Assembly: GCA_965112155.1 (NCBI GenBank)
Contig: OZ218102.1
Strand: one strand, 5' to 3'
From: Podarcis liolepis
Taxonomy: Eukaryota
Length of the DNA: 64,000 nt
Part shown: piece by piece, positions 1 through 64,000 of the stretch
Layout: the number at the start of each line of letters is the position of its first letter
Position numbering within the stretch: position 1 is the stretch's first letter
Notes under the pieces: model-generated
The model's input: only the letters and a program-made list of their open reading frames with translations
Database searches by the model: none
Told to the model about the DNA's origin: nothing
Position numbers and translations under genes: made by a program

Positions 1-230
1 TGCTCAAATGAAGCTTTTGTCCTTGATGCAGGAGACCATTACTAAATACTGTCTAAGAAACTGACTGTCTTCAGAAGGTTAAAGGCATTAAGAATGCAAA
101 GGTATTCCTAAGGTTGGAGACTTACAACAAAGACTAGATTATTTTTCATATGTTCCTTTATGAAGAGTTCTCCATAAAGGAAGTTTTCTAATACAGTATT
201 TTTAAAGTTATTTTTAGTAAAACTAAAATA

Positions 231-644
231 CAGTGGTGCCCCACAAGACGAATGCCTCGCAAGACGGAAAACCCGCTAGACGAAAGGGTTTTCCGTTTTG
301 GAGGTGCTTCGCAAAACGAATTTCCTATGGGCTTGCTTCGCAAGACGAAAATGTCTTCCAAGTTCCTGCAGGTTTCCCCCCCCCCTTTTCCCAAGCCGCT
401 AAGCCGCTTATCAGCTGATCCTAAGCCGCTTAACAGCTGATCCGCTAAGCCGCTTAACAGCTGATCCGCTAAACCGCTTATCAGCTGATCTGCTAAGCCG
501 CTAAACCGCTTATCAGCTGATCCGCTAAGCCCGCTAATAGCGCTAATCCGCTAAGCCGCTAATGGGCTTGCTTCACAAGACGAAAAAATCGCAAGACGAA
601 GAGACTCGCGGAACGGATTCTTTTCGTCTTGCGAGGCACCACTG
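231..644. mobile_element. Tc1/mariner-superfamily (Tigger/pogo-like) MITE with internal minisatellite
   Basis: TA|CAGTGGTGCCCCACAAGACGAA ... TTCGTCTTGCGAGGCACCACTG|TA: ~22-bp TIRs, TA duplication; internal tandem units like GCTAAGCCGCTTAACAGCTGATCC at ~395-560. Confidence 0.9.
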
Positions 645-3600
645 TAACCTATTTATCACTATATTCTTTAGATAGCTACTTATCTGTGGGCTGTGACTAA
701 ATGAGAATTTTCGGTTCTCAGATAACTTTATTTTGAGGAAGCTATAGGCAAGGAGAATAAATGTTTGTTTGAATGCATTCGCTCTTGACACATTGGTGTT
801 GCGATATAATTCTGTAGTGAATGTTATGAAACATGATTGGTGATACTGTTTATCCTGGGACTACTTATAGAAAACTTCATGGGGAAACCACTCTTTAACA
901 TAAATAGAACTTGAAGCATACATTCTTTCCCCGCTCATATTTGGACTTTTTACTTCTGTTTTATCATTTGGCCCAGTTTGGTGCTTGAAAGCATTACTCT
1001 TTGAGACTCAACATAGCACCCCATGTTTGGGACTGTGAAGAGTCTCTGAAAGAATTACAGTTCTTTTCAAATGCAAGTAATTTATTTTTGTTAGTGGGTA
1101 CGTTGAGGCTGATGGATGCATTATGCAGCTTTCTGATCACCCATAGTTATTTCCATGCCAATTCTGTTTGGCTGATCCCTTCCCTACCCTTAGCTTGAAA
1201 TGGAGAAGGAAATAATTTCTGTAGCTTTGTATTAAACAGCAGAAGACTATCAGTGTAAAATATTTAATGCAAGGTATTAACATTTCCCCCTGTTTTGTAT
1301 CAATCTAGAAAAGGTTATTTTGTTAGTTTCTAAAACACTTTTGTGAGAAAGTAATTCTAGTTTACATAGTCAGGTCAGAAAATACAAGGCTTCAGTTTAG
1401 GTGAATCCCCCCCCCCAAACTCTGCCCTGTATAATAACCTATAATTTAAAAAATTGGTTGCTATCGCTTTGTTTGCATATAATGATATGCCAGTGACTCT
1501 GCTTATCGTGGTTTATTATGCAGTGTGGTAGTGCATGCTGTCCAATCACTCCCAATTTGTTCATCTCCTGGTGCAAGTGAGATAAACAAACCAGTACACC
1601 TTGTGTTTTCATTAAGTCTGAACCAGAGATTGTAGCTTGTTGCTCCCTAACAAGCCAGAATCCATAAGGCAACAACAAACCATAGCTGAAGGTTGGCTAA
1701 CAACCATTACTTGTTAAGGAGCAGCAAACCACCATCCCTGTTTCCAACATAACGGGAAACGGGGAAACAAACCAGAAAGCCATTTGTTTCACAGCACTCC
1801 ACGATCAGCCCAAAACTCCAGCTTAATGCTATGTGTGAATGCAGCCACAAAAAGTGGCCACTTATCTGAACTGCACTGCATAGTAGATGCCAACTTGTAA
1901 TGAGCTGTTTATCTGAAGCAATTTCCCTAGCATAACATTCAACTAAAAATTAGCTAACCGGTGCATTTGTGCTGATATGATATAACTAGGCGTCTCTCAT
2001 ACGTTCGGTCAATTATCTCACCTCACAGGTGCAGCCAGAGAGCGGCTATGAATCTGCTTCACAGCTTTGACAAATGAGCTCATTGTTTGTTTGTTTTTTT
2101 CTTAATTTTGGTTCATCTGTGATTCAAGTTTATCCTGGATTTTTAATTTTTCACGAGGTTGCCAAGATTTAAAGTCAGCCATATGAGTGCTGTGGTGGCA
2201 GTTCTGCTTTTCCATACAATTTGGGACCTCAAGACAGTTAACGACCATCAAATGTATGTTAGTCTATACTAAAATGCTAAGAACACATGGTTCATGAATA
2301 AAGCAGCAAGAGAAAGTAACTTCCTTTATTTAAAAGTCCAACTTTGAAGATCATCTCCCCCCTCCCCATGTCACATCATCATGAACTAGTATTGTAGAGG
2401 CTGTGCGTCAGGGCTTCTTCACAACAGGCAATCTTGATAGCTTCCACATATAAGCACAACAGGGTGAGTTTAGCAGTTTCATTTCTTAATTTCTTGCTTT
2501 TGTAGGTTTGAATCAGCCCCATAGTATGTTAATAAAGAGGAAGGAAGGAGTTCAATTTATACTGGTCATTAAGGATCCCTTGGTGCTTATCGCAAGAGTG
2601 AGGTTATTAACCCTGATGTTCTTCTGGCCAAATTCAACTCGTGATGATTACATTCTGCGACCTAAATTACTTTTGTAGTTTTCACTAGAGAGATTGACTT
2701 TCGTGGTTTCTCCTGGAGAGAGTGACTTCTGCTTTTAAAAATGCTCTCTAACAAAGTGATTACACGTTCTGCCCCAGAAGTGGCGGCACCTCAGTTGAAG
2801 TGGCATTGTTCTTGGCACTGCCAAGTCCTCAGCTTAGGTGCCTTTTTGAGGAATTCGGAGCCCTCTGTTTAATAAACAGATGGCACTATGTATTGCTGAA
2901 GGTCATCTAAAATTTTCATTATAATACTAGAAAACAAATGTGCACTTAATTCAGTGCCACTGATTTAGTATTTTACTTCACTGATCAAAATTTAACTCTA
3001 CATATTTTATCAATCTGTCTTTCTGAAAGAGAGAGCATCAGTAGAATTTGAAATATAATAAATTAATAATGCAGAGGAAAGCATCAAAAAGTAAAAGTCT
3101 TGCTTTAAAAACAGAAACTGGCTATGCTGAACCTTAAACAAAAAGTGGTCAAGGGCAGGAAAGATTACCCAGCTGCCTTTTGCTACCTTGAAAAAAAATA
3201 TTATTTCTAAATAGACAGTGCCATTTTTAGCACAACCTACTTGAATAATTATTTAAAAGTATTTTATTATTGTAATTGGTACTTAAGGGAACTGATATGT
3301 TTTCCTGTTGTTGCCTTGAAAAATCAGTCTGGGTGGCTATATCATCATCATTACTGTTGCCATTATTAGTATTAGTATTCACTTTTGTATACTTTCCTTC
3401 TGTAGTTCTCAGGGTAGGTCACATGATACATTGCAGTTTAAGTTGTAGGTAATTGCTGCGATCATTCGTATAGGCTTTTTGTTATACATAATTCCTTGCA
3501 CTGTGTGGTGACCACTGCCCTTGATCTAGTTGATTTTTATATGGAAGTCATTATACCAAGAGCCAAACTCGATTAGACACCATTCATACCATTAGCAATT

Positions 3601-3719
3601 GCATGAGTGGTTTTTAAAAGGTTAATAGCAGGCATAGAGAAAGGGTGATCCAGACTGAAATTCTAGAAAGGGTTTGCTCATTACTGCAGTCCCAATCCAG
3701 ATTAGGTTTCTCCTGCAAT

Positions 3720-3848
3720 GGGTCAGTGCATTAACCAGAAGGTTGGTAGCTTGAGCCCACCCAAGGATGGCTGTGGGCAAGATTTCGGCATTGCTGGGGG
3801 TTGGACTAGTTGACCCTCAAGATCCCTTCCACCTTTATGATTCTATGA
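3720..3848 (+). mobile_element. Degenerate SINE with CR1-type 3' tail
   Basis: Ends GGGGTTGGACTAGTTGACCCTCAAGATCCCTTCCACCTTTATGATTCTATGA, a CR1 3' terminus. Confidence 0.7.
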
Positions 3849-6800
3849 CTTTTGCACTTCAGGGGAGGGGGGACTTTTATTGCTGTGAATAAAATGGAGG
3901 GGAAAACAATATATATAGGGACTACAGAAGATGATAGATTATTAAACTACACATCCCTACAAGGAACCCTTTCCAGATCCACCATCTATTTTTTTTAAAA
4001 AAAGACACGTTCACAATTGCTAATTGTGCGAACAATGTCTTACTGGTTTGCCTAAAATGCAAGAATCTGCAATTTGTACCTAGAGAAGCCTCCATCTAAG
4101 ACACTTTCCCTTCAAAAAACTGTGAGCTTGACTCCTTTGTTCTTGACTTCACTTACTCAACTTGAGTACAGTATTGCTGTGAAATCTTAAAACTGCAAGT
4201 TGCAGATAGTTTCAAAACATTTTCTGATTAGATAAAGTAACATTGTACTATTACACCATTTATTTTATGACTGTGAACATTGCATGTGCCATGCAAACTC
4301 TAAACGATATTACAAATATTAATAAGACTATCTTACAATGGAACACATCCTATTATATCAAGATATAGGAAGTTTGAAAGGTAAATATAAATATAAATAT
4401 TTTGAAACTTTCAAAATAAATAACATGATCTGTGTGAGCATTTATACCTGGGGTGAGAAACATGTAGCCCCCAGTCAGCTTGGTGATTACTTCCAGTGAA
4501 AAATTGTGTAACTCCTTTAGTTGTCAATAAAACTGAAATAATCCATTGCTATATAACTTCTCATTGTTTTATCAATTTCATATAGTACCATACAGCCTAA
4601 CTTTAATGAAAGAACAGCTAGGGCGTTGTCTTCAATTACTCTTGTCTCCACTTACTCAAATATTTTCCTGTATACCCAAGGCTACGTAGACTCTCATGTC
4701 TGCCTTCATTATTTCTGGAAATGGCAGTCCAGTGTCTCGGCTAATTCTATGAGAATAGATTTGCATTTGGAAATTTAAATATTCTTGTCTATAGTTACTT
4801 CTTGTTGACCTAGGATCTTCCCATCACAGGGTAAAATAAAGCCCCCTTTGTCATTGCCAGCATCTTTGAAACTTAGTTAATGACTAAAATATTTCACTGT
4901 TAATTCTCCTGACCTCAGGATTCCTGTTGATTCCTCTGATTGCCTGTGTGCTTGGACTGAGCTCTCCTGTACAACATTAATTTAGAAGATATAAAAATGA
5001 AAAATATCTCAATTAGCAGTGACACCACAAAAAAGTTAGACTGTTAATTGAGTGAAGCTTGTAATTCCTTAGCAGAGCTGACTAGTAAACCCTCCTTGTA
5101 ATGCTTTGATAGTAGGTAATAAAAATGTTGTTTAATTAATGCCAGTGTGAGTTCTTTTTGAAGCTTTGGGTTTTACAAAACTGAGTAAATCAAAGAACTG
5201 AACCAGAATGCATCTCTGTGCTGTTAATTTAAGACTGTCACTTCCATTTGAAGTCATGATTTATATTCTTCAATATTGATTACTTGGGATGCATCTGAAT
5301 GCTGTGTTCAGAAAAAATGCAATTAAACCTCACAGTAAGTTAATGCATCCTAGCCTGTGATCTGGTTTTCTAAATTGTCTTGTATCTCAGGCAGAGTGTA
5401 GGGACTGGTTCACAAGGAACATTTGTAGAAAACCGTATGGTAAAAAGGACCATATATGTTTAAAAGAATTGAGTTGTGCTTCGTACCCTCCTCTAATACA
5501 AGAAACTATGGATGTTTCTAAATGGGAGAAGGGAAAGAGCCCATCCAACTCGGTATACCACCCAACTGTTAGCCCATCCAACTCGGTATACCATCAAAGT
5601 ATACTAATAATGGTACTCCCAATTCCTGTTGAACCCTTAGGGCTCCTACAATGTAAAGTTTTTGGATACCCTTGGCAAGGGGTCAGGTAACCTGTGGTTG
5701 GAAGAAGAATGGGCTGTAAAAAATCTTCGGTTAATTTGTCTTGACCTTTCCATTTAAAAAATGTATGTTTTTGTATTTATTATTTTATTTCATGAAATTT
5801 ATACACCGCTTGATTGCGAAAAGCCTCAAAGCAGTTTGCAGAGAGCAAAATAATCAGTAAACACTTAAACAAATCTTTTTTAAAAAATTAAACCAGCAAT
5901 GAACTAAGAACAGATTAAAACATTATGCATATCAACATTCTACATATCTGAGTGGGTTCACCTAAACAAACATGTTTTTAGCAGGCCTCAATAATAGTAC
6001 AATGAAGGTGTCTGCCTGATGTCAACAGACAGGGAATTGTTCTAAAGTGTAGGCACTGCCACACTCAGAGATTGATTTCTTGGAAATGCAGAACCAGTTG
6101 GTTGGTTGCTGGCAGTAAATTCCAAACATCCATGGCAAGTATATTAAAAAATATCCCCTTTTTTTGTTCTTTTACAAAACCAAAACAAAACACACAGTTG
6201 GGTACACCAGCCTCCATGTATGCATTTTGTTCGTGCAAAGAATGATTTCTACAATGAGGGATTGAAGCAAGCTGGGTGGGTGGCAAGAGCATAGTGGCTT
6301 CTATTGGCTTCTGCATTGGCTTCATCTACCTGCTCTATGGACAAATGTGTACAGAGGCCTGCAATTTCATCTTCACATTCCATGTACTTGCCACTAAAAC
6401 TCTCCTTTAAAGCAAACTAATAGAGGGTGAGATCTGCAGGGCAAGATGGTGTGGAATCATCTGAAGGGACAGGATGTTGCTTTTAGTTTAGTACCAAGTG
6501 CTGTGGAAGAAAGTTTTCATTGTCTCCACCCAGCACAATGTCTCCTGGAAGGCTTGGTTTTAGCTGCTGTTTTCAGTCACTTGTCTTCCTTCCTAGCAAG
6601 TCCTGAGAGGGGTGGAAAAAAGAAAAATGTAATTGTGGTTATCCTAACACAACCTATTGTACTTATCGCTTTCTCTCTGTCTCCAGATGGCAGAAATATT
6701 AATCATTAACTTCAAAAACTCAGCAAAGTTTGGAAATCCCCTGGTGGTTAAATATCGAACTTGCTGTGATAAGTAAGGTAACTTTACTAAAGTGCTGCCT

Positions 6801-7545
6801 CTCTAGGGCACTTCTCTGAACTCCAGGAATTTGTTAGCTGGTTTCATATTGGTATTGATTTTAAGGCAGCTGTCAGAATGTAGTGTGTCTATCAGGAAGA
6901 ATCATGGAACTTCAGCAATGAAAAACACACGGCATGCCATTTGCTTTTAGAGTTCAGGTCTTAGTTGCTCAACAGTCTAGAAGATTGGCTGGCTTAGTTT
7001 AAATAATGCGTTCCAGTATAACCTTATACAGGTTGCCATTTTGAGTTAAGGAGCTTGGAGCTATTAGTATTGGTTCTGTACATGACAAATGCCCGTGCTT
7101 CAACTTGACTAAGGAGTGGGAAAATACTTTATTATACGGTGCCATCAGTGAACATAACACTCTACAGAGATAAAGCACTGGAGAGGTCCCTGCTCTGATG
7201 ATTTTACAGTCAAGGATTACACATGAGGGAAATGTGGAGAAAGCAATGATAGGGAAAGAAGAGAATGGTCACATATCAAGATGGTGAGGAAAGCTGTACG
7301 TATGTAATAACAGTAAGGAGTTGGGGCAGGAAGAGTAACAGCTGAAGAAAGGCTTTGCAAAAAAAAAAAATCACAAACATTTAAAAGGCCCCATTGTTTG
7401 GGAATGTTAGAAAGAGAATGCTAACATTGTTTGATATATCTTTTTAGGATACCGGCTTTTGTTGATTTAAAAAATGTGCAAGCATTCAAATATACAGAAA
7501 TCTTCATTGCCAAATAACTAATTCTTCACAATTATTTCTAAACAT

Positions 7546-7548
<3 letters not shown>

Positions 7549-7578
<30 letters not shown>
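7549..7578. repeat. (AC)n microsatellite
   Basis: Direct reading. Confidence 0.95.
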
Positions 7579-7580
<2 letters not shown>

Positions 7581-10500
7581 TCTAGACAGGTTATTTTTAA
7601 ACTTTTATACATGTAGATACTTCAGGTAGACAACTGCCTATTTAACTGTACTGAAGGTATAATGGAAGTATTGGTTTGCTAGAAAAATAGCTAATTCTCA
7701 GGCTAGAAAAATAGCTAATTCTCAATGATAATAATTTTATTAATAATACTCAGGGGCATAGAGTTTCTGTTGTTCAAAAGCTTGAATAACTTTTTGATAT
7801 CACCTATTCTTTTTTTACCTTTTCCCCTATGAATTTGCATAGCAATAGCTCTTTGCAATATTATCTTGGAAATCCTCGGATAACTCTTTTTATTCTGAAC
7901 TATCAGTTTTAGTTGCCTTTTGTGTGGCATTGATCCTTTTCCAAGCCTGGCCTTTCTGAAGTACCCTATCTTTGAAACGACAAGGCAACAAGATTTGATC
8001 ATTAGGCTTCTGGCTTTTGTTATATCACCACCAGCAGTACCCTGCATTTACTTACCTGAACTTCAACGGAACTAGTGGGAATAGCCTCTTCATGTGGCAA
8101 CAAAAAATAAAATAAAAGCAAATTAAAAATAAAAATAGAAGTGTAACATTTCACGAGCAGCTGTAAATTGTAATTTTTTTGGTAGATATAGTTCTCTGTT
8201 AGAGAAATTGGTAGAGGGAACACTAAAACTTTTCTAGAATAACAATTTTGTGGGTATTAAAAATTTTAATCAATGAACTTCCTTTTTAACATTTAATTTC
8301 AGTTCACATTAAAATTGTAACTGCTCTTTAACTTCGAAAAGGCTGAACCGTTTGGAAGTTAATCAAATGCACAAAACTTCTGTTTTCTGCCTTTATAACT
8401 GACAGAGTAAAGCTAGAAATGATGATTAGAGAGTAGTTTGATCAAGGAGGGAAATTATGATGTATCAAAGTAATGGTTTTGATATATTTTTCAGAAGGCT
8501 AGATGATCTAGTGGGTAACCAGCTAAGGTTGTGTCCTTGCAAAACATTGTCAAGATGTCCTTGATCGAGAATGGACAACAAACTTAGCATGCCTAATTGT
8601 TGTAACTGGTGTTTTAATTTTAGCATCTTTTGTATCTGCTGACTTATGCACATGTAAAAGTTGCTTCAGACTCAAATGTTTTTGTTACCATCTTTTGGAC
8701 TGGTAACATATTTGTACTAGGAGGCTCTTCTGGTTTGTTGTAGATTAAAAGGGGATATGTCCTTCACTGCTGAGAAAGGTGCAAAATCTGAAGGCTGACT
8801 GACATCATCAGTTTTGTCTTCCTGCCCTTCTCCTCAATGACCCGCCTGTGATGCAGCCCCATGGAGGATGTCCTATGGCTGCTACTTTGCAGAAGCGAGG
8901 TTCTGCTTCTACAGTAATAGGAATTGTCCTGAGAGACAGGGAATCTGGAGGCAGGATTGCATAGAGGTAATTTAACCATGCGAACCAACTTTGTAAACTG
9001 GAAGCATCTAGGGCCTTACACCTCTAAGTCAAGTGTTCAGTTCTTTGTTGCCTCATTTCAGGCAGGTCACCTGAGTGTGTTCAAAAAGCCTTTCACTAAA
9101 AGCATTATCTGTTTTTAAAGCATCATAGTTTCCAGATTTTAATCTCGTCATTTAAACTACCTAGGCTTCTCATGCCATGACCTCATGGTTCTCTTTTATC
9201 ACCAGAAGCGGAACCCATTTTAGACCAACCTCTGTAGATAAACTTGAAGTTTAAAAGTTGGGAAAACCTCTCTCTTTTTCTTTCCCAACCTCACGGAAAT
9301 TTTATTTCAGTGATTTCACCAGCATTTAAAATCCAAATGGAAGACCTATATCAGAGGGAAGTTATACAGTAAGAGTCACCAGATTCCAGACAATTAAACT
9401 TTATTAGTCTGTCTGAAGCATAAAGTAGTACCTCTTAAAAGAATAGTTTTTCATCTCCTCTCCCTGTTGCTGTTTACTGTTTAGTAGTGTGGGAGAGGCA
9501 CGACTCTTTTGCTTTCAGGAATGCATTTTCCTTAGTCACTGGAGAAATTCTCTGGTATTCTTGGACTACATGTAGCCCACTGCAGGGTGCAACAAAAATT
9601 AGTCCCTAAATGTGGTGACTCAAAAGTCACCTGTTCCTCTTAAGCCAGTGATTAAGTACATGTGGCTCCAGAAACATTTTAAGTACCTCATAGGTGTTTG
9701 CTAAAACTGCAGGAATTCTGACTTATTTCATTAAAAAATAAGTGTTTCTTATCCTCCTGTATTTCCAGATAGATCTTTGATTATGGTGTTGTAAAGGTTT
9801 AGAAGAAACAGGGCAAATAAACTTAAAATGCACTATTTAACTCTTAGCTTTCTTTACCTACATAATGGAAGCAGATGTTCTGATTTCACAGATTCCTATC
9901 TACAGATTTAAGGTATTGGAGAATAAATGGTGCTGAACCAAGGTGCTCATCTTTTCCTTATCTTGTGTGCTGAACTCATTGTAGTCACTTACTTTCTACT
10001 GGAGTAAGATTCAAAGTTTGCCATCACACAAAAATTACATATATGTAAAGTGAGTTTATTTTGAAAAATAATCTCCTGGCAATGTATTGGAGTTTTGCAA
10101 AAGCTGAAATTGTTGACAAAGAGGCTGAAGTAGTGGTGGGCATAATACAAAGGATGCTGCCCCCTCCCAAAATAGGTTGAGGACTAGAAACTTGCTTTTT
10201 TGAATGAAAGCTAAAACCTGCCAGAGGTCTAGCTCGTTATACCCATGCTGTCCCTATAGTTTACCAGAGTGGTTGCTCATTTCAGCATAATTCCACAAGC
10301 CTTTTGTTGAGATGCATCTTTTGTCAAACTTCTTGCTGCATAATTAGAAACCACATGTGGGCATGTAATAAATAAGTCTTTTGGTAGGGAGAGTGAGATT
10401 AACTTCAGTGCAACTTTTTGTATTTACTTTTTGAAATAAAATAGCAATGAGATCTTTAGCATCTTTTCACAGTGGTTGTTTTGACACGACCAGGTGATTT

Positions 10501-12707
10501 ACTTCTAAGTTGCACTGGATATTTAGATGTTTCAGTGAGCTCACAATGTGGAAAGGGTGATTCAGCACTGGTTGAGCAAGTCCTTCATCAATTAACCTCC
10601 TGGAATGAATTTGCACAAGCTGGGCTGGTAGAGGGAGGTAGACTGAAAATGGTAGCTTGCAAACTGAGTTTCTGAAATAAAAGTAAATGGACTGAGTGGT
10701 TTGAAAAACTAGCTCTCTCACTTTGAGTCTGCCAGCTGACATGTTAGCAAGACAAATTCATTCAATAAACTCAAGAAATGTGAGTCCTTTTTTTGGCCTA
10801 AACATTTTAAAGTATGGGAGTGCCATCTTTAGGGAGCTGATATTGTTCAGTCAGTAGTTTGCCCAGAGCAGAGTGCTAGTGGCGCTCAGACTCAGTCCCA
10901 GCAATACTCCGCAAGCCAGAAGTTAAATTTTCAGTCCTATTGGATATAACAGAAGAATCTGTACCTTCTTCAAAATTACATTTAAAGAAAATCACTATTA
11001 ACAACAACCTTGGAGTTTAACAGATAAAAGAGTAGGGTAACAAAGACACTCAGTCGCTTAGAATGTGTTATACTTCCTGGAAAAAGTTTGTAAGCAAGCA
11101 AGCAAGCAAACAAGATGCTATTGAGGCCTATCCCAAAACATTATATTGGGATACACTTGTTGTAACGAGACAGAGGCCAGGGGAGGGGGAGTTTGTATGA
11201 CATATAAAAAATTGGTTCCGAACATGTCTCTTATCTCTCTCCCTTGTTCTGAAAATCTGGTTTCTAGGATCCTATGCACCATCTCATACAGTAAGAAACA
11301 GCTCACAATGACAGGACAGGGGAAAGTTGAGAGAGAAAGAGAGTGTTAATATTTTAAATGCTCCTTAAAGTATGCCGTTATATAATCTCTTAAAACTGAA
11401 TTCATGGCTTAGTCACTGGGAAAGATCCAACAAAAATAAATCATGTTGTTTTCAAGAGAAATATTTTAAGCACATTCTTTTCCCTCCTATAGAAACCAGT
11501 GGTGTTTAATTTTGGTGGGATTGTGTCCGTTAAAGTAAAGCTTCTCTTCTCTGTTTAAAAGAATAATATAGTTCCAAAATAAAGCATTGTAAACATCATA
11601 TGCTATTTTAGTATTGTTCAAATAACGAATATTTTGACTCCATCAACCAAGCAGCTCAAACACTTTACTATCACTGTGATGGAGAAATGCTAGTGTGTCC
11701 AGAAACAGCCAGGCTAAGTGAAAGTTCTGGAAACGTAGTCTTCAAGTAAGTGATCTTGCTTAGTGTCCTTATCAATGTAGAGAGAACCAAGCAGAAATCA
11801 ATCCTGAATTTTACATCTGTCCCTTTAAGTCAGTGTAAATTCTGTAGTGCAGAAAGCATATAGACTGCAATACCAAAGACTTTGGATTATGATCCTGGGT
11901 GTGCTTTAAAGCACTGATGAGCTGAGTTGCCATCTCATGATAGCCTTAGAACTTAGTTTTCCAAACTGAGTTTTTAAAATGTGTATTTTAAGGGAAATAG
12001 CTTGGTTAATTTCAGATCCACACCAAATCTGCACCTCACTCTGCTGCCACGAAGTAAGTAATGGGAAGAGGGAGAAGTCGGCCTTTTCTGACTCTGATTA
12101 TAATTCAAGCCTTCAAAAACTGGGGGAGGAGGCCAAGGCCCTGTTGGGAATGCTACTTGCTTTGGGAGTGCCAATTTCATAGTCCAAACCGGATCATTAC
12201 AAAGTTCAGCAGTGTAATTAATATAAAGCTTCTACTTAGTTGTAAACAAATATGTTTTTATTTGTTGTAGTAACCATTTTGTATGTGTCCCTTGTTGAGG
12301 AAATGTATGAATTGAAATCTGGAGACATAATTTAAATGTGTTCTACTCTGCAGATCCATTCTGCAGATGAAAATAATGCAGGTTACGTAGCGTAGTAAGT
12401 ATGCTGATACAGACTGGCACAATTTTCAGTAGTGTGCCCCCCTTTATTGAATTGTATCAGATAAAATAAACATACTGCAATATAGGACACAAAGAAGAAG
12501 GGACAAAACCTGGTTTCCTGCTGCAGAAATTAGGAACGCCAGGTTTAGCTACTACTGCAATGGTGATTCTTTATGAATATTTTTTCTTTACCCCTAAAAA
12601 GTGAATGTGTGCCGTCCATTCCTGGAGAGATATAGTGTTGCCCTCCATACCATCCTGGAGTTCTTCCCATCTATGAGCCTCTGTTGCAGCCTTCTTTCCA
12701 TTGGCAG

Positions 12708-12710
<3 letters not shown>

Positions 12711-12764
<54 letters not shown>

Positions 12765-13330
12765 ATATCACCCTTCCTCCTGCAGGATTCCAGGGCGGCT
12801 AACAACAACAAGATAAGAAACATAGTAGAACAATTATTATAATAACCAACTCTGTATTGATAATTAAAACATTAACCAGTGTGCAATAAAGCTTTCCCTT
12901 TTAGTTTCCAATTCAGTTATGTTCCAAAGGCCTTGCTACAGAAATATGTTTTTAATTAACAAAGTCAATCAGATTTCATTTGGGAGCTTCACAGATTGGG
13001 GAGCCACAGACAGGAAGGCCCTTCTCCATGTCATTCCCCTATGGGCCATGCCCATGGACAGCAACACAAGCTGGGACTCTCTCCTGTTCTTTACAGGCTG
13101 GCAGGTGTTGAGGAAGGCATTCCTTTCAGTACTGGGTCCCAAGTCATCTAGAACTTGGTACATCATCAGCAACACATTGGATTGCACTTGGTGAATTTGC
13201 TCTTTCCCTTCTCACTGCCCCACATAATAGCCGGACAGCAGTATCTTGCACTACCTGCGGTTTCTGGAGCCATCTTCAAGGGTAGCTCTATGTAGCGTGC
13301 ATTGCAATAGTCCAACCAAGATTCTTGATA
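12711..13330 (-). mobile_element. Old LINE (L2-like) 3' fragment with (ATT)n tail at 12711-12763
   Basis: (ATT)~17 microsatellite followed by a degenerate body resembling other L2-like ends here (~5780-6070, ~63295-63730). Confidence 0.55.
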
Positions 13331-14073
13331 CCAATTTGTTCTAGTTCGGAATAATCATAACTGGTGAAACATTGTAAACCAGATTTTCCTCGTTGTAGTC
13401 AGTCACATTGTATCCTGTTGCTCTTTCCAATCGTTTCATTGCTAGATTATCTAATGTTGCACTCCCTGCAACCATTTCAGTTGGGTTCCAAAGTCTTGCA
13501 GTGGGAGGGATGCCTGATTCTCTCCACCACTGCTGTCCCAAATAGCATGAACCATCCAGTCTGCTGCCATTCAGTACTGATCTTACTGTGAATACACAGG
13601 AAAGGCCCTGGACTCTGGTATTTTCAGTTACCATGACTTCCCTGCACTGAAACCTGTTGCTACGGTTGTGCCACTGCCTCCTGTTCCCTTGCTGCAGTGT
13701 TCAAATGCCCCCTCTAGGATGATCAGCCCCCTTTGTTTGTATGCCAGCTAACCTACTCAGTGCAGTTGATACTTTGGTTGCCAAACCACAAAGCAGTGTT
13801 TAGGTCTGACTGCATTTCAGTACCGTATTGTCTTTCTTCCCCAACCCCCAAGTCTCTCTGCCCTTGCCTGTTCTCCTCCTCCTGCCTTTGCTTAGGTAAT
13901 GTCCCCAATGCTTTTAACTTCACAGCAAAGTTAGAACGCTACGCAGGAAGTTAACTGCCTCGAGTCTTTTAAATTTAAGTAACACACACCAAATAATAAG
14001 CTGTTGGTTGCTTTTTTTTTGTTTTGTTTCTGTTTTGTTGGTGTGGGTATTTCTTTTTCCTGCCTGCAAAGAA

Positions 14074-14317
14074 NNNNNNNNNNNNNNNNNNNNNNNNNNN
14101 NNNNNNNNNNNNNNNNNNNNNNNNNNNNNNNNNNNNNNNNNNNNNNNNNNNNNNNNNNNNNNNNNNNNNNNNNNNNNNNNNNNNNNNNNNNNNNNNNNNN
14201 NNNNNNNNNNNNNNNNNNNNNNNNNNNNNNNNNNNNNNNNNNNNNNNNNNNNNNNNNNNNNNNNNNNNNNNNNNNNNNNNNNNNNNNNNNNNNNNNNNNN
14301 NNNNNNNNNNNNNNNNN
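14074..14317. other. N-run of 244 nt
   Basis: Direct reading. Confidence 1.
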
Positions 14318-14426
14318 TGTTTGTCAGTTTCTCAGTGGAAATTAGAAGCAGTTTTTTTGCAATTCCCTAAGCTGCTGCTCTGTCATATTTTACATAAGCA
14401 CTGGGAAAACGTCTTGTAATTAGTGC

Positions 14427-14639
14427 NNNNNNNNNNNNNNNNNNNNNNNNNNNNNNNNNNNNNNNNNNNNNNNNNNNNNNNNNNNNNNNNNNNNNNNNNN
14501 NNNNNNNNNNNNNNNNNNNNNNNNNNNNNNNNNNNNNNNNNNNNNNNNNNNNNNNNNNNNNNNNNNNNNNNNNNNNNNNNNNNNNNNNNNNNNNNNNNNN
14601 NNNNNNNNNNNNNNNNNNNNNNNNNNNNNNNNNNNNNNN
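14427..14639. other. N-run of 213 nt
   Basis: Direct reading. Confidence 1.
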
Positions 14640-15110
14640 CCCCAATTCTCTTCACTTGGGCCCAACCAAAAATTCTGTTAAGGTGGCTCTGTAAAGATCA
14701 GCATGTTTACCAGCAAAGAACAGAGGCAGCTATAGATGAGGAGTGCAGGGGAGGGTTGGATGAATCTGTTCGACCCTGATACTGACATTGAGGGACGAAT
14801 ACTGCCAAATCTTAATTGGGTCTCAAAGCTAGCACTGGGTGCTGCAGTCGGCTTCCCTGTGGTGGTGATGATGGCAATAACACTTAGCATTTGCATAGAT
14901 AGCCGTCCTGCCCTGACATTGTGTAAGAGCCTTACAACACCTGAGTCCCAGGCCTTCTGCTGATCTTCCGTATGTGCTGGCAGCAAAAGTCAACTGCATC
15001 CATGCAAACAAGCTTGACCTTGCCTAATTGAACGCTATGGCTACAGAGCAGGGTGGAAAACGGAAGGCAAAAGATGAGCGCAAGCAAATAGTATGGAATG
15101 GGAAGGTGGG

Positions 15111-15313
15111 TGAAGGGGCCATTGTTCAGCATATGCTGTGCATATGGCAGGTTCTAAGCTCAATTCTTGGCATCTCCATTTGGAAGGATCAGGGAAAAGA
15201 TGATGGGAAAGACCTCCATCTGAGACATGGGAGATCCATTGCCAGTCAGAGTAGACAGTACTGGACTACTTGGACATATGGTTCAACATGCTATAAGGCA
15301 GCATCATATATTC
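15111..15313 (+). mobile_element. Old tRNA-related squamate SINE; related copies at ~18609-18725, 24573-24741, 50601-51125 (interrupted), 54480-54560, 55140-55290
   Basis: Copies share blocks such as GGCATCTCCA, TGCCAGTCAGAGTAGACAGTACTG and a 3' end like ATAAGGCAGC. Confidence 0.65.
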
Positions 15314-16374
15314 TGTAGCAAATCCGTACTCTCCCAGGCATGCAAAGCTGAACTGTGTGATGCACGTTTGTTTTTAGGACACACACTAATACATGTTACT
15401 ATTTGGTTGCCTTGCTGAGCGAGACCTAGAAAAGGTGTTCTTTGTCTGCACTATAAGCTGTACTAGTCAACAATGTCAGCAACTGAATCTTACCAAATCA
15501 TAGTGCTCCGTGAGACAGACCAAATACAAGGGAAGTGTAGACTAGAGTCTCTCAGTGTACTCAGATGTGACTAGTTAAATGGACTACATATAAAGAAGTA
15601 CATATAAAAAAGTTCCTTCTCCATAGCCTCCCCCGGTGGCCAGAAGTAAATCATTCTCCAGTACAAAAAAACCTCTCAGGGGAAACCTATAGACAATTGT
15701 GCAATATAGGAACAGGTTATTTCCCAGGCTCCGAAGCTCTAAGCTGTTGGCAAATGTATACATGTCCTTGTGTTTAACAACCTTTTTATACTGCATAGAG
15801 CCCTAGCAAGCTTCTTTGAAATTTGTTAATATTTCATTATCTGTGCCCACTTGAAAGCTCCAACAGAATAGTGGTTAGACAGAATTTCCTTGCTGTGAAA
15901 AAGCTTTCTCTCTCTTTCCCTCGCCCTATCATGTTGTATCACAGGTTGGATTCTTATAGATGGTACTATTTACTCTGGGGTTAGAGTTCAAGAGTTCATG
16001 ACCCAATGTGCCTTGCTTCCCTTGTTGCCATAGTGGTCATCCCTGACTATTAGCCATGCTGGCTGGGACTGATGGGAGTTGTACACCAACAACATCTAGA
16101 GGGCACCAAGTTGACTGACCACAGTTTCTTCCTATTAATTTTGTGCTTGCCCAGTGAGGATGGTGTGGGGTTGTTATTATTATTTATGGTGTGGATGTAG
16201 TCAGGGGTGAACAAAGGCATGCACTGTACATAGCAATTTGCCACCAGCAGTGCTCCAGCGCCATACGGACAGTGCCGGGATCCCTCTGTTGCCGCTAGAG
16301 CCATGAATGGAGGATCCTCTACATGCGGCTGTAGCGGTGACGGAGGGTTCCCACCGCTATGTACAGCGCATGTA

Positions 16375-16462
16375 CTTGGCCTGTAAAGCGAGATGAGCAC
16401 CACAACCCCAGAGTCATCTGCAACTGAACTTAACTGTCAAGGGTCCTTTACCTTTACCTTTT
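16375..16462 (+). mobile_element. Sauria SINE 3' fragment
   Basis: GTAAAGCGAGATGAGCACCACAACCCCAGAGTC ... (ACCTTT)n tail; matches the reverse complement of the copy at 50651. Confidence 0.8.
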
Positions 16463-19400
16463 TACAGCTGTTGGCAACAATTGGGTAAACCTGTTTTGCT
16501 TGTGGAAATGCTTCTGCACATCCAACGAAGTTTCAATTCATATTTTTCACTACCCAGGCTGCATTGCAAATGGTGTTTGAAGGTTTCCTGAGTTCAAAAA
16601 GCAGCTTTTAATATGGGTCACAGCTTTTATGAGGAAAGAACCATTGCATCAGAGTGGGAGAAACACACCACACCCTTCTCTGGACCCTGACCAAGGATTT
16701 CATCTTTAACGCTTATGATACTGGGACAGAAAATCATTGTGATTTTTACCAATAGGCAAGTCCGTTTTAGTTTGGTGATACAACAGGACATTAGAACATA
16801 TTCCTTCCTCAAAAGTTTCGGCATATTGGGTTTATCCTTTTTTATCTTAGACTTTACTTCGTTGTACCTACTGTACGTCCACCACATTAACTGTTTTACC
16901 TAAAGGATCTTGTAATAGACAGCTCAGCAGAAACATTGTGTGCCCTCGTTGAGATCAATAGAATGCCCTTGTGTTCAGGACTGTTCAATTGATCTCCAGA
17001 AGACACCACTGAGACACTCAAATAAAGCAAAGCTGCATTTTGTTGAGTTAAATTCTAAGAAGAATATATGACCATGGCAAGATGCTGCTCATAGTCCTAG
17101 TAGTTTTTCTCACATCAGAAATTGAAGCGGAAAGAGGTAAGCACTTAGGCTAGGTTAGAGAATCCAATTTTTTTGAGGTTCTGGAGATGTGTCTATTGAA
17201 AAGTGAAGGAAATTCCATATGGATTACACAGACAGAATGTCCCGAAGCCCCCTTCCCATCCCCCCTTCTCTTCCTTCTGCAGTTCTTCTTTCCATACGTT
17301 TTCTAGTAGCCGTGTTTGCATCCTGGGACAGGCCATGTGAGAGAATAGCAGGGCCAGCCACTAGCAGGAGGCAGAGGGTAGTAAAACCTCCATGGCTGTC
17401 ATCTGACATCCATTGGTAAGGACATAGGGACTCCTCCCCGTCAAGCATAACTTGGAGCAACTGTGTATTCTTTACACCCCATCACTAGTTGTCACAGCTT
17501 TGGAAAATGTGTGGAATGAAACACAGGTGGGGAAGGGGCCAGCATTCCTACCTCTGCTCTTTCAAACAGCTAGATGATGATGATTTATTTATTTATACCC
17601 CACCCAAGTCACTCTGGGTGGCTCCCAACAAAATATTTAAAACACGATAAAACATCAAACATTAAAAATTTCCCTAAACAGGAACATCATCTCATTTTCC
17701 ATGTGAATGGGCAGACCTGCTTTTACAATCATGAATTTGCCAGTATCACATATAGTTTGGACCTGACAATCAAGCTTCCCTCTTCTTTCTTTAGTGAGGA
17801 TGCAGGTGTTCGGTATACCCAATATTGCAGGAGTTATTTTCTCCTAGTGGAATACGGAATAGTTTTGTCAGGATTTTGAGATTGCTAGTCATCAGTGGGT
17901 TTCTAAGAAATCACTACTTGATACTAGGTTTTTGTTGTTTTACTAGACTTCGACAGATGCTTCAAAATATTTTAATTGAATGCTTTAGAACGGGGGGGGG
18001 GAGGGGAGCTGTGCTGTGCTTTTACAGCTTTGTGGAGATTAAAGGACATGCAATGAAGTTTATATGTATAGGAGTAGGGATTTTTTTTGTAGTCATAAAG
18101 GGTTATACTGCCTAGAAATTACATAGCACCTTCCATAAACTAAGTAAGAGAGGGTTGAAATGACTTGCCCAAAGCCACAAGTTGAACAGCCTGGAACCAA
18201 ATGGGATATTTTCAGTTCCAGACTGCCACCCTCCGGCATGCATACTCACACATACATTCCCTCCCATATAATTATTATTTCCTTCCATCACCTCATTCTC
18301 AGTACTGTGCAGCAGAGTATGCTACAATTCAATTGGTGAGTTTGATTTGAAGTCATAGAAGGAAACTGCACACTGGAGTGAGGAAGGAGGAGCAAGAGAA
18401 GCGCTGGGACAGAAAATGGGGGGTCTGTGGGTGAAGGAAATATATACTCAAAAGAATTTTGTTAACAAGACTCAAATATTGCCACTCTGTGATAATCCTT
18501 ACACATGCAAGGCATATCATGTTTTTTCACTGTTTTGGCTTATTCACAATTTCTGTGGAACTACATGTTGGAAGTAACAGCACTGCTGTTTCCTGTGGGA
18601 CTGTGGAGAAGGGCCATAACTCAGTGGTAAAACAACCTGGACAGCTGCTGGAGTCAGTGTAGGCAGTATTGATCTAGATGCATGAATGGCCTGACTCAGT
18701 ATTAAATCAGGTGCTTGTGTTCCTATGCTGCTGTTTGCTTACTTGCTTATGCTGGGGGAAAGAAAGTGTTGCTTTCTGGAAGGAGCCCACCATTGCAAAA
18801 GAGGTAGGGATGAGTAAACGTGGCTTGTGAATTACTCGCCTATCCCAACCAACCAAAATTGTAAGGTGCTTAAACATTGTATAAATCCTAAAAACAGTTC
18901 AGACAACTCAACAGAAATGCAAAACCATTCCAGCAGCCTATGAGCCAAACTCAAACAATTCTCCTTCTGGCTCAGATGAAAACTTGAGGGGAGGAGACGT
19001 CACTCAAAGAGCTGGTGTCCTTTGCTTCAGGACCTTCCAGACATCAGAGAGCACACCTCCATTGCAGCTCTCACTGCCCAGTAGGAGCCAGCAGTCACAC
19101 AACTGGGCAGTGGTTCCTTTAGAAAAAGAAATCGCCTCTGAGAGAGCAGGGTTAAAGACAGATTCACTCCCACCAGGAGACCTCAGGTTGTTGCTGAAAC
19201 AAACAGCACTCCTTGGGTGAGTTCCAGCCACATCCTGCCACTGTGATTTGTCCAGGGTCCTGACAGATGGTCTTCTGTCTTGTCTGCTGTGCTCATGCAT
19301 AGCCGTCTTGATAGTGCTCTCTCAAACTAGGCTTGCCCCACCAGTTGTGACTCCGCTCTTCTAGACATGAAGAGCTGACCTTTCCAGTAAGTGCCACTGC

Positions 19401-22034
19401 TTTGACCTGGCCTTCCTGGGATCACTGAGACATGCTAGGACAGGACAAACTATTCAGAGTAACTACTTAAATAAATAGTATTTGAAAGCCACTGAGAGGT
19501 CCAGGAGAATCAAAAGGGTTACACTCCCCTGTCTTCTGATTGTGGTGGTCAAACCAGGTGAAGAGGGCAGTTTCAGTTCCCAAGCTGGGTCAAGATCCAA
19601 ATCCAAAATGGGTCTAGATAATCCAGGAATTTGCTACCATCTGTTAAGATATATCATCTAAAGAGGGAAGAATAGCAACTAGTTGACAAATTATATAGGG
19701 TGTCTCCAACTACCACCCTCAAGGCAGTCAAAGACACTCCCTTTCTCTATTTGGTTAAAAATAGATCAGTGCATTCAGATGGAATGCACAAGAAATCCAC
19801 AGATTGTTCTGATGAAACAAAATTGTCTTCATATTTAGTCCACCTTGTACACATGGGAAGGAAATATATCGTCCGAAACATGCTGGATTCCTATGATTTC
19901 CAGTAATTTAAGGCTGGGGTAGCCAACGTGGTATCCATCAGGTGTTGTTGAATTATAAATCCCATCATCCCCAGCCACCATGGCCAATAATGAAAGATGT
20001 TGGGATAACTTCAATTGATCTATCTCTATTTTTATAAATATATATTTTAAATCTATGTAAAATAGTTGCCAGCGTTGTAGATACCCAGCACATTAGTATT
20101 TCGTTGAGCACTTCAGCATGGAAACAGGGAATTTGGGGGTTATCATCTCAGGATGTTTGATGGTATAGACTGGTCCTCAGAGGTCACCCTTGCATCCTGA
20201 CTTGTAACATTGCTGCTTATGCAGATTGGTGCTTTGGCTCACTTGTGTTCAAAATTCAAAGACAATGTTTTTTTCTGAGAAGGGAGTAGGTAAAAAGGCA
20301 GAAGGTAATGATTTTAAAAACATGCTGGATGAAGACAGCCTGCTGTAAGATTGGCTGTGCAGCAAATGAAATGGGAAATGAAATGAGGTCAGGCTTATAA
20401 AATACACCATTTATCAACTATCTAAATCTTAATCCAGCGTCTCATTGGTTTTCTCGTTCTGCAAACAACTGAACTGCTGTGAAAACAGCCACAGAATCCC
20501 TCCAGGCCAGTGTTCAATAGAGTCCAACCTTCATGCTTTAATGCTAGGCTATCGCCAACAACATTTGTTCATGGAGAAACCCAGCACTTCTACACCAAGG
20601 AGCTATGTTTTATCATTTCCATAAAGACTGTTGAGGCCTCAATAGAGAGCGAGAATCCAATTTTGTTTATGATGTTTCTTGGCTTGCCAACCAAATATTT
20701 TGCTTGTCGGTCAATTGCTGAAGGAGCATTAGCAATCAATCATAGGTATGATTGTTCTGCATGGCGTAGAATCTGTCTGTGTAGCATACGGATCCTAGTG
20801 GTATATGAAAAAATATGTAAGATCTGTTTTCATTCTAACCCTCAATCTGAAAAAAAACCCCACAAAAACAACAACACACATCCTTTATTTTCATATAGTA
20901 CCGTATATTAGAAAAACAAGAAGTATTTCCAGAAGACTGACATTTGGGCATAAGGGTGAGGCTTCTAGTTCTCAGGGTGCAAGTCTTTATGTAGAAAGGA
21001 CACTGAGCTTTGTGTCCATCTATATTCTTTCCACACTCAGCCATGTAAAACCAATAACTTGGTTCGCCTGATCAAATGCTGCAATTCAGATTAGAGCCCA
21101 GCAGTTGCACAGGGAACTGTTTGGTCCTATGAGTTTACTCTTCAGTGCAGTGCCTTTACAAGATCAAGATTGGACTATTGGGTTATTTCTTTTTATCACC
21201 ATGCATAACAGTCTGTAGCAAGTCCCTGCACTATTCTTTAATGGACTGTTACAATTATGTCTAATAACAAATGTGCACTATCTAAACTTCTGATGGCCTT
21301 AAATTCTTGGAAGTCTTCAAGACATGCACACTTGTCCTCCCTAGATGTGTTTCAGTCTATTGGAAGGAAATGTCTGAGACAACATATGCTAAAGGACCTT
21401 TAGTTTGGTAGTGTTGGAACAACATGGAACGTCATAGGATGTCCTCCATAGCAGCAAGATACTGTTACTTAAATCTAGTTAAATTTGTTAACAAAACATT
21501 TGAATTGGCCCGCCTCCTTAAAACTATCATAGAAGAGGTTCATACTTTTTATCCGTCCCTGAAATTTGTCTTTGAGGAGCCGGTTTCATTGTGAGTATCT
21601 AATACTATAAAACCAGAAAGTCAAAACACATAGTTTTATAAAATGTTATTTTTAAAGTTTCACTACTGTATGTTCATAGTCTTTGAATAAGACATATTTG
21701 TTTCATACTCTGCATGATGCTGAGCAGCAGCATTGGGGAATTCCCCACCCCCCTCTTTTGTATCTTATATGTTTTTTCACAATTTTAGTAGCAATCCAGA
21801 ATGGACTTTTTTAAAAGGTTTTAGACGTGAAGCATCAGACATGCATGTATTAGTGCACTAAAGTGGCTGGAAACTTGCAGAAGTTTAGACTATATAACAT
21901 GTAATTAGGAGCTGGATGGATTTGTTTGTTCCATCACATGGGTAGGTTTATGTGTAATGTATTGTCTTCTAAGGATGTCAAATTCTCTGCCCTGAAAAAT
22001 TCAGTGTTGTATATTTTCTTCTTTTCTTCCATAG

Positions 22035-22266
22035 ACAAAACTTGCCAATGGCACTTCAAGCATGATTGTGCCAAAGCAAAGGAAGCTATCTGCAAGCTAT
22101 GAAAAGGAGAAGGAGCTCTGTATCAAGTATTTTGAGCAGTGGTCAGAGTCCGACCAAGTGGAATTTGTGGAACATCTCATCTCCCAGATGTGTCATTATC
22201 AGCACGGGCACATCAACTCATACCTCAAACCTATGTTACAGAGAGACTTCATCACGGCACTACCAG
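22035..22266 (+). CDS. BTRC: BTRC coding exon (human exon 5 equivalent), D-domain: [17 protein letters not shown]...[10 protein letters not shown]
   Basis: Polypyrimidine tract+AG before 22035, GT at 22267; 232 bp; translation matches beta-TrCP1. Confidence 0.97.
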
Positions 22267-22646
22267 GTAGTCTGAAAAACTATTGGCAAACACACAGACT
22301 TTGCAGGCTTCAAAAATGTGTAAAAAGATCTTGACTTCTCATATCTCTCGAACGGCCTTCTTCAGTAGCAGGGTGTTCTGTCCCTGGAGTCCTAGAAAGG
22401 AGTTGCCATTTGAGGATATGTCACCTATCATAAAATGTATGTTGTCATGGTTATCTCCCCCCCCCCCCAATACACTTGTGGTGTTTGGTTAGTTGCCCTT
22501 CATTTACAGGGGGCACATAACAGTTAAAAGGATTTAGACTTTATGATCATAGAAATTAGCAGGGTCTTGGGGCGGTGGTCATCAGGTTCATGTAATTTCT
22601 ATACAGCATATTATTTCCTATGCAACATGTTCAGTTCAGTCTAGAA

Positions 22647-22833
22647 CAGGGATAGTCAACCTTTTTTATACCTACCACCCACTAATGCAACTTTCTTGAT
22701 GGTAAAATTTCCTTACTGCCCACCAGTGCTCAATGGAAGGAGGATTCAGCTTGTGCTGTAGAACCCCCTACAGCCCTCCTAGAATCCTGAAATGCCCACT
22801 AGTGGGCGGTAGGGACCAGGTTGACAACCCCTG
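22647..22833. mobile_element. hAT (Charlie-like) MITE
   Basis: TIRs CAGGGATAGTCAACCT / AGGTTGACAACCCCTG; perfect 8-bp TSD GTCTAGAA at 22639 and 22834. Confidence 0.9.
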
Positions 22834-25345
22834 GTCTAGAAGCTCCTGGGTGAGGGAAGTAAAACAGAAGTCCTCCTTGCCATCTAGAAGGGATTCTTCC
22901 CACCCTAAATTGTGGGGTAAAAGAAAGATGCTCTAGAGAAGGTGGTGGTTGTCATGTTCTGCAGTCACACTGTACCTGCCACATATGCTCATAGGTAGAG
23001 TTTTGACATTTCTTCTTTTTTGCCTGGACTTTTGCCCAATTTATTTAGGTTTAACATAGTGAATGATGAAAATCTAAAGCCTTAACATCCCAGCTTATAT
23101 TTAAGTATGTTCTTCAGTAGCTTTTGGTGTTGGAGAAATAATCTGTATCTATCACTGCCTCACTGTGGCAAATGGAACACTGGGCCATGGTGAGCCCAAA
23201 CTTGGGACTAACATGGAGAAGCAAACTGATGTGCCTTCACCTCCCATTTTCAGGTTGGAGGTGGGTATTGGAGGCAGAAGCTTATGGGCTTATCTCTGCA
23301 CCCAAGGGGTGTTCCAAACTTGGAGCCACTGTTGAACACAGAGGCAGATCAAGTCAGGATGCCTCCGTCTTCAGCTGTGAGATGAAGTGGGAAGGTGGAG
23401 GCCTATCAGCTTGTCTCTGTGCCTGAATGTGCTCTGAGCTTTTAGCACCCAAGGAACACACTGGAAAGCAAGCTTCTGTCCTAACAATGAGCTGTGGGCA
23501 AGCAGGAGCTTACTTGCTGCCCCACCCCAGCTCCAAACTCAGAGCTGAAAAAAGGAGCAGATTCTCTCCTAACATTGTGCTGCATTCGAGATGTAGCAGA
23601 AATAAGGGACAGCACCTTTGGAAAAGGTGGTAACAGCAAAATTTTGTTTGGTCTGATGAGTATTTCTTTTACTTGCTGAAGTTTGTCTTGTCTGTCAAGT
23701 GGAATTATGCTGCCTGGTTTATTTTTCATTTTAGGAAAACTGCCCCCGCATCTAGGAGTGTTGGGGTTGAAAGAGTTGTCTCTTAGAAATCACATTTCTT
23801 TATAAAATTACTTTTCATGAATTTGTCCTGAGAATATGGAGGGAGAAAAACTACTTTGATACATGAGAAGCTCATTATGAGGTCTTCTGCTTGTCAGCAG
23901 CAAAGTCTTGGTACAGCGTGTCCTCTGTAAATCCTGATCAGAATCATCTGATAGGCATCTCACTCTGCATCGTCTGCTTAAATGTAAGACATGTGACCCC
24001 AGCCATCCCAAAATGCATTCATGGCTTCCTACGCTCAGCCTCTGTTTGTTGACAAATGAAGCTCAGTCTTTGGGGCAGCTGTAACAAGAGCAGGAAATGA
24101 AGCATTTGATCTCTCTCTGGATGTTTGGTAGCTTTTTATTTGGAGAGAAAAGTTGCCCGCTATGCTAATCTGGCATGCTTGACTCTTTCCCAAGTGAAAC
24201 TGGGGATGGGGGCGGATTTGATCAAGCAACTAAAGTAGCCTTGCAAATTGAACATTAATCTACCCACTCAAAAAACCCAGTAGCTCGTATTCACTAGATG
24301 CCACAAGAAATCATGGTTTACCCACAATTCCCATTGATGATCCCTCATGACTTTAGACAGAAGCATCTCTCCAGTTTGAGAGCGAGAGTCTCTCCCTCAA
24401 GATCCCACAAGAGCACTTTGGTCTATGTGCATGTATTTTTTAGGTCTTCTCTGTGCTAGCTCTATGATATGAACTAGCATATATGAAAAGCATTTGTAAT
24501 GTGGGAGCACTTCTGAGTTCTTGGTTCAGTTATAATATAAGCCTTAAGAATCCAATACTTTCCAACGCATGGCAGAAGAATTGTAGCTCAGTGATGGAGC
24601 ACATGGGTTGCATACAAAAGGTGCCAAGTTCAGGTCCTGGTATCTCCCAGGTAAGATTCTTCTCTCCCCTCCACTGTGAGTTGTAGACAGTACTGAATTA
24701 GATGGACCCAATTATGTATATGGCAACTCCCAGTGTTCCTAAAACTTTCTAGTCCTGTAGTAGTAGTAATTATTATTATTATTACTACTACTACTACTAT
24801 TTATTTCCCCAGCCACTCTGGGTGGCTTCCAACAAAATATTAAAATACAGTAATCCGTCAAACATTAAAAGCTTCACCACCGCCACCCTTTTTCGTAAGT
24901 GATAATTGGACCTTTTATTCCTTTCTTCTTTGCATCAAAAAGTAGCTTTCTGAGCTGGTGGAATACAAGAACAGCTGTAGTAGCAAAATGAGAAATGGTC
25001 CTAATATAGCAAGATTGGGGGGGGGGTGCATCATCAAGTGAGAAAAGCCTTCCATTGAACATCCCCCTAGTGCTTAAAACCCATAGAAATAGATTGGAAA
25101 TGACTTCCAGGATTCTTGATCATCTCTAACACTTTCCACTTTTATCTTTAATGCTTTGCTGTTTCTTATCCATAAGAAGCTGCTGGTTTCAGAACTTCAC
25201 AGGAGACTATTTTCTGCCCAGTCATCCCAGCTCTGCATTACAGGGAAGGGAATGAGCAACAGTGGGGGTGAAAATGTCTGAGCAGAGATGGGCTTCTCAT
25301 GAACTCTCCAGTGCTGATTAATTGCCTATACTTTTTTCCTTCCAG

Positions 25346-25532
25346 CTCGCGGCCTGGATCACATCGCTGAGAATATCCTGTCGTACCTGGATGCCAAGTC
25401 TTTGTGTGCTGTTGAGCTGGTGTGCAAGGAATGGTACCGAGTGACATCTGACGGCATGCTGTGGAAGAAGCTGATTGAGAGAATGGTCCGGACAGACTCG
25501 CTGTGGAGGGGTTTGGCAGAGCGGAGAGGATG
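25346..25532 (+). CDS. BTRC: BTRC coding exon (exon 6 equivalent), F-box: [63 protein letters not shown]
   Basis: ttccag|CT...TG|gtgag; 187 bp; phase fits both neighbours; not in the ORF track. Confidence 0.97.
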
Positions 25533-26250
25533 GTGAGAGCATCTTTCATGCAGTTTCCCTTGTTCAGTGAGGGAGTAGGTGCTGGTAATTTCCGACTCAC
25601 AGTGGTATGGTTTTTAAATGGTATGGGGCTGTATTCAACACAATGCTGAGGAGATCATTCCATCAGTGCAAGAATTTCTACTTCTCTGATGAAACGATCT
25701 TCCATCGCCTCCCATCACCTGCTGTTCTGTGGGTTCTCCAGACCCTCCAGAACAGATTTGGGGATGGCATGGGAAAGGTCCCATTGTGCTAACAGGAATC
25801 CTTGCACTGACTTAGCCTAGCAAAACAAGTAAATTGAAAACAGCTTTAGGTCATCAGTATGACAGTTCATTTTATCTGAAAATTGAAGATTGCCTTTTAA
25901 ATTCTACCATTCATTCTTCATTTTTTTTCTGAGGCCGTTTTTTGGGAGTATGTATTATTTCCTAACTTGGGGCAGGTAGGCACTTCCCCTTGATCCGGAA
26001 GCAGAATCCAGTAATTTAGTTCTACCTCCAGAGATGACTGGCCAAGCTTAGTAACAGGAACAGGGGATAAGTCATCTCATATATCTGATATATATATATA
26101 TCCAGCATATATATATTCTGCTGTTCCTCCTTCTCTTCATGGCAATGGCAGTGGTGGTGGTGGCAGCCCCTCCTCTCGCCCATCAAAATTGTTTTTCCTT
26201 TACCAAAAAATGAAGGAGAAAAATCCCTAGATGTTGTATGGAGTTTTTAG

Positions 26251-26466
26251 AGCCACTGTGGGGTAGTGATTAGTGTCAGGATAGGACCAGGGAGACAAGC
26301 ATTCAAAGCCCCACTTAGCCATCGGGCTCCCTGGGTGACCTTGGGCCAGTCACTGCCTCTAACCTTAACCTACTTTACAAGGTTGTTGTGGGGATTAAGT
26401 GAGGAGCAGCAGAACTATGTATGCCACCTTCAGATCCTTTGAGAAAAGATGGGATATAAATATAAT
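26251..26466 (+). mobile_element. tRNA-derived CORE/MIR-like SINE
   Basis: A/B-box-like head, CORE-like GGGTGACCTTGGGCCAGTCACT ... AAGGTTGTTGTGGGGATTAA, A-rich end. Confidence 0.75.
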
Positions 26467-26622
26467 CACTCAATCAGTCAATAAACCCAAGGCCTTTCGG
26501 CATATATCAATGTTGGGCCTTCATCAGAGTTTGAAATGTAAAGTCGAAACAAACTGCAGAGCTATCTGATAATAGGAGTCAATCTTTTTTCTTTGCTGTC
26601 AGGTGATTTGCAACGACTTTAG

Positions 26623-26633
26623 TCTCTCTCTCT

Positions 26634-26671
<38 letters not shown>
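26623..26671. repeat. (CT)n(CA)n compound microsatellite
   Basis: Direct reading. Confidence 0.95.
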
Positions 26672-26673
<2 letters not shown>

Positions 26674-29000
26674 CTTACTCCCCCCCCCCCCCCTTTTGAT
26701 GCTGGTTTAGCGTCAGATGTGCTGGAAAGGCCCTCCAACCCCATTTCCTCTCTCCCTGCCTTGCTGTATGAAGGGAAGAGGTGCAAAGCCTTGCTGGGTG
26801 GGAGGTAGCAGGGCTGCCAGTTGTAGCTGCCAGTGCCAGATGTGGACCATCAGCCAAGTCCAGAGTCTGGGGTGGTCACTCTGTTTCACCTCAACCCTCC
26901 ACCAGTGATGGCCCTTCTTTTGGGTGGGTGAACAAGCAACGTAGGTCTGTGTAACACACAGTATCCTTCCCTCCTGTTACTTAGAGCAGTCTTTGATATA
27001 TTAATTCATTAGACTTTCAGAAGTTTATGTACTCGCTGTACAACTAAAGTAGGTGCATTTTACATGTTATGAATGTGTTAGGTCACTTTTGTTTTCCTCA
27101 GCAGATTTTCACAATTAGAGACCTGTTTTATCTTTAGCCATAAAGCCAAGAGTACAAACCACTGAGGGCAAGCATGCAGAAATTCAGATAGATTAGTTAA
27201 TCAGACGGAATAGTTTTTTCTATTATGCAAGACTTTCCCCAAGTCTAGAGCTGCTCTGTTAACATTTCATTAGATGCTTCGCTCTCTTGGGTAATCCCCT
27301 TAATACATAATTTTCTATCCAAGGAGCCTCCCTCGTATGTTGTCTGTGAGGAAATGGGTATGAATATTTCATAAACAAGACAAAGGTGACAGCTAAGGCA
27401 TTTTAGCTGCTATTAAAACAAAAATTAAAAATAAGGCCAGAAACTTGCCAAGTGCAAATTCTATTAAGGGCTTTGGCACTAGAAATATGTTACAGTTTAA
27501 TAGATTATGAGGGCAGAAAAAATGTTTGTGTAATGCTTTCAGCACTTCAAAAAATACCTAAAATACAGTTCTGTATTTAGTATTGATTTCTAGAGGTACT
27601 CAGATTACTTTCCCATGGCAGAATTAACAACAAGCAAGGAACAGACATTACTTTTGCTGCTTCAGAATCTGTAGTGAGCAAAACTGACTTCTGATTGTGG
27701 AGATCTTGGTGGGTCATAGTTAACATGTCAAACAGCACACTGACAAAATGTCTAGGCAGTAATGCGAATGTGCTGCTTCCAACATCTTCAAGATGCCTGC
27801 ATAGAGTTCTCTTCCAGGGAGATGAATGATGCATACTCATAAGATAGAAAGTGGGGAATGAGTAGTTTCTGATACCTTCTCAGCTAACAGTTCAGCATTG
27901 GGGTTCTTTTTCTCATTAGGGGCACAAATCTGCTAGTTTGCAGAGGGTACCATTGCTTACTTATAAGGTGTTGCTGAGTTACACATGCAACTAGGGAAAG
28001 TTTGCAAAGCTTGACATTCTTGTAGGCAAAGCATTATACCTGCTATATTTTAAAACGGAGATTTGTTAGAGCTTAGTTTTTCCAGAAATGTGTGTTTGAA
28101 ATTGTATGTATCCCCCCCCCTTGTATCACACTGCTCAGTATTTTTATTAGTCATTTTGTTGATTCAAATCACTCTTCCGAAGCAGGGCTTACCTAGCACG
28201 TGCCCAGGGCATCTCACGCAAAAGGAAACTTCTCAGTGTATATTTTCAGATTTGTGGCAAGGAAGGAATGCATAGGAAAAAACCTGTCGGAAATAATGCA
28301 ACAGTGAAAGGGGGAGCAGAGAGCTGGCCTAGGCTAAATGCCATGCCTCACATGCCAGGATTATACTCAGAGGATTTGTGCCCATTTCTGCTTCACAAGG
28401 AATGTTGCCAGGCAGAAGAGTTGTTAGTATGCCCATGGTGGGGTTTACTAGCTTCCGCACAGTGTTAGGTGGCTCCTTAACTTTAGGATGAGGAATTTTA
28501 AAAAATTTACACAGCATGAAGTGATTGCCGTTCACTGGGTTTCCCTCCCTTTCTCTGGCAAAAATGTGCATTCCATGACCAGGCTAAGTTGAGGAAGAAG
28601 CTAATGCAGTTTACTCAGAAGATTAGAGGAGCAGTAAAATGCTATTGCTGATACTATGAATTGCTTAATTTCTTTTTGTTTTGGAGCAATTAGAACGTGG
28701 GGAACATACTGAGGTCCTCTTCTATTCTCACTCTCCTTTGAAGGACCCTTTTATCTATTCACCTTTACTTGCAAAAGGGCCATATATTTATTTAGATGCC
28801 TACTATTTTATGAATTGCCATGTGTCTAAAGGCAGTAGTATTATGATGCGGACCCTACAGCATCCCTTTTAAATCTGGTCTAGTCATCCCTTTTCATCTA
28901 CCAAACATAAGAGCTCTACAAGTCTCTCGCAAATCCTTGAATGAAATAGCCATGGCTAAATGAGCAATGCTGCTTTTCTTTCTTCCTTCCTTTCTTTTAG

Positions 29001-29097
29001 GGGACAGTATCTTTTTAAGAACAAGCCGCCCGATGGGATAGCCCCTCCCAACTCCTTCTACAGAGCACTTTATCCCAAAATTATACAGGATATAGAG
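29001..29097 (+). CDS. BTRC: BTRC coding exon (exon 7 equivalent): [32 protein letters not shown]
   Basis: ttttag|G...GAG|gtaag; 97 bp. Confidence 0.97.
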
Positions 29098-30169
29098 GTA
29101 AGAGCCAGAAAAAGGCTATGCAATTGTATGTAAAACCCTCATCTGAGCTCCTTTGTTGTGTGTGAAACAATTCAAATTTCTTGCACAGATGCCAGCCAGT
29201 TATAGCATCCTACGGCATCTACTGTAGAATGAAAGAAAAGCCGAAGGTGATAGTGTGTACATATTTGTACACATTTTCCCTCTGAGTCCTGTTATAAAAA
29301 AACAATTTAGTAGTCTGTCTTTAAGACACTTAGGGGGCCATACAGTATGTACCAGATCCATTGATATTTGGTCTCCCCTTCCTTGAAGGGAGTTGAATGT
29401 TCAGGCACTTTGATTATACCATCTCACCACAATTAAATCTCAGTGTATTATACCATTTCAGTTCAACTTCTATGATTACACTGAATTAAATTTGGCAACC
29501 TTTCCGTTGAAGAAGCATCTCGCAGTGTCACATTTGTGATCAAGGGATGCACAAAGTTCATCACAGTAAGTCTTACCGACTGAAACAACGGTTTGAGCTT
29601 CTCCAAGTGTCACTGAGACCAAATCAAGGCAACCTGCATTTTTTACAGTACCCACTGTTGACCTTAATTCTGGAGAAGCTGTTCCAAAGAAAAGAAGAGA
29701 ATTGCAGCCAGTTCAGCATTCTTGAAGACCACTGAAGGGACAGATACCTGTGGAGCCAACAGTGTGGGGGAAGGGGGAAAACCTACCTAATGGACAGTCA
29801 ACACAAGGGGAAATGAACATCCCGGGTTTTATCCAATGTTAGCCCTACTCAGAGTAGACACACTGAAATGAATGGAACTAATTAGCCCACTAATTTCAGC
29901 TATATTCTAGATATCTGGTGCATTTGCTTTCTTTGTAATAACTAGAATCATCTTAGAGGGATTTGAAACTTTATGGAAGCTAGGGATTGGGAAAGTGGCA
30001 GGGAGAAGGACTTGTCCCTTTTCCTTCTAGCTTGCTCTGGGACTATCTAATGATAAATGATTTCAGCATCAGAGCTGCTGCTGTTGTCCCAGGAGTCCAG
30101 CAGGCTTTATTGGTGCAAAATTTCCTTGATGTTTGTTCCACACTTTATAATTGTTTCTCTCTCCCCCAG

Positions 30170-30307
30170 ACAATAGAATCAAACTGGCGGTGTGGAAGGC
30201 ACAGCTTACAGCGAATCCACTGCCGAAGTGAAACAAGCAAAGGGGTTTATTGTTTACAATATGATGATCAGAAGATAGTAAGTGGCCTCCGAGACAATAC
30301 CATCAAG
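30170..30307 (+). CDS. BTRC: BTRC coding exon (exon 8 equivalent): [48 protein letters not shown]40-1
   Basis: ccccag|ACA...AAG|gtgag; 138 bp. Confidence 0.97.
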
Positions 30308-30837
30308 GTGAGAGCTCCCCAGTGGGCAATGATTGAACACAAAATCCTTTCCCCAGAAGAATGCAGGTGTAACTTCATTTAGGAGGACTAATGCAAGAGA
30401 GAAACTGAGAAGGATGAGGTTAATCCTTGTCTTCCTTTCCCTCCCCTCGTGCCCCCCATCAAGTCTGACTATGAATTGCATTGGTTTTCCTCCCTTTCTT
30501 CCAAACAAGGAGGATAAATCTATATTATCTGTTTCATTTTCTTGCATTCTGTTCAGTGCTAGCCACGTTATTGGTCCTTCAGTAATTAAAGTCTTCCTGT
30601 TCCCTAATGAGAAGGGTAAAGACTATGTTCATATTAAAAACAGAGATATTAAGGATAGTTTATATTGCTCCAAAGTGCCTGTGGAATACAAAGTGCACTG
30701 TGTGCCACTTAGAAGAAGTTCTGCTCGCCTTAGTAAATAAAATGCTGTGTTACAGAAAAACAAAAGAGCCAGTCTAGCAATACAATCTGTTTACCTTGTG
30801 GTGAAATCCCAAATGTGTGCCCTTTTTGCCTTCCTAG

Positions 30838-30956
30838 ATTTGGGACAAGAATACGCTAGAATGCAAGAGGGTTCTGACTGGACACACGGGGTCAGTCCTT
30901 TGCCTCCAGTATGATGAGCGGGTGATCATCACTGGATCATCGGATTCCACTGTCAG
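30838..30956 (+). CDS. BTRC: BTRC coding exon (exon 9 equivalent): [42 protein letters not shown]40-2
   Basis: tcctag|ATT...AG|gtag; 119 bp. Confidence 0.97.
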
Positions 30957-32458
30957 GTAGCTATTTATTTATTGAGAATGTTTATATTCTGCCTTTCTAA
31001 CAAATACAGGCCTCCAAGGCAGTTTACCCCATAATTAAAACAATCCATTTTAGTGAAAAAATATATAAAAGGCAGAGAATAGAGCCAACAGTCAATAAGC
31101 AAAAAAATTAAACAGAAAGCAGTTAACCAACCAGATACCTCTAAAAGCTTTTGAAAATTAAGCCTAAAAGTTAACAGTTTGCATGCAGTGTCAAACCATA
31201 GTTTGGAATAAATTATATTGAGATTGGGGGATTATATGATGAGTGTCTTGGCTACCATTCTACTCCTAATGCTCAAGAAGAGGTTGCAAGTAAGAAAGAT
31301 GGATTTGCTCCACAAGCCCTATTCAAATTCTGCCCTCAAAACAGAAATGGTGGAAGACATGCACAAGGAATGGAAGGCTGTTTCTATGTTTTTGTAAAGA
31401 TAGCCTTCAGAGTCAGCAATTTAAACCCTTGATTCCAGGGTTATCCACACACACACACACACATACACCTGTCCTTGGGAAAAGATAGCTGTCAGCACGT
31501 TTTATTGAGCATACAGATTCTGCTTGCATGAAATATCCAATTAAACTGTTTCTTGTTTAGCAGGAATATTTTAAATTCCTTAATACCAGCCATTAATATA
31601 TTATACAATGCTTTAGCAGGACAAAAGGAATATTTCAAATTGTGGATGCTACGTGACATTTTTTATTGCTCAGGAATTGTTCAAGTCCTGCGGCCTAGAA
31701 TTTTTTTAAAAACAGTTACAAGAAAGAGCAGCATATTTGGTGCAGGGGTAATTCTGTGTTGGGAGTAAATGATCCATTTTGGAGGCTTTGCTGATTTGGA
31801 GTGTGTTAATATGGATTATTTGAAAGCTAAGAAGAGTGAAATGTGCTGAGGAAGGACCTGCCTTTTGATAAACTTTGCCCTTGTTCTTTTTAGACATGAT
31901 TTTTAAAACAAAGGTGGAAGCGCTCCGCAAACTAAATTCTGTACTAGTTTAGATGTTGCATTACGCCCACAAGCACAGAAACTCAGCACATGCAGCAGAA
32001 GGTTTCAGTCCTCAGATCTTCTTTCTTGTTAAATCCTTTTGTTTTGAGGTTCTTGCTTTTTCTTACTCTGTTTGGACATTACAGTGTTAACTTTTGTTTG
32101 TTGGACTCTGTAGCTGTGCTGTTGACTAAACCCAAAGGAGGACAGTTTGCTTCAAATTGCAGCCAAGCCCAAGATTCACAGTGTGACACTGAGCAAATTA
32201 CACATTTTCTCATTTTCAGTTCCCCATCTGTAAAATGGATATAATAATGTCCCACCATACAAAGTTGCTGGGAGGAAGAATTAGATTCTTATTGAAATAC
32301 TATTTGAATTTACCAAATTAGGCGGAGAGACTTACTTATTTAGCACATCTTTTACAGGAATGTTTGGCATATTTCCCCCTTCTGCTTAATAATGGAAAAT
32401 CTTAAAACATCTCTCTCTTCCCCTTCCCTACTTTTCTCTCTTCTGCCACAAATTCCAG

Positions 32459-32708
32459 AGTGTGGGATGTAAATACGGGTGAGATGCTGAACACCCTGAT
32501 CCATCATTGTGAAGCAGTACTGCACCTACGTTTTAATAATGGCATGATGGTGACATGCTCCAAAGATCGGTCCATTGCCGTGTGGGACATGGCCTCCCCA
32601 ACAGACATCACACTACGAAGGGTACTGGTTGGACACAGGGCAGCCGTCAATGTGGTCGACTTCGATGACAAATACATTGTATCAGCATCGGGGGACAGAA
32701 CGATTAAG
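32459..32708 (+). CDS. BTRC: BTRC coding exon (exon 10 equivalent): [16 protein letters not shown]...[11 protein letters not shown]40-3/4
   Basis: ttccag|A...AAG|gtgcaa; 250 bp; overlaps ORF 32460..32729. Confidence 0.97.
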
Positions 32709-33048
32709 GTGCAAACCATGAAGTCATGATGACATTGGACATTTGTTTTATTTATTTCTTTTTCGCAATACGTTTATACTACCTTCATCAGGGGGGCATG
32801 GTTCCCTTCTTCACACACACTTTGATTCTCATCATCATGCTGTTAGTGTAGATTGGGCTGAGAGGGTGGGTGACTGGCTTAAGGCCATCCTTTTAGTTTC
32901 ATGCCTGAGTGGGAATCCAGAGCCTCCTAGTCTTTAATCCAACACTCAGACCATCATACCACACTGTCTCCCATCCACAATCTGTGACTTTCTCATAAAC
33001 ATCCCTGTCCATTGTTTCCTTCTATATGTACTTGTGTCTCTCTTACAG

Positions 33049-33167
33049 GTCTGGAACACAAGTACCTGTGAGTTTGTGCGTACGTTGAATGGCCACAAGC
33101 GAGGTATTGCATGTCTACAGTACAGAGACAGACTAGTAGTGAGTGGTTCATCAGATAATACAATCAG
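33049..33167 (+). CDS. BTRC: BTRC coding exon (exon 11 equivalent): [42 protein letters not shown]40-5
   Basis: ttacag|GTC...AG|gtaag; 119 bp. Confidence 0.97.
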
Positions 33168-36100
33168 GTAAGAAACACAGCAGTTACCTGAACAGCATGC
33201 TGCCTCTCTCAGAGCCAAACCATACATTACACTTCAGTGTTTGCAGTCTTCTCAAATGGCCATTTTTTCACAAAATGCCAATTTGAGACAAAGCAGTGGT
33301 GAAGGTGTACTTAAACATGTTCTTGTCTGTTCCCACTCCAAAGGCCCTGCTCCAGCACCTTATGGTTTAAAAAGAAGCAGTCAGTATTAGACTAATGTTG
33401 CATGCAGTTGTAATGCAATTGTAAAGCACATCCACATGCCCTCTACTTATTAAACTGAGATTGTACTGCTTCTGATTGCACGTAAAGGATTGCACTTCTG
33501 AATTCTCCCCCGCATACAAAACACAATAAGCTTTTTCCTTTTAAAAACAAACTAGTATACCAGATAGAGGCCTGTTCCAGTGCCTTTGTCCTGTTTTTTT
33601 AAAAAATAAAATAAAATTGGGGGAAGATGGTTCATTATTATTTTTGGTTAAATGTAGGGGAGCACTCAAGACAGGTATCCCTCACCTGCTGTTTGAAGTG
33701 ATGTGGCTCACACTAGCTCTTCAGGATTATACCACTTTACTCTGTGGTGCATGTAAACCAGGCCTCGTTGTTACTAAATAAGGTTTTAAAAAGGCAGGGG
33801 GTGCCATATACCTAGAAATGTCAAGATCCACCAAAATTCTGAGTTCAAAGTGAATTCAATATATATATATATTTATTTAATTCACATAAAACAGCTGAAT
33901 TAAATATTTGAAGTCTTGCCAAGGAAATCTTAGAAAGAGCAGCCACCAGGAATAGAAATTACTCAGCTTTGTAGAAAATTTTCAAAAATCAAAAGTCTGC
34001 ACTCTATTCCATGTATTCTTAAAATTGCCACAGCCCTGACAGCAGAGTAAAATGTGTGTTCTAAAATGCTTCTGTAAGAAGGAAAAGCTTTTGTCGTTGC
34101 CTCAGTTTCCCAGAGTTTAAAGCTTTCAAATCATCAATGAGCAAAGATAATCCATTATTAGTACTACATATAGTTTTATTTTGCATAAATATTTATCTCC
34201 TTTTTTAACACAGCTGCTATTTAGATTTTTGTATTCTGCAAGAGCTAACAGCAAACAGTAATAATTGTTTAACTTCTCAAAATGTAGTATGTGAAAGCAC
34301 TGGCATGGACTGTTATAAAGGCTGCTTATGGTTTGTGTCTCTGCTTAGAAGAGTTGGATTTGCAACAAGAGGTTTTTAATCCAACCCCCAAACAGTGCTG
34401 GGGTTTTGCCAACCAAGTTTTTCTCATGGTGCTTAGCCTCAGGCACCATTTGTAACAGGTGGCCTGGACTCATGGAGTCTGCTTGCTGTCCCTTGGTTGG
34501 AAACGTTCCAAGCAGTGATCCATCCCATAATACAATGAACTATGTATTTTTGCGTTGGATGAAATTTGACAGTTTTTAGAGGGCAAAGTATAATAATATC
34601 ATTGAAAGCCACTGATTGGTCAGAATTGAGTAGGAAGTACTGTCTTCCTGTACTCTTCTATGGACCTCATCCTTACTCATTTAAAGCTATACAAGTTGTT
34701 GTTTTTGTCAACTATGGTGATGAGTTGCCTCTATAGCCATGAGCTGCTTCATGGTTCAATCATCTTGTCAATGCAAATATTTGTGCACTTGCTTAAAGGG
34801 TTTCTTCCGTTCATGTGCTCTCCTTTCCTGCAAGAAATAAAGTGTCAGCCCAATCCTCATTCTTTTTTAATCGAAAGCTTTGGTCATAGCAGTTTGAGCA
34901 CCGACTCACATGGACAGTGCATTGACAATCTGCTTTTTAAATTGTCCTCAGCAACAATTCAAGCAAGACAAAAGTTGCCATACTCCTAAAGCTATACAGG
35001 GAGTATAGGGAGTGTGCAGATATTAAAAAATGGGTAAAGGATCCCTCTTAATCAGACCAACAGAGCTCACTCAAATTAATGGTATCATCTTTCCTCATCC
35101 GTTGTGCATAATTCTCCGGGTCCAAGGTCAAATGTATGGAATCACTGTGTGTCCAAATAAAGATACAAAACAAAGAAACAATTCCTTTCATTAAGGGACT
35201 TAAGAGGCTGGTAATTGACTAGTGTAGCTTTTAGAGAAAGCTAGTTACTGAAGGTAATTGCAATAACATGAGTAATGAAAACAAACAAGTCAGGGTACTG
35301 CAGCAGACAATTTAAATGAGAGACATGGGGAATTGTAAGGGGACAGTTGAAGCCATTAACCAATTATCACCTTCACTCAACAGCTGCATTCTATTTAACG
35401 CCTTGTAAAGATCAAAAGATTTGCAAATAACACCATGGCTTTGCTTGAGGGGAAAAACCAGGGCACACATACATTGGGGGGGGGGTTGGGGGTGCCTTCA
35501 TGGTATGGCTAAACAAAAGATAAGACAAACCCGTGTTTTGAGAAAAAATTGAGTTTAAATGAGTTTAAACTTGGATCCAGCACTCTACTGTCCACCGCTT
35601 CCATAAGAAATAGCAACATCAAAGACAATCTAAAAAGCATACAATTCGGAAGGCACAAACATCGACAGTAATCCAAACAGGAAATAGTTAAACTCTGCAG
35701 AGCTTGGAAAAGTAACCACAAATACTACACACAGTAATAACCAACAAATATAAATGTCAATATGGTAATAAATTTAAAGAGGAATACAATTACTTTTATG
35801 CTTACACTGAATAAAATCCTTGTGCTGGAATTTTTGCAGTGGTTGGCAACATATCTCAGCAGAATGCAGGTTAGGTGCACAGTTGGCCAACAAGTTCCCA
35901 AAGATCAGTTTTCAAAACTGGCTTGGGGTGGCTGTTTCCCCCATCCTCCTCTCCTGTATTTTCAGTGTAGAGTGTAAACCACCTGCGCACAAACTGTCTT
36001 TTGTGTTCTGTGCAGCAATTCCCATTTGGTCAGTGGGTAATCACAAAAGGTTTAGCATCGACACTGTGGAATGAAGTAGGATTATTTCAAATAGCAACTG

Positions 36101-37006
36101 TAACCAGTAGGTGGGAAACCTATTGTGATATTGTCCTTCCTATTTAATTGTAACTCGGATGAACAAGCATAGGATCCAGCATGGCTTCACAAATTATTGT
36201 GCAGTTTTCTTTTGGAGGTGATAGGGGGTGACACTGTTTAAATTTGCCTATATCATGTGCTCTTTCCACACAGAAAAGCAAGGACATTTTTCACCTTCTG
36301 TTAGCAACCACTTTGTCAGTGTAATGTGAAACATGCTTTAATTGACTGAGGCATTTCCTGTTTAATCAGTAGGAAAAAACAGCTGCCTATGGGTTAAGCT
36401 AGATGTTACAGCAGTAGAGAGGCACATGTGTAATAGTTATGCCACATTCACAATTAGGGCACTATGATAGCACTTTAAACAGTCATGACAGTCTCCTAAC
36501 AAATACCCATATTTAGTGCATTTTGGTAAACTGTTTTCAGAGGTTACCAAGATGTGTTGAGAAGTGGCAGGTTTTTTCTAAGAAGCTAATATTTCAGATG
36601 CAATGTGAAGGAAATACGTTTCTGGTAACCACCTGATTTTCTTCTATAGCACAGGAAGGATTTCATTTTTTCTGCAACAAGCAATCTTATCTCTTCAAGT
36701 TGACACAGGCCCCTATCTCCATGCTATCTATAATTTGTTGTCTCTTATGTAGCCCAAACAACATTCAGGCAGTAATTCAGAAATAACACTACTACTCATA
36801 AATGTACAGTATTGGAAATGAAAACAGTAGAGTTTCACATTGAAATTTGTAATTTTCTAGATACAAAATGTGAATTTAGGAAGAAATTGGGAGATTCTTC
36901 AGAGTTCTCCCCTTCCTGGATAAATAGGCAGGTTCTATTTGCAATTTGTATTTCCAAAACATTTTTCTATGGCAATTGCATAATGATTGTTTGCCTTGTC
37001 TTCTAG

Positions 37007-37117
37007 GTTATGGGACATTGAATGTGGGGCATGTTTGCGAGTTCTGGAAGGCCATGAAGAGCTGGTGAGATGTATTCGCTTTGATACCAAGAGGATAGTC
37101 AGTGGAGCCTATGATGG
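37007..37117 (+). CDS. BTRC: BTRC coding exon (exon 12 equivalent): [39 protein letters not shown]40-6
   Basis: ttctag|G...GG|gtgag; 111 bp. Confidence 0.97.
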
Positions 37118-37917
37118 GTGAGAATTTATTATTAATTTATTAATTAAATTTCTATCCTGCCTTTCATCCAAGGATCACAGAGCAGTTTACAAATTTAGAG
37201 ATGAAATAGAGATGTCTAGAGTCTCTCTCCCACCCACCACAAACTGACTGTTACCCTGAAGGCTAGAAAATTAGAAATGCCTTACTCTGACAGATCCAGT
37301 GCTTCACTGAGCAAGTAACCTGTTTGCAATTTGGATTTTCAGAAGAAAGAGAGACTCAATTTTCCCCATTCAGCATTACAAATATAAAATGCAAGAAGAA
37401 CAGATACTAGTAGTATTTAAAGGAGGAGATATTAAAATACATTGCAGGTTCTGCAGACAACCACTTATAGTAGCAATCAAATTTGCTTTCCTGCTGGCCT
37501 CATTTGGATAAGTGGAAGATAGAATTTGCTTATAAAAGTCCCATTAACAGGACCTAAAATAAAAGACATGCTTGGTGAGGTAAACACTACTTGGATTCAC
37601 CAAATTATACATGTTATTACTATTACTGAAGTCATATCACAGTACAATACAGTGTAACGTTTATCATTCCTTCCATTATAATTGATGTCACCTCTTTAGT
37701 TTTAATTTATCTTTATGTTAACCATACACTTCCCATTAAGATCTGTTATCTTCATATCAACCATACTACCTCCAGCCAACACAAGAGAAAACAGCAAAGC
37801 CAAGTTGCAAAACCAGATGCACATCTATTTTTTTCTCCATGAAATAGATTGATCAGCTGAGATGGATTAATAACTCAGTTTTTTAATATAATGTAGTGCT
37901 TGCACTTACTTTTTAAT

Positions 37918-38124
37918 AAAAAAAATTCCTTCCAGTAGCACCTTAAAGACCAACTAAGTTAGTTCTTGGTATGAGCTTTCGTGTGCAAGCACACTTCTTC
38001 AGACTTCTTCACACTTCTTGCACACGAAAGCTCATACCAAGAACTAACTTAGTTGGTCTTTAAGGTGCTACTGGAAGGAATTTTTTTGTTTTGACTATAG
38101 CAGACCAACACGGCTACCTATCTG
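37918..38124 (-). mobile_element. Palindromic Penelope-like retroelement fragment, copy 1 (BTRC intron 12)
   Basis: Perfect 71-bp inverted arms 37919-37989 / 38017-38087; 12-bp TSD TTACTTTTTAAT at 37906 and 38125; hammerhead core on the minus strand at 37967-38002. Confidence 0.85.
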
Positions 38125-38172
38125 TTACTTTTTAATGAAACTCTGGTTCTTTCTTCTTTTTCGTGCCACCAG

Positions 38173-38251
38173 GAAAATTAAGGTGTGGGATCTGGTAGCT
38201 GCCCTGGACCCTCGTGCCCCTGCTGGAACCCTCTGCCTGCGCACTCTTGTG
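38173..38251 (+). CDS. BTRC: BTRC coding exon (exon 13 equivalent): [26 protein letters not shown]
   Basis: caccag|G...GTG|gtaag; 79 bp; [11 protein letters not shown] is the BTRC-type sequence. Confidence 0.97.
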
Positions 38252-39505
38252 GTAAGAGCTTTTGATTGATCTCGGGTGGGAGGGAATATATTTACCCAGT
38301 ATTAATACATAATAAAACTTCACCTGGATTGTCAAATGAGAGTTAGACTAAAATATGCTCCTCCTTAGCCATGCCACCAAATCTAATCCATTAAAGAATG
38401 CTGCTTTTTGTAAGCTTGCATCGTATGCAAAAGAAGTCCTAATATAGGTTTGTCTTGAATTTGCCTTGCCTTAAAACTATACCTTAAAGTGGAGAATAAG
38501 CAGAATACAAAGACTCTAATGGTGGCATTGAGCTTGTGTGCTCTGTGGCAGATGTGTCCATTGTTGTAGCAATGCAGTTGTGCTTTTTCCAAACTAATTC
38601 ACACGGTATAGGCCAGCTCAACTCCTTCTGCCTGATATATACAGTTGTGCTGCTTTATAGAGAACATAGGACCCAGAGGATAAGTGAAAAAGCAGCCACC
38701 TTGTTTCGTTGTTCTGATCCTAGAGGACCAAATATATGAAGTGGTGTAGAATTCATTAAGCCTTAATGAGGTGCTGGGGGAGTCAGTGCTCATTACCCCT
38801 GAGTGACTATGTTCACACTTCAGCTGAGACTGACTTGTGAATCCTGCTGCTCGTGGCTAAACCACCACTGTAAACAAACCCTAAGATTTCACTGCCTCAT
38901 TAAAGTTGTGTCTGATACTCTTACCTTCAAAAGGGTGAGCAGAAACAGGCAAGTTTTAGGTGCTTGCAAACTGGGGAAATGTAACATTTGCTGTTTTGCT
39001 GCATCTCCTCAGGATCTAAAATTAAACCTGTCTTTGCAATGAATGCAGCATAGTGTGTGCCGTTTTATTCTCAATTTCCAGATGATAAGAGGAAAGGCCA
39101 CATAATAAATACTCATTTCACATAAGAGAGTAAGAAATGCTCTGTTGGATCAGAACAAGGATTTGTCTAGTCCAGCATCCTGTTTTCACCAGTGGCCAGC
39201 CAGATTGGACTAGAATGGCCACAAATGGGGGGGGGGGAGCAACAACTAACTTTTCTAAGTGCCCTCCTCCATCAAGTATTCCCAGCTTCTGGTATTTAGA
39301 GGTTGAACATGAGTGCAAACCTTTTCCTGATTTTTTTGTTTGTTAGGTAATGAAAGGACTGCTTGTTTGTGCAGTTGGTTCTTTAGGAGGAGATGTATAC
39401 TTCTGTATTAAAACCTCACATTTCTGCAATCAGAAACATACAGTGCTAAGATCACAGCAACCCTTAATGCTTCTGAATTTGACTTGTCTCCCTTTCCCCA
39501 TCCAG

Positions 39506-39667
39506 GAGCACTCCGGCAGAGTTTTCCGGCTCCAGTTTGACGAATTTCAAATAGTTAGCAGCTCGCATGATGATACCATCCTCATCTGGGACTTCCTGAA
39601 TGATCCAGCTACCCAAGCAGAATCTAACCGCTCCCCTTCCAGAACATACACTTACATCTCCAGATAA
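39506..39667 (+). CDS. BTRC: BTRC last coding exon: [53 protein letters not shown]-stop (exon continues as UTR to 39699)
   Basis: atccag|GAG; TAA at 39665-39667; characteristic C-terminus [11 protein letters not shown]; donor CAG|gtaaa at 39700. Confidence 0.97.
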
Positions 39668-40456
39668 ATAGCACTACACTGTACCTCACACTTGCACAGG
39701 TAAAAAAACAACAACAACACGTTAATGCAGCAGGCAGGCTGCATGGTGGATAGACATGATTTGTGAATGGAGGTTTTGCTGGTTCCTTAACTGAGAGTAT
39801 TACTGAAAGCCACTGCAGATAAAGGGAAGTAGGGTGACAAGGGTGGTTCTGTCCTTTGGCTTCTCAGAACTTCCTTGCCTGTAGGAGCATTAGGAAGAAA
39901 TGGCCTTGTAACTGCAGTGGACCAAGAATGAATTAATTTAAATGAGCACAAGCTGAGGAGAGAACGAAAATGAAGTTTGTAATGGATAACCACTTCTTAC
40001 TCTAGCACTCTACCTGGGAGGTGCAGTTTTCCTACCTCAGCCAAGGATCAGAAACAAGTGATCAGGAAACAGGAAGGAATGTTGTGCTCCTCAAGTGCTC
40101 AACCGTCACCCGTACTTTTGAAACATCAGAGTGCTCCATCCAGTTTCCTGGGCACTCCAATCAGCCCCTTGCCACTTCTCAGCACTACTGCCACCTGCAA
40201 CAGAAACAATGTGGAGGTGCTGTCACGGTCTCTCCCCAAGATAATTTGGGTTTTCCCTCCTTGCCACCGCCACCTGAACGTTAACAATAACTTGGGAAAC
40301 AGATCACATACACAGGCTGAGGGTTCACACACACACCCCAACAAAGATGTATCCATTTTGAAAAATCTAGATTGCCTATAATCATCTTTTGACGGTTTAT
40401 AAAATTTCACTAGCAAAAATGTGGATGACAAATAGTTCTTGTCTTTTCTTTCCTAG

Positions 40457-42278
40457 GACTCATTTAAGCTGCGATATTTAAATTACCTGCCAATGCCAGG
40501 GCAAAAGAATTATCCACATAACAGATATAACTGGAGAGAGAGGCTCTCAGACACACTTCTGGAACCAAGTCAGCGCGTGGTTGATCTCGGACAAGGTCTT
40601 CTCAGCGCAGCTGACTGCTCAAGTGCTGCTATATCAGAAGATTCCTTTTATCTTTCCTGAATGACTGATGTGTTACACCTCCCCTCTTCACACTCTTCTC
40701 CCTCCCATCTCCTCTCTTGTCCTGAGTGCAGATGTCCTATAAATATATTTAACATGTTGCCAGAATTTCTTGCTTCGCTCTTAAGCAGAAAAATCCTTGC
40801 CACCATTCGTTCCCATGGGAGAATCACCTTGTGATGTGTTGGTAGGTGGGGAACAGCAGGCTGATGCCTCTACCTTTGGGGACTTGTGATGAGGACGCAT
40901 CTACTTTTTTGTAGATGGGCCTTGGACTTTAAAGGAGGGCCAACTTGATGCCAAATGAAGGCCCCGGTGGCCAGAAACCAGTCGGGAGATAATGATGAAG
41001 TCTAAATAATTTCAGCTAAGCCCTCTGCAGTTAGTCACTTGTCTAAAATCTTCATCCAGCGGATGCCAGTAAATGAAAGGTGAAGCTTTCTTCTGCCAAA
41101 GTCTAATTTACTTAAGAGGTGAGACTTACTGGTGACAGCATTGGTAATGGGCAGTATTTTCTGCTGTCAAAGTATATGAATATATTTCCATGTTCTTCTT
41201 CCTTCCCTCCCCACATGGTGCACTATTGCACCTCTGCTCCTCGCCCTCCCCCCGGAGGAAGAGTATGGTATCAACAGTAGCAACCACCCTATTCCCTCAG
41301 CACTCAGCGAAGACTTCAGACTTTTCCTGTTAACCTGATTGTGTCATTATTCGTTGGCTGGCATTTGTGCTTTGTTGCCATACTCTGTTGGAAGGGAACT
41401 CCTGAAAGAACGGGAGATTCTGATGACTCCACATCTTAGTCTGTAAGCTGCAAGGTCATTTTGTGGTGGAAGGGATAATAGTAGAGGAGAACAGTGGAGG
41501 GGTCTTAGCTAGGGACAGAAAAGACCAAAAGCAAACCTGTCCTGTGGTACTACATAACTCCCCATCATTGTGTGGGAATAGCATAACGCTTGTCTCCTAC
41601 AAGGAAGGGTTAACTTCTTTGGCCAAGATTTAAATTTGGAAGTTAGGGGGAAAGAGCTTCACTTTTATGCTGCTAAGCAGGTCCCCTCTGTGGCCTGTCT
41701 CCTCTTCATTCACTTGGCGGTAGCAATTTCCCCACAGTGAAGTTAGGTATTTGCCACAGTGGGCTCAGAAAGTCAGTGGAAACGAAGAATAAACGGGCAG
41801 CTGGTTCTGTCCTGTAGTTCTCTACTCTGGTTCAAAAGTGAGAGTTTTGTGCAAGTGCTCTGCCTTACCCATGGATTCTCAGCCTGCGTATCATCCAGGG
41901 CTGCATTAGCACCAAAGGCATAGTCTGCTTTTCTTTTTAAGTGTTTCTTTGAGCAAAGGCAAAGGAAGTCACAGCTGCAGCTAGAAGGCTTTCCTTAACT
42001 GTGCTATCCTTCAGAGTATGAAAAAAGGTTGCCTTGCACACTGAATTGCAAAGCAAGATGGAAAATGAGAGACAGATTGCCACATACTAGTTCTTCATTA
42101 TGTTTGAAAGCTCACTGTCACCCCAGCCCTGTTTCATCACTATTACTCGGATTCCATTTATACTTTGTAGTACAGTATTGACAATGTGTGGAACAGGACT
42201 GTAGATCCACTACAACTGGAGCATCAACAGGTTATTTTCTCTTGCTCGCTGGCAGAGCTGTGAGATCAGTATTTTCTC

Positions 42279-42318
<40 letters not shown>

Positions 42319-45300
42319 GGAAGTGTCTTTGGCGGTGGCTCTGTCAAGCACATAGGGGGGTTGTTTCTGTTATGTGGAGTTGGAGATCAGATAAGAGACA
42401 ATGTCATTTCTGGTGCAGCCTTTCCTTATTGTCATAACCCTTCTCTTCCCTGCTGTTGTTCCCAAACACACCTAACTGCTTTGGGGCTTTAAAACAAACA
42501 AACATGGTACTGGAGAATTAATTCTAATGTATAAAACCTGTCACCAAGGGGAAAGTAGTGAGGTTTTTTCCTGTTAAGTCATTTCAAGGAAGAAGCTGAA
42601 ATGGTGCTTTTCCAATAGAAGGAGGGCCCACCATGCCTTGGCATGGAGAAAGGCCACTGCAAAAAGCAAGACCTCCTCCCTCCAACTTCTACCCCACTCA
42701 AGTTGCATGAAGTTTACAGCCTTCAGCCTACTGCATCTCCAACCATTTGGGGAGGGCTTTGGTCTTCACTGGAAGAGAAAGGCTCTAAAGCATCTCCGTA
42801 CATGGACTTTTCAAGGGTTAATTTGATATGGGTAATTCCAAATGGATCTGATGCGAAAGCTGAAAAGGGAATATTAATGACGTTTCTGAAGAGGGGCTGA
42901 GCCCTAATATCTTTCTTTGCAATGAAATGCTAACTTGGAATTGCTAATCACAAATGGCCTTGCCTTTCACTGGTGTGGAGCGGAGAGCTCCACAGGCAGG
43001 TATTTACAGAAGGAAAAGCAGCGCACAACTGGCTCTGAGCCATAGGAGAGAACCTTGCTGTAAAACTGTGCATTTCTAACCCTAGACCAATTGAGTAGTT
43101 TAAATAACATAAGCTCAGCCTGGGCACCCAGCTGAATACGTAGCATAGGAACCCCCCCCCCCTGCAGCAACGCTAAGCCACTTTCACCGTTCCTGATTAG
43201 GCTTCTGAACAAGTTGGACCTTTTGATGACTATTTTAAGACTTTATGCTTGCTTCTGAAATTAGAAGATGGGAAAGAGACCCTGCTGCCGCCAGCAAAAC
43301 ACAAACCTATTTTGACTTCATAAAAGAAAAGGAGAGTGGTACATATGTGTATTCCCCTTTGGGTTCATATATGAATCTGCCAATTTGAACTCATGTGATT
43401 GGTACCTCTCCAAATGAGGTCTTCTGGTCCTGGGGGTCTTTTCCCTCCCATGCTATGCTCAGACATGTTTAGGAGTTAACAGTGTTATCAAAAGAAGTGA
43501 CTACTTGTGTGCTGTTTTCTGCTGTTGCTTCATACCAGGAAGGAACTATTCTATATAGGAGGGTAGAAGGAACATTCAGTAGTTTTTAGTTACAAAGGCT
43601 TATACAGCTTGCATGCCTTCCCAAATTCTCCTGGATTCGGGAAGAAAGTATTGGGGAAACTCTAGGTGGCACAAGGCACATATATGGTCCCTAAGTGGCC
43701 TACATATATGATGCATTTTAACAATGCTGAGCTGTGCCCTAATCCATTCCTCTTCCTTTAATCAAGTGGTCAAATTAGGGGGGTTGGGGGGGTTTCCCTG
43801 AAGAAGGAAGCCTTTTGGATTTTTCCTCAAGCTGCACTTCTGGGTAAATCTCCTTTTTCTGAAATCAATCTCACATATCCAGCTGAGAGTGAGCCAACTG
43901 GTTGTGGAAGCATAATTCTCACTTTAGGCCATCATGTCCTGGGCAGTTTCCACTTGGGTTTAAATGCTGCATCCTGGGAACTGCATGCTCTGGAAGCAAC
44001 ACTTCTGTATTGTAAGTCACCCTCTGCATCTTTCTGATTTATAACATGGCTGCTGGAATAAAACATGGGTGCAGCCCATGCTTTATTTATAGGCTCCCCT
44101 TCAGAATTGTGATTGACTAGTCCTCAATCTGCTTGTTAAAATCAGAGCTCTTTTCAGGACTGCAGCATCCTATATCATGGGCATAGTTATACGTTATATC
44201 TTTGGTCTGCAAAATGCAATTGGGCTGTAGCACACGAATTTAGGTCTTCTAAAGTGGCAGTAATCGTACAGAGATTTACAATTAGTGACCTTTCAGTGAT
44301 GCAAGGTATGCTCAGGATGTAGACCTTTGACAAATCAATAATAACCTTCACAGTGGAACATAACTATGCGGTTAGCCCCACTAAGAAACCATTATTACTT
44401 GGCTCTAGAGCTCATGCAAATTCACTGATCTACAGACACCATTCTAGATGCAGAAATGCTTTCCCTAAAGCGCTACTCAGCTTTTCTGGAGAAAGTATAA
44501 GTAGTTGTCTGTTCTGTAGATCTACTTGTGTACATTAAAAAACTAAAATTCACTGTTCAATGCAAATCAGTAAAACACCCAAATTCACTTAATTTGTATT
44601 GATTTGCATGCTTTCTTCTGAACTCTGCATTTGGGCACTTGCACAAGAGCAAATGGACAATGAAAGTTTAGACAGGCAAGAGGGTTGTGAAAAGCTGTAT
44701 GAGTGTGAGCGAAACAAGGTTGCAAGGGTAGGCTTCAAGAAACTAAAGCTTCAGGTTTTGACCTGAGCATTTCACAATGGTTCTTGCATGATTTCAAATG
44801 TATTTTCACTATAATGAGGGCCAGAAACTTGCTTTTTAAAAAAGGGAAGCTGGGATTCTCAGGAATCTAATATGCATAAATCATTATTGTGCACGCTGCC
44901 CGATCTATGATGCCCAAAGCAGATGCTTTAGCAGAAAGGCACAGAGGACCATTTTCTAAATACTCCATGTTTATTTTCTCCATGTTATTGGCTGCCTTTG
45001 CTGGTTAAAGCAGAGCTTTTTTTCCTCCTTATCTCTCTGGGACTAAAATGGTCATAGATGGTCAAAAAAATTCACTTCCAAATTATGAATTTAGGTTGAG
45101 TAGGGAAAAGTGACGTAGCTGTTGATCCATACAAGAGGAAATGCTCACAATATAAATTGCTAATTCTAATATCTTTTTGTACAGCACGTTAGTGTGGGGG
45201 TTGCAAGTTTAAAATCTGGCAAAATTGAATTGGCTCCTATGACAATTTATTCTCTTTAACAGCTTGCTGTTCCTTTGAAAGCAAACACCCACTAGACCAG

Positions 45301-45590
45301 TGCATGCCTTTAGCAACTGCAGGAAGCTCAGATAACTGTGGGCACAGAAGGTTAAAAAGAAAGCACATGATCTCTTATTTTTATTTGTAACTCTGCTCTC
45401 TTTGTTCTCTAGATTCTAAAAGTAATGAGTGCTTTGGAATTTTTGTGATTATGTTCTGGTGATGTGTAGCTAACGTACTAATGTTCACTTGAGCTAGGGT
45501 CATGGTAATGTGTGGTTTTTTTAAGAAAAAATATTTTAACTGTTCAGAAGATAACTTAAATACAATTATAAGATTAAGCTGTGAACCTGC
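40457..45590 (+). other. BTRC: BTRC non-coding terminal exon (3' UTR); 5' boundary solid, 3' end uncertain
   Basis: Acceptor ttttctttcctag|GACTCATTTAAGCTGCGATATTTAA resembles the recalled start of the mammalian BTRC last exon. Candidate polyA signals AATAAA 41788 and 44057, ATTAAA 44534; U/GU-rich end-like region near 45560-45610. Confidence 0.6.
42281..42316. repeat. (GT)18 microsatellite in the BTRC 3' UTR
   Basis: Direct reading. Confidence 0.95.
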
Positions 45591-46042
45591 TGAGTGTGTG
45601 TGTTTTCTTTAATCTTAAATGAATGTTTGTTTCCCAGGCACTATGTCAATGAATGAACTAGTGCAGAACTTCAACCTCATCTCATTAAGTGCATTGACTG
45701 TCATTCATTCACACTGGGGCAGCTTATTCATAAAATCTCAGCGTACTTTATAAGAGTTCCAGTCATTAATGATATCTTCCATCTAAAGCACTGTAAATTG
45801 ATCAAAACGTGTGACAGCAAAAGGAGTGCATTTATAAAGGGGAAATGGATCCTAAATGGATCCTGCAAGATATTTGAGTGAAAAACTGTGACCTTCCCTT
45901 ATTTAGAAGATGCACAGAATGCAGTTATTTAAATGTTTTTGGTTCAAAGAAGATAACATACAGAATAATTCAAATTCTACCTTCTTACTGGACCCACCAT
46001 GTTGCTTTGCCACCTTCACCTCTGGCTAACTTTTCCCATTAG

Positions 46043-46236
46043 ATAGGTAGCCGTGTTGGTCTGCCATAGTCAAAATAAAAAAATTCCTTCTAGTAGCACC
46101 TTAAAGACCAACTAAGTTAGTTCTTGGTATGAGCTTTCGTGTGCATGGTATCTGAAGAAGTGTGCATGCACACGAAAGCTCATACCAAGAACTAACTTAG
46201 TTGGTCTTTAAGGTGCTACTAGAAGGAATTTTTTTA
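46043..46236 (+). mobile_element. Palindromic Penelope-like retroelement fragment, copy 2
   Basis: Perfect 76-bp inverted arms 46072-46147 / 46165-46240; TSD TTTTCCCATTAG at 46031 and 46237; near-identical to copy 1 in opposite orientation. Confidence 0.85.
46146..46187 (+). ncRNA. Minimal type I hammerhead ribozyme motif (Penelope-associated type)
   Basis: UGGUAU-CUGAAGA-A-GUGUG(CAUG)CACAC-GAA-AGCU-C-AUACCA: 6-bp stem I, 5-bp stem II, palindromic AGCU stem III, CUC site with predicted cleavage after 46181. Confidence 0.8.
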
Positions 46237-46485
46237 TTTTCCCATTAGGTATATTTTTATTTGTGCTTAAGGCCAGTCCATTGTTTCCCTGACCTGGATT
46301 TTCTTTACAATTAGAAAGTTTGCTCTCCTAGCAGTTCACTTAGTCCACTGAAACTGGCCTTTCAGAATCTTGGTTTAAAAAAAGAGAAAATTCAATTAAC
46401 ACGCTACACATGAATCCAACAAAACAAAATACTTTAGGTGGTTTGGACAGAACCAAGGATGGAGCTCCACACTCCTGGCCGCACA

Positions 46486-46624
46486 TCATAGAATTATAGA
46501 GTCAGAAGGGACCACAAGGGTCATTAACCCAACCCCCTGCAATGCAGGAATCTTTAGCTCAATATGGGCCTTATCCTCACAACTTTGAGATTAGGAGTTT
46601 CATGCTCTACCGACTGAGCTAGCC
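46486..46624 (-). mobile_element. tRNA-Lys-derived SINE with CR1 3' tail
   Basis: Minus strand begins GGCTAGCTCAGTCGGTAGAGCATGAAACTCCTAATCTC (tRNA-Lys-like) and ends in a CR1-type ...ATTCTATGA tail. Confidence 0.8.
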
Positions 46625-49060
46625 AAGCCTCGTCTTGGCTTCTGCTGCTCTCTTTTGCCTGCCTTGCATTTTCAATAAGACTAGTGTGTGTCACCCTATG
46701 TTCTAGATGTCACTGTTCCATATATTCCAACAGACCTGCCTACTACCTTCTCCATGATTTTCCTTCAGGAAGGCTGGTGGAAAAACAGGTGGAAAACATA
46801 GGCACCTTGGAGGCACCCTCAAAACAGCAGGGCCTATATTAAGTAAAATCTGTTCTGTGTATCATAACATCCTTGTCCAACTATGCAAAATGCCTGTAAA
46901 TTGTGTGGCGCTTTGTGACGTTTCACAGGGAGAGAAAATACAATCTATGGTTGCAGAGCAAAACCGTGAACCAAGGGCAGGGAGGCGGGAAATGGTTATT
47001 TTCCAATTAGAAATCAAACTCCACAGATTGCTTGTTTGCTGGATTTAACAAATGTTTTAGACTGCAAAAAACCCAAAACTATCCAAGTAGCATTTCATTT
47101 AAGAAATAATATAAAAATTTAACAAAACAAATTCTAGACATTTCCAAACATTTGAGGACAAATTAACCACAATACTAAACTTGAAAGAAACTGAATGAAG
47201 AAAGGGGGTTCTGGCATCACCAGTTAAGGAAACCCTTCAAAACACCATAAAAGTTGCTAGCCCTCAAAATTATTTACTAGCTTGCTAGGGGCTGGTAGAG
47301 AAGTATATATGTGCTGCCATTTCTCTAAATTTTACAGCATTGCTTGCTAGTAGTGCCTTCACTTTTTACTTGTGTATTTGGAAGGTTTGTTTGTCCCTAT
47401 TTTGTTCTCAGGCTACTGGGCCCCTCACAGGGCACTGCCTGTTGCTCTCCCCTCTTTTCACCTCCTATTCCTAATACGCTAAAGGACATCTTTCCACTAG
47501 GTTTCCAGCTCAGCGTGGACATTCTCCTTTGCATGACTGGCTTTCTAGGTTGCATCTACATTTTATCTTTTGGCACCATGCCTTGAGGAAAGGGACTATG
47601 TCTGGACTATGTCAAGTAGTATGTTCTGGGCAGTTACCTGCTGAGGTCCTCTGCTTCACTCAGTCGGCCACCCAGGATGCTGTTTTGAGGAGCAGTGAGA
47701 AAACTGAAATCCTAAGGTGGCTTTGTTTAGGATTCCCAACTCCAATGATAAAATGTGCTATGACAAAGGTAGCGTATATTTCACATAAATACTATGCTGG
47801 GCTGGAAAGACTAGGCTTGCTGCATCACTTCCCCTCCTGCCCCTGCCCAAATCCAATGATCTACCAACGAACCAGGTCCAAAAGGCATATGGTTAAAATT
47901 CAAAAACTGGGAGCCTTCTGGTGCTTTCTGTACAGAGGGATTCATTTTCAGTACCAGAACTGAAATGAGCCTCAAGCCATTTCACACAAAAATCCACTCC
48001 GGATGAGCTTTCTTCATTTCAGCTGCCTCATTGAGGTGAACAAAGTTTTGGGAGTTGAAAGCATTTGCCGATCTGCAGTAGCTCACCCAGAGATTGTCCC
48101 TAGATTCTGATCAACTTTCTTTCCAATCCTGCTATGAGATGCCCATGCATTGGAGCTGTCCTTAATCATGCATTGTTGTACTAAAATTGTAGAGGGTGTC
48201 TTTAAATTGTCCTGAGTCTCCTTGCTCTCAACCACCTTCCAAATCTGCTCTGGACAAAGCTATGGGCATGCATCTCATGTACTTTTGCATCATGATGCAC
48301 ATCCAATGTTGAGAATCCCTTGAGCCAGGACAATGCATTGACACAACAGGTTTATGAGACTTGCTTGAAGTCTCATGTTACACACTAGCAATGGTGGGTG
48401 TGATGTCAGAATGCAAAAGTTTGGGTTCTGCTCAAAAAACATTGCACAGATGAGTGTAATGTCATCATGCAGGGAAAATTGAAATTTGAAAATGAAGTGC
48501 CTCTTCTGAAATTGGCCCACAATGCGAGAAGCATGTCAACTGGGAGTTGAAAGGCATTATGGATGATTGATCCTGGAACCTGGAATAGCACTCAGTTACT
48601 AGTGTGGTACTGAAGAGAAGCAAGATACTTGTGCATCTTGGCCCAAATGCTGGTATACCAGGTAGGTGGGAGAGCTAGAAGTGCTGCAAATTCTTTTTCT
48701 GGGGCAGCAAGAAATATCCAAGCTTGGCAGAATGCCCGGTTTCCGCAAAACAAATTCCATCCACCAACTTAGAAGAATACAAAAGTGTTCTTTCATGGCT
48801 AGAGTGAAGGCTTGGGAAGGGGTGGCCACCCAGTCTAGGAAAAAATGATTCTTTTGCTGCCAAGAGTTTTCAGTCTTGTGCCTTGTGGGCTGCCTCAGCC
48901 TCACAAGCTCTCCCAAAAATGAAGACTTCTGACCGTAAATTGAATAACTGCGGCCGGCTCTTTGCTGCTCTTGCCCTCCTCTTGCCAACTCAGTTCATTA
49001 CCAAACTCTGAAGGTCTCTGCTTCACCTGCTTTACTGCCTCATTTTCCAAAAGGGAAGTA

Positions 49061-49229
49061 CCGTATTTTTCGCTCTATAACACGCACCCGACCATAACAC
49101 GCACGTAGTTTTTAGAGGAGGAAAATCCGTTGGCATGCCACCCGTAGGCGTTCCCTCCATAACACGCACAGACATTTCCCCTTACTTTTTAGGAGGAAAA
49201 AAGTGAGTGTTATGGTGCAAAAAATACGG
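49061..49229. mobile_element. Tc1/mariner-superfamily (Tc2/pogo-like) MITE
   Basis: TA|CCGTATTTTTCGC ... GCAAAAAATACGG|TA; repeated ATAACACGCAC motif. Confidence 0.88.
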
Positions 49230-49909
49230 TATTTGTTCTGAGTAGGAAAGAACAAGGAAAGAAATTTGGTTTTGTTTGCATTTTAATGTGAAACTAATTC
49301 ACCCTTCTCAAACTAATGCACAAATGCATTTTGCGATTCAATTTTCCAGCCAACTTTTACAAATATGCATATATTGGCAGTAAGCATGCATAAAAAATGA
49401 ATACATTTATGAAAATAACATACAAAATTGCCTTGTGTCAGGAAACTGCAAAAAAAGTGTGCATTAGTTAAAAGGTCATAAAAAATCTTTTAATTGGATA
49501 AATTCACACTAAAATGCAGACAATGAGGATTTTTTAAAATTGCAAATTGCTGTGGAAATGTGGAGAACTGAGTGTAAGATTGGAAAATGAGAAACAAAGA
49601 GAATTGAAATCGACATTACTGATTTCTAAGGAGCAGAAATCACCTTTCCCTGGCACTGTTTCCTCACTTCACAAATACTGCTTGGGCATTGCTAAGCAAT
49701 GAAAGAACCAATTTTATTCCATGTAACATGGGCAGTGTGGCACAACTGGTTTTCTCCTCCTGATACTGGAGACCAATACTGAACACACCCTGTAGGAAAT
49801 ATGCTTTTAAAAGCCTAAATATTGGCAGGACAATAGCTCATTGATGAATATTTGCATAACAACCATATCTCCCACTGCTCCCAAAGTGAAGTGACTCAAG
49901 ACTTTAAGA

Positions 49910-50233
49910 CAGGGGTAGGCAGCCTAAGGTTCATGGGCCGGATGCGGCCCAATCGCCTTCTCAATCCAGCCCGTGGATGGTCCGGGAATCAGTGTGTTTT
50001 TACATGAGTAGAATGTGTCCTTTTATTTAAAATGCATCTCTGGGTTATTTGTGGGGCCTGCCTGGTGTTTTTACATGAGTAGAATGTGTGCTTTTATTTA
50101 GAATGCATCTCTGGGTTATTTATGGGGCATAAGAATTCGTTCATTTCCTCCCCCAAAAAATATAGTCTGCCCCCCCCACATACTCTGAGGGATGGTGGAC
50201 AGGCCCATGGCTGAAAAAGGTTGCTGACCCCTG
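49910..50233. mobile_element. hAT MITE with an internal ~63-bp direct repeat
   Basis: TIRs CAGGGGTAGGCAGCCT / AGGTTGCTGACCCCTG; perfect TSD CTTTAAGA at 49902 and 50234. Confidence 0.9.
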
Positions 50234-50650
50234 CTTTAAGAAGTTGGCACAGGCAATGTGCTAAGCATCAACAGAACTCTTCAAAAGGAGAAAATACTCC
50301 AGAGGTCACCAGTGATTTTGTGTGTGTGTGTAAGAACGTTCAATTCTTTCCAATATCAATTAAGGCCACTTGTATTATTCTAGTACACGGGTAGGAAGAA
50401 TTCAGGGTCCCAGGATCTACTCTGGGTGTTGTTATGTTTTTTTACTAAAACCTTAAGATCTACCAACTGGTGCCTGGTGCAAAAGACATACACTTACAGT
50501 GTAACCCTATACTTGCCTACTTGGTCATAAATCCTCTTGAGTTCAATAGGACACATGTGTTCCCAAGTAAATGTGTTAGGATTATTGTCTGAAAATTTAC
50601 AGGGGAAGTGCCATAGCTCATTGAGAACAACTGCCAGCATCTCCAGATAA

Positions 50651-51008
50651 AGGTAAAGGTACCCCTGACAGTTAGGTCCAGCTGTGGCCGACTCTGGGGT
50701 TGTGGCGCTCATCTCGCTTTACTGGCCGAGGGAGCCAGCGTACAGCTTCCTGGTCATGTGGCCAGCATGACTAAGCGAACCAGAGCAGTTCTGGCGAACC
50801 AGAGCAGTGCACGGAAACGCCATTTACCTTCCCACTGGAGTGGTACCTGTTTATCTACTTGCACTTTGATGTGCTTTCGAACTGCTAGGTTGGCAGGAAC
50901 AGGGACCAAGCAACGGGAGCTCACCCCGTCATGGGGATTCAAACCGCCGACCTTCTGATCGGCAAGCCCTAGGCTCTGTGGTTTAGACCACAGTGCCACC
51001 CATGTCCC
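50651..51008 (-). mobile_element. Near full-length Sauria SINE nested in an older SINE
   Basis: Minus strand starts GGGACATGGGTGGCACTGTGGTCTAAACCAC and ends (ACCTTT)n; flanking direct repeat AGATAA at 50645 and 51009. Confidence 0.9.
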
Positions 51009-51983
51009 AGATAAGGGATGTCCTATACCTGTAATTCTGGAGAACTGCCAGTTGATGCAGACAATACTGAGCAAAGTGAACCAAATGGTCTGACTTACTA
51101 TGGCTTACTATGTTCCTTACTATGTTCCTTAAGAACTTTGAGTCTAGGAATTTGGTTTAAATATCAGAACTATTCTCCTGGTTCTCCAAAGCACTGGGAT
51201 TTGCCGCTCAAAGTGCTTTTATGCTTGTCAATAAATTCTCCATTTGATCTGAGGTTCGCCAGATACTGGCTCTGTCAACCACTTTCCCTAGACTGTTTCT
51301 TGCCTTATCTCAAGGCTAATAGGCTTAAGCTGGGGTCAGTTGCAGCCCTTCGACTCTTACCGCTGCACTGTTACTGGGGTGAACCCAAAAAACATGGGCA
51401 CCTCTCCAGATGTGTGACTGCATGGTGTGCCAACATGGTTTTAGAGCAAATTTAATCACACCAAGAGAAATGATTTTTTGAACAGAAGGCAACTTGTGTT
51501 TTCATGCAGAAAATAAATCTCCATGCTTTTTTTTTTTAAAGGACAGTGTGATTGGGTAGGGAGAGGCACAAAATTTATGCTAGTGGTTGGAGGGACTTTT
51601 TATTACTTTTGGGAAAGGTTTGGGAGAGCAGACTCTTCCTTTCAACACCATGCAACTGGAACAGGAACAAAGATGTTGAGAAGCCTTGCTATTTGGGGGT
51701 GGGATTCAAGCACATACCACCCAATTCAGGTTGTGATAGTAGATCAGGAAGACTTGCACAACAAACCCACTTTCCCAAAATATCGATTTTTTTGGAAATA
51801 TGGAAAGTAATGGGGAAATGCACTGGAAACTATGGAAAGTGATGCAACATTGTCTAAACAAACTCCCTGGAACCAGATAGAGATGAATGCTCACTAACAA
51901 GTCAGCATTGTCTAGCTGCTCTGTGAACAAATGAATCAGGATAAATGCTCAATCAACAGCTCACTTAGAAGCACCTCAAGTTT

Positions 51984-52320
51984 TATGAGGAATGGCTGAA
52001 GGAACTGGCCATGTTTAGCCTGAAGAAAGCACAATTAAGAGGTAATATGAAAGCCACCTTCAAATAGATGAAGCCAAGTTTGTCTTCTGTTGCTGCACAG
52101 TGTAGGGATAGGAACCAAAACCAATGGGTTCAGCCTAATGAGTGGATTTAGACCACACATTACTAAATATTGCCTGGTGGTATGAACTGTTCAACACCCT
52201 TGGAAAGCAATGAACTTTCCTTAGTTAGAGATTTTAGTTAGAGTCCACCTAGCAGTGGACTTCCCCAATCAGCAAGGAGTTAAACTACATGCCCCACTTG
52301 AAATCTCTCCCAAATCTGTG
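51984..52320 (+). mobile_element. CR1 LINE 3' fragment (end of ORF2 and UTR, degenerate)
   Basis: TATGAGGAATGGCTGAAGGAACTGGCCATGTTTAGCCTGAAGAAA resembles the YEERL-ELG-FSL-KR C-terminus of CR1 ORF2. Confidence 0.75.
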
Positions 52321-53097
52321 AGGCTATATAGACTCACGATGCATTGCTACCTCATCCCCCTCTAGCACCCGACATGAAATCCTGAAAGAAAAGGATCCCA
52401 TTCTGTTCTCCATTTAGGGCAGGAAGTCCACATGTTGCTGGACTCTCAACTTCCATCAGCCCCAGCATAGACTCATTGAAATGAATGAACATGGCTAAGG
52501 TAGCCAATTAATTTTGATGGATCTACTCTAAACAAGGCTGAATTGAATCCCACCCTTCAGCTCTACAATGGCCCTTATTGTTATACATTTCTAATGTGCT
52601 AATCCCTTCTCCTACAACCGTTATCCAGGTACAGAGAGAGTTAACATTGCCCTGGGCAGCTGCCAATGCTGGAAGGTCCTAGCGGCTCCAGGTTCTGCAC
52701 TATGTATCTCTTTCTCAAATAAGCGAAGCGAATCACATCAACCATCATGTGATTGAGCACTGCCTCTAAGGGCTTAATGAAGCAGAGCTTTTCTTCCGTC
52801 CCTTGCATCTTTCTCTCCCTATCTTACTTTTACTGCCTTGGCCCATGTGCTTGTGGCTTTTTCTGTCCGTCATTTGGCAAGTTGGGGGGGTGGGGAGGTG
52901 TGTGTCTGCGTCTCCGTAGCTTGAGCCTCCAGAGGGTCTTACAGCATCAAGTATTACTTTGCTGAGTTTTTCATCTCTCCTGGACAATCCCATCATGGGT
53001 CACTGAAATGAGCAAGTGGATCTCAGCCAGGCAACTTCACTTCTTCCTGCTGAACCTTCATTGCATTGTCTGGACATAAAAGACAGAGATTGCCCAA

Positions 53098-53142
53098 ATG
53101 GACAACAGCCTGCGTTTTGACTTCCACAGAAAGATCACTGGG
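53098..53142 (+). CDS. SLC2A15: Putative first coding exon of the class II GLUT gene: MDNSLRFDFHRKITG
   Basis: ATG with A at -3 and G at +4; in-frame upstream stop TAA 53077; strong donor GGG|gtaagt; phase 0 matches the next exon. Confidence 0.65.
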
Positions 53143-53441
53143 GTAAGTGTGGGTTGATGGTTTTTTTGAGCTTTCTATATGCCACAAAGGTTATCTCCCT
53201 TGAGCCTGGCGTGCTGCAGTGCCCAGCATTCCTTAAGGGATTAGCTGGGATTTTAATTGCACACGACTTGAGAAGGCTGGCCAAGACTATAATCTCAGCT
53301 ACTGTGCTCTGGGATATGTGGAGTGACAGTTTCCAGCTTCCCAGGGTATGGGGCTTGCTATGCTGGCCTAAGGAATCGGGGCCAAAATTGGGGTGGGGAA
53401 CTCAGTCCAGAAAGACATTTCTAAGTCTAGTAGCTTTAGAT

Positions 53442-53563
53442 CAGGCACCCCCAACCTGCGGCCCTCCAGATGTTTTGGCCTCCAACTCCTATGATCCCTA
53501 GCTAACAGGATCATGGGAATTGTAGTCCAAAACAGCTGGAGGGCCGAAGCTTGGGGGTGCCTG
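53442..53563. mobile_element. hAT MITE, largely palindromic
   Basis: TIRs CAGGCACCCCCAA / TTGGGGGTGCCTG; perfect TSD CTTTAGAT at 53434 and 53564. Confidence 0.9.
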
Positions 53564-53882
53564 CTTTAGATCTTTCCAGCTGCAGATGCTACTGGGTTGG
53601 GGGGGGAGGAAGGGTGCTGGAGATGGTGCTGTTTAGCTCCTTATAAAATAATGTTTCAACTGGGGTGCTTTGCAGCCACCATTTCACTTGTGTCTGTTGC
53701 ATGTTTTCCTGTTTATGAGAATGAGGCTTAATCATTCCTGCTCTAAGTTTACCTCCTGGCTATGTAGTTTTTATTTCATTTTCTTTGGGTTTGCAGATCG
53801 TTGGTGATCTGTATATGTTATTAAGTTATTGCCATATGCTAATGAGTTGTGGCAAGGCTCCTCCCCCCTCAAAAAATAACTA

Positions 53883-54123
53883 CACTGGTACCTCGGTTTA
53901 AGAACAGCCTTGTTTATGAACTATTCAGTATATGAACACCACAAAGCTGGAACTAGTGTTCCACTTAGCAAAGTTTACCTCGGTCTATGAACGGAAGCTG
54001 AACAGTGGAAGGGCAGCAGCAGTGGGAGGCCTCATTAGGGAAAGCGCACCTCAGTTTAAGAACGGCTTTGGTTTAAGAACGGACTTCCGGAACAGATTAA
54101 GTTCGTAAACCAACGTACCACTA
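53883..54123. mobile_element. Degenerate Tigger/pogo-like MITE
   Basis: TA|CACTGGTACCTCGGTTTAAGAAC ... GTTCGTAAACCAACGTACCACTA|TA. Confidence 0.75.
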
Positions 54124-57100
54124 TATTAAGGAACCAATCCTGGTTACTTTCAGCATTTGAATGCCTACATCTTTCCACAGAGAAAAATACTAGACTGCAA
54201 AGGACTTTCAAGCCAACATAGGCAGAATAGGAAGAAATGGCTGACAGTAAATGTTGGGCCAGTTTCAGTTTAGAAATCATGTTCCCCTGAGCCTGGAATG
54301 TTGAAAAGTCCTGCCTGTCTACAGTTCAGAAGAAAATAATCTGTCCATTTTCCACAGTCATAGGGAGTAATACTGAATTATAATTTCAGCTCAGGCAGGT
54401 TCTATAATGGCCAGTGTTCTGTGTCTCGGAACACGAGGAACACAGAGCAAAGTAAGCCAGGAATGAAAGCATGAGTGTGGCAGGTCCAGTCCCTGGCATC
54501 TCCTGGTAGGGCTGGGAATGTCCCCTGCCTGAAACCCTGGAGAACCACTGCCAGTCAGCAGTGGTGCAGCACCGGCTGCTGGCACCCAGAGCAAGTGCCA
54601 GCCCAGCCCTTGCCACTGGAACAACCCCACCCACATTGGAGCAAAATGGGGCTGCACTGAGCTGCTCGCTCATCCACACTTGGTGGGCAGAGAGGAGCAT
54701 TGGGCTGCACCATGCTGGGGTCATCTGCATAGGGACGCCTGGTTCATGCCACTTCCAAAATTATGCACCTGAGGCCACAGCTCCCCTGGCACTCCCCGTG
54801 CTATGCCCCTGCCAGCCAGGGTAGTTAATGCTGAGCTAGATGAATGGAGAGTCTGACTCAATATAACGCAGCTTCCAATGTTCTGTTTAACAGCATAGTG
54901 AGCTTGACGTTCTTGTATGGTGCCATGTTGGAAGAAGTGGCAGTAAACAGGGATGTTGAACCAGAGCGTCACTTTCCCATCTGTCCACCACACCATGTGC
55001 CCCTTTGGCTTCTCCCTCATTCACTCTGTGAGTGATGCATGATGTTGTAAACACAGAAACAACCCCAAAGTCTCTCCTTAATGGCTTAGCTGCCCTCCTC
55101 TCTCATATGCCACAGAGAGGGATAATGGGAGGAACCACTTGAAGGACCATAGGAGAATGCTCTGCTATCCATTCAGAAGATCCCAGCTTCAATTTCCAGC
55201 ATCTCCAGGAAGGACCAAGAGACTCCTGCCTGAAAACTTGGAAAGTCACTGCCTATCAGTGTTGGCAGTACTGAGGTGGATGGACTTGATAGCAGTGGAG
55301 GTTGGTTCATTGGGGTTACTGGAGCGCTGTCCCACCAACCTCAGTCTGCTCTCAGTTAGCCCTCAATTGCCTGCCTCCTTACTTGAAACCAGCTCAAGGG
55401 GTGGCACTGGCTGTCAGCTTCCTCCTCCCTGGTCTCAGCACTTGCAGAACTCAGCAGGGAAGAGGAAAGGGGCAACAATTAGTTTGCTCTGGCTCCACCT
55501 TCTGTTGGGCTCTCTGCCCTCTACCTCACCAGTCCCAAGGGGCACCAGGCATCTTCTGATGCTCTACTGTAGGATTACAGCCATTTCCTCCTCTCATTCC
55601 TCTGCCCGATTCTTTAAAAAGGAACACTGCTGCTACCATCTGCCTGGTCTATTTTGGATGAGCTAAGCTAGGGAATCCCAGCCAGTTATTCCAGTACGTA
55701 TAAAAATACATTTCACCAGCATATCTCTATATGTGGAAATTCTGGGGAATCCACCTCCTCTTTGGGTAGCTGTAAAAATTCTCTTCTAGTTGCTACTATG
55801 GTTGTTCCAGGTTAAGCTTCCTGAATACCAGTCTTGCAGGGCTCTGCTTTCTGTTACTCTGCTATTTTGCGGGGGCGATGTGGGCTCTTCTGTATTGTCC
55901 AATTGCTTCACTTTCAATAATGTGTGTTTATGGATTCATCTCATTTTGCTGTCTGTGCCTAGCCACCTTGAATTATTTTTGTGATAGAAAGTCAGTATTG
56001 CAAATACTTTAATAATAATAAATCTTTAAGAGGCTGGGTGATAAACTCTTGTGCAAGAATAACAAAAGGTTCCTTGGCATTCACATCTGACCTCAGATAA
56101 TTTATTATGCCTTCCCATGATATTCTTACCCTAAATAAGTGTCACAATCTGGGCCTGCATTCACCATGATTTGATTTCTAAAGTCCTACCAGCTTCCATT
56201 TTCTCTGGAATCCACATTCCCTTACAGGACCTACCTGGACTAGCAAAGCTGGAAGCATTTTTAAGATCCCTTTAGGAATCTGTTTCTGTGACAAATGAGA
56301 GATTTCCTCCCTCTACCACACTTCCTGCTAGCTAATTATGGTCCTGTTGCCCTTAATTACAGTACCATGAATTGTTTTAAAGAATCCTCCCCCCAAGGAA
56401 CCCACCCATTTTCCAAGGGACTAGCTTGTGACAATTTTATTAATTTCCATGATGGGTTTCTTTTTTCATGTTGTTTTGCTACGTTTATTAGACACTCAAT
56501 AGCTTGTATTCTCTGGATACAATACAAGACTTACAAAATCCACATAGTAGCAAAAGCTTATCTGATAGGCTTTCACATGCTCTGTCTGTGCAACATTAAT
56601 TGGTTCCAGTCCTTAATGGGTGTGGTTAGAACCCTTTGATGATTGTAAAAGTTTCTCTGTTAAAGTATCCTGGGAAGTCCAGTTCTCTCTCTTCCTGCTG
56701 GCTCTTCCGCAATACCTAGCGGAAGGAGGCTTCTGGCTGGAACTGCTCCAAACCACAGGCAGCCCAGAAAATAATTCCTTGATGGGACATGATTCATAGG
56801 AATAGCTTAAAGAGAGAGCCAAAGTGGTGCCCTCCAGATACTGCTGAACTACAGCTCCCATCATCCCTGGCCTTTGGGCACAGTGCCTGCGGCTGGTGGG
56901 AGTTGTAGTATCCAGAGGGCACAATGTTGGCTTAAAGAAAACAGCAACTCCCTGAATCCCTTTTAATAGTGTGTGCCATTCTCGGTATTCTGGAGAAAGG
57001 TGTTTCCAAATTTGCCTATGACTGCACTTTTTTATTTTCCGAGTACCCTGTCATTCTGATTTCCTTCATGGTATGGTGGTAATAACCCTTCCGCTACCTT

Positions 57101-57282
57101 GCAATGCCACCCAGGAGGGGTGCTGGATCTTCCTCTCCCATGCAGCCAATGCTGGTGTCCTCCAGTGTAACTGCCTCACTAGCCGCCACTGGGGTGAAAG
57201 CTGCCTATCTTTATTTGTTATACAGTTTCCTCAGCGCTGGTTCGGCTTACCAGAAGTGTGTTCATGTGCAATGTCTTCTCAT

Positions 57283-57527
57283 CAGTGGAGGCTGGCCCAT
57301 TAAGACTCAGCCTGCCCTCAGTCAGCCCCCACTTGCTGCCTTCTTACTTAAAACCAGCCAGTGAGCAGCATTGCTTGTTAGCTGTTATTCTTTGTAGAAA
57401 TAAGGGAGGAGGAGAACAGAGACGAAACTATATTTAGCTAGCTCTGCCTGTCACAGCTCTGGCTCTGTTTCTTGTTGGCTCCCTTGCCGTCTGCCCCTCT
57501 GGTCCCAAGGGGCACCGGCCACCACTG
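57283..57527. mobile_element. hAT-like MITE; related copy at ~55293-55558
   Basis: TIRs CAGTGGAGGCTGG / CCGGCCACCACTG; TSD CTTCTCAT/ATTCTCAT. Confidence 0.75.
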
Positions 57528-57838
57528 ATTCTCATCAACTTCTTTTACCAGCTGAACAAACCTTCAGTAAATCTCACTGAGCTCCAGCACTTGGACAAAC
57601 TTAGCTCTCACCAAACATGCTTAGCATTGTTTCTGTTTCTTTTCTTTTTGTGGAGTGGAGGGTTTCCTATGAGCATCTTTGCTGCCTTCTGCTACCTTTG
57701 GAATTTTACACCAACTTTTGAACGTTGTTATGTAGGTTCTATAGCAACTCTTGGTGGCAAAACAATGTCCCATGCTTGGTATGTTCATGACCTACTTCCA
57801 CATCCTCCTTATCTGATATGTATTCTTGTCCTTCCTAG

Positions 57839-57937
57839 CACCTCACCTTCCCTCTGCTGGCTGTCACACTGCTGTCATCGTTTGGGTCTTCCATGCTGTA
57901 TGGCTACAATTTGGCTGTGGTGAACTCTCCAGCAGCG
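57839..57937 (+). CDS. SLC2A15: GLUT class II exon 2 (TM1): HLTFPLLAVTLLSSFGSSMLYGYNLAVVNSPAA
   Basis: tcctag|CAC...GCG|gtaag; 99 bp; GSS-x-LYGYN motif of the GLUT5/9/11 class. Confidence 0.9.
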
Positions 57938-58205
57938 GTAAGATTCAGACAGAAAGTGCACACACTGACCACCATAGAGCCTTCCATCCTCTGCTGAGCT
58001 AGAATGCCCCTCTCTCCACTTCCTGGCCTGATACACCATGTTGAACTGACCCCTTTCTGTTCCTCCCAGGACCTCACTTAGGTTGATACTGTCTCCCACA
58101 GACATCACAAGACTCCAAATAACCTGTGGTTAAAATCTGATGATGGTGAACACAGATCTAGAACTCTCACAATTTTATTGCATGTTGTGTCTTCCTCTAC
58201 TGCAG

Positions 58206-58366
58206 CACATCAAAGCCTTCTATAACACAACATGGTTTCGGCGCTATGGAGTGGGCCTGGCTCCAGCACGGCTCACTCTCATGTACTCACTAACTGTCTC
58301 GGTCTTTGCCCTGGGAGGCCTGGTGGGATCCCTGCCTGTGGGAGTACTGGTAACCCAATATGGAAG
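58206..58366 (+). CDS. SLC2A15: GLUT class II exon 3 (loop 1 with N-glycosylation sequon NTT, TM2): HIKAFYNTTWFRRYG...GVLVTQYGR
   Basis: ctgcag|CAC...AG|gtaag; 161 bp. Confidence 0.92.
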
Positions 58367-59660
58367 GTAAGGGCAGGGCCAAAAACAGAGTGAATTTCCA
58401 ATTCATAGCCAAGATGTGTTGACAGATACACCACCCATGGTGGCACTAAGTTCCACATAGCTTAGCACCCATGTCCCTCCGGCCAACCCCTAGCCCTGCT
58501 GCAATTGCTCCTTGCCACTATTGCCTGCTCTCCTGTCCCTTCTAAGCCAATGAGCAGTGACAAAAGAGGAAAGAGAAAGAGCAGAAGAAGAAGCCTTAGA
58601 CCACATTGACCCATCTCCCACTGGACAGATGTATGGACTGTGGCCAAAGGGAAGGTGCAAGCAAAAGTGCAGTGGCAATAGCAGTGAGGAGGATGTAGGT
58701 CTTCTCTGAGAGGAGGCCTGTAGAAGGTATCATGCCCAAGTCCCCCCACAAATGTTACAAAACACACATTAATCCCCGTAGAGTTTAGACAGCAGGAATG
58801 TACTACTACGTAACACGTTTTGGCACGCAAGCCAGAAACTGCCTCTCTCTTCCCATTGAAAGCTGCAGCACCCATGGATGTGACCAATTCTTTAGCCTTC
58901 AACCTCATGACCATTAAGGACAGCGCTAAAATTGAGCTGGATAATGTGATTAAGGCAGGAATGATCCTAGAATTCAAACAGTTAAAAGATCAAAGAGGTT
59001 ACAACAGTGCAAGATACGGACTAGACTGACTTTTGGCTACACTGGTGAGACATTGGATGCTGCCTTATTCCATCCAGCTCAGTTTTGTCTACACTGCCTG
59101 CAGCATAGGCTTCAGGCAAGGCTCACTCCCCATCTCTTAGCAGGAGATGCTGGGAACTGAACCTGTGACTCTCTGAAGGCAAAGATAGACGATAGGTATA
59201 AAAACTGTCAGTTAATTTATGGTCCTCTTTGACATCTCAGTTGAGACATGTTCTTTAAAAGTATTTATTTTGTTAGGGCATCAGGAATGAACCGAATCAC
59301 TTGGAAGCACGGTTATTCTTTACTGTGGGTTCTTCTGAATATGTTTTAAGCTGACACTTTAACTGTCCCTGAAGCTCATTGGAAACATATTTTGTTAAAG
59401 AGGGTGTATAAATAATAGAAATAAATGTAGAACAGTTGTGTCAGCTGGGATAACGCTATGATTGTCAAAACAGAGCTACTCCTTATGCCTGCCTCTCAAC
59501 TCACATCCCAGATTTAATTTGAGTTGAGGCTACTTGCCAAATCTCAACTCTACCATCAGAACAATTTCCATATGCTCTAGCAAACAACCGTGTCTCTGTT
59601 TAAACTCTGGATATCACAACAATTAATCCAGCTGAAAGGTTGCTCAGTGATCATCTACAT

Positions 59661-59787
59661 CAGGGATGCAGAATCTGTGGCCCTCCAGACATTGCTGGAC
59701 TCTAAGTTCCATCAGCCTCAGTCAGCATAGCCAATGGCTAGGGATGCTGGAAGTTATAGTTTAGTAACGTCTGAAGGGCCATCTCTG
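59661..59787. mobile_element. hAT MITE related to 53442-53563
   Basis: CAGGGATG ... CATCTCTG; perfect TSD ATCTACAT at 59653 and 59788. Confidence 0.82.
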
Positions 59788-59958
59788 ATCTACATCCCAT
59801 TTGGCTAGTCAGTCCACCTCTGACTACAGGCCTTAGGATCTGGCAAAGCAATTCTAATGGGGAAAGGAGTTAGAAGAACCAAGGAAGGAAAGGGGCAGAG
59901 GGGCAATTATGGGGATGCCAGATGGGCATTTTGTTGCAACAGAGAGCAGAGTGTTCAG

Positions 59959-60161
59959 CAGGGCTGGCCCAAGATATTTTGGCACCTGAGGTGAACCAGA
60001 AAATGGCGCCTCTCTCCCTGGTAGGGAAGAATGGCTGAGTGAATATCTACCTCAGGAGCAAGGAAGTAAGATCTACATTGGGATCAGCTGCCCCTATGGA
60101 TCCTGCCATGGTGCCACTTGAGGCAGTCACCTCACCTTGCCTCATGAGTGAGCCAGCCTTG
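59959..60161. mobile_element. Old hAT-like MITE
   Basis: CAGGGCTGGCCC ... GAGCCAGCCTTG; degenerate TSD GTGTTCAG/GTCCTCAG. Confidence 0.6.
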
Positions 60162-60216
60162 GTCCTCAGGGAGTGGGGATGGAACAAAATGTTTTATTTG
60201 GAACTATTTGTAATCA

Positions 60217-60338
60217 AAGAGGTTGGATGACCATCTGTCATGTATGTTCTAGTTGAGATTCCTGCATTGCAGGGGATTGGATTAGATGACCCTCTGTTCC
60301 CTTCTACCGCTACAATTCTATGGTTCCATGATTCAATG
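60217..60338 (+). mobile_element. CR1 3' terminal fragment just upstream of the exon 4 acceptor
   Basis: GATTCCTGCATTGCAGGGGATTGGATTAGATGACC ... ATTCTATG-type tail. Confidence 0.8.
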
Positions 60339-60370
60339 AAAGCATCTAAAATAAATGACCTCTCTACCAG

Positions 60371-60495
60371 GAATGGTACCTTGGTCCGTAGCAACGTCCT
60401 CGTCTTCCTGGCTGGCATGTTAATGGGATTCAGTCGCTACTTGGAATCACCTGAAATGGTCATATTCGGACGCTTCATAACCGGCGTTCACTCTG
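60371..60495 (+). CDS. SLC2A15: GLUT class II exon 4 (TM3-TM4): NGTLVRSNVLVFLAGMLMGFSRYLESPEMVIFGRFITGVHS
   Basis: taccag|G...G|gtaag; 125 bp; EM-xx-GRF-xG motif. Confidence 0.92.
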
Positions 60496-61041
60496 GTAAG
60501 AGAAATGTCTCGGCCCAGACTTCCTCACTTTGTGTGTGGGTCTCCTCCTTCTCTAGTGAAGTTCCTCCTCCTCCTCTAGGGTCCGGGTAATGCACAGCCA
60601 CTGAAAGCTACGTATTCATCTCAAAAAGCGTATCTGTACTGTATATATAGATTATTAGAGCCACTGCTGCCTCTCTTGCTCATGACGTTCCACATTGATT
60701 TGAAAAGCAAAAGAATGTGCTTTTTAATTTAGAGAGTTAGAAATGAGTTACCACCTACAGTGAGTGAGTGGGAACATTCAGAAATTATTGAATGTGGATT
60801 CATTGCATGCACTTTCTGAATCAGGCCATTGCCCATAAAATCTCGTTCCACAATAAACTAATTGCTAAGATGACACATTATTCTGCCTCTTTGTAGCAAC
60901 AGAACTTATATGACTACTTTGCGGGAAGTTAATATAGATTTAGTTGTTCCTGAAGATATTAACCCTTAGATATCTGAAGCTGCTGGCTGATTGCCATGTC
61001 ATTCACCACCTTCCTTCCCTTTTCTTTCCTCTTCCTACCAG

Positions 61042-61187
61042 GGATCTGTCTCAGTGTGGTGCCCATGTACCTGGGAGAAATTGCCCCTAAGAACCTGCGT
61101 GGATTCTTGGGCCTTGTACCAAGCATTTTCATCTGTCTGGGGGTCTTCTCTGCCCAAGTCCTGGGCCTTCCAGAGCTACTGGGAGAG
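61042..61187 (+). CDS. SLC2A15: GLUT class II exon 5: [49 protein letters not shown]
   Basis: taccag|GG...GAG|gtaaa; 146 bp; PMYLGE and LRG sugar-porter motifs. Confidence 0.93.
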
Positions 61188-62171
61188 GTAAATGCCCAGG
61201 CCTGCCACTCTCTGCATAGAATGCCCAGGCCTGCTAGCTTCGCTGCTGTCAGTATGTAAACTGATGACAGGAGGGGAAGGCCACCACTGGGAGCAGCTGA
61301 GAGTCCTAGAAGAGTGTGCTAGCAAAAGGTGGTGTAGTAATGAACATGTTGGACTTTGGATGGGGAGATGTGAAATTACAGACATTGAGTTCACTGAATC
61401 ACCTAAGGCAAATCACTGTCTGAGTCTAGCCTACCTAACAGACTTGTCCTCCAATCCTCAAGCTCACACTGTTGCTAAATACTACTCTAGCAGATGATAC
61501 CATCACCCCTGCTGTCAAAAAGAGCAACAAAGCTGCATTTCATTCCACTGCCCCTACTAGTTTAGAAAAGGCAGACGGGCTTTTGCCATCTTGAATCCAA
61601 ACATGTTTTGTTTTTTTAATGCGCTTTCCACTTCTTCAAATGGTGAGAAGTTCTAGGATAATGACTTATCCATCTTTTATTCTCTATGGGAAGAAGAGAT
61701 GGGTGGTGAGTTAATATGTTTCTGCTATATTGATTTACAAATATTCAAGTTGACCATAGATGGAGGTGAACATGGGGCATAGATGGAGGGCTTCCCCTCC
61801 TAGAGGTGTCTCCAGTTATTTCCTAGCCATTCCCAGCCATTTTAGCTCTAATTTCCCTAACAGAAGATATGCCTGCTGGTATGCTTGGCCTCTTGGCCAT
61901 TAAGGAACCTTAAGAACTCATTCTGCCTCCTTTAACATTCACAAATGCTAATCCCCACAGCAGAAATCAGATAGCAAGACCATAACAATGTTATAAGAAA
62001 TCTGGCCATTATACAGGAGAAAAGGTCTCTGTCATAGAGAAAAGAGGAGGCATCAGGGATTTTGTTGGAGAAAGTGTGGGAAGACAGATGTGGTGTAGGA
62101 GGGGAGTATCTTGCTCAGGTCATTCTTGTTTCTATCCATGCACCCACCACACCCAAAAATAATGCAATACC

Positions 62172-62386
62172 TAGGTTTGCTACACATTCGGAATTTCCTA
62201 GACATATCTGGAATACTGCATTCGGCAGCAGCATCTGGACAGAAATTGTGAAAATATCTGGGAAAATCCGGACATATGGCAGTCCATGTCGGCAGTGTTA
62301 TTTGCCGATTTCCCATAAAAACAGCTTAAAAACAGAAAAAAAAAGTTCAACGACTTTGGCCAAAAGTTTGAAATATGGCAACCCTA
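62172..62386. mobile_element. hAT (Tip100-like) MITE
   Basis: TIRs TAGGTTTGCTACA / TATGGCAACCCTA; TSD GCAATACC/GCTATACC. Confidence 0.75.
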
Positions 62387-62575
62387 GCTATACCCTTCAG
62401 GACTAGGCTTTCCTATATAACTCTGTGGGGAGAAAGATGGAGAAAGGGCTTCAGAAAAGGAGCCGTTAATCTATCAAGTCCTTTGTGTTTCACAACCTGC
62501 ATAAAGTATCCTCTTTGCCAGAAAGAAGCTGCAAAAACCCCTCTCATCCGGGGGGGGGGGCTCTCTCTCTCCTAG

Positions 62576-62708
62576 GATCCCTACTGGCCTCTCTTCCTCT
62601 CGCTGGTGGTTGTCCCTGCCTTCCTGCAGCTGGTCCTCCTGCACTGGTTTCCAGAAAGCCCCCGTTATCTTCTTATTGAGAAGAATAATGTCCTTGGAGC
62701 TACTGATG
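62576..62708 (+). CDS. SLC2A15: GLUT class II exon 6 (TM6): DPYWPLFLSLVVVPAFLQLVLLHWFPESPRYLLIEKNNVLGATD
   Basis: tcctag|GAT...G|gtaag; 133 bp; PESPRYL motif. Confidence 0.93.
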
Positions 62709-62882
62709 GTAAGAGAAGTGCAAGGATCTTCGTTCCTTACCGCTTGGAAATATTTTAGGGGTGGCCATGAGAGGCCAGAAAAGTTTGCTATTGTGTGGCA
62801 GAGCTACCCACAGCCTACAGGCCTCCAGCTGGCCATCCCTGTCCTGGATACTTTTCTCAGCCGCGTTGTCTTAACCCTACAG

Positions 62883-63070
62883 CGCTGCGTTGGTTCCTGG
62901 GCAAGTACGACGTGCAGGACGTAATTGAAGAGATGCAAGAGGAGAAGCGCTCGCTGGCTTCTGTGGAGACGGTGTCTGTGTGGCACCTGCTCTTGGATCG
63001 CTCTGTGCGATGGCAAGTTCTCTCCGTCGTGGTGATCAACATGGGCATGCAGCTCTCAGGGATTGACGCG
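62883..63070 (+). CDS. SLC2A15: GLUT class II exon 7 (intracellular helices, TM7): ALRWFLGKYDVQDVIEEMQEEKRS...VVINMGMQLSGIDA; gene continues beyond the window
   Basis: ctacag|CG...GCG|gtaag; 188 bp; QLSG motif. Confidence 0.93.
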
Positions 63071-64000
63071 GTAAGGGCTGCAGGGTCGATCACGCCTGCC
63101 CCAAGGCCGCTGGGCTGGCCTGCGCCTCCTGCACCTTCATTCAAGCACAACAGTATTCCAAACTCGCTCTCTTCCGTTTAAACCTCTGGGTGTATTTCCC
63201 CCATGTATCTGCAGCACCTTCCCTGCTTGGAGCCAAAGAACTCTGAGCGAGGTGCCAAAAGTCAAGACTTAAGTTGCTCCTCCCAAATCATGAGTATTTA
63301 TTTAAATTTCCGTACTGCCTTTCCTCCGAAAATGGAGGCAAATTGCAAAACAGAAAAACAATGCATAAATAAATAAATAAATCTCTAAAACCTTGTAAAA
63401 CAGTCATATCCCCTCACAGCTAGTAATACCAAGTTTGCAGGAAACAGTGCTTTGCAGCCATCAAATGCCTGGAGGGACAGGAATGTTTTAAAATTCCACT
63501 AGAATGTTAATAGTGAGGAACTACCACCATGGAGACCCTGCCACACGCAGCGCCCAGCACTGCCAACAGGCTGAGATGGTTGACATTCTTGAGTACTTTG
63601 GTCCCAAGCCTTTTAGGGTTTTGTAAGCTGGTTCCAGGCTTTGTGCACCTTGAAAAGAGCCTTACTGACACCCACTCTGCTTGCAAAAGGAGGGAGGGAG
63701 AAGGGTTGCGCATGTACTTTTCACTCTAGCCCTGCCTACCACTGATATGCAGTCCTTAACAGATTACTCCCAAGCAAATACAGCCCATAGCAAAAAAAAG
63801 GCTCCCCACTCATGTTTTACATCATGAATTAAAATGATTTAGTATAATTCATGGTAGAGCATAATTAATCCCGGGAGGGAGGGGTTGGGCGATTAAAAAT
63901 GAGGCACTCATATCTTAATAAAAGTGCTGTTAGTACCAGCATACAAATGGTTGCCATAAGCAGCCCAAAAAAAGGTGATTTTTCTTATTTTACAAGTGTG

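Follow-up and report, generated by a model that had tools for sequence, protein, structure and literature searches.

The gene next to the site of interest is BTRC, on the + strand. A beta-TrCP D domain is encoded within the window (the whole 64,000-nucleotide stretch of DNA analysed here), and two exons score higher against FBXW1A than against FBXW11, the last coding exon with 173 versus 158 bits and the F-box exon with 126 versus 109 bits, which bears out the original prediction in its naming of the gene. The 3′ end of BTRC consists of the following features.

39506..39667, + strand: last coding exon of BTRC, with the stop codon TAA at 39665-39667
40457..45585, + strand: inferred non-coding last exon (3′ UTR) of BTRC, its acceptor read from the sequence and its RNA cover examined from 43000 on
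45559..45564, + strand: AATACA, probably the poly(A) signal of BTRC; RNA cover stops at 45578-45585, with a GT/T-rich tract behind

An apparent intron lies 3′ of the stop codon, with a donor near 39700 and an acceptor near 40456 as judged from sequence only, and the 3′ UTR exon is ~5.1 kb long. The AATACA at 45559 we take to be a variant poly(A) hexamer. In all four RNA runs compared over 43000-48500, whose donors may or may not carry the insertion described below, BTRC RNA ends at ~45,580. The stranded reads of run X23 all share one strand as far as the bin that ends at 45575, and depth is zero over 45576-45943 in X23 and X21 (of the two raw RNA runs, ~12% and ~6% was sampled). The contigs of X18 and X15, two runs presumed to be RNA, stop at 45578 and 45585. 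Thin contigs of X15 over 46346-48235, at a depth of ~2.5-4.7 versus 51 in the UTR, may be read-through or DNA. We also looked for an opposite-strand gene reading across the site; the next gene to appear is a sugar transporter, downstream of BTRC and in the same orientation (exons 58134-63178, +; Pfam Sugar_tr in 4/4 fragments, one over the cut-off). A tRNA-like head at 46556-46628 on the - strand (Rfam tRNA, 29 bits) lies in a repeat at ~46490-46630 that is probably a tRNA-derived SINE, and the X18 and X15 RNA contigs suggest that this repeat differs or is absent in other individuals.

Beyond the BTRC RNA end, on the + strand, lies a 42-nt hammerhead motif. The original prediction had described a complete core in the correct order, and every part was found in place when read from the sequence.

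46146..46187, + strand: hammerhead motif, minimal type I, in the pseudo-LTR (pLTR) of a Penelope-like element (PLE); predicted cut after C 46181
46146-46151, + strand: 5′ strand of stem I, TGGTAT
46152-46158, + strand: core box CTGAAGA
46159, + strand: extra A
46160-46164 / 46169-46173, + strand: stem II, GTGTG / CACAC, with the loop CATG at 46165-46168
46174-46176, + strand: core GAA
46177-46180, + strand: palindrome AGCT, in place of stem III
46181, + strand: C17, after which the cut is predicted
46182-46187, + strand: 3′ strand of stem I, ATACCA

The catalytic boxes CUGANGA, GAAA and UH occur in type I order within 46146-46187. The extra nucleotide and the G10.1-C11.1 pair of minimal hammerheads (min-HHR) are A 46159 and G 46160 with C 46173, and the palindromic 15.2-16.2 positions, without a stable helix III, are the AGCT at 46177-46180. 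The description of stem I as UGGUAU/AUACCA stands in that all six pairs are present, but the two outer pairs were contributed by an inversion junction; the native hammerhead part is 46148-46185, with a stem I of 4 bp that falls within the short helix I (4-5 bp) of the class, and the window copy reaches 6 bp via the junction. Among 60 cores collected, the bases upstream of the core are GTGTAT in 33 and TGGTAT in 5, and among the ORF-linked loci (L032-L044) they are GTGTAT in 14 of 16, ATGTAT in the other two and TGGTAT in none. Since the ORF-linked copies have a 4-bp native stem I, the 6-bp stem is a junction accident.

A type I descriptor search of both strands of the window, one of the checks proposed at the outset, returned a single match, which is the motif itself. 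The same descriptor gave 0.04 matches per window in 100 dinucleotide-resampled windows, and none of these windows held a match with a stem II of at least 5 bp; the motif at 46146-46187 is above chance expectation. The Rfam hammerhead models, likewise proposed as a check, gave no match in the window at the gathering score, and at E up to 10 the 19 Rfam matches over 45500-46800 included no hammerhead, being hairpin look-alikes far below the gathering score. The motif starts 561 nt beyond the BTRC RNA end and so lies outside the apparent BTRC mRNA, ~560 nt downstream, as seen with RNA from relatives that may or may not carry the insertion described below. Of its earlier placement on the BTRC sense strand near or just past the gene's 3′ end, the strand and the position past the mRNA end are retained, and a position in the 3′ UTR is not.

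The motif is part of a 206-bp insertion, inverted head to head and flanked by a 12-bp TSD, that spans 46043-46236 between the TSD copies. A second insertion of the same PLE family lies within BTRC.

46031..46042, + strand: left copy of the TSD, TTTTCCCATTAG, 12 bp
46041..46147, - strand: left arm, an inverted pLTR fragment of 107 nt, 99-100% identical to ORF-linked copies
46148..46240, + strand: right arm, 93 nt of pLTR, 5′-truncated and including the hammerhead, with 99-100% identity to ORF-linked copies
46072..46240, + strand: inverted repeat built by both arms, a perfect 76 bp (46072-46147 / 46165-46240) with a 17-nt spacer
46237..46248, + strand: right copy of the TSD, 12 bp
37915..38125, - strand: second insertion of the family, in a BTRC intron, head-to-head and independent, with a 12-nt TSD by eye

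The right arm starts 4 nt ahead of the core and stops 5 nt short of the element's ATG, without the tail, and its last 4 nt are shared with the TSD. The left arm begins in loop II, lacks the CUGA core and, beyond the tail, reaches about nt +26 of the ORF. The repeat between the arms is perfect and takes in the 3′ half of the motif, as had been noted. The insertion at 37915-38125 carries its core on the antisense strand, with a loop II variant and most of the 5′ strand of stem I lost; short GAAGAAGT repeats lie at its junction, and its hairpin is predicted at -133.9 kcal/mol.

The insertion at 46043-46236 is not fixed among the labelled relatives, because the site is empty in two of the four DNA runs: a single contig joins 46030 to 46237 with one TSD copy in X4 (organism A) and in X5 (organism C), and flank-to-element contigs mark a filled site in X1, which is labelled organism A and may be the source sample, and in X3 (organism B). 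The summed contig depth over the repeat does not equal copy number and was left out of the evidence. A host ribozyme would be expected inside the mature transcript and fixed across individuals and relatives; here the cover of BTRC RNA ends at 45578-45585 in 4/4 runs from ungenotyped donors, and half of the DNA runs lack the insertion. The proposal of a self-cleaving unit at the 3′ end of BTRC is not supported on either count.

The element is abundant in this genome. The 34-nt hammerhead core occurs in 11,672 unchanged copies genome-wide, and the core pattern with the stem II letters left free occurs in 14,608, with 0 for the reversed control in each case. A genome search with 46146-46240 gave 563 candidates, of which 40 were scored and yielded 41 places 100% identical over 93-95 nt. 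In longer copies the end of an ORF lies upstream of the hammerhead, and the eight such copies examined gave open frames of 504-700 aa. Both ORF proteins scanned have RVT_1 and GIY-YIG domains over the Pfam cut-offs (46.8 and 24.6 bits in L037), which is the single ORF with RT and C-terminal GIY-YIG of EN+ PLEs, with the proviso that the longest frame (700 aa) is 5′-truncated. In L038 the core lies 187 nt past the ORF stop and the predicted cut 63 nt ahead of the next ATG, a spacing that places the hammerhead in a pseudo-LTR. By eye, a CNKPRCQLC linker separates the RT and GIY-YIG domains and a CxxC lies between the IY and YIG boxes, matching the CX2-5CxxC RT-EN linker and the CCHH in EN of Neptune; on these motifs, the lizard family would be a Neptune-type PLE. 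The family is without a name in the open-licence literature that we searched on Penelope, Podarcis and hammerheads. The host has the look of a lizard, with a possible likeness of its repeats to those of lacertids.

We surveyed loci L001-L044, which are best BLAST matches rather than a random sample, and dropped four duplicates (L003, which is the window, L005, L025 and L031) to leave 40 independent loci. Head-to-head inverted pairs make up 21 of the 40. In 18 of them, one arm stops between ATG+26 and +32 and its partner between ATG-13 and +2; the tail is on one arm only in 18, and a flanking duplicate of 10-16 nt, mostly 12-13 nt, is present in 19. Together with partial tandem pLTRs in L006, L012 and L022, this is the PLE combination of inverted or tandem pLTRs, one-ended tail and short TSD, and both window insertions obey the arm-end pattern of the family. 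Inspection by eye of the first 100 copies listed for the pattern that leaves stem II letters free showed 85 with the consensus and 15 altered in stem or loop II; 10 of the 15 lose a pair, three are changed in the loop only, two pair by G-U and none is doubly compensated. This variation is as expected of neutral decay, and the lack of stem II covariation in the 100 listed copies means that this genome gives no signal of selection for the fold.

We note some features of the junctions. At those of L001, L007, L011, L017, L018 and L026, brief stretches of the core have been copied again (GAAGAA-type repeats), which suggests that the template slipped more than once during joining. Many inversion junctions in the family fall within or just 5′ of the hammerhead, and stem II with its loop (46160-46173) is a perfect 14-nt palindrome; the two observations together raise the possibility that RT halts or switches templates at this structure.

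For the isolated motif, a fold with stems I and II is predicted at a penalty (ddG) of 1.5 kcal/mol, and in native context the penalty is 3.3-4.2 kcal/mol. In the whole insertion the prediction is reversed: the 76-bp hairpin buries the 3′ half of the hammerhead and beats the hammerhead-compatible ensemble by 36.6 kcal/mol, with a probability of stem II of ~1e-12, and in a nascent RNA ending at 46187 it is still ahead by a predicted 22.6 kcal/mol. That ribozyme and hairpin are mutually exclusive folds is supported. Of the two consequences drawn from this exclusivity, silencing is favoured and a switch is not, since a switch calls for two folds of like energy and the hairpin is ahead by ~37 kcal/mol. 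Removal of the 5′ part changes the balance, as the folding penalty falls to 1-5 kcal/mol once trimming has moved the 5′ end to 46140 or later and is still 7-10 kcal/mol with the 5′ end at 46136-46138. An active dimer is predicted to be disfavoured, at -20.9 kcal/mol for the double-hammerhead dimer, -23.4 for two monomers and -38.8 for a dimer formed via the palindromic stem II without stem III. Published relatives point the same way in the text available to us: PLE minimal hammerheads failed to cleave as monomers and cleaved little as dimers (PMC4209133), a review gives very low rates for minimal hammerheads even as dimers (PMC6765202), and the anole PLE hammerhead cleaves only with the element protein (PMC11167929). 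RNA ends at 46181/46182, which the original prediction had named as a sign of cleavage, form no cluster among many reads of the family, a weak negative given that standard libraries lose such ends.

We are highly confident that the locus holds a recent, polymorphic, 206-bp insertion of a Neptune-type PLE with a standard minimal hammerhead that is likely inert at this site. The likely inertness follows from the end of BTRC RNA ~560 nt upstream, the pairing with the other arm and the missing stem III, and the fallback reading of the original prediction, an inert TE relic, is the one that fits best. Counting against inertness are the thin X15 contigs beyond 46346, the stem I of 6 bp that the junction gives to this copy, and the low folding penalty of the isolated motif. 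By analogy with a related element we infer a two-start-site, two-strand mechanism for the insertion. The GIY-YIG nuclease of the element would nick both strands 12 nt apart, and each 3′ end would prime RT on the element RNA from one of its two internal starts, which lie near ATG-5 and near ATG+26 to +30. Synthesis of both cDNAs would end early, close to the hammerhead, and joining them head to head would leave the inverted pair of arms and the TSD of 12 bp. In a read-through transcript, synthesis would reach the upstream arm first, and that arm would pair over 76 bp with the 3′ half of the motif, which, without stem III, would in addition need a partner copy or the element protein, to judge from its published relatives. 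In an intact element the same motif likely processes the element's own RNA.

A more active part for the motif can be imagined in carriers of the insertion, in which it would cut BTRC read-through RNA during transcription or help to terminate it, after removal of the arm by a 5′-3′ exonuclease or with a partner RNA or element protein bound. It has the sense orientation, and its distance from the RNA end, 596 nt, falls within the usual read-through zone past a poly(A) site; trimming to 46140 or beyond brings the folding penalty down to the low values above, and thousands of identical copies are potential partners. In reporters, hammerheads engineered downstream of a poly(A) site do cut during transcription, as the available text of PMC2288634 describes, but these were efficient ribozymes. 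We consider this role very unlikely, since the arm would have to be trimmed to ~6 nt from the motif, the double-hammerhead dimer is less stable in prediction than either two monomers or the stem II dimer, the allele is polymorphic and, more weakly, no read ends cluster at the cut site. Somewhat less improbable, although we still hold it decidedly unlikely, is that sense copies are cut in trans, through pairing with abundant element RNA or with the aid of the element protein, and so become segregating, allele-specific cleavage or termination sites in host nascent transcripts; this presumes a still-spreading PLE family with ~12,000-15,000 intact hammerheads.

Effects other than catalysis were also weighed. 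The inverted arm carries a canonical AATAAA on the BTRC strand (46074-46079), ~500 nt behind the weak AATACA, and this could be an alternative poly(A) site in carriers. That any effect of the insertion comes from this signal, upstream of the ribozyme, or from the hairpin as a dsRNA substrate, would accord with the perfect 76-bp duplex predicted and with the canonical hexamer; we regard it as extremely unlikely, as unique RNA cover is lacking over 45576-45943 in the raw runs, whose donors may lack the insertion, and the letter differences in RNA reflect other copies, editing being indistinguishable from copy variation. That the BTRC 3′ UTR has here domesticated a ribozyme with a regulatory role, or a hairpin/ribozyme switch, has almost no chance of being the correct reading, despite the sense orientation beside BTRC and the two mutually exclusive folds. 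Transcript place, fixation and energy balance were each tested and each speaks against it: the motif is outside the mRNA, it is missing from 2/4 DNA runs and the folds are ~37 kcal/mol apart. It is also identical to thousands of TE copies, and the same hairpin geometry recurs in about half of the sampled insertions. Our search of the open-licence literature found nothing on BTRC together with a hammerhead ribozyme.

For BTRC, the motif of this probably inert PLE insertion is almost surely of no consequence. Its value lies in the family, a young, uniform and insertion-polymorphic Neptune-type PLE with >11,000 identical ribozymes, which would allow testing of whether PLE minimal hammerheads cut in vivo. 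The inverted insertions appear to record, in the genome, the use of two RT start sites by a Neptune-type element. Were cutting in trans to prove true, segregating insertions would add allele-specific cleavage or termination sites to host RNA.

Domesticated genic hammerheads of amniotes are intronic or in 3′ UTRs, have a full stem III and are conserved inside transcripts. Like them, the window motif places a hammerhead core beside a host gene in the sense orientation, but it is without stem III, polymorphic and outside the mRNA. The label "retrozyme" was rejected as well, since the retrozymes in the available text of a bioRxiv preprint are tandem arrays and the window copy is not tandem.

The closest match is with the min-HHR of metazoan PLEs (Cervera and de la Pena 2014, PMC4209133), as the original prediction had recognized from the palindromic AGCU in place of stem III. 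In the text available, these share with our motif the core boxes, the extra nucleotide between 9 and 10.1, G10.1-C11.1, the palindromic 15.2-16.2, the absence of loop 3, the short helix I and the location in the pLTR, and they likewise come as thousands of truncated copies and as pairs on opposite strands; min-HHR are reported there in Neptune PLEs and in turtles and snakes. The lizard family differs from those sets in the uniformity of its copies, and its helix II has 5 bp and a 4-nt loop, versus 7-8 bp in the Schistosoma set. By every testable feature the motif is a PLE minimal hammerhead, and any self-cleavage would, to go by its kin, take place as a dimer or with a helper protein.

The anatomy of Neptune and other PLEs (Craig et al. 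2021, PMC8557442; Arkhipova et al. 2013, PMC3846280) is shared in the order RT, Cys linker, GIY-YIG with CCHH, and the Cys linker is present in Neptune and absent in Penelope/Poseidon according to the parts of these reports at hand. The same text describes 5′ truncation, an inverted 5′-truncated copy and short TSDs, all shared by the lizard insertions, along with a 30-40-bp tail at one end only and head-to-head as the commonest arrangement. Unlike the copies described there, the window copy keeps just ~100 nt per arm. The PAc element of the green anole (Frangieh et al. 2024, PMC11167929) is likewise a squamate PLE with a hammerhead in the pLTR, and RT on its RNA likewise starts at two internal sites, which set the tail, with both strands cut and extended; two RT starts and two-strand extension were shown in vitro in the text available, which likewise describes no RNA-seq ends at the cut site. 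PAc is in the Poseidon clade, with an ORF that starts in stem II and a cut 26 nt into the ORF, whereas the lizard PLE has Neptune's CX2-5CxxC linker and an ATG 63 nt after the cut. The two-start-site, two-strand priming of anole Poseidon in vitro would thus be mirrored in a second PLE clade. The hammerhead is of a kind already known, and this lizard family is a further member of the PLE minimal hammerheads.
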